A DNA stretch of 64,000 nt from Candidatus Geohabitans tengchongensis (GTDB lineage Bacteria; Sysuimicrobiota; Sysuimicrobiia; Sysuimicrobiales; Humicultoraceae): positions 30,972 to 94,971 of the forward strand of contig JAVKIH010000006.1 in assembly GCA_031459625.1 (NCBI GenBank). The letters are read 5' to 3'. Shown here piece after piece: positions 1 to 64,000 of this stretch (position 1 is its first letter; each line of letters opens with the position of its first letter). The notes beneath the pieces are model-generated. The model was not told the origin of the DNA. It did no database searches and saw only the letters and a program-made list of their open reading frames with translations. Made by a program: the position numbers and the translations under genes.

Positions 1-7
1 GGCCGGG

Positions 8-754
8 GTGCGACCGCGCGGGGTCGTCGCGCCGCACATCGACCTGCCCCGCGGCGGGTGGTGCTATGCCTGGGCGCACCGGGCGCTGGCCCAGGATCCC
101 CCGGAGACGGTCGTCGTCCTGGGAGTGGCCCATGGCGGCGCACCGGTGCCCTTCGTCCTGACGGCCAAGCCCTACGCCACGCCGCTGGGCCCCGTGCGGG
201 TGGACGAGGCCGCCGTGGCCTTCCTCAGCGATCGCCTCGACGGCCTCCTCCACTATGAGGAGGCCCACCGGGCCGAGCACTCCATCGAGTTTCAGGCGCT
301 CTTCCTGCGGCACCTGTACGGCGAGGCCGTAGGGATCGTCCCGCTCCTCTGTGCGCTCCCCGGCGCGGCGGCACGTCCTCCCGACGAGACGGACGGGCTG
401 GTGGAGGCCCTGCGCGCCTACCGGGGCGGCGGCCGGAAGGTGGCGCTGCTGGCCAGCGTGGACTTCAGCCACGTGGGACCCCGCTTCGGGGACGGCGAGC
501 CGGTGGACGCGGCGCTGGCCGCGCGAACGTCGGTACGGGACCGGGAGGTGCTGGAGCGGGTCCTGGCCGGGGACGCGGAGGGGTTCTGGCAGGCGGTGAT
601 GGAGGACGGCAACCGGCAGCGGATCGACGCGGCTCTGCCGGTCTACGTGCTCCTGCGGGTCCTGGCGCCGACGCGCGGACGGCTGCTCAGGTACGGCCAG
701 GCTCCCGACCCGGCCGGAGGGCTGGTCTCCTTCGCCAGCATCGTGCTGGAGTGA
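8..754 (+). CDS. AmmeMemoRadiSam system protein B (MEMO1 family); probably 5'-truncated by the window edge
   Basis: Motifs GVVAPHID, VLGVAH, TPLG, EHSIEFQALFL, ASVDFSHVG typical of the MEMO/AmmeMemoRadiSam B family. Confidence 0.85.
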   Translation: MRPRGVVAPHIDLPRGGWCYAWAHRALAQDPPETVVVLGVAHGGAPVPFVLTAKPYATPLGPVRVDEAAVAFLSDRLDGLLHYEEAHRAEHSIEFQALFLRHLYGEAVGIVPLLCALPGAAARPPDETDGLVEALRAYRGGGRKVALLASVDFSHVGPRFGDGEPVDAALAARTSVRDREVLERVLAGDAEGFWQAVMEDGNRQRIDAALPVYVLLRVLAPTRGRLLRYGQAPDPAGGLVSFASIVLE

Positions 755-772
755 CGCCCTGCCCAGGGGATG

Positions 773-1195
773 TCAGCCGACTGTGGGAGGCGTGCGGTCC
801 TGTGGGTGGTGGAGGGGGAGCGTCCGCAGCGGGCAGAAGTGGGTGAGCCACATCTTCTGCTCCCGGGCCCAGTTCGCCCAGGCGGTCTCGCCGAGGTGGG
901 CCCGGCGGGCGGCCGACTCGATGCGCAGGTCGCCTCCCCCGGTCTGCGCGGCTAGCTGGACCAGGAGGAGGCAGGGGAAGTCGGGGCAGGTGCCGCAGTG
1001 GGCCACCTGCCGCTCGCGGGCGCAGGCGTACACCGGGCACACCTTCCCCAGGTCGACCTGGCCCTGCGTGCCGCAGGTCACCTCCAGGGTCTCGTACCAG
1101 GCGCTTCCTTCCCAGTAGAGGCCGCAAACCCCCGCGAAATCCGCCGGGGTTCCCTTCCGCGGCGGCGTCGGCACCACCGGAGCCTGCCTGTTCAC
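773..1195 (-). CDS. DUF3795-like Cys-rich protein
   Basis: GVCGLY...C...CPVYACA...HCGTCPDFPC pattern; GAGAGGG RBS 7 nt before GTG. Confidence 0.7.
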   Translation of the reverse strand: MNRQAPVVPTPPRKGTPADFAGVCGLYWEGSAWYETLEVTCGTQGQVDLGKVCPVYACARERQVAHCGTCPDFPCLLLVQLAAQTGGGDLRIESAARRAHLGETAWANWAREQKMWLTHFCPLRTLPLHHPQDRTPPTVG

Positions 1196-1444
1196 CGTCG
1201 GACCCTCTCACCGGATACCGTGGCACAGGTGACCGGGCCTGGCTATCGGGCCGACAGAGTATTCCGCAGGCCCAGGAGCTTGCCGGCCAGTGAGAGGGGG
1301 CGGCGCACCCGCCCCATCGGCCACCCGGCCGGCTCCCGTCGGTCTCCCGCCGGATCAGGGCGCTCGGGCAGGCAGTCCGGCGAAATCAGGTCCGGGTCCG
1401 ATGAACAGCGCTGTCGGCTTGCGGCTACGGTGAGGTGGGGCTCA

Positions 1445-1475
1445 TTGAATTATACCCTAGGGGGTATGGTATAAT
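1445..1475 (+). promoter_or_regulatory. sigma70-type promoter (TTGAAT-19 nt-TATAAT, extended -10 TG) containing CsoR-type operator ATACCC-TAGG-GGGTAT (1452-1467)
   Basis: AT-rich island in GC-rich DNA; perfect 6-bp inverted repeat around a G/C tract, the CsoR-family operator architecture. Confidence 0.8.
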
Positions 1476-1517
1476 GGCGCCGAAAGCGAAAGGGACTCCG
1501 TGGGGAGGTGAGGGGTC

Positions 1518-1988
1518 ATGGCGCTGGTGAAGAGCCGAAAGGCAGGTCGATGGTGGGATCCCTGGCGGGAGATCGACCAGCTGCGCCGGGAGCTGGACCG
1601 GCTCTGGGGGATGGACCGGTGGTTCGACCGGACACCGGGGCGCGGCGACGAGACCGGGCTCCTGCCCGCCGTGGACCTCTACGACGCAGGGGACCAGCTC
1701 GTGGCCAAGGTAGACCTGCCCGGCGTGGCGCCCGGGGATGTGGAGGTGACGGTGGAGCAGGGCCGGCTGCTCACCGTCCGGGCGGCCCGCCCGGTCGAGG
1801 AGGTCAAGGAGGACGCCTACCTGTGGTGCGAGCGGCCCGCCGGGCGGTTCGTCCGGACCATCGAGCTGCCCGTGGACGTGGACGTCGAGCAGGTGAAGGC
1901 CACGCTGGCCAACGGCGTCCTGCAGGTAGTGCTGCCCAAGAGCACGACGGCGGCCCCCAGGCGGGTGGCCGTCACAGTGGAGCGGTAG
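1518..1988 (+). CDS. Hsp20/alpha-crystallin small heat shock protein
   Basis: PAVDLYD, VDLPGV, ERPAGRFVRTIELP, ATLANGVLQVVLPK. Confidence 0.95.
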   Translation: MALVKSRKAGRWWDPWREIDQLRRELDRLWGMDRWFDRTPGRGDETGLLPAVDLYDAGDQLVAKVDLPGVAPGDVEVTVEQGRLLTVRAARPVEEVKEDAYLWCERPAGRFVRTIELPVDVDVEQVKATLANGVLQVVLPKSTTAAPRRVAVTVER

Positions 1989-2000
1989 GAGGCGAGGCCC

Positions 2001-2210
2001 ATGCGTGGGTGCGTCGGGAGGACAGATCGCATCATCCGTGTGCTCCTCGGACTGGTGGCGCTGGGGGTCGGGCTGCGGGTAGCCGGGCCCTGGAGCGCCC
2101 TCTTCTACGCGCTGGCGCTCGTCGGGCTGGTCACCGGGGTCGCGGGGCGGTGCCCGCTGTACGCCCTCCTGGGCCTCCAGACCTGCTCGGCGTCACCGCG
2201 GAAGTCGTAA
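2001..2210 (+). CDS. DUF2892 (YgaP-like) small membrane protein
   Basis: VGRTDRIIR...two hydrophobic helices...GRCPLYALLGLQTC; GGAGG RBS. Confidence 0.85.
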   Translation: MRGCVGRTDRIIRVLLGLVALGVGLRVAGPWSALFYALALVGLVTGVAGRCPLYALLGLQTCSASPRKS

Positions 2211-2275
2211 TCCGCAGGGCGGGGGGGCGGCCGGCGGTGCCCGCCGTCCCCCGGACACCCGCTGGGAGGACGGCG

Positions 2276-2746
2276 ATGGCTCAGGTGCGCGTGGAGACTG
2301 AGGACCGCCTGCAGGCGCAGGTGCGCCTGGCTCAGGAAGACCGGTACCGGTTCAGCGTGGCCATGGACCACCCGGCCTGGCGGCTCACCGTGGACGAAGC
2401 CCCACCCCTCGGTACCGGGGCCGGCCCCAACCCGGCTCGCCCTGTGGCGACGGCCGTAGGTCACTGCCTGGCCAGTAGCCTCCAGCACTGCCTGGAGCGG
2501 GCCCGGGTCGAGGGAGCCCGGCTGGCCGTTACGGTCGATGTCGACATCCGCCGGAACGCGCGGGGGCGGTGGCGGATTGGCCGCATCCTGGCGGGGCTGG
2601 ACATCAGCGGGGTATCCCCCGCGCAGCGGGCAGCGGTGGAGCGCTGCCGCCATCTATTCGAAGAGTTCTGCATCGTGACGGCGAGCGTCCGCCAGGGGAT
2701 TCCGGTGGACGTGGCCGTCCGGGTGGATGGCGTCGAGATGGCATGA
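2276..2746 (+). CDS. OsmC-family protein
   Basis: DEAPPLGTGAGPNP, AVGHCLASSL, second Cys in FEEFCIVTASVRQGIPV; ATG 2276 after GGAGG. Confidence 0.85.
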   Translation: MAQVRVETEDRLQAQVRLAQEDRYRFSVAMDHPAWRLTVDEAPPLGTGAGPNPARPVATAVGHCLASSLQHCLERARVEGARLAVTVDVDIRRNARGRWRIGRILAGLDISGVSPAQRAAVERCRHLFEEFCIVTASVRQGIPVDVAVRVDGVEMA

Positions 2747-3162
2747 TCTCCACGGTCCTGCTCGCCACCGACGGATCGGTCCACGCCCGGCGGGCGACCC
2801 GGTTGGCCGCCGATGTGGCCCGACGGTACGATGCCCGCGTCGTCGTGCTGACGGCCTTCGAGCCTGTGCCGCACGACCTGGGGTCTCCCTACCTCGAGGA
2901 CCTCATGGCGAAGCGCACGGCGGCGGCCGAGGCGGTGGCCCGCGAGGCGGCGGGAATCCTGGAGGAGGCCGGGGTGGCCCACGAGGTGGAGGTCCTGGAG
3001 GGGCCCCCGGTCGACGCCATCCTCCGAGTCGCCCATGCCCGCGGGTGCGACCTCATCGTCATGGGCTCGCGGGGACTCGGCCCGCTGCGGGCCGCCCTCC
3101 TAGGGTCCGTGAGCCAGCGGGTGGCGGCGGAGGCTCCCTGCCCGGTCCTCATCGTGCGCTGA
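2743..3162 (+). CDS. Universal stress protein (UspA family)
   Basis: VLLATDGS; DLIVMGSRG...LLGSVSQRV...CPVLIVR; ATGA overlap with upstream gene. Confidence 0.93.
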   Translation: MISTVLLATDGSVHARRATRLAADVARRYDARVVVLTAFEPVPHDLGSPYLEDLMAKRTAAAEAVAREAAGILEEAGVAHEVEVLEGPPVDAILRVAHARGCDLIVMGSRGLGPLRAALLGSVSQRVAAEAPCPVLIVR

Positions 3163-3241
3163 CCCGAATGCCCGCGGACGGGAGCCCGGGCGGCCGAGCG
3201 GGCGCCCCGCGGAGGGCCGGACACCGCCCCACGTGACGGTG

Positions 3242-3526
3242 CTACCGAAGCATGAGGAAGGTGCGCTGCAGCTTGCGCAGGGCGCTCTGAGCCTGGGGCT
3301 TGCCCTCCACCTCCATGCGGAGGCACTGCTCCAGTCCGGCCGCGATCAGGTCGATGGCCACCCGGTCCAGAGCGGCCCGGGTGGCTGCCACCTGCTGGGC
3401 GATCTCCGTGCAGTCCCGCCCTTCCTGGAGCATCCGCTGCAAGCCGCGGATCTGGCCTTCGATGCGGCGCAGGCGCGCCGCCACAGGCGCAGTGACCTCT
3501 TCGCCAAGCCGCAGGGGCGCCGCCAT
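3242..3526 (-). CDS. CsoR/RcnR-family transcriptional repressor (His-less, CstR-like fingerprint)
   Basis: RLRRIEGQIRGLQRM...RDCTEIAQQVAA...GLEQCL; GGAGG RBS before ATG 3526. Confidence 0.9.
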   Translation of the reverse strand: MAAPLRLGEEVTAPVAARLRRIEGQIRGLQRMLQEGRDCTEIAQQVAATRAALDRVAIDLIAAGLEQCLRMEVEGKPQAQSALRKLQRTFLMLR

Positions 3527-3612
3527 GACCCCTCCTTCCATGGCTTTATACACTACCCGGTAAAGTACATTGCCACTCCGCCGGATCCGCGTCAACGACG
3601 CGGGCACCGCGA

Positions 3613-4371
3613 CTACTGCAGGACGTTCTGCAGCAGCATCATCACCAGGAAGCCGCCGATGACCGCCGCCGCCGCATTCCCCCGGCCGCTGTGCTCGGCG
3701 GCCTCGGGGATCATCTCGTTGGCGACCAGGAACCCCATGGCGCCGGCGGCGAGGCCGAACCCCAGAGGGACGAGCGGCCGGAAGATGGCCACGGCCAGGG
3801 CGGCGGGAACCGCCAGCAGCGGCTGGGGGAGGCTGGTGAAGATCGACCACCCGACGCAGGCCCATCCCGAGAACCCCTCGGCCCGCAACGGCAGCGACAC
3901 CGCCAGGCCCTCGGGGATGTTGTGGATGGCGATGGCGATGGTCAGCAGGACGGCCAGCGTCAGCACACCCGATCCGAACCCGACCCCGACGGCGATCCCT
4001 TCGGAGATGCTGTGCACGGTCATGCTCCCGATGAGGAGGACCACGCGGCGGGCCGGAGCGCCCCGCAGGTGGAAGAAGTTCAGGCCGTGGTGCCCCATCC
4101 GGCGGTCGGCCAGCCAGAAGGCGAAGGCCCCGAGGGCGATGCCCAGGGCCACCACGTTGTAGCCGGCCATCTGGACGCCGGCGAAGACCAGGTTGAAGAC
4201 GGAGGCGGAGAGCATCATCCCGCCGCTGAACCCCCAGGCCAGGCCCAGCAGCGCCTGCGGCAGACGGGTGACGAACAGGAAGGGGACGCCGCCGAGCCCG
4301 GTGGCCAGCGCCGTGGCCAGCGCTCCCCCGAAGGTGATCAGGGCCAGTCGGGCTGCCGAGGCTTCAGCCAC
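3613..4371 (-). CDS. ZIP-family (ZupT/GufA) metal transporter
   Basis: GGMMLSAS, VHSISEG, IAIHNIPEGLAV, EMIPEA; multiple TM helices. Confidence 0.92.
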   Translation of the reverse strand: MAEASAARLALITFGGALATALATGLGGVPFLFVTRLPQALLGLAWGFSGGMMLSASVFNLVFAGVQMAGYNVVALGIALGAFAFWLADRRMGHHGLNFFHLRGAPARRVVLLIGSMTVHSISEGIAVGVGFGSGVLTLAVLLTIAIAIHNIPEGLAVSLPLRAEGFSGWACVGWSIFTSLPQPLLAVPAALAVAIFRPLVPLGFGLAAGAMGFLVANEMIPEAAEHSGRGNAAAAVIGGFLVMMLLQNVLQ

Positions 4372-5170
4372 CGGCCGAGGCCGCCCCGTCGGTCCAGCGC
4401 GCCGCTCCCAACCGCACGGGGATCCGCCGCAGCAGGGTCACTCGCCGGGGCGTGACCCGGCAGGCGTACGCGTAGAACCGGACGCCCCGGGCAGCGGCCC
4501 GTTGCGCGGCCCGGGCGAAGTCGGGGTCCGCCGCGGCGAAGGGACGCAGGGCTCGCGCGTCGCTCCGCTGGACGATCCAGACCACGGCGGCCCTCCCGCC
4601 GCGTTGCGCCACCCGGGCCAGGTCCTCCAGGTGGCGGGCCCCCCGGGCCGTGGGGGCATCGGGGAAGAGGGCCACGGCGCCGTCCACGCGGTTGCAGGAC
4701 TTGGTCTCCACCAGACAGACGCCGTCGCGCCCCATGAGGAGGAAGTCCACCCGCCCGCGGCCGAGCGGAGCTTCCGGCCTCCAGCGGACGTAGTGCCGGA
4801 ACGCAGGCAGGGTACCTGCGCGCATGGCGGCCTCGAAGAGACGGTTGGGCAGGCGCGCGTCCACGCCGACCCAGCGCCGCCGGTAGCGCACCAGGAGCAG
4901 AGTGCCGGCCGTGCGCCGGCGCGGGCGGCCGCGCTGCAGGAGCGCCAGACCGCGGGTCCCGGGGCGAAGCAGTTCGGTCATGCGCCCTGAGTTGGGCAGG
5001 TGGAGTCGCAGGACGGTCTTCCCGCCCTCGGGCCGGACCGCCACCGCGAAACGGTTCAGCCGACGGACCACCACCACGGGGACGAGCGGCCGGGGCAGCG
5101 GGACCCAGGGGTGTCCGGGCGGGCGTACCGACCGCAACTGGGTCCGGACCCAGTTGCGAACGGTACTCAT
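4364..5170 (-). CDS. sfsA: DNA/RNA nuclease SfsA (sugar fermentation stimulation protein)
   Basis: RLNRF, HLPNSGRMTELL, RVDF, VETKS, FPDAPTARGARHL; start moved to ATG 5170 to avoid tRNA overlap. Confidence 0.9.
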   Translation of the reverse strand: MSTVRNWVRTQLRSVRPPGHPWVPLPRPLVPVVVVRRLNRFAVAVRPEGGKTVLRLHLPNSGRMTELLRPGTRGLALLQRGRPRRRTAGTLLLVRYRRRWVGVDARLPNRLFEAAMRAGTLPAFRHYVRWRPEAPLGRGRVDFLLMGRDGVCLVETKSCNRVDGAVALFPDAPTARGARHLEDLARVAQRGGRAAVVWIVQRSDARALRPFAAADPDFARAAQRAAARGVRFYAYACRVTPRRVTLLRRIPVRLGAARWTDGAASAGG

Positions 5171-5233
5171 CCTCACCTGAAGGGCGCCCTTCCCGTCTCG
5201 ACCGGCATCAGCCTCGCGCGCCACCCGGGACCC

Positions 5234-5323
5234 TGGCGGAGGGGGTGGGATTTGAACCCACAAGGGCCGCGGGGCCCGGCGGTTTTCGAGACCGCTCCGT
5301 TACCGGGTTCCGGACACCCCTCC
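5234..5323 (-). tRNA. tRNA-Ser (anticodon CGA)
   Basis: GGAGGGG/CCCCTCC acceptor stem, GCGGT-CTCGAAA-ACCGC anticodon arm, long variable arm, GGTTCAAATCC T-loop, encoded CCA; upstream extended -10 TGCTATACT (5349-5357). Confidence 0.95.
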
Positions 5324-5387
5324 GCGATGCGCTGGAGTCAACGGTTTCAGTATAGCAGTCCCGCGCCATCGCCGCTCCGGCCGGCCC

Positions 5388-5678
5388 TCAGAGCCCCTCC
5401 ACGATCTTCGTCATCTCCGGCTCGGTGTAGGCGCGGACGGTTTCGGTGCGCGCCGCGCCCTGGGAGCCGACCCACAGGGCGAAGCGGCTCGCCGTCTCGT
5501 CGTCGGGCGCCTCGAAAACCGCCACCGCGTCGAACCGCCCCATCGTCCAGACCAGTTCGCGGAAACGGATCCCCATCCGCTGGCCCTCCGTCCGCACCCG
5601 CTGGGCCCGCTGGATCGTCTCCCGGGCCGCGGCCGCCCCGCGCTCCGTCCAGGTGACGAGCTGCACGTAGGTGGGCAT
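5388..5678 (-). CDS. GYD domain-containing protein
   Basis: MPTYVQLVTWTERG...WTMGRFDAVAVFEAPD...RTETVRAY. Confidence 0.85.
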   Translation of the reverse strand: MPTYVQLVTWTERGAAAARETIQRAQRVRTEGQRMGIRFRELVWTMGRFDAVAVFEAPDDETASRFALWVGSQGAARTETVRAYTEPEMTKIVEGL

Positions 5679-5804
5679 GAACGTGTCCCCCCTCTCACGG
5701 TGAGTTCTCGGTGTGGAGAGCGTTCGGGAGGGGGCGGGGCCGGGCCTGCTGGCCGTCGGCCGGCGCCCGCGCCTCCGGCAGGGCGCCGGTGCTACGATGC
5801 CGGC

Positions 5805-6935
5805 GTGACCGGCCGTTCCGTCGCCGACCGCCAGGTGCCCCTCTGGCGCCGCCACTGGCAGGACGAAGGGGATGCAGCCTACCTCTACGAGCGCCTGGCC
5901 GCCATGGAGCCCGACGCCGAGCGCGCGCGGCTCTACCGGGAACTGGCCGGTGTGGAGGCGCGGCACGTCGGCCGCTGGGCGGACGTGCTCCGCGACGCCG
6001 GCGAGGCGGTCGGCCCTTACCGCCCCAGCCTGCGGGCCCGCTTGCTCCTCCTCCTGGCCCGGCTGGCCGGCCGCGAGGCGCTGCTGGCGCTGCTGCTGGG
6101 CGAGGAGGCCCGGGAGACCAAGGCCTACCTCACCGGGGCGCGCCGGTACGGGCACCCGCAGGCGGTGGCGGCGGCGCGGGAACTGGCCCGCGAGTCAGCC
6201 GCCCACGCCGAGCGCCTGGGCGCCCTGCTCGGCGCCCGGGGCGAGCCCTGGCACCGCACCGCCTCGGGCGGGGTGCTGCGCAACGTCGTCTACGGGTTCA
6301 ATGACGGGCTGACCGCGAACTTCGGGCTGGTCATGGGGGTGCTGGGCGCGGACGTCCCCCATGCCCTGGTCCTCGTCTCGGGGGTGGCGGGGCTCATCGC
6401 CGACGCCCTCTCCATGGGGAGCAGCAGCTACCTGGCGGCGCAGAGCGAACGTGAGGTCTACGAGTACGAGATCGCCCTCGAGCGGGAGGAGCTGCGCCTG
6501 ATGCCCGACGTCGAGGAGGAGGAGCTTTCACTTCTCTACCAGGCCCGCGGGCTGCCGCGCGAGACGGCCGCCGAAGCCGCCCGGCGGGTGATGGGCCGGC
6601 CTGAGCAGGCCCTTGAGGAGAAGACGGTGCTGGAGCTGGGCATCGCCGAGCAGCGTGCCTCGCCGCTGCGGGAGGGGTGGATCACAGGCGTGGCCACCGC
6701 GGTGGGCGCGCTCATCCCGGTGCTCCCGTTCGTCGTCGCGGGCGGCCGCGCGGCGGTGTGGACCTCCTTCGCGGTGAGCATGCTCGCGCACTTCGCCGTG
6801 GGTGCGGCGCGCAGCGTCTTCACCGGCCGGGGAGCGCTGCGCAGCGGGCTGGACATGTTTGCAGTGGGGCTGGGCGTGGCCGTCGTGGGCTACCTGGTCG
6901 GGGAATTGCTGGCGCGCGCCCTCTCCTCCCTCTGA
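5805..6935 (+). CDS. Ferritin-like (rubrerythrin) domain + VIT1/CCC1 membrane transporter fusion
   Basis: N-terminal DE..AAYLY...E.RH...EE...ES..H; C-terminal LRNVVYGFNDGL, ALSMG, EEEL. Confidence 0.85.
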   Translation: MTGRSVADRQVPLWRRHWQDEGDAAYLYERLAAMEPDAERARLYRELAGVEARHVGRWADVLRDAGEAVGPYRPSLRARLLLLLARLAGREALLALLLGEEARETKAYLTGARRYGHPQAVAAARELARESAAHAERLGALLGARGEPWHRTASGGVLRNVVYGFNDGLTANFGLVMGVLGADVPHALVLVSGVAGLIADALSMGSSSYLAAQSEREVYEYEIALEREELRLMPDVEEEELSLLYQARGLPRETAAEAARRVMGRPEQALEEKTVLELGIAEQRASPLREGWITGVATAVGALIPVLPFVVAGGRAAVWTSFAVSMLAHFAVGAARSVFTGRGALRSGLDMFAVGLGVAVVGYLVGELLARALSSL

Positions 6936-6937
6936 GG

Positions 6938-8464
6938 TCAGGAGACCGCGTGCAGCGCCCGCGCGCTCGCCCGCAGCGCCGGGTAGAGCGCCCCGTAGGT
7001 GCGGTAGAGCGCGTCGTACCGTCCGACCCGGCCGCCGTCCGGGACCGTCCGGCCGGTGGGGGCGACGGCCGTCTCGCACGCGGCCTCCACCGAGGAGAAG
7101 AGGCCCGCCCCCACACCGGCCAGCAACGCCGCCCCGTAGGCCGCGCCTTCCGTGGTGGTCACGGTGACCACCTCGACGCCCAGGACGTCCGCCAGGATCT
7201 GCCGCCACAGCGGGCTGCGTGCCCCGCCGCCGGAGGCGCGCACTTCGGCGACGGCCACGCCCATCCCGCGGATGATCTCCAGGGCGTCGCGCAGCCCGAA
7301 GGCCACCCCCTCCAGCACCGCCCGCACCAGGTGGGCGCGGGTGTGGCGCAGCGTCAGGCCCACGAATGCCCCGCGGGCGAAGGGGTCGGCGTGCGGCGTG
7401 CGCTCGCCGGTCAGGTAGGGGAGGAAGAGGAGCCCCTCGGCACCGGGCGGCACCGCGGCCGCCTCCGCCGTCATCTGCTCGTAGGGGTCCGGGGCGTCCC
7501 GGGTCGACCACACGCCCAGCGCGTCGCGCAGCCAGCGCAGCGAGCCGCCCGCCGAGAGCATCACCCCCATGACGTGCCAGCGGCCGGGGACGGCGTGGCA
7601 GAAGGCGTGCACGCGCCCCTGCGGATCGATGCGCGGCGCGTCGAGGTGGGCGAAGACGACGCCGGACGTCCCGATGGTCACGGCGACCAGGCCCTCGCGT
7701 ACGATGCCGGTGCCGACGGCCTGGGCGGCCTGATCGCCCGCTCCGGCCACCACCGGCGTCCCCTCGGCGAGCCCGGTGGCCTCGGCGGCCGCCCGGGTGA
7801 GGCGACCGGTCACCTCGGGTGACTCGTGTACGGTCGGCAGCCACGCCCGCGGGACGTCCAGGGCGGCGAGCATCTCTTCCGACCAGGTGCGCCGCTGCAC
7901 GTCCAGCCAGGTGGTGCCGGACGCGTCGGCCACGTCGGTGGCCAGCACGCCCGACAGCCGGAAGCGCAGGTAGTCCTTCGGCAGCAGGACGTGGGCGATG
8001 CGGCCGTAGACGTCGGGCTCGTGGCGGCGCAGCCAGAGGAGCTTGGGGGCGGTGAAGCCCGTGAGCGCGGGGTTGCCGGTGAGGGCGATGACGCGCTCGG
8101 CACCGACACGCTCGGTGATCCAGGCGCACTCCTCGTGGGTGCGCTGGTCGTTCCAGAGGATCGCCGGGCGCAGGACGCGGCCGCTGGCGTCGAGGGCCAC
8201 GAGGCCGTGCATCTGGCCGGTGAGCCCCACCGCCGCGACCTGCGCCGGCGGCACCGCGGACCGGGCGAGCGCCTCGCGGATCGCCTCGGCCGAGGCCTCC
8301 CACCAGGCGTCGGGGTCCTGCTCCGTCCACCCCGGGCGGGGGACGAGGAGCGGGTACTCCCGCGTCGCCGTGGCCCGCACCGCTCCCGAGGCGTCCACCA
8401 GCACCGCCTTGGCCCCGGTCGTCCCGACGTCGAGGCCCAGCAGGCAGGGCCCGGCGGGGGTCAC
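6938..8464 (-). CDS. xylB: Xylulokinase (FGGY family)
   Basis: [47 protein letters not shown]. Confidence 0.9.
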   Translation of the reverse strand: MTPAGPCLLGLDVGTTGAKAVLVDASGAVRATATREYPLLVPRPGWTEQDPDAWWEASAEAIREALARSAVPPAQVAAVGLTGQMHGLVALDASGRVLRPAILWNDQRTHEECAWITERVGAERVIALTGNPALTGFTAPKLLWLRRHEPDVYGRIAHVLLPKDYLRFRLSGVLATDVADASGTTWLDVQRRTWSEEMLAALDVPRAWLPTVHESPEVTGRLTRAAAEATGLAEGTPVVAGAGDQAAQAVGTGIVREGLVAVTIGTSGVVFAHLDAPRIDPQGRVHAFCHAVPGRWHVMGVMLSAGGSLRWLRDALGVWSTRDAPDPYEQMTAEAAAVPPGAEGLLFLPYLTGERTPHADPFARGAFVGLTLRHTRAHLVRAVLEGVAFGLRDALEIIRGMGVAVAEVRASGGGARSPLWRQILADVLGVEVVTVTTTEGAAYGAALLAGVGAGLFSSVEAACETAVAPTGRTVPDGGRVGRYDALYRTYGALYPALRASARALHAVS

Positions 8465-9297
8465 GCGCGGACTCCCGCGACGATCATCTCCAGGACCTCA
8501 TCCTCGGTGGTTGCCGCCACCGGGCGGGTGCCGACGTGGCGACCCTGCTTGAGCACCGTGATGCGGTCGCCGATCTGGAAGATCTCCTGCAGGCGGTGGC
8601 TGATGAAGATGATCCCCACCCCCTGGTCGCGCAGGCCGCGCACCACCTCCAGCACCTCGCGCGTGGCCGCCGGGGAGAGGTTGGCCGTGGGCTCGTCGAG
8701 GATGAGCACCCGCGGCTCGAAGGAGAGGGCGCGGGCGATGGCCACGCTCTGGCGTCGTCCGCCGGAGAGGGTGGCCACCTCGGCGCGCACCGAGGAGACC
8801 TCCACCCGCAGGCGGCGCAGCACCGCCTCGGCCCGCCGGTCCATGGTGGCGCGGTCCACGAAGGGTCCGCGCCGCGGCCAGCGGCCCAGCCAGATGTTCT
8901 GGGCGACGTCCATGTTGTCGCAGAGCGCGAAGTCCTGGTAGACCATCTCGATGCCCCGCGCCCGCGCCGCGGCGGGACCGTCGAAGCGCACCGGCCGCCC
9001 GTCGAAGAGGATCTCGCCGCTGTCCGCCTGGTAGACGCCGGTGAGGATCTTCATCAGGGTGGACTTGCCGGCGGCGTTGTCGCCCACCAGCCCCAGGACC
9101 TCCCCGGGGAAGAGCGTCAGGTCCACGTCGCGCAGCGCCTGCACCGCGCCGAAGCGCTTGCTGATGCGGCGCATCTCCACCAGCGGCGCGGGGGCGGTCG
9201 CCGCCGTCGCGGGCGCAGGGGCGAACGCAGCGGTCACGATCGGGTCGTCGGCCTCGACCGGCGGGGGCCCGTCCCGCACCGGGCGTGCACGCGGCAC
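8461..9297 (-). CDS. Sugar ABC transporter ATP-binding protein (single NBD)
   Basis: GDNAAGKSTL, LSGGRRQ, ILDEPTA, ISH. Confidence 0.92.
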   Translation of the reverse strand: MPRARPVRDGPPPVEADDPIVTAAFAPAPATAATAPAPLVEMRRISKRFGAVQALRDVDLTLFPGEVLGLVGDNAAGKSTLMKILTGVYQADSGEILFDGRPVRFDGPAAARARGIEMVYQDFALCDNMDVAQNIWLGRWPRRGPFVDRATMDRRAEAVLRRLRVEVSSVRAEVATLSGGRRQSVAIARALSFEPRVLILDEPTANLSPAATREVLEVVRGLRDQGVGIIFISHRLQEIFQIGDRITVLKQGRHVGTRPVAATTEDEVLEMIVAGVRA

Positions 9298-9319
9298 GGG
9301 CGGGCCCCGCCGCCATCCC

Positions 9320-10285
9320 TCACTTCTGGAGGAACCGGTCGACGTTCTCCCGGGTGACGATGTCCACGCCGGTGTTGTAGAAGGTCTGGGCCGGCTTCAT
9401 CTTCTTGACCACGATGTCGTTGAGCAGCTCGATGGACCGCACGCCCATCTGGTAGGGACGCTGCCCCACGAGCCCGGAGACGAACCCCTCCTTCACCAGC
9501 CGCAGCTCCGGCTCCAGGGTGTCGAAGGAGACGACGGTGAAGCGTCCCGCCTTGATGTCCGCTTCCTTCTTCTTCACGGCGTTCTTGTACGCCTCAGGGG
9601 CGAAGAGCGGCCACCCGCCCACCATGACGATGGCGGTGAGGTTGGGGTTGGCCGTGATCATCTGCTCCACCAGCTGCACGGCCCGGTTGATGTCGTCGTT
9701 GCTGGGGAAGGGCGAGCCGCTGACCTCCCGGTACTTGCTGGTGTCGGTGACGACGCTCTTGAACCCCTTGATGCGCTGGTTCAGGTTCACCGCTCCCAGG
9801 CCCCCGGTGATGATGCCGTAGGTGGCGCCGTTGGGGGCGAAGCGCAGGAAGAGCCGGCCGAGCTCCTTGCCGGCGGCCTCGTTGTCCGTCCCCACGAAGG
9901 CCAGCCGGCCGGACTCCGGCGCCGCGTCCGAGTCGAAGGTGATGACCGGGATCCCGCCGGCCATCGCCTTCTTGATCACGGGTACGACGCTCTTGCCGTC
10001 CACCGGCGAGATGGCCAGCCCGGAGACCTTCCGGGCCACCAGCGCCTCCAGCACGCGGATCTGCGGGGCGATCTCCGTCTGCTCCGGCCCCGTGAACTCG
10101 CAGGTGACGTTCAGGCGCTTGGCTGCCTCCATGCAGCCGTCGCGCACCTGGTTGAAGAACGGGTTGTTGATCGCCTTGGGGACGACGGCGAAGACGGGCC
10201 GAGCCGCCCCCTCGACCGGATGGAGTCCCGCCAGGCTCCCCAGGAGGACCCCGACGAGCAGGACGCGCAGCCAGATGGTTCGCAT
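9320..10285 (-). CDS. Sugar ABC transporter substrate-binding protein
   Basis: Signal peptide; VPKAINNPFF, TFDSD, VGTDN, GQRPYQMG. Confidence 0.92.
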   Translation of the reverse strand: MRTIWLRVLLVGVLLGSLAGLHPVEGAARPVFAVVPKAINNPFFNQVRDGCMEAAKRLNVTCEFTGPEQTEIAPQIRVLEALVARKVSGLAISPVDGKSVVPVIKKAMAGGIPVITFDSDAAPESGRLAFVGTDNEAAGKELGRLFLRFAPNGATYGIITGGLGAVNLNQRIKGFKSVVTDTSKYREVSGSPFPSNDDINRAVQLVEQMITANPNLTAIVMVGGWPLFAPEAYKNAVKKKEADIKAGRFTVVSFDTLEPELRLVKEGFVSGLVGQRPYQMGVRSIELLNDIVVKKMKPAQTFYNTGVDIVTRENVDRFLQK

Positions 10286-10362
10286 ACGTCCACCCCCTTT
10301 TGCGACTCATGCCTGCCACACCGTGTCGTGCTGTCGTCTCACCTCCCCTCCGGCGTCTGGGC

Positions 10363-11427
10363 TCAGCGGCCCTCGACCGCTCCGGGCGCCGCGCCGGCGG
10401 GAGCCGCGGCCGCCTGCGCCGCCGCCGCCACCAGGCGCAGGCGCACCCGGTCGAGCAGCACCGCCACGATGATGGTGGCACCGATGACCACCTGCTGCCA
10501 GAAGGCCGGGACCCCCATCAGCACCATGCCGTTCTGCAGCACCCCGATCAACGCCGCGCCGATGACCAGCCCCAGGATCGACCCCCGTCCCCCCAGCAGG
10601 CTCACTCCGCCGATGACCACGGCGGCGATGACCCCCAGCTCCATCCCCTGGCCCAGGGTGGCGTCGCCCACGGAGAGGCGGGCCGCCAGCAGGATCCCGG
10701 TGAGGGCGGCCAGGCCGCCGCTGGCGACGTAGGCGGTGAGCTTCACCCGGTCGACGTCGATACCGGCGACGCGGGCCGCGTCCTCGTTGCCGCCCACGGC
10801 ATAGAGGTCGTAGCCGAAGGGCGTGCGGGTGGTGACGATCCAGCCCACCAGCACCACCACCGCCATGTAGATCACGGGCGCGGGCACGGGGCCGACGAAG
10901 CCGGCGCCCAGCGCCACGAAGAGGTCGGCCTGCGGTCCCAGTTCGGTGATGGGGAAGCCCCGCGTGATCACCAGGGCGAGCCCGCCGGCCACGGAGAGCA
11001 TGCCCAGCGTGGGGATGAGCGGCGTCATCCTGGCCTTCGTCACCAGCAGGCCGTTCGCCAGCCCCACCCCCACGCCGGCGGCGGTGCCGGCGACCATGGC
11101 CAGCAGCAGGGGCTGGCCCAGGCTGAGGAGCTTGGTGGCCACCACCCCGCCCAGGCTGACCACCGAGCCCACAGAGAGGTCGATCCCCCCGCGCCCGGTG
11201 AGGATCACCAGGGCCTCGCCCACCCCGACGGCGGCGATGAACGAGAAGTTGCGGGCGATCTGGAAGAGGTTGTCGGTCTGCAGGAAACGGGGCGCCCGCA
11301 GGGTGATGAGCGCCATGAGCAGGACCAGTGCGGCCAGGATGGCCAGCTCGTAGGAAAGCTCCAGCCGGCGGGCCTCCTGCGTCGCGGCCAGCGGTTCGGT
11401 GGACTGCGTCGCCGGCGTCTCAGCCAT
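10363..11427 (-). CDS. Sugar ABC transporter permease (RbsC/XylH type)
   Basis: GIDLSVGS, YAVGGNEDAARVAGI, IAAVVIGG. Confidence 0.92.
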   Translation of the reverse strand: MAETPATQSTEPLAATQEARRLELSYELAILAALVLLMALITLRAPRFLQTDNLFQIARNFSFIAAVGVGEALVILTGRGGIDLSVGSVVSLGGVVATKLLSLGQPLLLAMVAGTAAGVGVGLANGLLVTKARMTPLIPTLGMLSVAGGLALVITRGFPITELGPQADLFVALGAGFVGPVPAPVIYMAVVVLVGWIVTTRTPFGYDLYAVGGNEDAARVAGIDVDRVKLTAYVASGGLAALTGILLAARLSVGDATLGQGMELGVIAAVVIGGVSLLGGRGSILGLVIGAALIGVLQNGMVLMGVPAFWQQVVIGATIIVAVLLDRVRLRLVAAAAQAAAAPAGAAPGAVEGR

Positions 11428-11542
11428 GGTGCATGTGCGGGCGCGGGGTAGTCTTCGACGTCTCTCCGCGGTGCCCTCCACTCCGGCCGGCGGTCAATGT
11501 CGAAGTCGGTGTGGCCGGCGCCCCCGCAAAGCCGGCCGTGCA

Positions 11543-11571
11543 TTGACAGCCCCCGCCTGCCCTTCTACACT
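11543..11571 (+). promoter_or_regulatory. sigma70 promoter TTGACA-17 nt-TACACT driving the riboswitch operon
   Basis: Consensus -35 at 11543-11548, -10 at 11566-11571, 17-nt spacer, about 20 nt upstream of the aptamer. Confidence 0.85.
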
Positions 11572-11590
11572 TCATGGTAAATCGGCACGC

Positions 11591-11637
11591 GGCGATGAGG
11601 CTCGCCGATAACCGCCTTCACGGCTGATAGCCTCTAC
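11591..11637 (+). ncRNA. Fluoride riboswitch (crcB motif) aptamer
   Basis: GGCGATGAGGCTCGCC-GATAACC-GCC-TTCAC-GGCTGATAGCCTCTAC: P1 GGCGA/TCGCC, pseudoknot GAGGC/GCCTC, conserved GCTGAT...CTAC. Confidence 0.92.
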
Positions 11638-11658
11638 CCTCGCGGGTAGGGGCTTTTT
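11629..11658 (+). terminator. Intrinsic terminator (riboswitch expression platform)
   Basis: AGCCTCTACCC-TCGC-GGGTAGGGGCT 11-bp stem followed by a T tract; its 5' arm is the pseudoknot strand, so the two folds are mutually exclusive. Confidence 0.88.
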
Positions 11659-11719
11659 CGCTGGCGCGGACCCTGCCCGGCGCAGGGGTCGCGCCAGTTG
11701 CCGTTTTCGGGAGAGGGGC

Positions 11720-12892
11720 ATGACGGACGCCTGGACTGCCACGGTCCTGGGGCTGCTGATCTTCCTGGCCACCATCGCCTCGGTGGAGCTCGGCATCTCC
11801 GTCGCGCTGGTCGAGATCCTGCTGGGGGTCCTGGGCGGCAACCTCCTCGGCCTGCACACTACCCCGTGGGTCGACTACCTGGCCGGCTTTGGCGGGATCG
11901 TCCTCACCTTCCTCGCCGGAGCCGAAGTCGACACGGACGTCCTGCGCGAGCAGCTCGGGCCGAGCCTCCTCATCGGCGGCCTCTCCTTCCTCCTGCCATT
12001 CGCCGGCGCCTGGGCCGTGGCGCAGTGGGGGCTGCACTGGACGCCCGAGGCCAGCCGGATTGCCGGCGTAGCCCTCTCCACCACCTCTCTGGCGGTGGTC
12101 TACGCCGTGCTGGTCGAGACCGGTCTCACCCACACGGCGCTGGGCAAGCTCCTCATGGCCAGCACCTTCGTCACCGACTTCGGCACCGCCGCCGCCCTCA
12201 GTGTCCTCTTCGTCACGCCGACGGTCTGGATGGCAGGGTTCGTGGGTGTGGCGGTGGCCATCGTGCTGATCATGCCGCGCCTGCAGCCCTGGATCTTCAG
12301 GCGCTACGGCGGCCGCATCATCGAGGCGGAGATCAAGGGCGCCTTTGCCGCCCTGCTGGCGCTCATGTACCTGGGGCAGCGGTCCGACAGCCATGCCGTC
12401 CTGCCGGCCTTCGTCCTGGGTCTGGCCTTCTCCCGCATCTTCGCCACGCACCCGGACACGCAGCGCCGCTTCCGGGTGGTGGCCTTCGCCATGCTCACGC
12501 CCTTCTTCTTTATCAAGGCCGGACTGAACGTGCAGCTCACCGCCGTTGCCGCCAGCCTGAGGACCCTGGGACTCCTCTTCGCGGTCAAGGTGGCGCTGAA
12601 GTTCGCCGGCGTGCTGCCGGCGGCGCGGCGCTCCGCTCCCGTCGGCGCCGTCTACCTCACCCTGTTGATGAGCACCGGCCTGACCTTCGGGACGATCTCC
12701 TCACTGTACGGCCTGCAGGCCGGCATCCTCGACCGGACCCAGTTCTCCCTCCTGGTGACGACGGTGATCGCCACCGCGGTCGTCCCCACGCTGGTCGCCC
12801 AGCGCTGGTTCTCGCCGTCGGCCGGCGGCGCTGCCGCGGGGGAGTCGGCAGCGGGGGTCCTGGTCCCGGCCGCGGCGGAAGGGGACGAGTAG
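11720..12892 (+). CDS. CPA2-family cation:proton antiporter (membrane domain only)
   Basis: About 12-13 hydrophobic segments; LTFLAGAE, STTSLAVV, FVTDFG, PFFFIKAG; GGAGAGG RBS. Confidence 0.88.
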   Translation: MTDAWTATVLGLLIFLATIASVELGISVALVEILLGVLGGNLLGLHTTPWVDYLAGFGGIVLTFLAGAEVDTDVLREQLGPSLLIGGLSFLLPFAGAWAVAQWGLHWTPEASRIAGVALSTTSLAVVYAVLVETGLTHTALGKLLMASTFVTDFGTAAALSVLFVTPTVWMAGFVGVAVAIVLIMPRLQPWIFRRYGGRIIEAEIKGAFAALLALMYLGQRSDSHAVLPAFVLGLAFSRIFATHPDTQRRFRVVAFAMLTPFFFIKAGLNVQLTAVAASLRTLGLLFAVKVALKFAGVLPAARRSAPVGAVYLTLLMSTGLTFGTISSLYGLQAGILDRTQFSLLVTTVIATAVVPTLVAQRWFSPSAGGAAAGESAAGVLVPAAAEGDE

Positions 12893-12918
12893 AGGGCGCA
12901 GGCGGGGGCGGAGCGGTC

Positions 12919-14454
12919 ATGGGCGTCCACAGCATCCTCTTCCTCCGGCCGGAGCAGCGGGCCGCCGCGGAGGACGCGGAGGCCCCGGACTGCTTCCGCG
13001 ACCTGCACCTCGATCAGGTGGTCGAGGCCGTCACCGCTGGCCGGAGCGAGTACCGGCTCCAGGGTTTCTTCCACACCCCGCTGCCCGACCTGGAGAGCAT
13101 CGCGTACCGGCACGAGGTCTTCCGGGACCTGGAAAGCACGGCCCTGGAGGCGGTGGTGCGCACCTTTGCCGACCGGATGCGCGCGGTGCGGGGGCAGCTG
13201 GCGCGGGCCGCCAAGCTCCGCTATCCCCTGCAGCAGGAGCGCTGGTTCCTGGAGGCGGTCGCCACGTACCTCGATGCGGTCGGAGATCTCTGCCGGGCGC
13301 TCGGCGGCCTCGACCTGCGGTCGCGCGGTTTCCAGGACCTGCGGGCGTATCTCGCCGGGTACGCCGGGTCGCCCGGGTTTACCGCGCTCGCCGCCGAGAC
13401 CGCCCGGCTCCGCCAGGACCTGGCAGGCGTCACCTACTCCCTGCACATCCACGGCAACCGCATCCGCGTCGCCCGGTACGCGGGAGAGGGGGACTATGCG
13501 GCGGATGTGGAGGCTACCTTTCAGCGGTTCCGGCGGGGCCCAACGAAGGACAACCGGGTCGACATCCGCGACTGGCCGGAGATGAACCACGTCGAGGCCG
13601 CAGTTCTGGAGCGCGTGGCCCTGCTCCACCCCGAGGTCTTCGGCGCCCTCCACCGCTACTGCGAGGGCTACCGGGACTTCCTGGACCGCGTGGTCGCCGA
13701 CTTCGACCGGGAGGTCCAATTCTACCTGGCTTACCTGGAGCATTGCCGCCGCTTCTCGGCGGCAGGGTTGCGCTTCTGCTATCCCGACGTGTCCGACCGC
13801 TCCAAGGCGATCGCGGCGCGCGACACCTACGACCTGGCCTTGGCTGACCGGCTCGTCCGCGAGGGACGGCCGGTGGTGTGCAACGACTTCGCCCTCCGGG
13901 GACCCGAGCGCATCATGGTCGTCACCGGCCCCAACCAGGGCGGCAAGACTACCTTCGCCCGGACCGTCGGCCAGCTGCACTACCTGGCCAGCCTGGGGTG
14001 CCCGGTGCCCGGGACGGCGGCCCGCCTCTTCCTGTGCGACCGCCTCTTCACCCACTTCGAGCGGGAAGAGCGGGTCGAGAACCTGCGGGGCAAGCTCCAG
14101 GACGACCTGCTCCGGTTGCGCGAGATCCTGTCGCGCGCCACGCCCCGCAGCCTGGTCATCGTGAACGAGGCCTTCACCTCGACCAGCCTGCGGGATGCCC
14201 GGTTCCTGGGCCGGCGGGTGCTCGAGCGGTTCCTGGCGCTCGACCTGCTGGGGGTCTGGGTGACCTTCGTCGACGAGCTGGCCGCCCTCGGAGACCAGAC
14301 GGTGAGCATGGTGAGCACGGTCGATCCCGCCAACCCCACCCGGCGGACGTTCAAGATCGTGCGCCGCCCGGCGGACGGGCGCGCCTACGCGGCGGCCATC
14401 GCCGAGCAGTACGGTTTGAGCTACGAACGCCTGAAGGAGCGCCTGGCCCGGTGA
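12919..14454 (+). CDS. MutS-related ATPase A (domain V only, no mismatch-binding domain)
   Basis: DLHLDQVV, YRHEVFRDL, VCNDF, VTGPNQGGKTT, FTHFEREE, GKLQDDL, NEAFTST. Confidence 0.88.
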   Translation: MGVHSILFLRPEQRAAAEDAEAPDCFRDLHLDQVVEAVTAGRSEYRLQGFFHTPLPDLESIAYRHEVFRDLESTALEAVVRTFADRMRAVRGQLARAAKLRYPLQQERWFLEAVATYLDAVGDLCRALGGLDLRSRGFQDLRAYLAGYAGSPGFTALAAETARLRQDLAGVTYSLHIHGNRIRVARYAGEGDYAADVEATFQRFRRGPTKDNRVDIRDWPEMNHVEAAVLERVALLHPEVFGALHRYCEGYRDFLDRVVADFDREVQFYLAYLEHCRRFSAAGLRFCYPDVSDRSKAIAARDTYDLALADRLVREGRPVVCNDFALRGPERIMVVTGPNQGGKTTFARTVGQLHYLASLGCPVPGTAARLFLCDRLFTHFEREERVENLRGKLQDDLLRLREILSRATPRSLVIVNEAFTSTSLRDARFLGRRVLERFLALDLLGVWVTFVDELAALGDQTVSMVSTVDPANPTRRTFKIVRRPADGRAYAAAIAEQYGLSYERLKERLAR

Positions 14455-15983
14455 ACGTCCGCCTGCTGCACCCGGACGGGGACGTCGGCTGGACCCGCGA
14501 GGTGCCACCGCACGCGGCAGACCTGGCGCAGGACCTCGGGCTGGAGACGCTTTGGGAGACGATGGCCGGCGGCAACGCCTTCCTCGCCGAGGTGGCGCGC
14601 TCGGTGATGCTGGCGAGCCTGACCGACCCCGAGGCGATCACCTACCGGCAGCGGGTCCTCCAGGACTGCCTGGCCCATCCGGCGGTGGTCAGGCAGCTCT
14701 ACGCGGTGGCGCTGGAAGCGATCACCGGTGAACGGAAGGTCTACCGGAGCGCCTTCTTCCGCTACCCCGCCGGTATCCTGCACGGGGCCCTCGAGGTGAT
14801 GCAGCTGTTCCTGCGCCAGCTCAGGCAGCTGCGCGCCATCGCCGAGGCCCATGCCGACGAGTTCGCTTCGGAGGGTTTTCGGGACCTCTTCGCCACCTTC
14901 AAGCGCGACCTGAGCGAGGACTACCTGCAGCGGGTCGCCGGCCACCTGCGACAGCTCCAGTTCCGCCATGGCGTGTTCGTCAGCGCGCGGCTCGGGCCGG
15001 GCAACAAGGGGCGGGACTATACGCTGCGCCGGCCCCCTACCCACCGGGGCGGGTGGCGGCAGTGGGTCCCGGGCTTCGACCGCGCTGCCGCGTACACCGT
15101 CGTCGTCCCCGACCGGGACGAGAGCGGACTGCGCGCCCTCGCGGACCTACGGGACCGGGGTCTCAACCTGGCCGCCAACGTCCTGGCCCAGGCGGCCGAC
15201 CACATCCTGGGGTTCTTCACGACCCTGCGGGAGGCCCTGGCCTTCTACCTCGGGTGCCTGACCCTGTGGGAGCGGCTCGTCGCGAAGGGAGAGCCGGTGT
15301 GCTTTCCCGAGCCGCTCCCGCCCGGCCGACACCGGTTCTCCTGCCATGGCCTCTACGACGTGGCTCTGAGCCTGCGCCTGGAGCGCCGCGTGGTCGGCAA
15401 CGACGTGGACGCGGACGACGTGCCCCTGGTCGTGATCACCGGAGCCAACCAGGGCGGCAAGTCCACGTTCCTGCGCAGCGTCGGTCTGGCGCACCTCATG
15501 ATGCAGTGCGGGATGTTCGTCGGTGCCGAGGCTTTCCGGGCCAGCCTCTGCGAGAGGCTCTTCACCCACTACCGTCGGGAGGAAGATCCCGCCATGCAGC
15601 GGGGGAAGTGGGAGGAGGAGCTGGACCGAATGCGGACCATCGTCGGCCGGTTGACCCCGCACTCCCTCGTGCTCTTCAACGAGTCCTTCGCCGCCACCAA
15701 CGAACGGGAGGGGGCGGAGATCGCCGGCGGGATCGTCCGTGCCCTGGTGGAAGCGGGCGTTAGGGTGTTCTATGTGACCCACTCCTACGAGCTGGCCCAC
15801 GGGTTCACTGAGAGGTGCCCCGGCGGCGTCCTCTTCCTGCGGGCCCACCGCGAGCCCGACGGCCACCGGACCTTCAGGCTGGTCCCGGGGGAACCGCTGC
15901 CGACCAGCTACGGCGAGGACCTCTACCGCCAGATCTTCGGGGAAGTCGGCGACGTGGCACCCACCGGCGCCCGAGGGGGCTGA
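14451..15983 (+). CDS. MutS-related ATPase B (paralog of A)
   Basis: QDLGLETL, YRQRVLQDCL, VGNDV, ITGANQGGKSTFLRS, FTHYRREED, NESFAAT, VTH; GTGA overlap with A. Confidence 0.88.
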   Translation: MNVRLLHPDGDVGWTREVPPHAADLAQDLGLETLWETMAGGNAFLAEVARSVMLASLTDPEAITYRQRVLQDCLAHPAVVRQLYAVALEAITGERKVYRSAFFRYPAGILHGALEVMQLFLRQLRQLRAIAEAHADEFASEGFRDLFATFKRDLSEDYLQRVAGHLRQLQFRHGVFVSARLGPGNKGRDYTLRRPPTHRGGWRQWVPGFDRAAAYTVVVPDRDESGLRALADLRDRGLNLAANVLAQAADHILGFFTTLREALAFYLGCLTLWERLVAKGEPVCFPEPLPPGRHRFSCHGLYDVALSLRLERRVVGNDVDADDVPLVVITGANQGGKSTFLRSVGLAHLMMQCGMFVGAEAFRASLCERLFTHYRREEDPAMQRGKWEEELDRMRTIVGRLTPHSLVLFNESFAATNEREGAEIAGGIVRALVEAGVRVFYVTHSYELAHGFTERCPGGVLFLRAHREPDGHRTFRLVPGEPLPTSYGEDLYRQIFGEVGDVAPTGARGG

Positions 15984-16041
15984 GGCGGAGGTCCCCCGGG
16001 ATCGTCCGGCGGGCGTGGCGGCCCCGGGCCGATGGCCGGGC

Positions 16042-17190
16042 TTAACGCGGCAGCGGCGGGAGCGGCGGCAGGCGCTCCGGGCGGGAGGCGCGGACCCGGA
16101 TGAGGTAGGCCTCCAGCCAGCCGCGCGCCCGGTCCGGGTGCGTCACCGCCCAGAGGACCTGTTCGTGGTCCAGCCCGTTCACCCGGTCGGCCGCCGCCCG
16201 GATGGCGTCGATGGAGTTGCGCACCGCCGTCTCCGGCGGGAGGCGCTCCGGGTTGACGTCGATGCCGAAGTGCTCCCGGTACCCGTGCAGCTTCAGCACA
16301 TAGAGCGCCGCCTCCAGCTGCTCCGGGGCCACGACGCCCACGTCCAGGTCCTGGTCGTAGTTCCCCAGCGGCTGGCTGTTCCAGTGGGAGTGGGCCAGGC
16401 GCCCGTACTCGCACACCAGGCTGAAGGCGTAGGGCAGGTCCTCATAGCCCATCAGCATGTGGCCCGTCTCCGGGTTGAGGGCCAGCAGCGCGTGACCCTC
16501 GGCGAGCAGCCGCCGGTTCTCCGGCGCCCGCAGCCGCTCCTCCACCCGGGCCGCCAGCAGGAGCCCCTCCGCCGTCGAGCCGTAGAGGATGCGCCCGCGC
16601 GGCTCGTAGGGCTTGGGTTCGAAGGCGATGCGCACGCCGGGGACGGCGTCCATGGCTTCGGCCAGGCCCTCAGCGAAGCGCTCCCGCATGGCCGCCAGGT
16701 CCACCCCGAAGGGGTTCTCGTAGCCGTCGATCCCGGGCCAGACGATGGCGAAGTCGGTGTCCAGCTCGCGGTTCAGGCGCAGGGCGGCGATGGTCCGCTG
16801 CAGCGCGCGCTCCCGGGCCTCCGGCAGCGGGGAGGAGAGCGAGCCGAACTCGAACTCCCGGTCGGCGAATAGCCCCGGGACGATGGTGAGCAGCCGGATG
16901 CCGGTGTCGCGGGTGAACTGCCGCCAGAGGTCGAGCGTGGCCTCGCTGATCTCGTTGGGGTAGTGGGCCTCGACCGCCTCCACGCCGTAGTCCCGCAGCG
17001 CCGCGACGCGCTCCAATCGGGCGGGCAGGTCCACCGCGGGCCCGTAGGGCTCGTGGAAGCGGCTGGCCATGGGGGAGAAGTACCAGACCCCCACCGAGAA
17101 GCGGGGGACCAGCTCGAAGGTACGGAGGTGACGCAGCAGCTCCTCGGGGCTGCGCCGGGTACGCTGGGGACGCAGGTCACGCAGTGGCAT
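16042..17190 (-). CDS. Xylose isomerase-like TIM-barrel sugar isomerase
   Basis: FSVGVWYF, WPGIDGY, EPKPYEPRG, NPETGH, HWNSQ, YDQDL metal-site motifs; xylB nearby. Confidence 0.75.
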   Translation of the reverse strand: MPLRDLRPQRTRRSPEELLRHLRTFELVPRFSVGVWYFSPMASRFHEPYGPAVDLPARLERVAALRDYGVEAVEAHYPNEISEATLDLWRQFTRDTGIRLLTIVPGLFADREFEFGSLSSPLPEARERALQRTIAALRLNRELDTDFAIVWPGIDGYENPFGVDLAAMRERFAEGLAEAMDAVPGVRIAFEPKPYEPRGRILYGSTAEGLLLAARVEERLRAPENRRLLAEGHALLALNPETGHMLMGYEDLPYAFSLVCEYGRLAHSHWNSQPLGNYDQDLDVGVVAPEQLEAALYVLKLHGYREHFGIDVNPERLPPETAVRNSIDAIRAAADRVNGLDHEQVLWAVTHPDRARGWLEAYLIRVRASRPERLPPLPPLPR

Positions 17191-17246
17191 CGCCCACCCC
17201 TCCCGTCCTTGCCGGGATCTCCGCGCCGGCAGTACGCTCTTTCGGC

Positions 17247-18173
17247 GTGCTGCTGGTCCTCTCCCCCAACCTCTGTGTCGACCGGGTGGTCGTGGTCCCC
17301 GACTTCGCGCCCGGACGGGTGCACCGTGCCCGGGCGGTCCACGTCCTGGCCAGCGGCAAGGGGATGAACGTGGCCCGCGCGGCGCGTGCGCTCGGGGTCG
17401 AGGCCACGGTGGTCGGCGCGGTCGGGGACGACGCGGCCGGGCGCTGGTTCGTCACGGACGCGCGACGGCAGGGCATCGCGCTGCGCGCGGTCCGGGGCCG
17501 CGGGGCCACCCGGACGTGCACCGTGATCGTCGCGCCGGGGCTGGGCGAGACCGTCGTCAACGAGCCCGGGCCGCAGGCGGACGCACGGACGGCCGACCTG
17601 CTGCGGCGGCGGGTGCGCCGCCTGCTCGGCCAGGCGTCCGTGCTGGTCCTGACCGGGAGCCTGCCACCGGGGGTACCGGCGACCTTCTACCGCGACGTCA
17701 TCGCGGAGGCGCCGGGTCGCCCCACCGTGCTGGACACCAGCGGAGAGGCGCTGCGCCAGGCTGTGGCGGCTGTACCCACGGTCCTCAAGGTGAACCGGGA
17801 GGAGCTGGCCACGCTGGTAGGGCGCGACCTGACCGCCCTGGGTGACGTGGTGGCGGCGGCGCGGGAGGTACCGGTGCGGGACGGGGTGGTGGTGACGCTG
17901 GGCCAGGCGGGGGCGGTGCTGGTCCGGGCAGGTCGAGCCTGGATGGCCCGGCCGCCCGAGGTGCGGCGCGAGAGCGCGGTCGGGGCCGGAGACAGTCTGG
18001 CGGCCGGCCTGGCGGCGGCGCTGCTGGCGGGGCAGCCGCTCGTCGACGCGCTGCGCCTGGGGGTGGCCGTGGCCGCCGCCGACGTGGCCACGCTCCTCCC
18101 GGGCACGGTGGAGCGAGCAGAGGTGGATCGCCTGTTGCCGCTGGTGGCAGTCGAGCCGCTCGGCGCCGCCTGA
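17247..18173 (+). CDS. 1-phosphofructokinase-family (PfkB) hexose kinase
   Basis: LSPNLCVD, SGKGMNVARA, GSLPPG, LDTSG, KVNREEL, VGAGDS. Confidence 0.88.
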   Translation: MLLVLSPNLCVDRVVVVPDFAPGRVHRARAVHVLASGKGMNVARAARALGVEATVVGAVGDDAAGRWFVTDARRQGIALRAVRGRGATRTCTVIVAPGLGETVVNEPGPQADARTADLLRRRVRRLLGQASVLVLTGSLPPGVPATFYRDVIAEAPGRPTVLDTSGEALRQAVAAVPTVLKVNREELATLVGRDLTALGDVVAAAREVPVRDGVVVTLGQAGAVLVRAGRAWMARPPEVRRESAVGAGDSLAAGLAAALLAGQPLVDALRLGVAVAAADVATLLPGTVERAEVDRLLPLVAVEPLGAA

Positions 18174-18201
18174 GCCGCCGTGCCCGGGATGGACGGGGCT
18201 G

Positions 18202-18340
18202 GTCCCGGGTGACGCTCCTCAACCCTGTCGACATCCGACTCATGCTTCCCTGGTCGGCTGGCCACGAAGGTCTCTCCGTGTGGATCGCCGGGCCCGCAAG
18301 GGCTCGACAGTCCATAGTCGCAGGGGGGCGCCCTCGTGAC
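18202..18340 (+). ncRNA. Candidate structured ncRNA (rod-like, 6S-like geometry)
   Basis: Nested stems CGCTCCTC/GGGGGGCG, CTGTCGA/TCGACAG, ATCC/GGAT, CTTC/GAAG, TGGTC/GGCCA and GCCC-GCAA-GGGC; G-U pairs favour the + strand. Confidence 0.35.
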
Positions 18341-18357
18341 TCCCGTCGCCGATGCCA

Positions 18358-19437
18358 TCATCTCTTGACCCGGGCCACGAAAGCGTCCAGGGCTTCCGAC
18401 CCCGCCAGCACGTGCAGCTCCAGCCACAGGCGCCGGCGTTCCCCGGGCTCCAGCACCTGCAGCGTCCCGCGGGCCCGCTCCGCCGCCCGTCCCTCCACCA
18501 GGCAGTTGGCCGGCTCCAGCCCCATCACGTAGGTCCCCTGGCCGAGCATCTTCCACTGGATGAAGCGCGGCAGGGCGCGGCCGTCCCAGCGCAGGGCCAG
18601 CCCGAGCCCCCCGCGCAGCGCCCGGTTCACCAGCGCCGCCTCGGCCACGCCGTCCGGTCCCGGCGGGATGTCGTGGTAGAAGACCTGCTCGCGGTAGCCC
18701 GCCACCGGCCCGTGCACGCGGGTGTGCTCGCCGAGCCCCGGGGCGGCCTGGGCGTCCCGGGGCCGCACCGTGCGCGCCGGGGTGACCACCTCGGCGCCCT
18801 CGTCCAGCAGCGGAAAGCCCAGGTTCACGTGGTAGAGCACCATGAAGGGCGTGGGGGCATCGGCGGCATTCTCGACCTCGTCGTCGAGACGCAGCCAGGT
18901 GGCGCCCAGCGCCGTGGCGATGGTGCGCCGGACCACCAGGTGCTCGCCGAAGACCACCGCCTGGCGCACGATCCCGCGCACGGCGATCCGGTAGGTCTCG
19001 CCCTCCCACGCCTCCTCGACCGCCACCGCCTCCGCCGGCAGGTAGGAGGCCCGGCCGTGCTGCCCCAGCGCCTCCCCGGCGTCCTCCGAAGGGGCGCCTA
19101 TCGTGGTGTAGCCGCACGTGACCATGAGCCCGCCGTAGAAGCCGCGCAGCCACCCGCGGCCTTCCGGTTCGTAGAAGGCCGGGTGGATGCGCCCGGTGGC
19201 CGACCGCCAGGCCAGCGGGATCCCCTGGAACTCGGCGTCGGCGATGTCGAGCCCGCGCGAGGGGAGGACGAGGAAGCGCAGCCCCCCGCCGGTGCGCACG
19301 TCCACGGCCTCCACGCCGGCCTCCGGGCCGTCGGCCAGGATGCAGCGCGTGGCGCCGGCCAGCTGTGCCATGCGGCCGACGCGCGCCCGCAGCGCCTCCG
19401 GCGTCCAGGTGCGCCCGTACAGCAGGATCGAGGACAT
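18358..19437 (-). CDS. Aldose 1-epimerase-fold protein (DUF4432)
   Basis: VLPSRGLDI, GWLRGFYGGLMVTCG, QHGR, YHVNLGFPL, GLEPAN. Confidence 0.85.
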   Translation of the reverse strand: MSSILLYGRTWTPEALRARVGRMAQLAGATRCILADGPEAGVEAVDVRTGGGLRFLVLPSRGLDIADAEFQGIPLAWRSATGRIHPAFYEPEGRGWLRGFYGGLMVTCGYTTIGAPSEDAGEALGQHGRASYLPAEAVAVEEAWEGETYRIAVRGIVRQAVVFGEHLVVRRTIATALGATWLRLDDEVENAADAPTPFMVLYHVNLGFPLLDEGAEVVTPARTVRPRDAQAAPGLGEHTRVHGPVAGYREQVFYHDIPPGPDGVAEAALVNRALRGGLGLALRWDGRALPRFIQWKMLGQGTYVMGLEPANCLVEGRAAERARGTLQVLEPGERRRLWLELHVLAGSEALDAFVARVKR

Positions 19438-19497
19438 GAGTTGTCTGCCGTCGCAGTCGTCCACTTCGGTCCGGGCGGAGGCTTCCCCTGCGTGCCC

Positions 19498-20451
19498 TCA
19501 GGCCCGCACCGCGGCCGTCTCCATGAAGCGCAGCGTCTCCCCGAGTGGACGCACCCCGGCGGCGCCGCCCAGCGCCGTCACGCACAGGGCGCCGGCGGCG
19601 TTGGCCAGGCGGGTGGTGCGTTCCAGGTCCCACCCCATGAGGGTGCCGGCCAGGAAGCCGCCGCAGAAGGCATCTCCGGCGCCGGTGGTGTCGACCACCG
19701 GCACCACGTAGGCGGGCAGGTGCCCCCGCCACGCCCGGCCGTCCGGGCCGGTGCCGTCCACGTAGGCGCCCTGCTCGCCCATCTTCACTGCCACCGTGCC
19801 CACCCCCCGCGCGCGCAGGGCGGCCGCGATGCGCGGCGGGTCCTCCTCGCCGGTGAGGCGGCCGAGTTCCTCCCGGTTGCCGAAGAGGATGTCGAGGTGG
19901 GAGAGGGCCGGCGCGAGCAGCGCCATCCAGCGGCCGCGGGCGTCCCAGGCCACGTCCAGCGAGGTCAGGCACCCCGCGCCGCGGGCCCGCCGGAGGAGCC
20001 GGACGGTGGGCTCGCCGTCGAGGGCCGGCAGGATGAAAGTGCCCCCGAGGTGCAGTACCCGGGTCTGGCGCAGCAGCGCGTCCTCCACGTCCTCCTCCAC
20101 CAATCGCCCGTTGGCGCCGACCAGGTGAAGGAAGGAGCGCTCCCCGCCCGAGGTCACGGCCACCACGGTCGTGGAGGTCGGCGCCTCCTCGTCGGTCCGC
20201 ACGTACGCGGCCACGCCGTGGCGGTGAAGTTCGTCGACGAGGAAGCGGCCGAACAGGTCGGCGCCTACGCGCCCCACCACGGCGGTGGCCACCCCCAGCT
20301 TCGCCAGCGTGACGCCCGTGGTGTGCGCCAGCCCGCCGGAGCGCACGGCCACGTCCTGCACCAGCGCGAGCTGCCCGCGCTGCGGCCACTCGTCCACCGG
20401 CCGGACCACCACGTCCGCCACCAGGACGCCGACGCAGGTCGCGTCAGGCAT
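19498..20451 (-). CDS. PfkB-family carbohydrate kinase
   Basis: SGGLAHTTG, GRVGADLFG, GERSF, VDTTGAGDAFCGG. Confidence 0.9.
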   Translation of the reverse strand: MPDATCVGVLVADVVVRPVDEWPQRGQLALVQDVAVRSGGLAHTTGVTLAKLGVATAVVGRVGADLFGRFLVDELHRHGVAAYVRTDEEAPTSTTVVAVTSGGERSFLHLVGANGRLVEEDVEDALLRQTRVLHLGGTFILPALDGEPTVRLLRRARGAGCLTSLDVAWDARGRWMALLAPALSHLDILFGNREELGRLTGEEDPPRIAAALRARGVGTVAVKMGEQGAYVDGTGPDGRAWRGHLPAYVVPVVDTTGAGDAFCGGFLAGTLMGWDLERTTRLANAAGALCVTALGGAAGVRPLGETLRFMETAAVRA

Positions 20452-21586
20452 CCACCGTCACCCAGCGGCGCGCCGCCGCCGAGCGGTAGATCGCGTCGAC
20501 CAGCTCGTGCACCCGCACGGCGTCGTCGAAGGACGGCGCCGCCGGCCGGTCCTCGACGATGGCCTGCAGGAAGCTGAACTGGGCGTGGACGTGCGACCGG
20601 ATCCACCCCAGCGTGAACTTGGGCGAGGGCACCGCCGCCGGGGGCGGGTAGTACTGCACGGTGGGCAGGCGGGTGAACCCGCGCCGCTCCGGCGGGGCGG
20701 TGCGGTCGTAGGCCCACAGCCAGTTGGGGTCCATCAGGTTGAAGGCCAGCGCGCCCCGGTCGCCGTGCAGCTCCAGCCGCAGCTCGTCCTCGGCGCCGGT
20801 GGCCACGCGGGTGAGCTCGGCCGTCCCCAGCGCGCCGCTCCGGAAGCGCAGCAGGCAGACGGCGGCGTCCTCCACCTCCACCGGCGCGCGCACCTCCGGC
20901 CGCTCCGGGAGGGGCCGGGTGCGCGTGAAGGTCTCCAGGTCGGCGCAGACCGCCTCCACCTCGCCCGCCAGGTGGCGCATCAGGTCGAGCAGGTGCGGCC
21001 CCAGGTCCACCACCACGCCGCCGCCGATGATCTCCCGGCGCAGGCGCCACTCCAGGGGCCGGTCCGGGTCGACGTAGCCCGAGTGGAGGTAGACGCCGCG
21101 CACGTGGAAGGGGCGGCCGAGGAACCCCTCCGCCACCAGCGCGCGGGCCCGCAGCATCGCCGGCAGGAAGCGGTACTCGGCGGTGACCTGGTGCTTGACG
21201 CCGGCCTCGCGGGCCAGGGCGGCCAGGCGGCGCGCCTCGGCCAGGTCGTAGGCCAGCGGCTTCTCGCAGTAGACGTGCTTGCCGGCGCGCAGCGCCGCCT
21301 CCACCGCCTCGGCGTGGTAGCGGTTCGGGGTGCAGACGTCCACCACGTCGACGTCGTCGCGCTCCACCGCCTCGCGCAGCGAGGTGGTGGCGAGGGCGAA
21401 ACCGGCCTGGTCGACGCCCTCCCGGGCGCGCGCCTCGTCCACGTCGCAGACGGCCACCAGCCGCAGCGGGCAGGGCTGCCCGGCGTAGTAGATGGGGATG
21501 GCCCGGTAGGCGTGGGCGTGGACGCGGCCCATCAGCCCGTAGCCGATGACCGCGATGCCCAGCGGCCGCCGGGGGACGGCGGGCAT
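20444..21586 (-). CDS. Gfo/Idh/MocA-family oxidoreductase
   Basis: IGYGLMGRVH, CTPNRYH, GKHVYCEKPL, DLGPHLLD, VED. Confidence 0.92.
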   Translation of the reverse strand: MPAVPRRPLGIAVIGYGLMGRVHAHAYRAIPIYYAGQPCPLRLVAVCDVDEARAREGVDQAGFALATTSLREAVERDDVDVVDVCTPNRYHAEAVEAALRAGKHVYCEKPLAYDLAEARRLAALAREAGVKHQVTAEYRFLPAMLRARALVAEGFLGRPFHVRGVYLHSGYVDPDRPLEWRLRREIIGGGVVVDLGPHLLDLMRHLAGEVEAVCADLETFTRTRPLPERPEVRAPVEVEDAAVCLLRFRSGALGTAELTRVATGAEDELRLELHGDRGALAFNLMDPNWLWAYDRTAPPERRGFTRLPTVQYYPPPAAVPSPKFTLGWIRSHVHAQFSFLQAIVEDRPAAPSFDDAVRVHELVDAIYRSAAARRWVTVDA

Positions 21587-21589
21587 CGT

Positions 21590-22426
21590 TCAGGACCGGC
21601 CGGCGGGGGCCAGCTCGCGCAGCGCTGCCCCGACCCCGGCGCCCTCGTGCACGATCCGCCGCAGCGCCCGCACCATCCCCGCCGGGTCGTCGTGCTGCCA
21701 GACGTTCCGGCCGAAGACGACGCCGCGCGCGCCCGCCTCCAGCGCCTCGGCGACCATGGCCAGCGCGTCCGCCGCTGTCTCCGTGCGGGGCCCGCCGCGG
21801 ACCAGCACCGGGACCGCCGCCGCGCGCACGACGCGGCTGAAGGTCTCGCGCGAGCCGGTGTAGTCCACCTTCAGCAGGTCGGCGCCGGCCTCCCAGGCGA
21901 TGCGCGCCATGAGCTCGACCACCTCGGGGGGGTTGACCAGGTGCTTCCCCGGGGCCACGGCCAGCGGCTCCACCACCAGCGGCAGCCCCAGCGCCCGGCA
22001 CGCGGAGGCGAGTCGGCCGACGTCCTGCAGGTTGGCGCCTTCCTCCCGGTCTTCCGCGTAGCCGGTGAAGAGGAAGGCCACCACCGCGTCGGCGCCCAGG
22101 CGGACGGCGTCGGCCGGGGTGGCCACCGGGACGCGGTACGGCGCGCGGGGTGGGGCGGTGGAGCGCCAGGTGTTGCTGGCGTCCAGGCGCAGCACCAGCG
22201 CCGGCGCCCCGCGGCCGTGGAAGATGGCGCCGGCGGCGGCGGCCGCGCCGGGCGAGACCTGGAGGGCGTCGGGCCCGCCCTCGGCGACGCGGCGCATCGC
22301 CGCCACGACGTCTTCCACCCCGGGGACGGGGCCGAGGAAGAGGCCGTGGTCGAAGGCCACGACGATCCCCCGCTCGGTCCGGGGGTCGAGGATGCGGTGC
22401 AACCGTAGCGCTCTGCCGCTCGGCAT
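21590..22426 (-). CDS. Class I (DhnA/LsrF-like) aldolase
   Basis: VAFDHG, LGADAV, GADLLKVDY (Schiff-base Lys), RGG, FGRNVWQ. Confidence 0.88.
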   Translation of the reverse strand: MPSGRALRLHRILDPRTERGIVVAFDHGLFLGPVPGVEDVVAAMRRVAEGGPDALQVSPGAAAAAGAIFHGRGAPALVLRLDASNTWRSTAPPRAPYRVPVATPADAVRLGADAVVAFLFTGYAEDREEGANLQDVGRLASACRALGLPLVVEPLAVAPGKHLVNPPEVVELMARIAWEAGADLLKVDYTGSRETFSRVVRAAAVPVLVRGGPRTETAADALAMVAEALEAGARGVVFGRNVWQHDDPAGMVRALRRIVHEGAGVGAALRELAPAGRS

Positions 22427-22517
22427 GGGATCCTCCGGGTCCGGGACGTCTTCTGCTTACGCGCGGCCGGAGAGGGTTCCTCCCCGTCGCGCCGGCGCGG
22501 CTCGGCTATGATGGGGC

Positions 22518-23477
22518 GTGACGGCCATGGCCTCCCCACACCCGCCCGCACCGCAACTCGTCGTCATCGGCAGCCTGAACATGGACCTCACGGTCCGCGT
22601 CCCGCGCCTGCCGGGGCGGGGCGAGACCGTTGTGGGCTCCGACTTCTTCACCGCCCACGGCGGCAAGGGCGCCAACCAGGCGGTGGCGGCGGCGCGGCTC
22701 GGCGCGCGCGTGCGCCTGGTCGGCCGCGTCGGCCGCGACGCCTTCGGGGCGGAGCTCCAGCAGGCGCTGGCGGCCGAAGGGATCGACGCCGCCGCGGTGC
22801 GCCACTCCGACCGTCCCACGGGGGTGGCGCTCATCGTCGTGGAGGAGGGCGGCCAGAACCTCATCGCCGTGGCCCCCGGAGCAAACGGGGACGTGCGCCC
22901 GGAGGACGTCGAGGCGCTCGACCTGCCGGACGGGGTGTGGGTGGGGGCGGTGCTGGAGGTGCCCGACGGGGCCACCGTCGCCGCCTTCCGCCGCGCCCGC
23001 GCGGTCGGAGGGCGCACCCTGCTCAACGCCGCCCCCTCGCGTCCGTTTGCCGGGGAATTGTGGCGGCTCACCGACGTGCTGGTGGTGAACGAGGGTGAGG
23101 CGGGCACGCTGGCGGGGCGCCCGGTGGGCGACGCCGCAGAGGCCCTCGAGGCCGCCCGGGTCCTCCGCGAGCGCGGGCCGCGCACCGTGGCCGTCACGCT
23201 GGGTCGGCAGGGTGCGGTGCTGCTCGGGGAGCGCGAGGCCTGGCACGTGCCGGCCGTCCCCGTGGACGCGGTGGACGCCACGGGTGCGGGAGACGCCTGG
23301 GTGGCCGCGCTGACCGTGGGGCTGGCGGAGGGGCGGTCGCTGGTCGAGGCGGGGGTGCTGGCGTCGGCCGCGGGAGCGCTGGCGGCCTCGCGCCCGGGGG
23401 CGCAGCCGTCGCTGCCCGCGCGCGCCGAGGTCGAGGCGCTCGCCGCCCGGGCACCGCGTCCTGTCCAGCTGACCTGA
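22518..23477 (+). CDS. rbsK: Ribokinase
   Basis: IGSLNMDL, GGKGANQAVAAARLG, NAAP, VNEGE, DATGAGD. Confidence 0.88.
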   Translation: MTAMASPHPPAPQLVVIGSLNMDLTVRVPRLPGRGETVVGSDFFTAHGGKGANQAVAAARLGARVRLVGRVGRDAFGAELQQALAAEGIDAAAVRHSDRPTGVALIVVEEGGQNLIAVAPGANGDVRPEDVEALDLPDGVWVGAVLEVPDGATVAAFRRARAVGGRTLLNAAPSRPFAGELWRLTDVLVVNEGEAGTLAGRPVGDAAEALEAARVLRERGPRTVAVTLGRQGAVLLGEREAWHVPAVPVDAVDATGAGDAWVAALTVGLAEGRSLVEAGVLASAAGALAASRPGAQPSLPARAEVEALAARAPRPVQLT

Positions 23478-23541
23478 CGGCTCGCGGCGCGGGCGCCACG
23501 TCCCGCGCGGCCGGCCTGACCTGCTGAGGAGACTCGCGCCA

Positions 23542-25014
23542 TCACCCCTCCCCCAGCAGCCGCCGCAGGCGCGCGTACGCCTCCTCCCACCCCTCGGAGG
23601 GCCTGGGCTCGTAGACCGCCTCCCTGACGGAGCGGCGCACCACCGCCCGCAGGTCCCGCAGCGAGCTCAGGTGTCCGAGCGCCCAGGCCTGGGCCAGGAT
23701 GTTGCCGAGGGAGGTGGCCTCGGCCGGACCGGCGCGCACCAGGCGCCCTGTGGCGTCGGCCGTGAACTGGCAGAGCATGGCGTTCTGCGAGCCCCCGCCC
23801 ACCACGTGCACCACGCGCGTGCGCCGCCCCAGGAGACGGTCCAGGCGCTCGATGACCCAGCGGTACTTGAGCGCCAGCGACTCCAGGACGCAGCGCACCA
23901 CCTCGCCACGGCTCTGGGGGACCCGCTGCCCGGTTTCCCGGCAGTACTCGCGGATGCGTGCCGGCATGTCGGTCGGGCGCAGGAAGCGCTCCTCGTCGGG
24001 GTCGATGAGGGCGCCGAAGGGCGGGGCGGCGGCGGCTTCCTCGGCCAGGCGCTCGTAGGTCAGCGCCTCCTCCTGGGCCCAGCGGCGCCGGCACTCCTGG
24101 AGGAGCCACAGGCCCATGACGTTGCGCAGGAAGCGGAAGGTGCCGCCGAGCCCTCCTTCGTTGGTGAAGTTGTCGGCCAGGCTCTCCGGGGTGATCAGGG
24201 GGTGCGGGAGTTCCGCACCGACGAGGGACCACGTGCCGGAGCTGATGTAGGCGAAGTCCGGTTCGTCCGCCGGGACGGCGGCCACCGCCGAGGCGGTGTC
24301 GTGGGTGGCCGGGGCGATCACCTGCAGGGTCCCACCCACCTCGTCGGCCACCACGGGGCGCAGGGGGCCGAGCACCGTCGCCGGCGGGATCACCCGCGGG
24401 AAGATGTGCGTGGGAATGCCCAGACGCTCCAGGAGGGTGGCGGCCCAGCCGCCGGCCCGAGGGTCGTAGCACTGGCTGGTGGTGGCGTCGGTGAACTCGC
24501 AGGTCACCTCGCCGGCCAGCCAGTAGGCGAAGAGGTCGGGGATCATCAGGAAGGTGGCGGCGATCTCGAGCCCGGGGTCCCGGTGCACCACCATGGCCAG
24601 CAGCTGGTAGAGCGCGTTGATCGGCATGAACTGGATGCCGGTGTGGGCGAAGATCTCCTCGCGGGGCACGCGACGGCACGCCTCCTCGACCATGCCCTCG
24701 GTGCGGCGGTCGCGGTAGTGGTAGGGGTTGTGGACCAGTCCGCCGCGGCGGTCGAGGAGGGCGAAGTCGACCCCCCAGGTGTCCAACCCGACCGCCGCCG
24801 GTGGCGCCCCCAGGCGCCGGGCCCGGCGGATCCCCGCCTTCAGCTCCTCGAAGAGGCGCAGGACGTCCCAGTGCAGGCCGTCCGGCAGCGCCACCGGGCC
24901 GTTGGGGAAGCGGTGGACCTCCGAGAGGGTCACGCGCTCGCCGTCGAAGTCGCCGGCCATGCATCGTCCGCTCTCGGCGCCCAGGTCGATGGCCAGCAGG
25001 CGCAGCGTGGCCAC
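23542..25014 (-). CDS. rhaB: Rhamnulokinase
   Basis: AIDLGAESGR, DTWGVDF, YRDRRT, HDTASAV, SSGTWSLVG, NEGG, GLWLLQECRR. Confidence 0.9.
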   Translation of the reverse strand: MATLRLLAIDLGAESGRCMAGDFDGERVTLSEVHRFPNGPVALPDGLHWDVLRLFEELKAGIRRARRLGAPPAAVGLDTWGVDFALLDRRGGLVHNPYHYRDRRTEGMVEEACRRVPREEIFAHTGIQFMPINALYQLLAMVVHRDPGLEIAATFLMIPDLFAYWLAGEVTCEFTDATTSQCYDPRAGGWAATLLERLGIPTHIFPRVIPPATVLGPLRPVVADEVGGTLQVIAPATHDTASAVAAVPADEPDFAYISSGTWSLVGAELPHPLITPESLADNFTNEGGLGGTFRFLRNVMGLWLLQECRRRWAQEEALTYERLAEEAAAAPPFGALIDPDEERFLRPTDMPARIREYCRETGQRVPQSRGEVVRCVLESLALKYRWVIERLDRLLGRRTRVVHVVGGGSQNAMLCQFTADATGRLVRAGPAEATSLGNILAQAWALGHLSSLRDLRAVVRRSVREAVYEPRPSEGWEEAYARLRRLLGEG

Positions 25015-25031
25015 GGTCGGTCGCCCGCGCT

Positions 25032-26354
25032 TCAGGCTCCCAACGTGCCGCCCGGGCCGGCGGCACCATCGGCCGCGGGAGCACTGTCAGCCGCGGAGGC
25101 GCTCCCGGTCGCGAAGGGGTTGCCGCCCGGCCCCGCGCCCTGCCGTCCCGCCCCGCGGGCCGCGGCCAGCCGCGCGGCATAGCCGCCCTGGCGGAAGGCG
25201 GCGACCGGATCGGCTGGCGCTCCCAGCTCCTCCCGCACGACGTGCAGCAACGGACGCACGTCCGTCTCGTACGCCTCCAGCAGGAGGCGGTGCGCGCCGA
25301 GGACATCCCCCTCGGCCTGCGCGCGGCGCAGCGCCGCCCGGTCCACGAGCAGGGCGCGGGCGTAAGCGCGCTGCACCTGCTCCACCGAGAGCAGGACGGC
25401 CTCGATCTTCCCCTCGACGTTGTGTGACTGGTCGAGCATGTAGGCGACGCGCCGCGCCCCGTCCGCGACGGTCGGGTCCGGGTCCTCGGCGGCGGCCACG
25501 AGCTCGGTGAAGATGAGGAAGAGCTCGAAGGGGTTGATCGCTCCCACGATCAAGTCGTCGTCGCCATACTTGCGGCTGTTGAAGTGGAAGCCGCCCAGGC
25601 GCCCCTCGTCCAGCAGCACCGCCACCAGGTGCTCGATGTTGGTCCCCTGGGGGTGGTGGCCGGTGTCCACCAGGACCTGCGCGCGCGGCCCCAGGCGCAC
25701 CGCCAGCAGGTAGGCCATCCCCCAGTCCGCCAGGTCGGTGTGGTAGAAGGCCGGCTCGAAGAACTTGTACTCCAGGAGCATGCGCATCCCGTCCGGCATG
25801 GCCGCGTAGACCTCGGCCAGCGCCTCGGCCAGCCGCTGCCGGCGGGCGCGGAAGTCGTCCTGTCCCGGGTAGTTGGTCCCGTCGGCGAACCACAGGCTCA
25901 GCAGGTCCGACCCGACGGCGCGCGCCACCTCGATGCACTCGAGCATGTGCGCCGCCGCGCGCCGCCGCACCGCCGGATCGGGGTGGCAGACGCTGCCCAG
26001 CCGGTAGGCCGCCTCCTGGAAGAGGTTGGGGTTGACCGCGCCGATGCGCAGGCCGAGCTGCCGCGCCGCCTCGCGCAACCGTCCGTAGTCGTCCACGGCG
26101 TCCCAAGGGATGTGGATGGCCACGGAGGGGCAAACCCCGGTCAGGCGGTGGACCAGGGCGGCGTCCTCCAGCTTCTCCCAGATCGTGCGCGCCGCGCCCG
26201 GCCAGGGGAAGACGGCGAAGCGCGTGCCCGAGTCCCCGTACCCCCACGACGGGGTCTCGATCTGCAGGCTCCGCAGCGCCGCCCGCACCCGGGCCACGTC
26301 CACCCCCCGGTCGGTCAGCTGCCGTTCCAGCACGGTGTAGGCTGCGTCGCGCAT
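25032..26354 (-). CDS. rhaI: L-rhamnose isomerase (RhaI type)
   Basis: [60 protein letters not shown]. Confidence 0.92.
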
Positions 26355-26367
26355 GCCGCCGCCCTCC

Positions 26368-28425
26368 TCAGCGCGTGTACGCGCCCGGGACGCCGCCGTC
26401 CACGGTGATGGTGCACCCCGTCGTCTTCGCCGACCGCGGTGAGACGAGGAAGTAGACCGCCTCCGCCACGTCCTCCGGGAAGACGTTCACCTTGAGCGTG
26501 GTGCGGGCCCGGTAGAAGGCCTCCAGCTCCGTCTCCTCCACCCCGTAGTCCCGCGCCCGCTGCTGGCGCCAGGTCCCCGACCAGATGCGCGAGCCGCGCA
26601 GCACCGCATCGGGGGCCACGGCGTTCACGCGGATGCCGGCCTCGCCCCCCTCCTCGGCCAGCGAGCGCATCAGGTGCTGCTCCGCCGCCTTGGCGGCGTT
26701 GTAGGCGGCGCTGTTGCGCCCGGCCAGGAGAGCGTTCTTGCTGGTGACGAAGACGAGCGCCCCGCCCCGGCCCTGGGCCCGCAGCACCCGGAACGCCTCC
26801 CGGGCGACGAGGAAGTAGCCGCGCGCCAGCACGGCGAAGAGGCGATCCCACTCGTCGGCGGAGGTCTCCTCCACCGGCCGGGCCAGCGCCACGCCGGCGT
26901 TGTTCACCACGATGTCCACGCCGCCGTACTCCAGCACGAGGCGCTCGTAGGCCGCCTGGACTGCCGCCTCGTCGGTGACGTCACCGGGGAGGCCGAGCGC
27001 GCGTCCCTCGCCGAAGCGCTCCCGCAGCTCCGCCGCCACCGCCGCGGCCCCGTCCGCGTCGATGTCGAGCAGTGCCACGTGCGCGCCTTCCTGCGCCAGG
27101 CGCTCGGCCACCGCCCGCCCGATGGCCCCGGCGCCTCCGGTCACCAGGGCGACGCGGCCGTGCAGCTCGCGCGGAGGCGGCGCCAGGGTGAGTTTGTAGA
27201 GCTCGAGGGGCCAGAACTCCACGTCGTAGGCCTCGCGGTCCGTGAGGGAGGTGAAGGTGCCCAGTGCCTCGGCGCCGGCCATGACGGCGATGGCGCGGTG
27301 GTAGAGGTCGGCCGTGCGCGCCGCCGCCTCCTTGGTGGGGCCGGTGGTGACCATGCCGAGCCCGGGGAGGAGGAGGACGCGCGGGAAGGGGTCCCCCTCG
27401 GGGTCGCCCGGCCGGCGGTGGGTGGCCTGGTAGCGCTCGTACGCCGCCGCGTACTCCTTGACGGCGGCCACCGCCGCGCCTGCCAGGCCCTCCGGCCCGG
27501 CCTCGGCCCCGGCCGGCACGATGCACGGCCGGTGCTTGGTGTGCACCAGGTGGTCGGGGCAGGCCGCACCGACGGTGGCCAGGGTGGTGAGCTGCTCGCT
27601 GCACACGAAGGCCATCACGTCGGGGGTGGTGTCGACGTGGAGGATGGCCGGCCGGCGCTGGCTCACCACCCCGCGCACCCGGGGCAGCAGGTGGGTGAGG
27701 AGGCGCCGCCGTTCCCGTTCGGCTGCGGGCGTGACCCGGAGGCCGCCGAAGGGCACGCGGGGCCGGCGGCGGGCGATGGCCTCCTCCGCCTGGGCGACGA
27801 TCGCCAGGGTGGCCTCGTAGCAGCTGCGCGCGTCCTCCCCCCACGTCACCAGGCCGTGCTTGGCCAGGAAGACCGCCCGGGCCTGGGGGTGGCGGCGCAC
27901 CGCCGCGGCCACCGCCTTGCTGAGGGCAAAGCCGGGGCGCTGGTAGGGGATCCAGAGGACGGCATCGCCGAAGACCTCGCGCGTCACCGCCTCGCCGCGG
28001 TCGGCGGTGCAGAAGGCGATCACCGCGTCGGGGTGGGTGTGGTCGACGTGGGCGAAGGGCAGGAAGGCGTGCAGGAGCGTCTCGATGGACGGTCGGGGGT
28101 AGTCGGGCCGCAGGAGGCAGCGCTGGAGGTAGTCCACCATCTCCTCGTCGGAGAGGTGGTCCCGTGCTTCGAGCAGCAGGACCTCGTCCAGGCGCAGGCC
28201 GGCGAAGTCGCGCACGGTGGCGGTGCGCATGTCCGAGCCGCTGCCCTTGATCCACAGCGTGCGCACCCGGCGCCCGGTGTGGTCCACCTCCTCCGCCTTG
28301 GCCGAGGTGTTGCCGCCCTTCCAGTTGACGATGGTGGGGTCCTGTCCCAGGAGCCGGGAGCGGTAGACGAGCTGCTCCAGGGGAGTGCGTCCGTGGACCT
28401 CCGCCTCCGACCACGCCGGCCGCAT
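26368..28425 (-). CDS. rhaD: Bifunctional rhamnulose-1-phosphate aldolase / short-chain dehydrogenase
   Basis: GGNTSAK, KGSGSD, SIETLLH, HTHPD, CPDH; C-terminal [20 protein letters not shown]. Confidence 0.9.
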
Positions 28426-28432
28426 CACCGCT

Positions 28433-29416
28433 TCACCCTCCCTGCACGCCCACCGCCATCCCCCGGCGGGCCAGCCACTGGTTGAGGACCACGGTGCCCG
28501 CCAGGACCGCGCCCACCGCCCCCAGTTGCCAGATCGGGTGGATGCCTGCCAGCTGCAGGCCGTTGGAGAGCACGGTGATGACGGCCACGCCCAGCACCGT
28601 CCCCAGCACGGTGCCCTCGCCGCCGGCGATGTGGGTGCCGCCCAGCACGGCGATGGTGATGGCCTGCAGCTCGTAGCCAAAGCCCGCGTCCGGGCGGGCG
28701 CTGGCCACCCGGGACGTGATCACGACCGCGGCCACTCCGGCGAGCAGGCCGGAGAGGGTGAAGACCCAGAATCGCACCCGCTCCACGGGGATGGCCGCGA
28801 AGCGCGCCGCCACCTCGTTCGTGCCGACGCCGTAGAGGTGACGGCCGAAGACCGTGTGCCGCAGCAGAGTGTGCAGCAGCAGCGCCACGGGGAGGAAGAC
28901 CAGCACCACCTGGAGGGGGATTCCCAGCACTTCCCCCTGGCCCAGGACGTAGAAGCGTTCCGGCAACCCCGAGATGGGCACGGTGTCCGTCAGCACCAGC
29001 GCCGCCGACCCGTAGATGTAGAGCGTGCCCAGGGTGACGATGAGGGCGGGAATGCGCAGCGCGGTGATGCAGAGGGCGTTGAGGGCGCCCATCACCGCCC
29101 CGCTGAGGACGGCGGCGCCTGCAGCCAGCCACACGTCCACTGCCAGGTGCTTGACCAGCAGGCCCATGACGATGCCGGCCAGGCTCAGCATCGAGCCGAC
29201 GGAGAGGTCGATGGAGCCCCCGCCGGAGATGATCACCAGAGTCTCGCCCAGGGCCAGCAGGCCGATCTCGACCCCGTAGCGCGTCATGTTCAGGGTGTTG
29301 TAGAGCGTGGCGAAGCCGTCGACGCTCAGAGCGAAGAGGGCGTAGCTGGCCACCAGCAGGGCGAGGAGGAAGCGGGGGCGGTCGGCGGCGACGGCACGCA
29401 GCAGCCGCGCAGCCAT
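28433..29416 (-). CDS. Sugar ABC permease (RhaQ-like)
   Basis: SIDLSVGS, YGVGTNEVAARFAAI, ITIAVLGG; GGGAGG RBS before ATG 29416. Confidence 0.9.
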   Translation of the reverse strand: MAARLLRAVAADRPRFLLALLVASYALFALSVDGFATLYNTLNMTRYGVEIGLLALGETLVIISGGGSIDLSVGSMLSLAGIVMGLLVKHLAVDVWLAAGAAVLSGAVMGALNALCITALRIPALIVTLGTLYIYGSAALVLTDTVPISGLPERFYVLGQGEVLGIPLQVVLVFLPVALLLHTLLRHTVFGRHLYGVGTNEVAARFAAIPVERVRFWVFTLSGLLAGVAAVVITSRVASARPDAGFGYELQAITIAVLGGTHIAGGEGTVLGTVLGVAVITVLSNGLQLAGIHPIWQLGAVGAVLAGTVVLNQWLARRGMAVGVQGG

Positions 29417-29453
29417 CAGGGACCTCCCAGTGCCCAGCGCCGGCCGCACCCCA

Positions 29454-30443
29454 TCAGGGGGTTCCCCGCCGGGTGCGCAGCAGGTCGACGGCCACGGCCA
29501 GCAGGATCAGGACGCCGGCCACCATCCCCTCGGCCAGCCCGCTCACGTTCATCAGGATCAGCCCGTTCTTGATCTGGCCCACCAGCACGGCGCCCAGGAC
29601 GCTGCCCACGACGCTGCCGCGCCCGCCCAGGATGGAGGTCCCGCCCAACACCACGGCAGCGATCACCTGCAGCTCGAACCCCACGCCCGTGTTGGACTGC
29701 ACGAAGCCGGTCTGGCCGACGTAGAGGAGCGCGGCCACGCCCACCAGCATGCCCGTCACGCCGTAGACGACGAAGGCCACCCTGGCCACGTCGATCCCGG
29801 CCAGGCGTGCCGCTTCGGCGTTGCCGCCCACCGCGTAGATGTGCCGCCCCAGCGGCCGCCGGGCGGTGACGTAGGCGAAGAGGAGGGTGAGGGCGAGGGC
29901 CAGGAGGGCGGCCACCGGCACCCCGCCCACCGTGCCGAGCCCCAGCGGGCGCAGGACCGGGGGAATGTCGGCGATCCACTTGCCGCGCAGGAGCTGGAAG
30001 GTGAGCGCCCGGTAGAGCGAGAGGGTGGCGAGGGTGGCGATGATGGGCATCACGCCGGCCCGGGCGACCAGCCCACCGTTGACCATCCCCAGGACGAGAC
30101 CGCTCAGCACGCCGATCGCGATCAGGAGGCCCAGGTGCCATCCCGCCGTGGCGGCGTAGCCCAGGAGCACGGCGGTGACACCCAGCGTCGAGCCCACCGA
30201 GACGTCGATGCCGCCGGTGAGGATGACCAGGGTCATCCCCAGGGCCACGACGGCAGTGGGGGCGCTGTTCAGCAGGACGTTGGCCAGGTTGGTCGGGGTG
30301 AGGAAGCGGCCCGTCCAGGCGTGCAGGGCGAGCCCCAGCCCGAGGATGAAGAGGACGACGCCGGCCTCGCGCGTGCGCAGCACCGCCAGGCCGCGCACGA
30401 GCACCGGGGCGGGGGGCACCCGTTCAAGCGGGAGGGTTTGCAT
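29454..30443 (-). CDS. Sugar ABC permease (RhaP-like)
   Basis: GIDVSVGS, YAVGGNAEAARLAGI, IAAVVLGGTSILGG. Confidence 0.9.
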   Translation of the reverse strand: MQTLPLERVPPAPVLVRGLAVLRTREAGVVLFILGLGLALHAWTGRFLTPTNLANVLLNSAPTAVVALGMTLVILTGGIDVSVGSTLGVTAVLLGYAATAGWHLGLLIAIGVLSGLVLGMVNGGLVARAGVMPIIATLATLSLYRALTFQLLRGKWIADIPPVLRPLGLGTVGGVPVAALLALALTLLFAYVTARRPLGRHIYAVGGNAEAARLAGIDVARVAFVVYGVTGMLVGVAALLYVGQTGFVQSNTGVGFELQVIAAVVLGGTSILGGRGSVVGSVLGAVLVGQIKNGLILMNVSGLAEGMVAGVLILLAVAVDLLRTRRGTP

Positions 30444-31944
30444 AGACCTCCCGCGCTCCCGTGGCGGCCCGCAGCAGGGCCGCCTCGCCTTCCACCTCCC
30501 CCCGGGCCACCAGCGCCGTCACGCGCCCCTCGTGCAGGACCAGGATGCGGTCGGCCAGCTTCAGCACCTCGGGGAGCTCGCTGCTGATGACCACGACGGC
30601 GACGCCCTCCGCCGCCAGGGCGAAGATGCGTTCGTGGATCTCCTCTTTGGCCGCGACGTCCACGCCCCGGGTGGGCTCGTCGAGGATGAGCAGCCGGGGA
30701 CGGCGCGCCAGCCAGCGCCCCAGCAGTACCTTCTGCTGGTTGCCTCCGGAGAGCGCCTGGGTGGGGGTGTGCAGCCCGGGGGTGCGGATCCCCAGCGCCC
30801 GTACCATCGCCGCGCCCGCCGCCTCTTCCCGGCGGCGGTCCACCGCGCCCAGCAGGCGGCGCAGGGCGGGCAGGATGGCCACGGTCAGGTCGTAGCGCAC
30901 CGGCAGCGGCAGGAAGAGCCCCTGGGCCTTGCGGTCCTCGGGCAGGTAGGCGATGCCGAGGCGCAGGGCCTGCTCCGGGGAGGTGATCGCCACCGGCTCC
31001 CCGTCCAGGAGGATGCGGCCGCGGGCCGCCGGGGCGATGCCGAAGAGGGCATGGGCCACCTGCGTGCGCCCTGAGCCCACTAGCCCGAACAGGGCCAGCA
31101 CCTCGCCGCGCCGGACGTCGAAGGAGACGCCCTTCACCGTCGGCGGGACGGCCAGCTCCTCCACGCGCAGGACGACCTCCCCGATGCGTCGGCCGTCGCG
31201 GGCGGCCCGCTCGTGGAAGATCTCCCCCGCCATCAGGTCGATCAGCCGGTCGCGGGAGATCGCCCCGACAGGGAAGGTGCCGCGCACCTCCCCGTCCTTC
31301 ATCACCGTCACCCGGTCGGCGATCTGGAAGATCTCCTCCAGTCGGTGGCTGATGTAGACGATCCCCACCCCGCCGGCGCGCAGCCGCCGGATGACCCCGA
31401 AGAGCCGCTCCGTCTCGCCCTGGGTGAGGATGGCGGTGGGCTCGTCCAGGATGATCACCCGCGAGGCGTGGGAGAGCGCCTTCACGATCAGGACGAGCTG
31501 CTGCATGCCGATGGTCAGCCGGCCGATGGGCTGGGTCAGAAAGGTGCCGCGGATCCCCAGGTCGGCGAAGAGGCGGGCGGCTGCCTGGCGCTGCGCTGCC
31601 CAGTCGATGTTGCCCAGGCGGTCGCGCAACTCCCGGCCCATGAAGATGTTCTCCACCACGCTCAGGTCGGGGTAGACCAGCGGGTCCTGGTAGACGGTGG
31701 CGATGCCCAGGTCCTGGGCCACCCGGGGCGAGGTCAGGTGCACCGGCCGCCCTGCGTAGAGGACCTGGCCGTTGTCGGGCTGCAGCGCCCCGGAGAGGAT
31801 GCGGATGAGGGTGGATTTCCCGGCGCCGTTCTGCCCCACCAGCGCGTGCACCTCCCCCGGGCGCACGTCGAAGGAGGCATGGCGGACGGCGACGACACCG
31901 CCGAAGGCCTTGGAGACGTCCCGCGCGGCGAGCAGCCCGCTCAT
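30424..31944 (-). CDS. Sugar ABC ATP-binding protein (two NBDs, RhaT-like)
   Basis: GQNGAGKSTL, LDEPTA, PEDRK, LSGGNQQKV, DEPTRGVD. Confidence 0.93.
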   Translation of the reverse strand: MSGLLAARDVSKAFGGVVAVRHASFDVRPGEVHALVGQNGAGKSTLIRILSGALQPDNGQVLYAGRPVHLTSPRVAQDLGIATVYQDPLVYPDLSVVENIFMGRELRDRLGNIDWAAQRQAAARLFADLGIRGTFLTQPIGRLTIGMQQLVLIVKALSHASRVIILDEPTAILTQGETERLFGVIRRLRAGGVGIVYISHRLEEIFQIADRVTVMKDGEVRGTFPVGAISRDRLIDLMAGEIFHERAARDGRRIGEVVLRVEELAVPPTVKGVSFDVRRGEVLALFGLVGSGRTQVAHALFGIAPAARGRILLDGEPVAITSPEQALRLGIAYLPEDRKAQGLFLPLPVRYDLTVAILPALRRLLGAVDRRREEAAGAAMVRALGIRTPGLHTPTQALSGGNQQKVLLGRWLARRPRLLILDEPTRGVDVAAKEEIHERIFALAAEGVAVVVISSELPEVLKLADRILVLHEGRVTALVARGEVEGEAALLRAATGAREVYANPPA

Positions 31945-31995
31945 GGTCGGTGCCCGGGAGGGGACGGGGCGCTCCAGCCTCGCCCCCTCCGTCGC

Positions 31996-32982
31996 TCAGA
32001 AGTCGAACCGGTCGACGTTCGCCTTGGTGAAGACGGTCGGCGGGCCCAGCAACAGCATGCGCTGCTGGGGGAAGTAGCGCACCTGGCCGATGGTCGGGAC
32101 GGTGTTCACCGCGGCGAATGGCTTGCCGTCCACGAGCTGCTTCCCCGCCCAGACGGTCAGGTAGCCCAGCTTCACCGGGTCCCAGAGGACGAAGCTGGGC
32201 ACGGCCCCGTTCTTCACGTACTTGCGCATGAGTGAGGGCACCGACAGTCCGGTGACGAAGACCTTGCCGATCTTCCCCATCTGCGTCACCGCTTCCGCCG
32301 CCCCCGGGGCCGAGGTCGAGCACTGGCCGATGACGCCCTTGAGGTTGGGGAAGGCGGTGATGAGGTCGCGTGTCACCTTGATCGCCTCGTTGATGTCCTC
32401 GCCGGCGTACTTCAGGGCGACGAGCTTCATCTCCGGGTAGCGTTCGGCCTGGCGCTTCTTCTCGATCTCGATCCAGGCGTTCAGGTTCTGCGCCGTGGGG
32501 CCGCAGGAGACGATGGCATACTCGCCCCGCCGGCCCATCATTCTGGCCAGCTCGTCCATGATGGTGTTGCCGATGTCCTCGGCCAGGGCCTGGTTGACGA
32601 AGACCTCGCGCACCGAGTTGGGGGCGTCGGTGTCGGAGGTGAACATCTTGAGCCCCCGGTCCTTCCCCTTCTTCAGGGTGGGGGCGATAGCCGTGGGGTC
32701 GTTGGGGGCCACGGCGATGGCCGGCACGCCCCGGGTGATGAGGTTGTCCACGATCTGGATCTGCGCGGCCGAGTCGGCCGTGGTCGGCCCCGTGTAGACG
32801 AACTCGACGTTCAGGTCGGCGGCCGCTTGCTTGCCGCCCTTCTCCATGGCGTTGAAGTAGGGGATGCCAATCAGCTTCGGCACGAAGGCCACCTGGGTGC
32901 GCCGCGCCGCCCCCTGGACGGGCGGGAGCAGCCACAGGGCCACGACGGCGGCCAGCGTCAGGAGCCACACGCGTCGGGACAT
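31996..32982 (-). CDS. Rhamnose/AI-2-like (RhaS/LsrB family) substrate-binding protein
   Basis: Signal peptide; FVPKLIGIPYF, NLNAW, LWDPVKLGY; linked to rha catabolic genes. Confidence 0.85.
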   Translation of the reverse strand: MSRRVWLLTLAAVVALWLLPPVQGAARRTQVAFVPKLIGIPYFNAMEKGGKQAAADLNVEFVYTGPTTADSAAQIQIVDNLITRGVPAIAVAPNDPTAIAPTLKKGKDRGLKMFTSDTDAPNSVREVFVNQALAEDIGNTIMDELARMMGRRGEYAIVSCGPTAQNLNAWIEIEKKRQAERYPEMKLVALKYAGEDINEAIKVTRDLITAFPNLKGVIGQCSTSAPGAAEAVTQMGKIGKVFVTGLSVPSLMRKYVKNGAVPSFVLWDPVKLGYLTVWAGKQLVDGKPFAAVNTVPTIGQVRYFPQQRMLLLGPPTVFTKANVDRFDF

Positions 32983-33022
32983 CGCTCCTCCTCCCTTCTC
33001 TCCGACTGGTGTTCCCCCCGGG

Positions 33023-34000
33023 CTAGAAGCCCTTCTCCGCCCGGTTGAGGTTGCTCTTGGTGATGAGCAGCGGCTTGATCAGCACGGTAGCCGACGCCGG
33101 GCGTTTCTGCTCCCGGATGTATGCCACCAGGATCTCGAAGCCGGTGGACGCCTGCCGGCCGGGGAATTGCTCGATGGTGGCGTCCAGCACCCCGTTCCGG
33201 ATGGCCCGCAGCGCGTCGGGCAGGGCGTCGAACCCCACGGTGATTACGTCGGCCACCTTCACCTTGCCGCTGGCCTTCATCGCCTCGAGCGCCCCCAGGA
33301 TCATCTCGTCGTTGGCCCCGAAGACCGCGTCGATGCGCGGCAGGGCCTGCAGGGCGTCCTCCATGACCTTCAGCCCGTCCTCGCGGCGGAAGTTCGCCGT
33401 GTACTGCCTGACGGTCACGCCCTGGTAGCGGTCGAGCACCTCGCGGAACCCCCGGCTGCGGTCGATGGCGGGGCCCGCCCCGGGCGTGCCGTAGAGCTCC
33501 ACCACGGTGCCCCGGACCTCGCCGTACTTGGCCCGGAGCTGGTCGGCCACGTAGCGGCCGGCGATGCGGCCGCCCTCGACGTTATCCGCGCCCACGTGGG
33601 CCAGGATCTGCACCCCCGCGCCGGCCTCCAGGCGCCGGTCCACGGTCACGACGGGGATCCTGGCGCGGTTGAGTGCGCGCACGGCGGGGATGACAGCCCG
33701 CACCTCGATGGGGACGAGGAGGACGCCGTCCACTTTCTTGACGATCATGTCCTCGATGTCCGCCACCTGCTTGGAGACCTGGTTCTGCGACTCGACGGAG
33801 AGGACGTTCACGTTCCCCAGCTGCCGCGCCTTGTCCTTGACCGCCTTCTCCAGGAAGGCGAACCAGGCGAAGGAGAGCGAGGGGAACGAGAGCCCGATGG
33901 TGATGGTCCGTGGTGCGGCGGCCGGGAGCGGCCCCGGCGCCTGCAGCACCAGGAGGACCGCAATCACGGCGATGGCGATCTGCCAGAGCCTGCGCTGCAC
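33023..34000 (-). CDS. Sugar ABC substrate-binding protein (RbsB/AlsB-like)
   Basis: Signal peptide; VVTVDR, VGADN, DRSRGF, NDEMILGA, GFDA, TIEQ. Confidence 0.9.
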   Translation of the reverse strand: MQRRLWQIAIAVIAVLLVLQAPGPLPAAAPRTITIGLSFPSLSFAWFAFLEKAVKDKARQLGNVNVLSVESQNQVSKQVADIEDMIVKKVDGVLLVPIEVRAVIPAVRALNRARIPVVTVDRRLEAGAGVQILAHVGADNVEGGRIAGRYVADQLRAKYGEVRGTVVELYGTPGAGPAIDRSRGFREVLDRYQGVTVRQYTANFRREDGLKVMEDALQALPRIDAVFGANDEMILGALEAMKASGKVKVADVITVGFDALPDALRAIRNGVLDATIEQFPGRQASTGFEILVAYIREQKRPASATVLIKPLLITKSNLNRAEKGF

Positions 34001-34100
34001 GGTCTCCCTCCTCCCTGCGAAGCGTGTACGACGGCCGGGAGGCGACCCTCCCGAGGCCCGACCCGGTCCACTCCCACCTCCTTCCGCGCCGGCCGGTCGG

Positions 34101-35114
34101 CTAACGGCGGAACCGGCGCTTGAGGTTGTCGATGAGGGCCGCCACGACGATCACCAGCCCCTTCACGACCAGCTGCCAGTACGAGGAGACGCCGAGCAGG
34201 TTGAGCCCGTTGGAGATCACCCCGATGAGCAGCGCCCCGACCAGCGTCCCGTACACCGAGCCCACGCCGCCGAAGAGGCTGGTGCCGCCGATGACGACCG
34301 CCGCGATGACGTCCAGCTCGTAGCCCTGCCCGGCTACCAGCTCCGCCGAGTTCAGCCGGGAGGTGAGGACGAGCCCGGCGAGCCCCGACAGCAGCCCGGC
34401 CAGCGCGAAGGTGGCGATGTAGATGCGGTCCACCGCCACCCCGGAGAGCCGCGCCGCCTCCTCGTTGCCGCCGATGGCGTAGATACTGCGGCCGAAGGTG
34501 GTCCGCCGCAGGACGAAGCCGGCCAGGACCACCAGGCCGAGGAAGAGGATGACGGGGACGGGGATGGGGCCCACCTCCCCGCCGCCCAGCCACAGGAAGG
34601 CCTCGGGCAGCCCGGAGATGGGACGCCCGCCCGCCAGGATGAGCGTCAGCCCGCGGCAGACGCTGAGCGTCCCCAGGGTGACGATGAACGGGTGCATGCC
34701 GCCCTTGCGGCTGACGAAGCCGTTCAGGAAGCCGATGGCCAACCCGACCAGCAGCGCCGCGGCTGCAGCCAGGGGGATGGGCTGGGCCAGCGGCACCATC
34801 AGCGTGGCCGCCACCGCGCCCGTGAAGGCCACCACCGAGCCCACCGACAGGTCGATGCCGCCCAGCAGGATGACCATCGTCTCGCCCACGGCGATGATGC
34901 CGATGATGGAGATCTGGCGGACGACGTTGAGGATGTTGATGGGGGAGAAGAAGACCGGCTCCAGCGCCCCGATGGTCAGGGAGACGACCAGCAGGGCGAT
35001 GAGGATGCCGTAACGGTCCCACACGGCCAGGAGGGCCTCCCCCGGCGTGGGCGCCGGACGCCGCTCCGCCGCCGGCAGCGCCGCCCCCTTACCCACCGAC
35101 GACGGCTCCGCCAT
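34101..35114 (-). CDS. Sugar ABC permease (RbsC-like)
   Basis: GIDLSVGS, PFIVTLG, YAIGGNEEAARLSGV, YELDVIAAVVIGG. Confidence 0.92.
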   Translation of the reverse strand: MAEPSSVGKGAALPAAERRPAPTPGEALLAVWDRYGILIALLVVSLTIGALEPVFFSPINILNVVRQISIIGIIAVGETMVILLGGIDLSVGSVVAFTGAVAATLMVPLAQPIPLAAAAALLVGLAIGFLNGFVSRKGGMHPFIVTLGTLSVCRGLTLILAGGRPISGLPEAFLWLGGGEVGPIPVPVILFLGLVVLAGFVLRRTTFGRSIYAIGGNEEAARLSGVAVDRIYIATFALAGLLSGLAGLVLTSRLNSAELVAGQGYELDVIAAVVIGGTSLFGGVGSVYGTLVGALLIGVISNGLNLLGVSSYWQLVVKGLVIVVAALIDNLKRRFRR

Positions 35115-36648
35115 CCACCCCTCCTCCGGCCTCGCCGGCTTCCACGCCCAGGGCCAGGTTGAGGACGCGCTCCTCGCTGGCCTCCTCCCGATGCAGCTCC
35201 CCCACCACGCGCCCCTGGCGCATGACCAGGATGCGGTCGCTCATGGAGAGCAGCTCCGGGAGGTCGGAGGAGACCATGATGATGGCCCCGCCCTCCCGGC
35301 AGATGGCGCTCATCAGCCGGTAGATCTCCGCCTTCGCCCCCACGTCGATCCCGCGGGTGGGCTCGTCGAAGATCAGCACGCGGCAGCGGCGGGCCAGCCA
35401 GCGGGCCAGCACCGTCTTCTGCTGGTTGCCCCCGCTCAGGTACATCACCGGTTGCTCCAGGCCCGGCGTGCGGATGTCCAGGCGGCGCACCAGGTCGGCC
35501 ACGAGGCGCGTCTGCCGGGCCGCCTGGATCACGCCCAGGCGGGCGAGGCGGTCGAGTACGGCCAGGGAGATGTTGTCGCGCAGGCTGAGGGCGAGGACGA
35601 GCCCCTGTCCCTTGCGCTCCTCCGGCAGCAGGCCCACCCCCTGCGCGATGGCCTGGCGCGGCGAGCGGAAGCGCACCGGCCGGCCCTCCAGGAGGACGCG
35701 CCCGCCCGCCACGGGGTCGGCGCCGAAGAGGGCCCGCACCAGCTCCGTGCGCCCGGAGCCGACCATCCCGGCCAGGCCGAGGATCTCCCCGCGCCGCAGG
35801 GTGAAGCTGACGTCGACGACGCGCGGCGGAGCGGAGAGGCCCTCCACGCGCAGCACCTCCTCCCCCGGGGTGTGGCGCTCGCGGGGGAAGAACTCGTGGA
35901 GCTGGCGGCCGATCATCAGGGCGACGATGCGGTCTCCGTCCGCCTCAGCCACGGGGAGGTCCCCCACCACCCGGCCGTCGCGCAGCACGGTCACGTGGTC
36001 GGCGATCTCGAAGATCTCCTCCAGCCGGTGGCTGATGTAGATGAAGGTGACCCCCTGGTCGCGCAGCCGCCGGATGACGCGGAAGAGCCGGGCGATCTCA
36101 CGCTGGGGGAGGGCGGCGGTGGGCTCGTCCATGATCAGGATGCGGGCCTCCGCGGCCAGGGCCTTGGCCACGGCCACCATCTGCTGCCGCGCCACGGAGA
36201 GGCGGCGCACCGGGAGGCGCGGGTCGATGGGCTCGCCCAGCAGGGCCAACGCCTCGCGGGCGCGGGCCTCCAGCCGCCGCCGGTCCACCACGCCCAGGCG
36301 GGCCGGGAAGCGGCCCAGCGCAATGTTCTCGGCTACGGTCATCTCCGGGACCAGGGTGAGCTCCTGGTAGATCGCCGCCAGGCCCAGGCGGCGCGCCGCC
36401 GCCGGGCTGTCGATCACGACCGGGCGGCCGTCCACCAGGATCTCACCCCCGTCCGGCCGGTAGACGCCCGTGAGGATCTTGATCAGCGTGGACTTGCCGG
36501 CCCCGTTCTCCCCCACGATGGCATGGACGGTGCCGCCGCGGATGCGCAGGCTCACCCCGTCGAGCGCACGCACGCCGGGGAAGGCCTTGCTCACGCCGCG
36601 CACCTCCACGGCGGGGACCGCAGGCAGGGGCGCGGCGGCCAGGCTCAC
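35089..36648 (-). CDS. Sugar ABC ATP-binding protein (RbsA-like, two NBDs)
   Basis: GENGAGKSTL, MDEPTA, PEERK, LSGGNQQK, DEPTRGID; GTG start overlaps upstream stop. Confidence 0.92.
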   Translation of the reverse strand: MSLAAAPLPAVPAVEVRGVSKAFPGVRALDGVSLRIRGGTVHAIVGENGAGKSTLIKILTGVYRPDGGEILVDGRPVVIDSPAAARRLGLAAIYQELTLVPEMTVAENIALGRFPARLGVVDRRRLEARAREALALLGEPIDPRLPVRRLSVARQQMVAVAKALAAEARILIMDEPTAALPQREIARLFRVIRRLRDQGVTFIYISHRLEEIFEIADHVTVLRDGRVVGDLPVAEADGDRIVALMIGRQLHEFFPRERHTPGEEVLRVEGLSAPPRVVDVSFTLRRGEILGLAGMVGSGRTELVRALFGADPVAGGRVLLEGRPVRFRSPRQAIAQGVGLLPEERKGQGLVLALSLRDNISLAVLDRLARLGVIQAARQTRLVADLVRRLDIRTPGLEQPVMYLSGGNQQKTVLARWLARRCRVLIFDEPTRGIDVGAKAEIYRLMSAICREGGAIIMVSSDLPELLSMSDRILVMRQGRVVGELHREEASEERVLNLALGVEAGEAGGGVDGGAVVGG

Positions 36649-37883
36649 CGCGCCGTCCCCACCTCCGGGACGTCCGGGAGCGTCTCCGGACCGAAGTAGC
36701 GCAACAGGACCAGGTCCTCGCTGCCGGTGTTCCGCACGGTCACACCGGCCTGCGCAGCCGCCGCGCTGACGAACCACTCGTCCCAGGTCAGCTCGCCGTA
36801 GCGGATCACGATCGGCGTCTCCACGGGCTGGCCGTTCAGGGTCCCGCGCCCCTGCACCGCTACGAGACAGGAGGCGGCCCCGTCGCGCAGCACGAGGGAG
36901 GCCCCGGGGCGCACGGTCAGCTCGCGTGCCAGCAGCAGGGCCTGGCCGTCGATGCGGCCGTAGACCACCCAGCGGTCCACGTAACCCTCGGAGGCGCTGG
37001 GGGCGACGGGGATGGGCTCCAGGTAGTGATGGGCCTTGAAGGCGGGGTCGAGGTTGGCCTCCCAGTCCACCAGGTCGACCAGGTAGTCGAGGTCCTGGTG
37101 GTGCTCCGGCGGGACGTCCTTCACCAGCAGGCTCCAGGGGACGGGGCGGTCCTCCACCATGGACTGGAACATGGCGAAGACGTCGGAGGCCCATTGCGGT
37201 TCGTAGGTGACCAGCGTCCCGGGAGCGTGCAGGATCCCTGCCGGCACCAGCCAGCCGGTGCCCGGCCGCAGGCGGTAGGCGCGCGAGAGCTCCAGCACGC
37301 CGTTGTCGCCTTCCGCCCACCGCTCGAGGCAGCGCCGCAACGCCTCGCGCGTGGTGCCGGGCTCCAGCCCGAAGAAGGTGTAGGGGAACCGGTGCTCCTG
37401 GGCGTTCAGCTGCGGCGGGAAATAGTAGGCCTCGGGCTTGGGGGCCCGTCCCACGGCGGCCGCGTGGGCCGCCCGCTGGTGGAGGTGGTGCGGGATGGGC
37501 CCGAGGTTGTCGAAGAACTTGGCGTAGACCGGCCACCCGCCGTAGCGGGCCATCACCTCCCGGCCGATGATGCGTTCGCCGGCCACGGCGATGGCGTCGC
37601 GCAGGGTGAAGCGGCCGTCCGGGCCGACCACGTAGGAGAGCCCCTCGTCCGGCGGGGCGCCCTCGTTGGCCGCCGGGATGGTCGAGCCCAGCCAGCGCTC
37701 GTCGATGCCGCCGCGGTGGGCGCCCAGGGCGTAGACGTCCCGCGGGTGGAGCTTCAGGCGCCGCCCCGGGACGAGGAAGGAGCGCGGCACCCAGGTGGGC
37801 GCCAGGCGCAGGAGGCCGTCGCCGCTGTCGAGGGCGCGCTCCACCGCTGCGGGTGTCGGCTCGACGATCTCCGGCGATCGCAT
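36645..37883 (-). CDS. Uncharacterised phosphomannose-isomerase-type-I-like cupin protein
   Basis: ERW, AKFFD...PIPHHLHQ, KPEAYY, GILHAPG, EPQWASD resemble PMI type I metal ligands. Confidence 0.6.
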   Translation of the reverse strand: MRSPEIVEPTPAAVERALDSGDGLLRLAPTWVPRSFLVPGRRLKLHPRDVYALGAHRGGIDERWLGSTIPAANEGAPPDEGLSYVVGPDGRFTLRDAIAVAGERIIGREVMARYGGWPVYAKFFDNLGPIPHHLHQRAAHAAAVGRAPKPEAYYFPPQLNAQEHRFPYTFFGLEPGTTREALRRCLERWAEGDNGVLELSRAYRLRPGTGWLVPAGILHAPGTLVTYEPQWASDVFAMFQSMVEDRPVPWSLLVKDVPPEHHQDLDYLVDLVDWEANLDPAFKAHHYLEPIPVAPSASEGYVDRWVVYGRIDGQALLLARELTVRPGASLVLRDGAASCLVAVQGRGTLNGQPVETPIVIRYGELTWDEWFVSAAAAQAGVTVRNTGSEDLVLLRYFGPETLPDVPEVGTAR

Positions 37884-37937
37884 CTGCCACCACCTCCTCG
37901 GGCCGGGCCCTCCCGACGGCACCGGGCGGCCGTGGGG

Positions 37938-38807
37938 TCAGTGCCGCTTCTTGTCCACCAGCGCCTCCTCCACCGTGCGCATGTGCCGCACCGCCGCCGC
38001 CGGGTTCTGCAGCGCCACGGCCACGAAGAGTGCGTCCACCACGGCCATCTGGGCCAGCCGCGAGACCAGCGGCTCGCTGCGGAAGCGCGTCTCCTGGGAG
38101 GCGGTGAAGAGGCGGATCTCCGCCACCCGGGTGAGCGGGGAGCGGCCGAAGTTCGTGAGGGCGATCGTCGTCGCCCCGCCCAGGCGGGCGGCGCGCACGG
38201 CGTCCACGACGTCGCGGCTGGCCCCGGAGTGGGAGATCCCCACCGCCACGTCCCGCCGGCCCAGCTGGCGGGCGGCCACCGCCATCAGGTGGGCGTCGGC
38301 GGTGACGGTGCTGGGCACGCCGATGCGGAGGACCTTGCCGTGCAGGTCGAGGGCGATGGGCACCGAGGTGCCCAGGGCGAAGATCTCCACCCGCCGCGCC
38401 TCCGCCAGCGCCTGGGCCGCCCGGGCCAGGGCGCGCGGGTCGAGGGTGCGGCGGGTCAGCTCCAGGGTCTGGAGGTGGGAGGCGAAGACCTTGGCGATCA
38501 CCGCCCGGGGGCCGTCGCCCTCCTGGATGTCCTCGTGGATGAGCGCCAGCGGGTTGGCCAGTTCGCGGGCCAGGGCGATCTTCAGCTCCTGGTACCCCTG
38601 GTAGCCCAGCCGCTGGCAGAGGCGCACCACGGTGGCTTCACTGGCCTGGGCCACCTCGGCCAGCGCGGTGACGGAGAGCCGGATGACCTCTTCGGGGTGG
38701 GTGCGGATGTAGTCCGCGACCCGGCGCTCGGTGGGGCGCATGGCGGCGGTGCTCCGCTCGATGCGCAGGAGGCAAGCGTTGCCCGGCGAGCGCGCGCGGA
38801 CCGCCAT
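37938..38807 (-). CDS. RpiR/MurR-family transcriptional regulator
   Basis: SEATVVRLCQRLGYQGYQELK HTH; SIS domain ISHSGAS, ALTNFGRSPL. Confidence 0.93.
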   Translation of the reverse strand: MAVRARSPGNACLLRIERSTAAMRPTERRVADYIRTHPEEVIRLSVTALAEVAQASEATVVRLCQRLGYQGYQELKIALARELANPLALIHEDIQEGDGPRAVIAKVFASHLQTLELTRRTLDPRALARAAQALAEARRVEIFALGTSVPIALDLHGKVLRIGVPSTVTADAHLMAVAARQLGRRDVAVGISHSGASRDVVDAVRAARLGGATTIALTNFGRSPLTRVAEIRLFTASQETRFRSEPLVSRLAQMAVVDALFVAVALQNPAAAVRHMRTVEEALVDKKRH

Positions 38808-38852
38808 GGGACACCCGTCGGATCGGCGTGGGGCTGTTCGACAGGGAAGGTT

Positions 38853-38911
38853 CGCAGGCGTTCGCGAAAATTCCTTCCAGTTTCCAGCCTGCGCTAACGA
38901 AGGTTTCTTTC
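38853..38911. promoter_or_regulatory. Probable RpiR-family operator region in divergent promoter
   Basis: GAAAATTCCTTC (38866-38877) and GAAGGTTTCTTTC (38899-38911) imperfect palindromes; CGCAGGC/GCCTGCG inverted repeat around the AT-rich core. Confidence 0.4.
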
Positions 38912-38965
38912 AGCCCGGCGGGTCCCCCTCGGACCCGCCGGGGGCCGGCGGGACGGGAGGGCACG

Positions 38966-39661
38966 GTGGAGGCACAGGGAGGGACAGTCCAGGTGGTGGC
39001 CTCGCTGATGTGCGCCGACCTGACGGCGCTGGGCGCGGCGGTCCGTGCCCTGGAGGCGGCGGGAGTGGACGGTTTCCACGTCGACATCATGGACGGCCTG
39101 TTCGTCCCCAACATCGTCCTCGGGCCGCCGGTGGTGGCGGCCCTGCGCCCCCTGACCACCCGGCCCTTCGAAGCCCACCTGATGGTCCGGGACCCGCGGC
39201 CGCTCCTGCCCGCCCTCGCCCGGGCGGGCTGCGCGCTCTGCCTGGTGCACGTGGAGTCACGCGGGAGGTTGCGCCGGACGGTCGAGGCCGTCCGGGCCGC
39301 CGGCATGGCAGCGGGCGTGGCCCTCAACCCGCAGACGCCGCCCGCCCTCGTCGAGCCGGTCCTGGACCTGGTGAGCCGCGTCCTGGTCATGACCGTCCGG
39401 CCGGGGTTCGCCGGCCGGCCCATGGTGCCCGGCGCGGCCCGGCGCGTGGCTGCGGTGGCGGCCCTCCTCCGCCGCACCGGGTCGGGGGCGTTGGTGGAGG
39501 TGGACGGGAACGTCAATCCCCGCACCGTCGGCCCGCTGGTGGCGGCGGGGGCGCGCGTGCTGGTGGGGGGATCGACGGGCCTCTTCCTGCCCGACCAGCC
39601 TCTGGCCGTTTCGCTGGTGCGCCTGCGCGCGGCCGCCGCCCGGGCGCTCGCCGGAGGATGA
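38966..39661 (+). CDS. Ribulose-phosphate 3-epimerase family (AlsE-like)
   Basis: ASLMCAD, HVDIMDG, AHLMV, ALNP, MTVRPGFAG, VDG; GGAGG RBS. Confidence 0.88.
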   Translation: MEAQGGTVQVVASLMCADLTALGAAVRALEAAGVDGFHVDIMDGLFVPNIVLGPPVVAALRPLTTRPFEAHLMVRDPRPLLPALARAGCALCLVHVESRGRLRRTVEAVRAAGMAAGVALNPQTPPALVEPVLDLVSRVLVMTVRPGFAGRPMVPGAARRVAAVAALLRRTGSGALVEVDGNVNPRTVGPLVAAGARVLVGGSTGLFLPDQPLAVSLVRLRAAAARALAGG

Positions 39662-39678
39662 GCGGCAGACTCCCGCCA

Positions 39679-40074
39679 TCAGAACGTGACGCCGGCGATG
39701 AGGATGATGTTCGCGTAGGGGGTCTGCTCGCCGGTGCGCACGACGGCGCGCACCGCCGGGAGCTGGGCCTTGAACGCCTCGTGCGGGACGAAGGTCAGCG
39801 GCACCGCACCGAGCAGGCGGCGCACCGCCTCCAGCACGTGCGGGCTGCGCGTACCCATCTCTTCGGCGACCACGGCGCCCTCCACCGCCAGCTCGTGGAG
39901 CACCGCCTCAAGGGTCTGCAGGAAGGAGGGGACGCCGGCCACCAGGGCCAGGTCGACGCGCGTCACCGACGGGGGAATGGGGAGCCCGCTGTCGGCGATG
40001 ACCAGGCGGTCGGTATGCCCCAGGCGGGCGATGACCGCCAGCAGCTCCGGGTGCAGGATGCCGCCTCGCTTCAC
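39679..40074 (-). CDS. rbsD: D-ribose pyranase
   Basis: LGHTD, DSGLPIP, HEAFK, VRTGEQTPYANIIL..GVTF. Confidence 0.93.
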   Translation of the reverse strand: MKRGGILHPELLAVIARLGHTDRLVIADSGLPIPPSVTRVDLALVAGVPSFLQTLEAVLHELAVEGAVVAEEMGTRSPHVLEAVRRLLGAVPLTFVPHEAFKAQLPAVRAVVRTGEQTPYANIILIAGVTF

Positions 40075-40754
40075 GTCCCTCCCACCCCCGCCTGGGCCCC
40101 CTCCGTCCGCGCACGGGCGACCGCCTCGACCAGCGCGTGCGCCCGTGCCGTGATCTCCGCCCAGGCGCCGCGGGCCACCAGCGCCCGGTCCACCAGCGCC
40201 CCGCCCACCGCCACCGCCACCGCGCCCGCCCGGATGTAGGCCGGAGCGGACTCCACGTCCACCCCCCCGGAGGGGACGAGGCGCAGGTCGGGCAGCGGGG
40301 CCAGCAGGTCGCGCAGGTAGGCCGGCCCGCCGATGCGGGCGGGGAAGACCTTCACCAGGTCCGCCCCCGCGCGCCAGGCGGCCAGCACCTCGGTGGGGGA
40401 GAAGGCGCCCATCATCACCGGCACGCCGCGCTCCTGCGCGACCTCCACCACCTCCCAGGAGAGGGTGGGGGTGACCAGGAAGGCCGCGCCCGCCGCCACC
40501 GCCTCCCGGGCCTGCTGGCCGTCGGTGACGGTGCCCATCCCCACCAGCGCGCGCCCTTCCAGGCGGGCGCGCGCCGGTTCCAGCAGGGTGAGGGCCTGCG
40601 GGGTGGTACAGGTGAACTCGATGCCCCGCACCCCGCCGGCGGCGATCGCCTCGGCCAGGGGAAGCGCCCGGTCGGGGGCGTCCAGCCGCAGCACGGCAAA
40701 CACACCACGCTCCAGCACATAGCCGAACGGGCTCAATTCCGCTCCCCCTCTCAT
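40071..40754 (-). CDS. eda: KDPG/KHG aldolase
   Basis: AVLR, IEFT, GMGTV, SPTE, VKVFPA, PSGGV. Confidence 0.88.
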   Translation of the reverse strand: MRGGAELSPFGYVLERGVFAVLRLDAPDRALPLAEAIAAGGVRGIEFTCTTPQALTLLEPARARLEGRALVGMGTVTDGQQAREAVAAGAAFLVTPTLSWEVVEVAQERGVPVMMGAFSPTEVLAAWRAGADLVKVFPARIGGPAYLRDLLAPLPDLRLVPSGGVDVESAPAYIRAGAVAVAVGGALVDRALVARGAWAEITARAHALVEAVARARTEGAQAGVGGT

Positions 40755-41704
40755 GGGGCCACTTCCTCCTCGCGCCGGTGCACGAAGGCCTCCACCGCCT
40801 CCCGGGTCGGGAGGGCCGCGATGGCTCCCAGTCCTTGCGTGGTCAGTGCGCCCACCGCGTTGGCAAATCTGGCCGCCTCCTCCAGGTTTCGACCCCGCAG
40901 CCGCTCCACCACGAAGGCGGCGTCGAAGGCGTCCCCGGCACCGGTGGCGTCCACCGGCGTCACCGGCCACCCGGGTGCGTCCACCACCTCGCCCGTCGCC
41001 GTGCGCACGAGACAGCCCAGCGGGCCGCGTTTCAGCACGACGAGGTCCGGTCCGCAGGTGAGCAGCTGCTCCATGACGGTCTCCGGGGGCGCCCCGGGGA
41101 AGAGGTACTCGGCATCCTCGCTGCTCAGGAAGGCGATGTGGGCCCGCCTCAGGGCGGCGTCGACGATGTCGCGCAGCTCCGCCACCGGGTGCAGCCGGGG
41201 CCGCACGTTCAGGTCGTAGGTGACGGTCACTCCCAAGGCCCGGGCACGGGCCATCGCCTCGTCTGCGGCGGCGCGGGCCCCCTCGGAGATCGCCTGCGTG
41301 ATGCCGCTCGTGTGGAAGCACCGCGCCTCCACCAGGTATGCGGGGTCGATATCCGCCGGGCGCAGGCGGCTGGCCGCCGATCCGGCCCGGTAGTAGGTGA
41401 AGGTGTGACGGCCGTCGCGGTCCAGCGCGATGAAGTAGATGCCGGTGGTCCCTCCCGGCTCGACGATCACCCCCCGGGTGTCGACGCCCTCCTGCCGCCA
41501 CAGGGCCTGGCAGGCGCGGCCGAACTCGTCGTCGCCCACACGCGTGATGTAGCCTGCCCGCGCTCCCAGGCGGGCCGCGGCCACCGCGAAGTTGGCGGTG
41601 TCCCCGCCAAAGCCCCGCAGGAAGGTGCGGACCTCTCCCAGCGCGCCCCGCTCCAGGGCGACGAACTCCACCAGCGGTTCACCCAGGGCGACCACGTCAG
41701 GCAC
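40751..41704 (-). CDS. kdgK: 2-keto-3-deoxygluconate kinase-like PfkB kinase
   Basis: LGEPLVEF, GGDTAN, YYRAGSAAS, SGIT, DLNVRPRL, DATGAGDAFD. Confidence 0.8.
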   Translation of the reverse strand: MPDVVALGEPLVEFVALERGALGEVRTFLRGFGGDTANFAVAAARLGARAGYITRVGDDEFGRACQALWRQEGVDTRGVIVEPGGTTGIYFIALDRDGRHTFTYYRAGSAASRLRPADIDPAYLVEARCFHTSGITQAISEGARAAADEAMARARALGVTVTYDLNVRPRLHPVAELRDIVDAALRRAHIAFLSSEDAEYLFPGAPPETVMEQLLTCGPDLVVLKRGPLGCLVRTATGEVVDAPGWPVTPVDATGAGDAFDAAFVVERLRGRNLEEAARFANAVGALTTQGLGAIAALPTREAVEAFVHRREEEVAP

Positions 41705-41705
41705 G

Positions 41706-42476
41706 TCACCGCGCTCCCTCTCGTCCCGCCGTCCACCCGAGCGCCCGGGAGATCGCCTGAGCTGCCTCGCGCACGCGCGGCCCCAGCTCGCGCCGCGCCC
41801 GCTCCAGCGTGATGCTCGTGGCCGCTCCCGACAGGCTCACCGCGCCGGCGACGCGGCCGCGGTGGTCGAGGACCGCCGCGCCCACGCAGCGGATCCCCTC
41901 CTCGTTCTCCACGTTGTCGATGGCGAAGCCGCGCGCGCGCACCTGGGCCAGCTCCTCCAGCAGGCGGGTCCGGTCGGTGATCGTGTTGGGTGTCCGGCGG
42001 GGCAGGCCGTGGCGGGCGATCACCGCCTCGACCACGTCCGGGGGCTGGAGGGCGAGCATGGCCTTCCCCAGCGCCGTGGAGTGGGCCGGCATGATCTTCC
42101 CCACGGCCGAGGCCATGCGCAGCGGGCCGGGCGACTCCAGCTTGTCGATGTAGACGACCTGGCCCTGCTCCAGCACCGCCAGGTGGACCGTCTCGCCGGT
42201 GGCGTCCCGCAACGCCTCCAGCACGGGGCGGCCCACCGCGCGCAGCTCGATCTGCTCCAGGCGCTGGGCGGCCAGCGAGAGGATTCGCGGGCCCAGCGTG
42301 AAGCCGCCGTCTGCGGAGACGGCGAACCCGTGCCGGGTGAGCGTCTCCAGGAGGCGGTAGACGGTGGGCCGGGGCAGGCCCACCTGCGCGCTGAGCTCGC
42401 GCACCTGCACCGGGCCGCCCGCCCGGGCCAGGGCCTCGAGCAGGGTGATCACGCGTTCGACCGACTGGACCGGCAT
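41706..42476 (-). CDS. IclR-family transcriptional regulator
   Basis: VQSVER, LPRPTVYRLL, TGETVHL, HSTALGKA, TPNTIT, ENEEGIRCVG. Confidence 0.94.
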   Translation of the reverse strand: MPVQSVERVITLLEALARAGGPVQVRELSAQVGLPRPTVYRLLETLTRHGFAVSADGGFTLGPRILSLAAQRLEQIELRAVGRPVLEALRDATGETVHLAVLEQGQVVYIDKLESPGPLRMASAVGKIMPAHSTALGKAMLALQPPDVVEAVIARHGLPRRTPNTITDRTRLLEELAQVRARGFAIDNVENEEGIRCVGAAVLDHRGRVAGAVSLSGAATSITLERARRELGPRVREAAQAISRALGWTAGREGAR

Positions 42477-42574
42477 CGCCTCCTCACCTCGTCCGCCGTC
42501 GAGCTGCCGCCGCGACCGTGCACCTCACCCCGCGCGACGGGCGCCGCGCGGGCTCCACCCGCGCCCGCCCGGCC

Positions 42575-43342
42575 TCATTCCAGGCTCAGCCCCCCGTCCA
42601 CCAGCAGCGTCTGCCCCGTGACGAAATCGCCGCCCCGCACCAGGCCCAGGATGGCGGCGGCCACGTCCTCGGGGGTGGCGATGCGCCGCAGCGGGTAGCG
42701 GGCGGCAGCGCGCTCGACGGTCTCCGCATACGCCTCCCCAAAGTGGTCGCGCATCCACCCGGTGTCGGTGAAGGCCGGGGCCACAGCGTTCACGCGCACG
42801 CGCGGGGCCAGCGCCACCGCCAGCAGTCGGGTGAGGTGGACGAGCCCCGCCTTGGCCACGCCATAGGGGATGGAGGACATCGTGGCCGGGGCGAGCACGC
42901 CGGAGACCGAGGCGACGTTCACCACCACTCCGCCGGCCTCGGCCAGCAGCGGCGCCGCCGCCCGCGTGCAGCGGAAGGCGCCCAGCAGGTTGACGTCCAG
43001 GATCTCCTGCCAGACCTCGTCGGTGAGCGCTTCCAGGTCGGGGAGCGGGATCCAGCGCGTCGTGCCGGCGTTGTTCACCAGGACGTCGAGGCGGCCGAAG
43101 CGCCGCTCCACCTGGGCCACCATCGCCCGCACCGCGCCGTCATCCCGCACGTCCGCCTGCACCGCCAGCGCCTCCGCCCCGCGGGCGCGTACGGCCTCCA
43201 CGGCCTCCGCCGCCGCGGATGCGGCCGACCGGTAGGTCACCACGACCCCTGCCGCCCCGGCGGCCGCCAGCGCCAGCGCCGTGGCGCGTCCGATGCCCGT
43301 GGCCGCGCCGGTGACCAGGGCCACCCGTCCCTCAAGCTCCAC
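42575..43342 (-). CDS. Short-chain dehydrogenase/reductase
   Basis: TGAATGIG, NNAG, YGVAK, RVNAVAP; GTG start after AAGGAGGG. Confidence 0.9.
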   Translation of the reverse strand: MELEGRVALVTGAATGIGRATALALAAAGAAGVVVTYRSAASAAAEAVEAVRARGAEALAVQADVRDDGAVRAMVAQVERRFGRLDVLVNNAGTTRWIPLPDLEALTDEVWQEILDVNLLGAFRCTRAAAPLLAEAGGVVVNVASVSGVLAPATMSSIPYGVAKAGLVHLTRLLAVALAPRVRVNAVAPAFTDTGWMRDHFGEAYAETVERAAARYPLRRIATPEDVAAAILGLVRGGDFVTGQTLLVDGGLSLE

Positions 43343-43454
43343 CGCTGCCCTCCTTAGTAGGGGGTCCGCCCGCTGCCGGTGCGGCCTCCACATCCAGCCT
43401 GGGCGGTGACGGCGCGGGGACGCCAGTCTCCGCAACCAGGCGGGTGAGCGTTGC

Positions 43455-43475
43455 TTTGTCCGCAGTGTGGACAGA
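43455..43475. promoter_or_regulatory. IclR-type operator palindrome TTTGTCCGCAGTGTGGACAGA
   Basis: TGTCC-N7-GGACA inverted repeat upstream of the SDR-iclR operon; resembles PobR/PcaR-type IclR boxes. Confidence 0.6.
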
Positions 43476-43574
43476 TCTCGTCATTTATGAGAATTAGCCG
43501 GAAGCGAGGCGGGTTCCTCTTTCCGGACCCGGTGGCTTCACCTGGGGCGCGCGCCCCGGGCGAAGACCGGGGAG

Positions 43575-44111
43575 CTACGCGAGCGGCCTCCCGTAGGTCT
43601 CGGCGAAGGCGATCTCGTGGAGCGGCAGGCGGTCCACGCGCCGCAGGATCGCCTCGGGGTCGCGCCCCGCGCGCGGGCGGGGCTGGCCCGGTGCCGGGAA
43701 GCCCATGGAGATGACGGTGGGGACGGTCAGGCCTTCGGGGACCTCCAGGAGACGCTGCACGCCCTCCGCGTCGGTGGGCGTGTTGGGACAGGTCCCCACA
43801 CCCAGTGCCCAGGCGGCCACCATGAGGTTCTGCGCGGCGCGGCCCGCGTCGAAGAGCGCCCGCGGCTGGGTGAGCGTCAGGGCCACGCCGGCCGCCGCGC
43901 CGGCCAGGTTCTCCGGCCGGCTGAGCAGCGTGGCCAGCCGGGCCAGGCGCTCCCGGTCGCGCACGACGACGAAGCGCCACGGTTGTCGGTTGCGGCTGCT
44001 GCCGCTGGCCCGACCGGCCTCCAGGATGCGCCGCAGCAGGTCGTCCGGCAGCGGGCGGGGCGCGTAGCGTCGCACCTCGCGCTTGCTCACCACCGCCAGG
44101 TAGGCGTCCAT
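43575..44111 (-). CDS. Nitroreductase-family protein
   Basis: KREVRRY, SGSSRNRQPWRFVVV, DAGRAAQNLMVAAWALGVGTC. Confidence 0.9.
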   Translation of the reverse strand: MDAYLAVVSKREVRRYAPRPLPDDLLRRILEAGRASGSSRNRQPWRFVVVRDRERLARLATLLSRPENLAGAAAGVALTLTQPRALFDAGRAAQNLMVAAWALGVGTCPNTPTDAEGVQRLLEVPEGLTVPTVISMGFPAPGQPRPRAGRDPEAILRRVDRLPLHEIAFAETYGRPLA

Positions 44112-44163
44112 GCAACATCCCTCCCCTGTGGTGGTCCTACGGGCCTCATCGCTTCCCCTCCTC

Positions 44164-44466
44164 ATGAACGGGGGAAGGGAAGGCGCGAGCGCCCACCGGG
44201 TGGCCTACGCGGCGCTCAAGCACGAGTGCGAGAAGCGCGGGGACCGCTGGGTGAAGAAGGCACGGCGCGGGCCGTCCGACCCCCAGGCCGCCCACGGGCC
44301 GACCACCCGCCCCCGCTCCACCGACCGACCGCGTGCACCCACGGCCGGAGGCAAGGTGGCCCGGACTCCGTCTGAGGCCCGCCGCAAGGCGCGCCAGGCC
44401 CGGCGAGAGTCCGCCCGGACCCGACATGCCCGTCCCCGGTCCTCCGGCCGGCGGCAGCGGACGTAA
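44164..44466 (+). pseudogene. ChaB-family fragment (N-terminal helix apparently missing)
   Basis: EGASAHRVAYAALKHECEKRGDRWVKK...GPSD matches the ChaB C-terminal half. Confidence 0.5.
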
Positions 44467-44534
44467 CACCGCGGAGGCGTGCCGCGCCCGGCACGCCTCC
44501 GCAGCGGTCCGGCCTCCTGCCCGTCAGGCCCCGA

Positions 44535-45071
44535 TCAGGGGCTCGGGCTCGGGCTGGGGCCAGGCGAGCGCAGGCCCGGCACGGGCTGAGGTGCTGCCTT
44601 GGCCAACCCCTCGCGCAACCGGGCAGCCCAGAGGTCGGCCAGCGCCTGCTGGCTCATCCCGTTCAGGCGGGCGTGGTTGGCGTCCACGGTGATGATCAGC
44701 ACCTCGCCGGCGAAGATGGCGGGCTGACCGGCGACCCGCCGGACCGTCACCGGCGGGGCCGTGCCTCGGGTGCGGCTGAGCGCCTCCACGATGCGCCGCC
44801 GCACCTGCACCAGCCGCTCCTGTACCGACATCCCGCCGGCCTCAGCGCGGATCCGCAGCACGATGACGCCCCCGACCACGACGTCCCCGGTCTCGCCCGG
44901 CACGGTGCCCGGCGGGGAGGCCGGGGCCGGGGACGGTGTCATGGCAGGGGTGGGGCTCGGCGCCGGTGTCGCCGGTGCCGCCGCAGCCACGCTCAGCCCC
45001 GCGCCGCTCACCAGCTCCAGCCCGCTCACCAGCCCCAGAAGACAGCACAGCACGGATGTGCGCATCCTCAT
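44535..45071 (-). CDS. Secreted hypothetical protein with Pro-rich linker
   Basis: Signal peptide, PAPSPTP linker, globular domain VLRIR...ER...LIITVD...LADLWAARL; GGAGG RBS. Confidence 0.65.
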   Translation of the reverse strand: MRMRTSVLCCLLGLVSGLELVSGAGLSVAAAAPATPAPSPTPAMTPSPAPASPPGTVPGETGDVVVGGVIVLRIRAEAGGMSVQERLVQVRRRIVEALSRTRGTAPPVTVRRVAGQPAIFAGEVLIITVDANHARLNGMSQQALADLWAARLREGLAKAAPQPVPGLRSPGPSPSPSP

Positions 45072-45115
45072 CGATGCCCTCCAGACCAGCGCATGGATGT
45101 CCCTGGGGTGGAGGT

Positions 45116-45140
45116 TTACCCGATGTGGCAACTTTCAAAC
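45116..45140 (-). promoter_or_regulatory. SigB/SigF-type promoter GTTTGA-N13-GGGTAA
   Basis: Near-consensus general-stress sigma elements 45 nt upstream of ATG 45071, in an AT-rich patch. Confidence 0.55.
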
Positions 45141-45231
45141 ATTGAAGGCTCCAGGGCGCGGGCGGCTCCGGAACGGCGCGGGGACGGTCAGTCCGCCGCC
45201 CTCGTTGCCCCACCCCGGTCAGGGCAGCGGC

Positions 45232-45291
45232 TCAGAGCAACCACCAGAGCAGCAGGATGAGCAGGATCAGGCCTACGGGGATGTAGATCAT
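45232..45291 (-). CDS. 19-aa single-TM microprotein MIYIPVGLILLILLLWWLL
   Basis: GGAAGGAGG RBS, ATG, high-GC3 codons, hydrophobic helix. Confidence 0.65.
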   Translation of the reverse strand: MIYIPVGLILLILLLWWLL

Positions 45292-45314
45292 CGTCGCCTC
45301 CTTCCGGCGCGCGC

Positions 45315-45377
45315 TCAGCGAAAGATCAGCCACAGGATGAGGATCAGGAGGATCAGGGAGCCGATGCCGATGTACAT
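45315..45377 (-). CDS. 20-aa single-TM microprotein MYIGIGSLILLILILWLIFR
   Basis: GGAGAGG RBS, ATG, high-GC3 codons; similar to the adjacent 19-aa ORF. Confidence 0.65.
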   Translation of the reverse strand: MYIGIGSLILLILILWLIFR

Positions 45378-45501
45378 GACGCCGCCCCTCTCCAGGGTGG
45401 GATTGGAAGGATTGTTCCACCCGCACGGGCGGATGAAACCCGGCACCGCCACGGAGGGACCGCGACAGTGCGGGGCACCTGACCCCTGGAACGCGGCCGC
45501 G

Positions 45502-45939
45502 TCAGCGCACCTCGAACATCACTGTGTCCGAGACCCAGGGAGCGTAGGGGACGTGGTCGCCGTGCGCCCAGACGAGGATGAGCGTGTGCAGGCCCGGGGA
45601 GAGGTTCGGCGTGACGAACGCCGTCTCGGCCGTATGCCAGATGCCGTCCACCCCTTTGGGGATCGGCCGGCCGGCGTGCTCCGGCACCTTGTCCAGGTAG
45701 AGGTGGAAGTGCCCGGTGGCCGCATCGTGCGTCTCGTCGGCCGGGACCAGGCGGGCGCCCGTGACCCGCATGACCACCCGCACCGGTCCGCGCCGCAGGA
45801 TCGCCCCCTCGGCCGGGGCGAGCAGCCGCACGGTGGGCCGTCGCAGCGGTTGGGCGTCCGTTCGCGGACCGGGGCGTCCGGCCGCCAGCACGAGGAGCAT
45901 GCCGACCAGGAGTGTGGCTGTCCGTCCAGCGGTGCGCAC
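45502..45939 (-). CDS. DUF4399-like secreted protein
   Basis: Signal peptide; PAEGA, TGHFHLYLD, IPK..GIWH, LSPGLHTL, GDHVPY. Confidence 0.7.
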   Translation of the reverse strand: MRTAGRTATLLVGMLLVLAAGRPGPRTDAQPLRRPTVRLLAPAEGAILRRGPVRVVMRVTGARLVPADETHDAATGHFHLYLDKVPEHAGRPIPKGVDGIWHTAETAFVTPNLSPGLHTLILVWAHGDHVPYAPWVSDTVMFEVR

Positions 45940-46149
45940 CGTCCTCACCTCCCGTCGGGTCGCGGGGCACGGGGCGAGCGCTGCGCACCGCCGCCGCGTC
46001 TGCTGACGTAGGCCCTGTGGTCCCCAGGTTCTGCGGGCCGGCGGCGCGTTCCCCCTCCGTCGCCTCCAGTAGACCTTGAAGAGGAAGAAACATCCGCCGA
46101 GACCAGGAGCAGGGGGGATCGGGGACGAATGCCCCGGCGGGGCCTCCCC

Positions 46150-48219
46150 ATGGCGTCTTCGTTGACCCCGCGCATCAGCCTCCGGACGAGGCTGTTCCTC
46201 CTCCTCTCCGGCGTCGTCGTGACCATGACCGTCCTCTTCGTCTCCCTGGGGCTGCGGTTCTACGCCCACGAGGTGCAGGGGGAACTCGAGGTCCGCGCCC
46301 GCTCGCTGGCCTCGCTGCTGGCGGAGAGCGTGGCCGGCTCCTTCTACGATCCGGGCCGGTTCGACCGGATGCGTACCTACCTGGAGAACGTGCGGGCCAC
46401 CCCCGAGGTCGTCTACGCCTACGTCTTCGACCGCGAGGGCCGGATCCTGGCCGACGGCACGCGCGAGAACCCGCACTTTCGACAGGTCCCGGCGGACCCG
46501 TTCCACGGTCCGGCCGTGCGCAGCCCGACCGCGCTGCTGCAGTACCGCGACTCCAGGTTCACCGCCCCGGGGAACGTGCTGGACGCCGCCCAGCCCTTCT
46601 TCGACACGGAACGGGAGCGCCTGGGCGGTGTGCGGATCGGGTTCACCCTCACCTCGGTGCAGCGGGAGATCGCCCGGGCCCGCCTCGCCGGCCTGGCGCT
46701 CGGCGGGCTCTTCGTCCTGGGGGGGATGGCGCTCTCAGCCTGGACGAGCGCGCGCCTGGTGCGTCCCGTGGCCGACCTCGTGCGCGGCACCCGGCTGGTG
46801 GCCGGCGGTCAGCTGGCCGTGACCATCCCCGTCACCACGCGCGACGAGCTGGGCGTGCTCGCGGACTCGTTCAACCGGATGGCGGCGGCCCTCGGGGAGC
46901 AACAGGCGGCCATCGAGCGCAAGGTTGGCGAGCAGCGCGCCCTCTACGAGATCGGGCAGGAGATCATCGCCCAGGTGGCGCTGCAGCCGACGCTGCGCCT
47001 CATCGTCGACCGGACCCGCACCCTGCTCGACGCCGACATGGCCGCGCTGGCGCTGCGCGAGGACGGCCAGGACCTCTTCGCCATGCGGGCCGTGGCCGGC
47101 GAGGGGAGCGAGGCGCTGGCGGCGGTGCGCTTCCGGCCCGGGGAGGGCCTGGGCGGCCGGGTGGCACGGACGGGGCGCCCGCTAATCGTCGGCGACTACC
47201 CGACGGAGGTGCCGGACAGTCCTTTCCTGCCGCTGGTCCGCGGCATCGGCGCGCGCTCCCACGTCGCCGTGCCGCTCACCGTGCAGGGGAGCGTGACGGG
47301 CGTCCTCTACGTGGTCAGCCGGGCGCCGCACAAGTTCGGCGAGGTCGACCGGCAGCTGCTCACCGTCCTGGCCGATCAGGCCGCCATCGCCATCGAGCAC
47401 GCCCGGCTCTTCGAGGACACCCGCCGCTACGCCCGCGAGCTGGAGGGCAAGGTGGCGGAGCGCACCCGGGCGCTGCAGGAGGCCAACCGCCAGCTCGAGG
47501 AGAAGAACCGCGAGCTGGAGGTGGCCAACCGCCACAAGTCCCAGTTCCTGGCCAACATGAGCCACGAGCTGCGCACCCCGCTCAACGCCATCCTGGGGTA
47601 CACGGAGCTCGTCCTCGACGAGATCTACGGGCCGGTGCCCGAGCGGCTGCGGGAGGTGCTGGCACGCGTCCAGCAGAACGGCCGCCACCTCCTCCGCCTG
47701 ATCAACGACGTCCTCGACCTCTCCAAGATCGAGGCCGGCGAGCTGCGCCTGAGCCTCGCCGACTACTCCTTGGCCGACGTGGTGCAGAGCGCCGTCACGG
47801 CGGTGGAGCCCCTGGCCGCGGAGAAAGGGCTGGGGCTGCGGGCGGTCGTCCCCGAGGGGCTGCCCCGGGGGCGCGGGGACGAGCGGCGCCTCCTGCAGGT
47901 CCTGCTGAACCTCGTGGGCAACGCCGTGAAGTTCACCCCGGCGGGCGAGGTGCGCGTGGCCGTGCGCGTCGTCGGGGACGCCTTGGAGGTGTCCGTCAGC
48001 GACACCGGTCCGGGGATTCCGGAGGGCGAGCAGGAGCGCATTTTCGAGGAGTTCCACCAGGTAGACAGCTCGAGCACCCGGCAGGCCGGGGGGACCGGGC
48101 TGGGGCTGGCCATTGCGCGACGGATCGTCGCGCTGCACGGCGGGCGCCTCGGGGTGCGCTCGCAACCCGGGCAGGGCTCGACCTTCTGGGTCCTGCTCCC
48201 CATCCGTGTGGAGGGGTAA
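46150..48219 (+). CDS. Sensor histidine kinase (TM-sensor-TM-HAMP-GAF-HisKA-HATPase)
   Basis: DELGVLADSFNRM, FLANMSHELRTPLN, NLVGNAVKF, DTGPGI, GTGLGL. Confidence 0.95.
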   Translation: MASSLTPRISLRTRLFLLLSGVVVTMTVLFVSLGLRFYAHEVQGELEVRARSLASLLAESVAGSFYDPGRFDRMRTYLENVRATPEVVYAYVFDREGRILADGTRENPHFRQVPADPFHGPAVRSPTALLQYRDSRFTAPGNVLDAAQPFFDTERERLGGVRIGFTLTSVQREIARARLAGLALGGLFVLGGMALSAWTSARLVRPVADLVRGTRLVAGGQLAVTIPVTTRDELGVLADSFNRMAAALGEQQAAIERKVGEQRALYEIGQEIIAQVALQPTLRLIVDRTRTLLDADMAALALREDGQDLFAMRAVAGEGSEALAAVRFRPGEGLGGRVARTGRPLIVGDYPTEVPDSPFLPLVRGIGARSHVAVPLTVQGSVTGVLYVVSRAPHKFGEVDRQLLTVLADQAAIAIEHARLFEDTRRYARELEGKVAERTRALQEANRQLEEKNRELEVANRHKSQFLANMSHELRTPLNAILGYTELVLDEIYGPVPERLREVLARVQQNGRHLLRLINDVLDLSKIEAGELRLSLADYSLADVVQSAVTAVEPLAAEKGLGLRAVVPEGLPRGRGDERRLLQVLLNLVGNAVKFTPAGEVRVAVRVVGDALEVSVSDTGPGIPEGEQERIFEEFHQVDSSSTRQAGGTGLGLAIARRIVALHGGRLGVRSQPGQGSTFWVLLPIRVEG

Positions 48220-48221
48220 CG

Positions 48222-48605
48222 GTGGCCGCGTCCGCCCGACGCATTCTCGTCGTCGAGGACCAGGAGGACAACCGTCGCATCCTCCGGGACCTGCTCACGA
48301 GCGCGGGCTACGAGGTCCTGGAGGCGACGACGGGGGAAGACGGGGTGACCGCCGCCGCGCGCTACCGGCCCGACCTGATCCTCATGGACATCCAGCTCCC
48401 GGTGCTAGATGGCTACGGGGCCACCCGGCGCATCAAGGCCGCGCCGGAGCTGGCCCACATCCCCATCATCGCCGTGACCTCGTACGCGCTGAGCGGGGAC
48501 GACGCCCGCGCCTTCGAGGCCGGGTGCGACGGCTACATCGCCAAGCCGTACAACCCCCGGGAGCTCCTGGCGCTCGTCCGCCGGCACCTGCCCCCCAAGG
48601 CGTGA
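48222..48605 (+). CDS. Single-domain response regulator (DivK/CheY-like)
   Basis: ILVVED, ILMDIQLPVLDG, AVTS, AKP. Confidence 0.94.
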   Translation: MAASARRILVVEDQEDNRRILRDLLTSAGYEVLEATTGEDGVTAAARYRPDLILMDIQLPVLDGYGATRRIKAAPELAHIPIIAVTSYALSGDDARAFEAGCDGYIAKPYNPRELLALVRRHLPPKA

Positions 48606-48678
48606 GGGCCACCGCACCCGTGCCCGGCACGGACCGTCGGATCGAGCGGGCCCCTGAGCCCGTGAGCCGTCCGGAACG

Positions 48679-49830
48679 ATGAACCAGCCGCCGGTCATCC
48701 TCATCGCCGACGACAACCCCGCCAACCTGGAGATCCTGGGGACACGGCTGGCGGCGAGCGGCTACCGCATCCTCACGGCGGCCGACGGCGAGCAGGCGCT
48801 GGCCGCGGCCCGCCAGCACGCCCCGGACCTGCTGCTCCTGGACGTCATGATGCCGCGCCTCGACGGCCTGGAGGTGTGCCGCCGCCTCAAGGCCGACCCC
48901 GCCCGGCCGTTCCTGCCGGTCATCCTGGTCACGGCGCGGGGCGACCCGCAGGACGTCGTGGCCGGCCTGGACGCGGGTGCCGACGAGTACCTGACCAAGC
49001 CGGTCGACCACAGCGCCCTGGTGGCACGGGTGCGCTCGATGCTGCGGATCAAGGCTCTCCACGACACCGTGCAGGAGCAGGCGGCCCGGCTGGAGGCGCA
49101 GGCCCGGCAGCTCGAGGCCTGGAACCAGCAGCTGGAGCGGCGCGTCGCCGAGCAGCTCGCGCAGCTGGAGCGCGTCGGCCGCCTGCGTCGCTTCCTCTCG
49201 CCCCAGCTGGCCGAACTGGTGGTCTCCGCCGGGGAGGAGCGCCTCCTGGAGAGCCACCGCCGGGAGATCACGGCCGTGTTCTGCGACCTGCGGGGCTTCA
49301 CCGCCTTCGCCGAGACGGCGGAGCCGGAAGAGGTGTTGGGCCTCTTGCGCGAGTACCACGGTGCCGTCGGGGAGGTGGTCTTCGCCTTCGGCGGCACGCT
49401 GGAGCGGTTCGTCGGGGACGGGATCCTGGTCTTCTTCAACGACCCGGTGCCGGTGAGCGATCCGGCGCTGCGGGCGGTGCGCATGGCGGTGGCCATGCGC
49501 GAGCGGGTCCAGCAGCTGCTGGAGGCGTGGCGGCGGCGCGGGCATGCGCTGGGGTTCGGCGTGGGCATCGCCGAGGGCTTCGCCACCCTGGGCGCGGTGG
49601 GGGCCTCGTGGCGGATGGACTACACCGCGATCGGCACCGTGACCAACCTGGCTTCGCGCCTGTGCGACGAGGCCGCCCCCGGCCAGATCCTGGTCAGCCA
49701 GCGGGTCTTGGCCGACGTCGAGACGGCGGTGGAGGCCGAGCCCCTCGGACCGCTCGTCCTCAAGGGCTTCTCCCGGCCGGTGCCGGCTTACAACGTCCGC
49801 GCGTTGCGCACCGAGGCCGCGCAGGAGTGA
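48679..49830 (+). CDS. Response regulator receiver + class III adenylate/guanylate cyclase
   Basis: LIADD, LLDVMMP, TKP; FCDLRGFT, FVGDG, YTAIGTVTNLASRL, LKG. Confidence 0.92.
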   Translation: MNQPPVILIADDNPANLEILGTRLAASGYRILTAADGEQALAAARQHAPDLLLLDVMMPRLDGLEVCRRLKADPARPFLPVILVTARGDPQDVVAGLDAGADEYLTKPVDHSALVARVRSMLRIKALHDTVQEQAARLEAQARQLEAWNQQLERRVAEQLAQLERVGRLRRFLSPQLAELVVSAGEERLLESHRREITAVFCDLRGFTAFAETAEPEEVLGLLREYHGAVGEVVFAFGGTLERFVGDGILVFFNDPVPVSDPALRAVRMAVAMRERVQQLLEAWRRRGHALGFGVGIAEGFATLGAVGASWRMDYTAIGTVTNLASRLCDEAAPGQILVSQRVLADVETAVEAEPLGPLVLKGFSRPVPAYNVRALRTEAAQE

Positions 49831-49840
49831 CCGCCCGACT

Positions 49841-51172
49841 TCACGCCTCGGGCGGTCGTGCCGCCGATCCCAGCGTGGCGAACTGCTCCTCCTCCGTGGA
49901 CCCGCGCAGCGCCAGCGTCGAGGCCCGCCCGGACGAGATCACCAGCGCCACCTGGTCGAAGTAGCCGGTGCCGACCTCGCGCTGGTGCCGCGTGGCCGTG
50001 TACCCCAGCCGTTCCAGCTCGAACTCGCGCTCCTGCCATCGGACGTAGGCCGGCATGCCCTCCGCGGCGAAGGCGTGGGCCAGCTCGAACATCGACGCCG
50101 CGGCCGTGTGGAAGCCCGCCAGCGTCACGAACTGGAACCGGTAGCCCATCGCCGCCAGCTCGCGCTGGAAGCGGGCGACGGTCCGCTCGTCGAGGTGGCG
50201 CCGCCAGTTGAAGGACGGGGAGCAGTTGTAGGCGAGCAGCTTGCCGGGGAACGCCCGGTGCACCGCCTCGGCGAAGCGCCGCGCCTCCGTCAGGTCGGGC
50301 CGGGCGGTCTCGCACCAGAGCAGGTCGGCATAGGGCGCGTAGGCCAGCGCCCGGGCGATGGCGGCCTCCAGCCCCGCCCGCACCACGTGGTAGCCCTCGG
50401 GAGTGCGCTCGCCCGTGGTGAAGGCCCGGTCGCGCGGGTCGACGTCGCTCGTGAGGAAGGTGGCGGAGAGGGCATCGGTCCGCGCCATCAGGACGGTGGG
50501 CACCCCGGCCACGTCGGCGGCCAGTCGCGCGGCCGTGAGCGTGCGGATGAAGTGCGCGGTCGGCACCAGGACCTTGCCCCCCAGGTGGCCGCACTTCTTC
50601 TCTGAGGCCAGCTGGTCTTCGAAGTGGACGCCGGCTGCGCCGGCCTCGATGAGCGCCCGCGTGAGCTCATAGGCGTTGAGCGGTCCGCCAAAGCCGGCCT
50701 CCGCGTCAGCCATGACGGGGACCAGCCAGTCCCGCTCTTCCCGCCCCTCCGCCCAGTCGACCTGGTCGGCGCGGCGCAGGGCGTTGGTGATCCGCCGTAC
50801 GGCCGCCGGGGCGCTGTTGGCGGGGTAGAGACTCTGGTCGGGGTACACCTGCTCGCCCAGGTTCCCATCCGCGGCCACCTGCCAGCCGCTCAGGTAGATG
50901 GCGGGGAGCCCCGCCTTCACCATCTGCACCGCCTGGGTGGCCGTCAGAGCGCCCAATGCCGGCACGTAGGGACGGGTGGTCAGCAGGTGCCACAGGCGCT
51001 CGGCCGCCAGGCGCGCCCAGGTGTGGTCGATGCGGATCGAGCCGCGCAGGCGCACAACGTCCTCGGCGGTGTAGTCCCGCCGGATGCCCTGCCAGCGCGG
51101 AGCGGAGGCCCACTCCCGGGCGAGGTCGGCAGCCTCACCCCGGCGGCGGTCAGAGACCGCGTCGTGCGTCAT
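49841..51172 (-). CDS. aceA: Isocitrate lyase
   Basis: [58 protein letters not shown]. Confidence 0.97.
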
Positions 51173-51465
51173 GAGCCGTCCCTCCCCGCCCCGTTGAGCT
51201 GCAGGTGCCCCGCCCACACCCTGTCCGAGGGGCTCCAGGCGGGCCGGCTCGGGGTGCGGCGGCTCCAGGCCGTGCCGTCCGCCGCAGGGGCCGACCCGGC
51301 GCACCGGCTGCAGAAGGTGGTGGCCTCAGGGGTGAAGGCACAGCGCGGACAGCAGGGCGCCCCGCAAACCTGGCAGCTCCACTCCTCCAGCCGGGAGGCC
51401 AGGACCCCGCCGCAGGGGCAGGTCCGACCCCGGCTCCTCCCGGTCGCCTCGACACGGGTGCGCAT
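51169..51465 (-). CDS. Small Cys-rich putative zinc-finger protein
   Basis: CPC...CQVC...CCPRC...CSRC; GAGGAAGG RBS; ATGA overlap with aceA. Confidence 0.6.
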
Positions 51466-51549
51466 GGCCCTTCCTCCTCGCGCCTGTGGTGGCTTGCATC
51501 CTAGGCGACCGGTGCTTCATAGTGGAAGACGATTTCTTCTATGCATGCT

Positions 51550-51564
51550 ATAGAGGTTGTCTAT
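51550..51564. promoter_or_regulatory. LysR box ATAG-N7-CTAT
   Basis: ATAGAGGTTGTCTAT (T-N11-A) in the divergent intergenic region, directly before the lysR start. Confidence 0.65.
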
Positions 51565-51565
51565 C

Positions 51566-52492
51566 ATGATCGACCTGCCCCAGGTTGAGGCCTTCGTCGC
51601 CGTGGCCACCTACGGGAGCTTTGCCAAAGCCGCCGAGTCCCTCTTCCTCACCCAGCCGTCGGTGAGCGCGCGGATCCAGCGGCTGGAGCGGGCCCTGGGC
51701 CAGCCCCTCTTCGAGCGGACGGGCCGCGGCGCGCGTCTGACCCGCGCCGGGAGCATCTTCCTGCCGGTGGCCGAGCGGCTCCTCAAGACCGCGGCCGAAG
51801 GGCGGCAGGCGGTGGAGGCGGCGCGGTCACGCGAAGGCGGGCTGGTGACCATCGCCGCCGCCCTCTCGGTGGCCACGTACCTCCTGCCGGAGATCGTCAA
51901 GGGGTTCCGCGTGGAGCACCCTGCCGTGCGTGTGGCCATCCGCTCGGGCCACTCCCGGGACGTCCTGCGCATGGTGCTGGACGAGGAGGCGGAGATCGGT
52001 CTGGCACGCGGGCTGGCCCACCCTGCCGTGCACACCGTCCGTCTGGGGCGCGACGAGATCGTCCTGGTGGCGCCCCCCGAGCACCCGCTGGCCCACCGGC
52101 GGGAGGTGCGCCTGGCCGAGGCGGCGGCCCAGCCCCTGGTGCTCTTCGACCGGGGGAGCAGCGACTGGGTCCTCATCACCGGCTTCTTCCGCCGCGGCGG
52201 CCTCCTCCCCAACACGGTGCTGGAGCTGGAGGGCATCGAGGCGGCCAAGAAGATGGTCGAGAAGGGCATCGGCATCGCCATGCTGCCCCAGCTGGCCATC
52301 CGCGAGGAGCTGCGGACGGGGCGTCTGGTCCAGGTGCGGATCAGTGATGCGCGGCCGCTGACCCGGCCGGTCGACCTGGTCTACCGCCGGGAGGGCATGC
52401 TCAGCGAAGCGGCACGGGCGTTCAAGGACCACGTCCAGCGCGCCTTCCCGGCACTCGAGCGCCGGCGGCGCCGGGTCCTTCGTAGAGCGTGA
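51566..52492 (+). CDS. LysR-family transcriptional regulator
   Basis: GSFAKAAESLFLTQPSVSARIQRLE..LG..LFER. Confidence 0.95.
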   Translation: MIDLPQVEAFVAVATYGSFAKAAESLFLTQPSVSARIQRLERALGQPLFERTGRGARLTRAGSIFLPVAERLLKTAAEGRQAVEAARSREGGLVTIAAALSVATYLLPEIVKGFRVEHPAVRVAIRSGHSRDVLRMVLDEEAEIGLARGLAHPAVHTVRLGRDEIVLVAPPEHPLAHRREVRLAEAAAQPLVLFDRGSSDWVLITGFFRRGGLLPNTVLELEGIEAAKKMVEKGIGIAMLPQLAIREELRTGRLVQVRISDARPLTRPVDLVYRREGMLSEAARAFKDHVQRAFPALERRRRRVLRRA

Positions 52493-52553
52493 AGGTCTGC
52501 CCCGGCCCGGCGTGAAGGCCTGAGCCGGAGCAGGTGCCGCCGGGAGGCGGCGA

Positions 52554-53048
52554 CTAGCCCCGCCGGAGCTCCACCTGCGTCTGTACCGCCATCGGTTTGA
52601 GCAGTGCCAGGTAGACCGGGCAGCGCTCCAGCCACGCCTGGATGAGGCTGCGGACCTCCCGCTCGTCCCGGGGCGATGTGACCTCGATGGTCAGCGTCAG
52701 GTCTGTCAGGTCCGGGGCCGCCCCGTCCAGGCCGAGCAGACCGCGGAAGTCTGCCCGGCCCCGGACGGTGGCGCGGACGTCGGTCACCGGCACGTTGAGC
52801 AGCGGCGCCAGCGTGTCCCGGAGGAAGACCACGGCGCACCCGGCCAGGGCCCCGAGCAGGAGCGCCGTCGGGCTGGGCGCCTGATTGGTCCCGCCCAGGC
52901 CGGACGGGAGGTCGGCTCGCCACGAGAACGGCCCCGCCTCGATGACCGCCTGGGTCCCGTCCGCGCGCGCGGTTACGGTCGGCTGGACCTGCGCCTGCGC
53001 GGGCTGCTCTTTCCAGCGTCGCAGGCTCTCCAGTACGGCCTCCGTGTG
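52554..53048 (-). pseudogene. OsmC-family protein lacking a recognisable start (5'-truncated or frameshift-fused to upstream cupin)
   Basis: DLPSGLGGTNQAPSP, ALAGC, RCPV; homology runs straight into the cupin ORF in another frame. Confidence 0.6.
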
Positions 53049-53449
53049 CCTTCCTCGCCGGCGAAGACCACCCAGGCCCGCATCGGCACGGACCCGTTGT
53101 TGATCCCGTCGTGCCAGTGGTCGCCTTCCGAGAAGGCCTGACCGGCGCGGTAGACCCGCCGGGGCTGGCCGTCGGCCTCGACGGTGAGCTCCCCCTCCAT
53201 GACGTACACCACGTTGGGCACCGGGTGCCTGTGACGGCCGACGCGCCCCCCCGGCGCGAGCTCGAAGAGCACGCCGGTGAACTGGTTCCGGAACAGGGGG
53301 AACTGCAGAGGCTGGCCGTGCGCCGTGGTCGTCGTCTGGAGCACCGTGGTCGCCTTGAGCCCCACCGGCCCGGAGACCCCCTGCGCCCACAGCGTGCCGG
53401 CGATGACCAGCACCAGCGCCGGCGCCGCGATCAACACTCGCCGCTTCAT
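53048..53449 (-). CDS. Secreted cupin-domain protein (3' end altered; ORF continues to 52973)
   Basis: Signal peptide; HRHPVP..VYVMEGEL, FSEGDHWHDG; GGAGG RBS. Confidence 0.75.
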
Positions 53450-53530
53450 CGCTCACCTCCTCGACGTGATGGAGGCACTGTAGGGCCCGGCTGAAGCCCC
53501 TGCCATCGGCGAACTCACCTACTGGGGTGC

Positions 53531-55736
53531 CTATTCGGGCGGGACGCCTCGGGAGGGGGGCGGGGCGGTGTCGGCCACGGCCACCCAGGCAGCGACCTGG
53601 GTGCGGGAGGTAAAACCCAGCTTGTCCAGGATGTGGCGCAGGTGGGCGTCCACCGTGCGCTCGCTGATCACCAGCGTGCGGGCGATCTCGCGGTTGGAGA
53701 GCCCCCGGGTGACCAGCCGGGCCACCTCCCACTCCCGTGGGCTGAGCAGGGGGCGGTCGGACTTCCTCTCCGAAGGGACGGGCGTGGGGGCCGGCAGGGT
53801 GAGGCGTCCCGTGGCATAGTCGATCACCACGGGCAGGGGCATCCGCCGTCCCTCCACCCACGCGGCACCGAAGGCGTCCCGTCCCAGTGCGCGCAGGATC
53901 GTCACGATGGCGCGCCCCACGGCCGTCTGATCTGTCACGACCCATTCGGGTGTGGACAGCCGCAGGCTCTCCAGGTGCGCCTCCGCCGCCCCCAGCACCC
54001 GCGCGGCGCGGACGTAGTCGCCGCCGTCGGCGGCCAACAGCGCGCTCACCTGGAGGGCGTAACACAGGGCCACGTGATCCTTAGCCTGTGCGGCCATCTG
54101 CAGGCTCTCGGTGATGCGGGCGCGGTCAGGGTCCTGGGCCCGCAGCAGGACGCCGAGGGTGCGGAGCGACCGGCCCAGCGTCTCGGCGTCGCCCGCCAGC
54201 CGGGCCAGGCGCACGCTCTCCTCCTCCAGCGCCCGGATGCGTTCCTGCTCGGGGGTGAAGGCGCCTTAGCGTGGAGGAACTTGGCGCGCGTCTCCACCGG
54301 CGCGCCAGCACTGGCCGCCAGCGCCGCGTCCACCCACCGGTACCCCTCGCCGACGTGTCCGCGCAGGGCCCAGAAGCGGCAGATCGCCCCGGCCAGGCGC
54401 AGCTGGCCGTTCACGTTCTCGCGCTGCTCCGCCCACGCCAGTGCCGCGCGGAGGTTGTCGTAGTCGCGCGCGAGGAGGTCGCTCCACGCCACCGCCTCGG
54501 CGGCATTGAGCCGCCCCCGTCCCTGCTCCGCCCAGCGGAGGAAGTAGTCGAGGTGGCGGTCGCGCAGCCGGTCGGCCTCGCCCGCCTGGACGAGCCGCTC
54601 CCAGGCGTACTCGCGGATCGTCTCCAGCATCCTGAAGCGCGGCTCCTCCCCGTCCGGGATGTGCCGGAGCAGGCTCCTGTCGACCAGGGCCGCCAGACGG
54701 TCGACCAGTGGGACGTCCGGGTCGTCGTCCGCCACCGCTTCGGCCGCCCGGAGCGTGAACCCGCCGACGAAGACGGCCAGCCGGCGGAACACCCTGCGCT
54801 CGGCCGGGTCGAGCAGCTCCTCGCTCCAGGCGATCGCTGCGCGCAGCGTCCGGTGCCGCTCAGGGGCGTCCCGCGGGCCGGCCACCAGCAGGGGGAGGCG
54901 TTGCGCGAGCTGCCCCCGCAGCGCTGCCGGCGAGAAGACCTTGACGCGGGCGGCCGCCAGCTCGATCGTCAGCGGCAATCCGTCCAGCCGCGTGCAGACC
55001 TCCGCGACGGCCGCACCGTTCTCGCGCGTCAGCACGAACTCGGGCCAGACCGCCTGCGCCCGGGCCACGAAGAGCGCCACGGCCGGGACGGCCTGCAGCG
55101 CCGCCGGGTCGGTGGCCTGGGCGGGATCGGGCACCGCCAGCGGAGCCACCGGGAACTCGTGCTCTCCGGTGAGGTGCAGCGCCTCTCGGCTGGTCACGAC
55201 CACTGTCAGGCGCGGGCAACGGTGCAGCAGGCGGCCGACGTCAGTGGCGGCGGCGATGACCTGCTCGAAGTTGTCCAGCAGGAGGAGGAGCGGCCGGTCG
55301 GCCACGTGGCGCGCCACGCGCTCGAGGGGCGGGAGCGCGAAGAACCGGCGGCCGGCCAGGCGCTGGGCGAGGAGGTCCGCGACGAGCGCCGGGTCGGTGA
55401 GGGGGGCCAGATCGAGGACGGCTGCGCCCGAGGCGAAGCCGCCCTCGACCCTGGCGACGACCTCGAGGGCCAGGCGGGTCTTGCCCACGCCGGGGGGCCC
55501 GTCAGGGTGACGAGACGGACCTCGGGACGGCGCAGCAGCGCCACGAGGGTTTCGACGTCTGCGGCGCGTCCGATCAGCGGCGTGGCGGCGAGGAGCGGGT
55601 GAGGGGGCACGACGGGCCCGGCCGTCCCACGCGAGCGCCGTGGGGACGAGGCAGGACGAGCCCGCACCGCGGCCCGCGCGCGTCCCCTGCCCTGTTGCGG
55701 CTTGGGGAGTGGGCCTGACTGTCCGCTGGCGCTCAT
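53531..55736 (-). pseudogene. STAND-type ATPase + TPR + LuxR HTH regulator, two frameshifts
   Basis: LIGR...VTLTGPP|GVGKTRLA (shift near 55495), LLLDNFE, LDGLPL, FRMLETIREYA, second shift near 54262, LSPREWEV...GLSNREIA. Confidence 0.8.
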
Positions 55737-55911
55737 CGGGTGCCCAACCGCCTCCACCTTTCACGTTTGGCCACAGGGCCAGGCCACCGGCTGGCTCCCG
55801 ACCCTGCAGCCAGTGATTTGCCCTCATGACCCTGCATTCCCGCCCCCATCCCGGTACCGGTTGGGCAACAGAGCCAGTCCGCCTCTGTCCACCCGGCGGG
55901 AGGAGTCGGTG

Positions 55912-57213
55912 TCACGGGCGGGCGGGCGCCGGCGCCTCCAGGTAGAGGAGGCCCGTCGCGTCGTCGTAGACCACGAGCTCGGCGTAGCGGCCCCAGTCGA
56001 CCAGCGTCTCCAGCTGGCGTTCCGCCTCGGCGGCTGGCAACTCCAGCTCGAGGGCGGCCCGCACCACTTCCCACGCCAGCTGCTGACGTGGGGCGGCTCG
56101 CAGGAGGCCGAGCAGCCACTGGACGAGCGGCAGCCGCCGCAGCCGGGCGGCGAAGATCTCCTTGCGCCCCGGGATGCTGGCCTCAGCGAACGTCTCGCCC
56201 AGCGGCGTGAGCGAGATGTCACCCTGCGCCACGGTGGCGAACCCCAGGAGCTCGGCCGCCTCGGTCAGGCGCAGGAGGTGGTCCGGGCCCACGCTAAGCC
56301 CGTCCTCCAGCCGGTACAGGTCGGCCCGACCGCCGGGGGCCTGGGCCAGGTGTTCCAGCAGCCCGGCCAGGTCGTTGATGGTGATGTGCGGGAGGATGCG
56401 CACCCGCCCCGGCTCGCCGGGGGCCACGCCCAGCTCCACGTGCTCCGGCTGCGTCTGGCCGGCCAGGATGGCATAGATCTCGTCGACCAGCGCCTGGAAC
56501 TCGGGTGCCTGGTGGCGGCGCGGGTGCGTCAACCTCACCGGCAGGTCGGCCACCACGCGCCCCGGTCCCTTCTCCATGCAGACGATGCGGTCGGACATGA
56601 ACACGGCCTCTTCGATGTTGTGGGTGACCATGAGGATGGCCCGGATGGGCAGCGTCCCGCTCCGCCACAGTTCCAGGAGCTCGCCACGCAGGGCCTCGGC
56701 GCTCAGGACGTCCAGGGACGAGAACGGCTCGTCCAGGCACAGGAGCTCCGGCTCGACGGCCAGAGCCCGCGCGAAGCCCACCTTCTGTCGCATCCCGCCC
56801 GAGAGCTCCCGCGGGTATGCGCGCTCGAAGCCGTCGAGACCCACCCGGTCCAGCAGCTCGATGGCCCGGGCGGCTCGTTCCGCCGGCGGTACGCCCTGCG
56901 CCTTCAACGCCACCTCGACGTTCTGCTGGACGGTGAGCCACGGGAAGAGGGCGAACGTCTGGAAGACGATGGTCGCCCCGGGGTTGACGCCCTGGAGCGG
57001 CGCGCCGCGGTAGAGGACGCTCCCCTGCGTGGGCGGCTGCAGGCCCGTCGCGATGCGCAACAGCGTGCTCTTCCCGCACCCCGACGGCCCTACCAGCGTC
57101 ACGAACGCCCCCTCGAACACCGTCAGGTTGATGTCCTCCACGGCCGCGAACCGCCGGGGGCCGGCCGTGTAGATCTGGCTGACGTGGCGCAGCTCGAGCA
57201 GGGGCGTCGTCAT
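55912..57213 (-). CDS. NitT/TauT-type ABC ATP-binding protein with C-terminal AAA-associated domain
   Basis: GPSGCGKSTL, LSGGMRQ, LDEPFS, VTH; C-terminal AAELLGF...DWGRYAEL. Confidence 0.9.
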   Translation of the reverse strand: MTTPLLELRHVSQIYTAGPRRFAAVEDINLTVFEGAFVTLVGPSGCGKSTLLRIATGLQPPTQGSVLYRGAPLQGVNPGATIVFQTFALFPWLTVQQNVEVALKAQGVPPAERAARAIELLDRVGLDGFERAYPRELSGGMRQKVGFARALAVEPELLCLDEPFSSLDVLSAEALRGELLELWRSGTLPIRAILMVTHNIEEAVFMSDRIVCMEKGPGRVVADLPVRLTHPRRHQAPEFQALVDEIYAILAGQTQPEHVELGVAPGEPGRVRILPHITINDLAGLLEHLAQAPGGRADLYRLEDGLSVGPDHLLRLTEAAELLGFATVAQGDISLTPLGETFAEASIPGRKEIFAARLRRLPLVQWLLGLLRAAPRQQLAWEVVRAALELELPAAEAERQLETLVDWGRYAELVVYDDATGLLYLEAPAPARP

Positions 57214-57216
57214 CGC

Positions 57217-58977
57217 TCAATCCATCCGGAAGGATTCCTCCGCCAGCCGGTACAGCCGCCGCCAGACCAGCCGGTTCACGGCCACGACGGCGAGGATCAT
57301 CGCCAGGGTCGCGGCCAGCAGCAGCGAGTAGTCCCCTCCGGCGGTGGCCCGGGCGATGAGCGCCCCAATCCCGGTGGTGGTGAGCGTGCGGCCGCCGAAC
57401 TCAACATACTCCGCCACGATGCTGGCGTTCCAGGCGCCGCCGGCGGCCGTGATCACCCCGGTGACGAGAAAGGGGAAGAGCGCGGGCAGCAGCAGCACCC
57501 GCCACCGGTCGGCGGCGCCCAACTGCAGCAGCGTCACGGTCTGCCGCAGCTCCGCGGGGATGGCTGCAGCCCCGGCGATGATGTTGAAGAGGAGGTACCA
57601 CTGTGCCCCTAGGAGCATCAGGACCACAGCGGCCACGGTGAGCCCGCCCGGGACTCCGGTCAGGATCACCAGGAGGGCGGGGAACACTGCGGTGGCGGGG
57701 ATCGAGGCGGCGATCTGGGTCAGAGGCTGCACCCACGCCGCCAGCCGCGGCCGCATGCCGATGGCCACCCCGACCGGCAACGTCCAGGCCAGGGCGACGA
57801 CCAGTGCGGCCGCCACCCTGGCGGAGGTGGCCATGAGCCCGAGGACGATGGCCGCCCACGACGCCGGGGGAACCCTGACCAGCAGGCCCACGGCGCGCGC
57901 CCCCTGCCACGCCAGCAATGCCGCTGCAGCCGTCAGCACCACCCGGGCGGCCCACCTCCAGGGGCGGCCGTGCGCTCCCAACGCCTCCTCGGCGCGCCAG
58001 CGGGTGCCGAGCCGGGTGTCGAGCCACTCGACGGCTGGCGCCAGCACCCGGTGGCCCAGCCACGCCGCCAGGGCGGAGGCCGACCACGCGTCGTAGAACC
58101 AGGACCGGGGAGGCGGAGACGCCTCCACCAGCTCCAGCTTGAACCGGTCGGCCCAGGCCAGGAGGGGCCGCCACACCAGCTGGTCCAGCAGGACGATGAC
58201 CAGCACCAGCGCGAGCAGGCCGCGCACCAGCGCCTGCACGTCGCCCTCGACCGCCGCCTGTTTGAGGTAGGCGCCGAGGCCGGGCAGCCGGAAGTCGCGC
58301 CGCCCGACGGTGAACATCTCCGCCGCCATGAGGAAGAACCATCCTCCCGCCCAGCTCATCATGCTGTTCCAGACCAGGCTGGGCGCGGCGAACGGCAACT
58401 CCACCACGCGCAGGCGCAACCAGGGCGAGAGGCGGAAGATGCGGCTGGCTTCCCGGAGGTCGGTGGGGACGGTGGTCAGGGCCTGGTACCAGGCGAATGT
58501 CAGGTTCCACACCTGGCTCGTGAAGATCAGCAGGACTGACGCCAGCTCAGCCGCCAGGGGGACCGGCAGCACCGCGCTCAACGCCAGGAGGACCACGGGG
58601 AGGAAGGACAGGATGGGGACGCTCTGGAGCACATCGAGGACGGGGAGGAGGATCCGCTCGGCGCGGCGGTTGTACGCGGCGGCGTAGCCGTAGACGAGGG
58701 TGAATCCCAGGGAGAGCGCGTACGCCGCGGCCATCCGGCTCACTGAGAGCCCCGTGTACCATGGAAGTGCCGCCGGGGCGAGGGTGATCGCAGGCCCGGC
58801 CGCCACGCCAGGCGCCCCCGTGGCCAGGCGTACGCCCACGGCCAGCACCGTGGCGATGGTGAGGACGACCACCGCGTCCGCCCACCCCAGGGCCCGCCAC
58901 ATGGGCTGCCCGGGGCGGAAGTGCTGGCTGGCCGTCGCTCCAGCGTCTCGGAGGCTCGCCTGAGGTCGGGGGGTCAT
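57217..58977 (-). CDS. NitT/TauT-type ABC permease with duplicated membrane domain
   Basis: LDVLQSVPILSFLP, WNSMMSWAGGWFFL, QWYLLFNII, GGAWNASIVAE. Confidence 0.9.
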   Translation of the reverse strand: MTPRPQASLRDAGATASQHFRPGQPMWRALGWADAVVVLTIATVLAVGVRLATGAPGVAAGPAITLAPAALPWYTGLSVSRMAAAYALSLGFTLVYGYAAAYNRRAERILLPVLDVLQSVPILSFLPVVLLALSAVLPVPLAAELASVLLIFTSQVWNLTFAWYQALTTVPTDLREASRIFRLSPWLRLRVVELPFAAPSLVWNSMMSWAGGWFFLMAAEMFTVGRRDFRLPGLGAYLKQAAVEGDVQALVRGLLALVLVIVLLDQLVWRPLLAWADRFKLELVEASPPPRSWFYDAWSASALAAWLGHRVLAPAVEWLDTRLGTRWRAEEALGAHGRPWRWAARVVLTAAAALLAWQGARAVGLLVRVPPASWAAIVLGLMATSARVAAALVVALAWTLPVGVAIGMRPRLAAWVQPLTQIAASIPATAVFPALLVILTGVPGGLTVAAVVLMLLGAQWYLLFNIIAGAAAIPAELRQTVTLLQLGAADRWRVLLLPALFPFLVTGVITAAGGAWNASIVAEYVEFGGRTLTTTGIGALIARATAGGDYSLLLAATLAMILAVVAVNRLVWRRLYRLAEESFRMD

Positions 58978-59278
58978 CGGCCATCGGCTCGGCTGGATCC
59001 CGCGGCTGCCCTATCACGCCTCACCTTGCCTTGAAGGGGGACTTCCCTATCACGACGCCAACTGGTCGTGGTGCCCGGATCCACGGTCCAGTTTGCCACC
59101 CTTCGGGCAGGGCGCCGGAGCCTCCAGGAGATGAGCGGAGTACACCAGTCACCACGCGAGGAGGTGATCCTCCTCTTGCTCCTCTCTCCGAGATTGGCAG
59201 TCCTCAGGCAGTACGGAGGAAGTCGGCGAGGCCCGCCCGAGGGGCTGTGCGCAAAGCCTTGATAGACGCGGGGTGTGG

Positions 59279-59354
59279 TGGCGGGCCCGGAGGGAATCGA
59301 ACCCCCGACCAGAGGCTTAGGAGTCCCCTGCTCTATCCACTGAGCTACGGGCCC
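59279..59354 (-). tRNA. tRNA-Arg (anticodon CCT)
   Basis: GGGCCCG acceptor stem, TAGCTCAGTGGATAGAGC D-arm, CTCCTAA loop, GGTTCGATTCC, encoded CCA; upstream TGCTAGAGT extended -10. Confidence 0.95.
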
Positions 59355-59385
59355 GCATCACATAACTCTAGCACAACCCCGGCGT

Positions 59386-61029
59386 TCACCGCGCCCGCCC
59401 AGGCAGGCGGCCCCGGCGGAAGTCCCGCAGGATCTCCCGGGCGGCGTTGTAGCCCGGCGCCCCCATGACGCCCCCGCCCGGGTGCGTCCCCGCCCCGCAC
59501 AAGTACAGACCTCGCACCGGCGTGCGGTACTGCGCCCACCCTGGCAGCGGCCGCATGCAGAAGAGCCGGTCGAGCGTCATCTCCCCGTGGAAGATGTCCC
59601 CGCCCGTCAGGCCGAAGGTGCGCTCCAGGTCGAGCGGCGAGAGCACCTGCCGGTGCTCGATCAGGTCCGGGAGGTCGGGAGCGTACTCCGCCAGGGTGGC
59701 CACCACCCGGTCGGCATAGGCCTCCTTCAGCGCGTCCCACGTCCCTTCGCGCAGCCGGTAGGGAGTGTACTGGACGAAGACCGACATGACGTGGCGGCCG
59801 GGCGGCGCCAGCGTCTCGTCGTAGGTCGTGGGGATGGTCACCTCGCAGAACGGGTGCTCCGAGGGGCGCCCCGCGCGGGCGTCCTCCCAGGCTCGGTCGA
59901 TGTAGGCCATCGAAGGGCCAATGTGGATGGTGGCCCGGTGCTGCGGTCCCGGCGTGCCGCGCCCCGTCCCGGCGCTCGCTGAAGGCGCCGCAGTGAACGT
60001 GGGCAGGCCCCGCAGCGCCAGGTTGATCTTCATCGCCACCCCTGCCATCGGGATGGCCTCGACTTCCCGCCGGAAAGCCTGGGGCAGCGCGGCGGGCGGG
60101 ACCAGGTGCAGGAAGGTCCGCCTGGGGTCGGCGTTGGAGACGACGGCGCGGGCCCGCACCTCCTCGCCGGAAGCGAGGACGACGCCCTCGGCCGTCCCAT
60201 CGCGCACGAGGATTCCGGCCACGGGCGCGGAGGTCCGCACCTCTGCCCCCTGCGCGCGCGCCGCCGAGGCGATGGCCTCGCTGAGCGTCCCCATCCCGCC
60301 GCGGACGAATCCCCACAACCCCCGCTTGCCCGCCGCCACGCCCATGGTGTGGTGCAGCAGGACGTAGCCCGTCCCCGGCGTGGAGGGACCGCCGCGCGCG
60401 CCGATCACGGCGTCGGTGGCCAGTGCCGCCTTCAGCTCCGGGGACTCGAACCAGCCGTCGAGGAAGTCGGCGGCGCTCTGGGTGAGCAGGCGCAGCGCGT
60501 GGGGCAGGTCCCCCGCGGGAAGGCGCAGGGCGCTGAGCCCCAGGGCGGCGAGCGCGAGGACGTCGGCGGGATGGCGCCGGACGATGTCGGGCGGCGTCCG
60601 GAGCAGCCACGGCTCGACGAAGGCGCCGAGACGCGCCATGAGGGCTTCGTAGGCCGGGTAGCGCTCCGCGTCGTGCCGGGAGAAGCGGGCGATCTCCTGC
60701 ACGGTGGCGTGCTCGTCCCGCCAGATGAAGAGCCAGCGCCCGTCGGGGAAGGGGCTGAAGAAGGCCGGATCCTTGGGCAGGATGACATAGCCGTGGCGGG
60801 CCAGCTGCAGGTCCCGCACGATGCGGGGCTGGAGCAGCCCGCAGAGGTAGGCGGCGGTGGAGACCCGGTACCCCGGCCAGACCTCCTCGGTCACACAGGC
60901 CCCTCCTACCAGGGGGCGGCGCTCCAACACCGTCACCCGCAGCCCGGCCCGCGCCAGGTAGGCAGCCGCCACCAGGCCGTTGTGGCCGCCGCCGACGATG
61001 ACGACGTCCCGCTCCTCTCTCACCGCCAT
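59386..61029 (-). CDS. Phytoene-dehydrogenase-like FAD-dependent oxidoreductase (COG1233/PYROXD2-like)
   Basis: GGGHNGL..AAYLA, VGGACVTEE, GGMG, GDIFHG, YRTP..GLYLCGAGTHPGGGV. Confidence 0.88.
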   Translation of the reverse strand: MAVREERDVVIVGGGHNGLVAAAYLARAGLRVTVLERRPLVGGACVTEEVWPGYRVSTAAYLCGLLQPRIVRDLQLARHGYVILPKDPAFFSPFPDGRWLFIWRDEHATVQEIARFSRHDAERYPAYEALMARLGAFVEPWLLRTPPDIVRRHPADVLALAALGLSALRLPAGDLPHALRLLTQSAADFLDGWFESPELKAALATDAVIGARGGPSTPGTGYVLLHHTMGVAAGKRGLWGFVRGGMGTLSEAIASAARAQGAEVRTSAPVAGILVRDGTAEGVVLASGEEVRARAVVSNADPRRTFLHLVPPAALPQAFRREVEAIPMAGVAMKINLALRGLPTFTAAPSASAGTGRGTPGPQHRATIHIGPSMAYIDRAWEDARAGRPSEHPFCEVTIPTTYDETLAPPGRHVMSVFVQYTPYRLREGTWDALKEAYADRVVATLAEYAPDLPDLIEHRQVLSPLDLERTFGLTGGDIFHGEMTLDRLFCMRPLPGWAQYRTPVRGLYLCGAGTHPGGGVMGAPGYNAAREILRDFRRGRLPGRAR

Positions 61030-61138
61030 GCTCCTCCCCCGGGGCCCCTCTGTGCCGCCCGGCCCCCTGAGAACCCCTGCCAGAACTTTCACGTATCGGC
61101 AGGTGAACAGGCTATTCCCCGAAAGGGGGGGGTCGCGC

Positions 61139-61936
61139 ATGGATGTCCGACGCCTCAGTGTCATCCTCCTGACCTGTGCGGTCCTCCTGGCGGTGCTGGC
61201 GGTCCCGGCCCGGGCTCACCACGAGGGCAAGGACCGCAAGTCCTTCGAGGTCGAGGGCGTCATCGTGGCGGTGGCCCACCACCAGCGGGCCTTCCTCCTC
61301 CAGGAGATCCGCCCGGGCCAGGACCGCTTCTGGGCGGTGCGGCTGCACCCGCGTGTCGAGGTCAGGGCCGACTTCGACGACGATGAGGACGATGACGACG
61401 CCGTGATCTTCATCCATCTGGGGAGCTGGCTGCGGGTCGGCCAGTGGGTGGAGGTCGAGGGACAGCTCCTCGGCAACGGGCAGGTCCTGGCCCGCGAGAT
61501 CCGCTTCGGCCGCCGCAAGGGTCGGGGCCCCATTATCATCGTGCCGCCTGGCGTGCAGCCGCCGGTGACTGTCCCGCCGGGCATCCAGCCCCCGCCGGGC
61601 GTGGTCCCGCCGGGCGTTCAACCACCGGTCAGGCCGTTCCCTGCAGCGCCGCAGATCCTCTTCCCGCCGGACGGGACGCAGATCGCCGCAGGGGAGTTCA
61701 CCGTCGTCGGGCGGACCCTGCCGGGAGCGGTCGTGCGGGTCGACGTGACGCTGGAAGTTTTCGGCCTGCAGTTCCCCATGAGCTCGGCCGAGGTCGTGGC
61801 CGACGCATCCGGTTTCTTCACCTACCCGGTGCGCCCCAGTGTCCGGATAGCCGGCGCCCTTTACCGCATCACCGTCCGGGCCCGCTTCAACGGCATCCTC
61901 TCGCCTCCGGCCTCGGTAGTCGTCCGGCAGCTCTGA
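61139..61936 (+). CDS. Secreted hypothetical protein: DUF5666-like beta domain, Pro-rich repeats, Ig-like domain
   Basis: Signal peptide (ARA), FEVEGVI...LRVGQWVEVEG...AREI, PPG(V/I)QPP x3, VVGRTLPGAVV...AD.SG.F. Confidence 0.6.
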   Translation: MDVRRLSVILLTCAVLLAVLAVPARAHHEGKDRKSFEVEGVIVAVAHHQRAFLLQEIRPGQDRFWAVRLHPRVEVRADFDDDEDDDDAVIFIHLGSWLRVGQWVEVEGQLLGNGQVLAREIRFGRRKGRGPIIIVPPGVQPPVTVPPGIQPPPGVVPPGVQPPVRPFPAAPQILFPPDGTQIAAGEFTVVGRTLPGAVVRVDVTLEVFGLQFPMSSAEVVADASGFFTYPVRPSVRIAGALYRITVRARFNGILSPPASVVVRQL

Positions 61937-62035
61937 GCGGTACCATCGTCCATGGAGGCGGCCGTGCGTGCAGGCGGCGTGCGGCCGCCCCGGCACCCCC
62001 AACGTTGGAGGGACGATGTCCAGGAGGTGAGGTGC

Positions 62036-62500
62036 ATGGCGCAGGTCCGTCAGGCGTCGGTGGTGTGGCAGGGTGACCTGATGAGCGGGAAAGGCGCTGT
62101 CAGCGCGCGCACCAGCGGACTCTTCCGTGACCTGCCCCTGAGCTGGCATGCCCGCGCGGAGGCCACCGAGGCGGGGCGGACCAGCCCCGAGGAGCTGCTC
62201 GCGGCCGCGCACGCCAGCTGCTTCGCCATGGCCCTGGCCAGCCGGCTGGCCCGGGCGGAGATGCCTCCTGAGCGCCTGGAGGTCTCGGCGACGGTCACCT
62301 TCGACCGGGTGGGCGAAGCCTGGCGCGTCACGCGTAGCCACCTGGCCGTCACCGGATGGGTGCCGAAGGGTGACGCGACGCGGTTCCGCGAGGCGGCCGA
62401 GGCGGCGAAGGAGAACTGCCCCATCTCGCAGGCGCTCAAGGGCAACGTCGAGCTGAGCGTGGAGGCCACCCTGGCCGCCCCGGCGCCGCGCACGCCGTAG
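62036..62500 (+). CDS. osmC: OsmC peroxiredoxin
   Basis: ASVVWQGDL..GKG, TSPEELLAAAHASCFAMAL, AKENCPISQAL. Confidence 0.92.
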   Translation: MAQVRQASVVWQGDLMSGKGAVSARTSGLFRDLPLSWHARAEATEAGRTSPEELLAAAHASCFAMALASRLARAEMPPERLEVSATVTFDRVGEAWRVTRSHLAVTGWVPKGDATRFREAAEAAKENCPISQALKGNVELSVEATLAAPAPRTP

Positions 62501-62606
62501 CGCCCGGGCTGGTGCAGGGCGATCCGCCGGCCACCGCCGGTGGGGACTGGCGGGCGGAGGACGCGCCGGCGGGGTCGGGACGGTAGAGTCACAGGGTCGG
62601 TCGGGC

Positions 62607-63353
62607 GTGGGGCGGCGTGACGTCCGCAAGAACCGGGCCTACTGGGACCGCGTCAGCGACCGCTACCAGGCGCAGCACGCCCCGCAGCTGAACACGCGCC
62701 CCCTGGCCTGGGGGGTCTGGTCCATCCCCGAGGACGCGGTGCGGGTGCTGGGCGGTGTGCACGGGCGTGACGTCCTGGAGTTGGGGTGCGGAGCCGCCCA
62801 GTGGTCTATCTTCCTGGCGCAGCGCGGTGCCCGCCCGGTGGGCCTGGACGCCTCGCCCCGGCAGCTCCAGCACGCCCGTCGGCTGATGGCAGAGACCGGC
62901 GTGCGCGTCCCGCTCGTGCTGGCTAGCGCCGAAGCCATCCCCTTTGGGGCGGGGACGTTCGACATCGTCCTCTCCGACCACGGGGCGATGTCCTTCGCCG
63001 ACCCGCGGCGCACCGTGCCGGAGGTGGCCCGCGTCCTCCGTCCGGGCGGGCTGCTGGCCTTCAACATCACGAGCCCGCTCGTCTACCTGTGCCTGGACGC
63101 GGAGGATCAGGTGACCGACCGTCTGCACCTGCCCTACTGGGAGCTCGGCCGGTTCGAGACCGAGGAGTCGGTCGAGTACCAGCTCCCCTACGGGGAGTGG
63201 GTCCGCCTCTTTCGCCGGCACGGGCTGGTGGTGGAGGACCTGATTGAGCTCCGGCCTCCCGCCGGTGCCGTCACGACCTACGATGACTTCGTCCCGCTCG
63301 AGTGGGCGCGGCGCTGGCCGGCGGAGAACATCTGGAAGGTGCGCCGGCTCTAG
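62607..63353 (+). CDS. Class I SAM-dependent methyltransferase
   Basis: NRAYWD, VLELGCGAAQ, GLDAS, IPF...FDIV, ARVLRPGG. Confidence 0.9.
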   Translation: MGRRDVRKNRAYWDRVSDRYQAQHAPQLNTRPLAWGVWSIPEDAVRVLGGVHGRDVLELGCGAAQWSIFLAQRGARPVGLDASPRQLQHARRLMAETGVRVPLVLASAEAIPFGAGTFDIVLSDHGAMSFADPRRTVPEVARVLRPGGLLAFNITSPLVYLCLDAEDQVTDRLHLPYWELGRFETEESVEYQLPYGEWVRLFRRHGLVVEDLIELRPPAGAVTTYDDFVPLEWARRWPAENIWKVRRL

Positions 63354-63438
63354 GTCAGCGACGGTGTGGAGGCCCGGGGGCCCCGCGCTGCGCCGGGATC
63401 ACTGGCCGCGCCGGCACCGCTGAAGGAGGTCAGGCTGG

Positions 63439-63513
63439 ATGGATCCGCTCGTCATCATCGGCATCCTCTTGCTGCTGGGCGCGCTGACCATTGCGATCCA
63501 CATCGGGATCTAG
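63439..63513 (+). CDS. 24-aa hydrophobic microprotein MDPLVIIGILLLLGALTIAIHIGI
   Basis: AAGGAGGT RBS 8 nt upstream; high-GC3 codons; single TM helix. Confidence 0.6.
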   Translation: MDPLVIIGILLLLGALTIAIHIGI

Positions 63514-64000
63514 CAGGGTGCTGAAAATCGTATGTTTATGAGAGTCAACCCCCTCATCGACCTCCGACCGGCTACGAGGTTGCGCTGGATGGCCTGGTCG
63601 CGGCCCCCCGGCCGCCCGGCACGTGGCCCGCTCGGGCCCCGGCAGCGCTCTGCGGCTTCATGCCGTCGCCTCGCTGAGGTTCCGGATGCGGATGAGGTTG
63701 TAAATCGCCGTCGCGAAGATGAAGAGCCACCGGGCTTTCAAAAGACCCCGGTAGCGCAGCTTCCGCAGCGGCCCTACGGTCTTCAGCCAGCCGAAGATCT
63801 CTTCCACCCGCTTTCGCGCGCGTTGGCTCAGCGCATAGCCCGGATGCCGGGTCGTCCGCCCGTCGATCGCACTCGCCCGACGGGTGGCATGCTGTGCCAC
63901 GTGAGGGGTGATGCGGAGACGGCGGACCCGGGTCACGAACTCCCTACTGTCATAGGCCTTGTCGGCGCCCAGGGTGATGCGCCGTCGTCCGGTGGCCACC
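63514..64000 (-). mobile_element. IS5-family insertion sequence, right end (partial)
   Basis: Terminal CAGGGTGCTGAAAA after a CTAG (63510-63513) candidate target site; altered codon usage. Confidence 0.75.
63658..64000 (-). CDS. IS5-family DDE transposase, C-terminal part
   Basis: TLGADKAYD, TPHVAQ, SAIDGRTTRHPGY..SQR.RKRVEEIFGW.K. Confidence 0.9.
   Translation of the reverse strand, partial: VATGRRRITLGADKAYDSREFVTRVRRLRITPHVAQHATRRASAIDGRTTRHPGYALSQRARKRVEEIFGWLKTVGPLRKLRYRGLLKARWLFIFATAIYNLIRIRNLSEATA

Follow-up and report, generated by a model that had tools for sequence, protein, structure and literature searches.

A predicted fluoride-switch operon that joins a CPA2-type antiporter and a MutS4A/MutS4B ATPase pair as separable modules

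A CPA2-type cation/proton antiporter and a pair of MutS4A- and MutS4B-type ATPases, two modules that belong to a known set of fluoride-stress genes and can be separated from each other, stand together behind a predicted fluoride switch in the window (the whole stretch of 64,000 nucleotides from Candidatus Geohabitans tengchongensis that was analysed). What is newly seen is that the antiporter and the Fluc (CrcB) channel tend to avoid each other, being seldom found in one genome in two classes. Since the antiporter tends to occur where Fluc is missing, it likely covers part of the protective role of this channel.

The preliminary description of the locus had proposed an undescribed system. The three-gene unit itself is no new system, as its parts were already known: Lin, Nei and Ma (2007, PMC2190696) named the MutS4A/MutS4B subfamily, and genes for MutS and for ion transporters behind the crcB-motif switch were listed as early as 2010 (Weinberg 2010, PMC2864571). 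The features of the locus are collected in Table 1.

Table 1. Features of the operon, with positions in the window
Feature	Position	Strand	Remarks
Sigma70-type promoter TTGACA-17-TACACT	11543..11571	+	10/12 consensus matches
Fluoride riboswitch aptamer (crcB motif, RF01734)	11582..11643	+	43.3 bits, Rfam
Intrinsic terminator, 11-bp stem and U tract	11629..11659	+	Overlaps pseudoknot strand; predicted ON-switch expression platform
Second stable hairpin, terminator-to-ribosome-binding-site interval	11660..11697	+	z -3.3 for 11660-11725
CPA2-type cation/proton antiporter	11720..12892	+	390 aa, PF00999
MutS4A-type ATPase	12919..14454	+	511 aa, PF00488
MutS4B-type ATPase	14451..15983	+	510 aa, PF00488

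The Switch and the Operon

The predicted fluoride ON-switch logic of the leader is supported, and the elements that had been read in it proved correct. The promoter is the sole match of its kind in 5.6 kb (shuffle mean 0.0), and hexamers resembling it are found upstream of many relatives' switches. The aptamer aligns with the whole RF01734 model (positions 1-64, E 1e-8) and scores above the gathering threshold of 34 bits; its P1 occupies 11591-11606 and its pseudoknot pairs 11597-11601 with 11630-11634. This last strand lies inside the 5' arm of the terminator stem (11629-11654, followed by TTTTT), an overlap also present in 26/29 leaders inspected, the other three not being parsed by the pattern. 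Moreover, the pseudoknot is 100% paired in 25 aligned riboswitches, with two compensatory pairs, and P1, P2 and pseudoknot together have 98.7% of cells paired and 4 compensatory pairs, against 38-56% in slid controls. As in the known regulon of this riboswitch (Weinberg 2010, PMC2864571; Baker 2012, as cited in PMC7266159 and PMC11139923), an aptamer above gathering score and a terminator overlap of the ON-switch type precede mutS-like and cation-transporter genes. The locus studied differs in its GAGG/CCUC pseudoknot, most aligned riboswitches having GGAG/CUCC, in an assembly devoid of Fluc and CLC matches, and in the joining of antiporter and MutS4 without the usual USP. The one RNA-labelled run, X1, assembles into one 18.5-kb contig that spans oppositely oriented operons and is DNA-like.

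The three co-oriented genes are supported as a co-regulated operon, and their spacing is exactly as first described, with 26 nt between antiporter and mutS4A and a GTGA overlap (14451-14454) between the two ATPase genes. The claim that no Fluc or CLC-F is present was also confirmed: neither PF02537 nor PF00654 matched in the operon or in the whole genome, which is 94.2% complete, the same searches being positive in 11/14 and 12/14 control genomes, respectively. A recent foreign origin of the operon was rejected, as it has a GC of 70-71% and a GC3 of 91-94%, the genome having a GC of 73%, and no long repeats were found at the ends. The operon is a wider switch-antiporter-USP-mutS4A-mutS4B unit minus the USP. 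A USP located in the window at about 2743-3159 has 40-42% identity over its full length to the operon USPs of relatives; it was not counted as the USP that the operon lacks.

The Antiporter

The antiporter is CPA2-type by motif and lies outside the KefB/KefC-like subfamily. Motif positions were taken from the NapA alignment and read by the rules of PMC6181914. The protein carries the motif of the CPA2 clade defined by Masrati et al. 2018 (PMC6181914), in which Asp stands at position 7, Lys or Arg at position 8 and no Glu at position 5, this last place being taken by S148. It lacks the electrogenic CPA2 motif of the NhaA/NapA type, Asp/Glu at position 6 with Lys at 8, having T152 there and Thr, Asn or Cys in relatives. 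The TIGR00932 (KefB/KefC-like) score of 81.5 bits is below the curated cut-off of 238.3.

A search of the PDB with the single sequence gave no match, and one with the profile retrieved NapA and KefC. The fold is NapA-like, with T121-T122-S123-L124, T152-D153, K294 and MSTGLTFG as characteristic residues, D153 and K294 being invariant in 26 sequences. Thermus thermophilus NapA (PDB 4bwz, 5bz2) shares the fold (TM-score up to 0.77), equivalents of T126/S127, the ion-binding Asp and the TM10 Lys, yet it is about 20% identical, and the antiporter family has Thr/Asn/Cys instead of the Asp of NapA at the electrogenic position, an invariant STGLTFG instead of APRGEVG in TM11, a second invariant lysine (Lys290), and a location almost always behind a fluoride switch. 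In this regard, an RF01734 match is directly upstream of 22/22 homologs in 80 class genomes, three of these being partial or split. Helix-crossover positions lack an acid across the family (S123 for NhaA D133, T322 for NapA E333). The antiporter studied belongs to a clade with the signature TTSL/TD/S[HQ]AVLP, which comprises 12 members in two phyla (support 100/100), all without Fluc.

The MutS4A/MutS4B Pair

The tandem MutS-like ATPases were recognised correctly, PF00488 being the only domain above cut-off in both and scores being far below the MutS1 and MutS2 cut-offs. The pair fits the MutS4A/B definition, that is, adjacent paralogs with the stop of A overlapping the start of B and no MutS-I/II or SMR domains, and a mycobacterial plasmid pair has 47% identity to it and an equal overlap. 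The resemblance to the subfamily (PMC2190696; Kim et al. 2017, PMC5742357) extends to a length of about 510 aa, 30% identity between paralogs, a MutS ATPase domain as the only recognisable one, and a patchy occurrence across phyla and archaea and on plasmids; co-transcription with an antiporter sets the pair at the locus studied apart. The passages available from these two sources hold no link to fluoride, which has 0 mentions in the part of Kim 2017 at hand.

A heterodimer is likely. In 76/80 loci mutS4B follows mutS4A (three of the four exceptions are due to the end of a contig), and a 4-nt overlap occurs in 61/70 measured pairs. The switch is present in 66/80 mutS4A loci and lies ≤450 nt upstream of mutS4A in 40. 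The MutS4A model (pLDDT 89.9) has the MutS2 core as its best structural match (Z 27.9), with ABC NBDs at Z ≤13.8, so the modelled fold is that of a MutS2 core and not of a transporter NBD. Lever-clamp-ATPase architecture is shared over the whole chain with MutS2 structures (PDB 9kce, 7vuf, 7qv3; Z 24-28), from which the modelled pair differs in lacking the C-terminal extension (KOW/SMR region), in being a likely heterodimer, and in having an Asn-Glu Walker B, Gly-Lys for the Ser-Thr-Phe motif and a His-less H-loop in subunit A. The Asn-Glu is invariant in both subunits, and the H-loop position is invariably Phe in MutS4A (89 sequences) and His in MutS4B (76). MutS/MSH clamps rank at the top in Foldseek, and the N-terminal half of MutS4A retrieved from the ESM Atlas unnamed clusters only, plus a weak MutS_III lead at 0.81. 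The clamp regions are only slightly basic, their net charge averaging +0.4 in A and +4.3 in B, so that DNA binding is not strongly favoured.

One Unit or Two

The three proteins had originally been interpreted as a self-contained system whose ATPases drive or regulate the antiporter, with switch, CPA2 and MutS pair expected to co-occur. Comparative data speak against it. The antiporter lies within about 6 kb of mutS4A in 11/80 loci, a linkage to a membrane partner that, like the fold, differs from an ABC transporter, and 0/80 have an intact antiporter immediately in front of mutS4A, locus L004 having a truncated one at this place. No mutS4A match was found in its five closest relatives (71-73%), where the order is switch-CPA-USP-MFS, and no MutS4 within about 4 kb of the antiporter in 18 loci fetched from a second class. 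In a roughly 98% identical strain (X5), switch and antiporter are kept and most of the pair is replaced, the alignment skipping 13202-16041. Within the class, the genomes that bear the switch show no association of the antiporter with MutS4 (p 0.52).

A single three-protein system, in which the ATPase heterodimer would attach to the antiporter in order to energise, gate or chaperone it, is very improbable. Its single transcription unit at the locus studied, the truncated antiporter in L004 and the recurrence of switch-CPA-USP-mutS4A-mutS4B in 6/13 MutS4-bearing class relatives and in other phyla do speak for it, but each module is widespread without the other and the ATPases have a MutS clamp fold. 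CPA proteins are secondary transporters. A predicted complex of antiporter residues 1-368 with the two ATPase domains, leaving out the N-terminal halves of the ATPases, scored 0.00 in both runs, a result that was given no weight in either direction. The longer operon with USP was seen in G117, G125, G127, G128 and L048, and on an Enterobacter plasmid beside crcB.

Distribution of the Antiporter and Fluc

The anticipated anti-correlation with crcB holds in part, for the antiporter alone in two classes, and is reversed across phyla. Among 151 genomes of the second class, where relatives are not independent and genomes are incomplete, 19 have the antiporter, 44 Fluc and 1 both, against 5.5 expected (one-sided Fisher p 0.009, kinship uncorrected; p rises to 0.012 when the seed genome is dropped and to 0.018 when two unpublished genomes are dropped as well). 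The switch is directly upstream of 16/18 antiporter and 11/22 Fluc loci in this class, and CLC is above cut-off in 1/18 antiporter carriers. Of the 39 switch-bearing genomes in the class of the locus studied, 21 have the antiporter without Fluc, 5 have Fluc without the antiporter, 1 has both and 12 have neither (p 0.046, kinship uncorrected), and genus g26 has the antiporter in 4 genomes, Fluc in 3 and both in none. No exclusion appears over all 80 class genomes (p 0.47), because Fluc is rare (6/80) and 39 lack switch, antiporter, Fluc and CLC. Across 50 MutS4 genomes of several phyla, Fluc occurs in 15/21 antiporter carriers versus 13/29 non-carriers; in 7 of these 15 the antiporter and Fluc genes run in the same direction no more than 900 nt apart, and in G019 and G024 they are immediate neighbours. 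No CLC-F signature was found in 18 CLC loci of class relatives, whose motifs, where one was found, are GREGP/GHGVP-type, and genome G007 has Fluc and a true CLC-F on one island.

Compared with Fluc and CLC-F, the antiporter stands in an equivalent position under riboswitch control, and within the two classes it and Fluc tend to alternate, but its fold and sequence are unrelated, it has none of the CLC-F signatures (GNNLI/GREGT/GEVTP), and in other phyla it is often found alongside Fluc.

Proposed Mechanism and Alternatives

With about even confidence, we propose a two-module operon in which an electroneutral cation/H+ exchanger limits fluoride trapping and a MutS4A/B clamp ATPase works independently. 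By analogy with the known riboswitch class, fluoride and Mg2+ would lock the pseudoknot, preventing terminator formation and letting transcription run on into the three genes. Without an acid at the electrogenic position, the antiporter, judged by its residues (Asp153 and Lys294 kept), should exchange one cation per proton. With the presumed direction of proton flux, the pH gradient would be lowered and less HF-derived fluoride would accumulate as a weak acid, a partial stand-in for export where no Fluc is present. Riboswitch-linked antiporters have been assigned to pH homeostasis, and fluoride-acclimated yeast tolerates lower pH (PMC11139923). The overlapping genes would provide a 1:1 MutS4A/B heterodimer, an asymmetric clamp ATPase acting apart from the transporter. 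It has the modelled lever-clamp-ATPase core of MutS2, lacks mismatch-reading and SMR domains and probably has a single site that is fully catalytic. It would most likely clamp onto substrates that stall during fluoride stress, either nucleic acids or ribonucleoproteins.

A true exporter would account for the near exclusion in two classes no less well than a workaround through pH. Fluc and CLC-F are the only two families of fluoride exporters described in bacteria (PMC11139923), and the antiporter subfamily, above all the Fluc-free 12-member clade, might be a third, through F-/H+ exchange or cation-F- co-export, which we consider unlikely. Such a NapA-fold elevator transporter would have been repurposed for fluoride and have replaced Fluc/CLC-F in whole lineages, with the MutS4 pair as accessory, a scenario of equally limited probability. 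The g26 split, the location mostly behind the switch and the scarcity of CLC among carriers in the second class, the acid-free helix-crossover positions and Lys290 agree with it. Known exporters are usually mutually exclusive as well, about 3% having both (PMC11139923), and the G007 island indicates that co-occurrence on an island does not exclude export. However, most cross-phylum carriers also have Fluc, exclusion vanishes over the 80 class genomes, the cation-site Asp153 is invariant and Lys294 kept, and Gly/Thr at the TM11 positions occur likewise in E. coli NhaA. The searchable literature, of which few subscription papers were reached, yielded no report of a CPA that exports fluoride, none that ties MutS4 to fluoride, and no tested function for the switch-linked antiporter and mutS genes listed since 2010-2012. 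As its genome has neither of the known exporters, the locus makes a compact test set. Rescue of delta-crcB through fluoride movement by the antiporter would mean a further family of exporters and a CPA that carries an anion; if the antiporter protects only via pH, it would show how Fluc-less bacteria tolerate fluoride. Both outcomes matter for the design of fluoride-tolerant hosts that degrade organofluorine compounds.

For the pair alone, a role as DNA recombination or repair factor, induced since fluoride stress damages DNA, is somewhat unlikely. A MutS4 operon in M. smegmatis led to more and longer homologous recombination (PMC5742357), the mutS link was read as DNA repair in PMC2864571, and the top Foldseek matches point the same way. 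Yet the pair has no mismatch-recognition domain, the genome carries separate MutS1- and MutS2-like genes, and the evidence in the accessible part of PMC5742357 is one heterologous gain-of-function test in which fluoride is never mentioned. Less probable still is a protein-remodelling reactivase, in place of a nucleic-acid clamp, whose task would be to release enzymes or NTPases (enolase, pyrophosphatase, dynamin-like GTPase) from metal-fluoride complexes that hold them inactive. Neighbours of mutS4A in 80 loci include such fluoride-sensitive enzymes and NTPases (dynamin-like GTPase in 34, enolase in 20, pyrophosphatase in 13), the clamps are weakly basic, and the Asp-to-Asn change in Walker B could lessen MgFx trapping of the pair itself. 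The ATPase domain is also matched by the reactivase ATPase model NF052383 KamC, for which a literature search found no paper, but this match covers the shared ATPase domain only (41-69 bits versus a cut-off of 300), nothing in the genome of the locus studied matches the dynamin or the pyrophosphatase of the islands, and the whole-chain fold is predicted to be the MutS2 core. The island in PMC5742357, in the part of the paper available, includes enolase and a hydrogenase-like complex, the gene content of fluoride islands.

Leader and organisation of the operon

The locus is real, with known parts in a new arrangement. All the features of the preliminary description are present, including the sigma70-type promoter, the crcB aptamer overlapped by a terminator and three genes with a 26-nt gap (antiporter to first PF00488 gene) and a GTGA overlap, and the aptamer was matched by the Rfam crcB model. 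Aptamer pairing reached 98.7% over 25 aligned copies (38-56% in slid controls), with four compensatory pairs, two of them in the pseudoknot. The announced absence of Fluc (CrcB) and CLC-F was borne out by a whole-genome search, which gave no Fluc or CLC match in this 94.2% complete genome. The available part of Weinberg et al. 2010 (PMC2864571) already describes overlapping terminators with the crcB motif, and its listing of genes behind the motif, which may name more, includes mutS and K+ or Cl- transport genes.

Features of the operon and tRNA genes in the window
Feature	Position	Remarks
Sigma70-type promoter	11543-11571	
Fluoride riboswitch RF01734	11582-11643	43.3 bits
Terminator	11629-11654	11 bp; contains pseudoknot 3' strand 11630-11634
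Strong hairpin, terminator to ribosome-binding site	11660-11697	z -3.3
Antiporter gene	11720-12892	PF00999
mutS4A	12919-14454	PF00488
mutS4B	14451-15983	PF00488; GTGA overlap with mutS4A
tRNA gene	5237-5323	minus strand
tRNA gene	59282-59354	minus strand

The MutS4A/B pair

The two PF00488 proteins are 30% identical to each other and, by gene architecture and domain, fit the definition of MutS4A/B in the available text of Lin et al. 2007 (PMC2190696), namely neighbouring paralogs that carry an ATPase domain and whose genes overlap at the stop codon of A and the start codon of B, with a function given there as unstudied. Of 600 candidate stretches, 546 were confirmed as relatives, and in the best 80 of these 546 mutS4B follows mutS4A in 76 loci (contig ends account for three of the four misses); the overlap is 4 nt long in 61 of the 70 pairs measured. 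With a covariance model trained on 25 switches, whose locus counts are lower bounds, a fluoride switch was placed in at least 66 of the 80 loci; in at least 40 it is in sense orientation and no more than 450 nt from mutS4A. Moreover, whole-genome searches of 50 of the 79 genomes bearing these loci, chosen for long flanks, found the switch in all 50 (47 above cut-off) versus 4 of 14 controls. Neighbours in the 80 loci include enolase (20), MFS (19), DUF190 (16), a hydrogenase-like subunit (14), and USP, Fluc and pyrophosphatase (13 each). The commonest neighbour is a dynamin-like GTPase (34 of 80, L003-L082), sometimes fused to DUF6062, which has no match in the window's own genome.

Along its full length the MutS4A model (pLDDT 89.9) aligns with the MutS2 core (Z 27.9, rmsd 3.8 over 377 residues), whereas transporter NBDs reach a Z of 13.8 or less. 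Walker B is an invariant Asn-Glu in both subunits, and the H-loop His is replaced by Phe in MutS4A and kept in MutS4B, unlike the MutS1- and MutS2-like proteins of the same genome, which have Asp-Glu and His. From these residues we infer an asymmetric heterodimer, predicted to have one main catalytic site.

A mycobacterial MutS4 operon increased recombination in the work of Kim et al. 2017 (PMC5742357), whose island includes enolase together with a hydrogenase-like complex and whose available text does not mention fluoride. A similar plasmid region of Mycobacterium branderi contains four fluoride switches, one of which is immediately upstream of mutS4A. Also in this region (L197 8096-11865), a PE/PPE/WXG100 gene cluster lies behind a fluoride switch.

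The antiporter and its distribution

The antiporter is one of a large, conserved subfamily (E of 1e-20 or better for 8000 of 8000 scored candidates), and its predicted fold is NapA-like (pLDDT 84.9; TM-score 0.77 to 5bz2). In comparison with NapA, the antiporter retains T122/S123, D153 and K294, while in its family Thr/Asn/Cys occupies the electrogenic position and an invariant STGLTFG takes the place of APRGEVG. E. coli NhaA shares its Gly/Thr state at the TM11 positions, but has Asp133 where the family has Ser. By the motif rules in the available part of Masrati et al. (PMC6181914), the antiporter's sequence is that of a putative non-electrogenic CPA2 protein. The antiporter occurs in 22 of 80 genomes of the window's class (each at least 80% complete; three copies partial or split), with the switch directly upstream in all 22. 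Among close homologs, P0036 is a 536-aa antiporter-USP fusion, which suggests that USP is the usual regulatory partner.

The evidence for the antiporter replacing Fluc is mixed, and the anti-correlation with crcB that the preliminary description proposed to survey is borne out only in part. In the class of the Limnocylindria genome G008 (151 genomes sampled), the antiporter occurs in 19, Fluc in 44 and both in 1 versus 5.5 expected (one-sided p 0.009; 0.012 without the seed genome, chosen in knowledge of its lack of Fluc; 0.018 also without the unpublished G211 and G222). In this class a switch stands in front of 16 of 18 loci for the antiporter and 11 of 22 for Fluc, and CLC exceeds the cut-off in only 1 of 18 antiporter carriers. 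Similarly, the 39 switch-bearing genomes of the window's class comprise 21 with the antiporter only, 5 with Fluc only (including the unpublished G068), 1 with both and 12 with neither (p 0.046). In a tree of 43 full-length proteins, excluding partial, split and unpublished rows, the antiporter falls in a 12-row clade (support 100/100, two phyla), and Fluc is absent from the genomes of all 12 members.

On the other hand, no exclusion appears over all 80 class genomes (p 0.47), because Fluc is present in only 6 and 39 lack switch, this antiporter, Fluc and CLC (survey G051-G129); these 39 have either another route or a true absence. Across phyla, Fluc accompanies 15 of 21 antiporter carriers versus 13 of 29 non-carriers, in a sample skewed towards gene-rich fluoride islands, in which Fluc can coexist even with true CLC-F (genome G007). 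In seven of these carriers antiporter and Fluc are co-oriented within 900 nt, and adjacent in G019 and G024. All these tests treat genomes without kinship correction, and most genomes are incomplete assemblies.

Separable modules

Antiporter, MutS4A and MutS4B are not the self-contained three-protein system initially proposed. In 11 of the 80 loci the antiporter is found no more than about 6 kb from mutS4A, never both intact and directly adjacent, and the co-conservation survey found the two modules not associated in the 39 switch-bearing class genomes (p 0.52). The genomes that encode the antiporter's five closest homologs (71-73%) have no mutS4A, with the order switch-CPA-USP-MFS at the four loci mapped, and MutS4 is absent within about 4 kb at all 18 antiporter loci fetched from the class of G008. 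In one contig of a ~98%-identical strain from another study, switch and antiporter are kept and 13202-16041 is replaced by 1502 other letters, with low-depth contigs of intact genes in the same run; in a soil strain of 96% identity the operon is complete.

The linkage is nevertheless not random. The order switch-CPA-USP-mutS4A-mutS4B is found in six class relatives (four mapped, two by coordinates), at locus L048 and on an Enterobacter plasmid, where its neighbours are crcB, gpmA, eno and a DHH-family pyrophosphatase-like gene; the window's operon is this unit minus USP. The unit with USP is carried by enterobacterial plasmids, with mutS4A matches in 45 records and antiporter matches in 38. 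In L198 (NZ_CP032915.1), mutS4B is annotated as two pieces and the unit sits beside a crcB operon and arsenic-resistance genes.

Proposed mechanism

Fluoride accumulates by weak-acid trapping. Starting from the observed switch architecture, operon, folds, motif residues and modularity, we propose, with confidence evenly balanced for the mechanism as a whole, that fluoride would open transcription of the operon and the antiporter would exchange a cation for a proton electroneutrally, limiting this trapping. A lowered pH gradient would thus protect cells with or without Fluc, accounting for both distribution patterns, and MutS4A/B would be a clamp ATPase with a substrate of its own, nucleic acid or a ribonucleoprotein being the likeliest. 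Direct fluoride export by the antiporter, a candidate exporter, would suit the near exclusion in two classes and the Fluc-free clade but not the frequent company of Fluc across phyla, and seems rather unlikely. For the pair alone, a DNA-recombination factor is a tentative possibility, in line with the mycobacterial recombination result; a reactivase, favoured by the enolase and pyrophosphatase neighbours but not by the MutS2-like fold, is unlikely. A three-protein machine of antiporter and ATPase pair could draw on their recurrent linkage, but the separability of the modules makes it highly improbable.

In the available part of Stockbridge and Wackett 2024 (PMC11139923), two bacterial exporter families are named, more than 85% of surveyed bacteria are reported with an exporter, and Na+/H+ antiporters are the next most common switch-linked class, assigned to pH homeostasis. 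In the literature searched, no paper turned up that describes a fluoride-exporting CPA or connects MutS4 to fluoride. The remaining value of the locus lies in the testable possibility that the antiporter clade stands in for Fluc.

Genomic setting

The operon is flanked by sugar-catabolism genes on the opposite strand. Since the kinase directly follows the flanking isomerase in two of the three relatives having the isomerase, 8465-16040 is an insertion relative to those two. In the soil strain mentioned above (run X6, window 16035-16806), most of this isomerase gene is missing and the fluoride operon is kept. Sequencing runs in which the stretch is present come mostly from hot-spring metagenomes, and this DNA may itself derive from some of them.

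A second switch of the genome (contig C25, 22818-22888, minus strand; L002/L189) scores 31.7 bits, below gathering, and has a terminator-like hairpin and U tract. It precedes two small proteins that both lack Pfam matches over cut-off; in at least 12 class relatives, homologs of the second protein are found behind switches together with DUF6062 and MFS genes. Contig C19 (32328-33491, minus strand; L190) encodes a 69% ortholog of the MFS transporter found after the antiporter in relatives, a candidate for another exporter; its gene has no switch and is preceded by a low-GC stretch where the contig ends.
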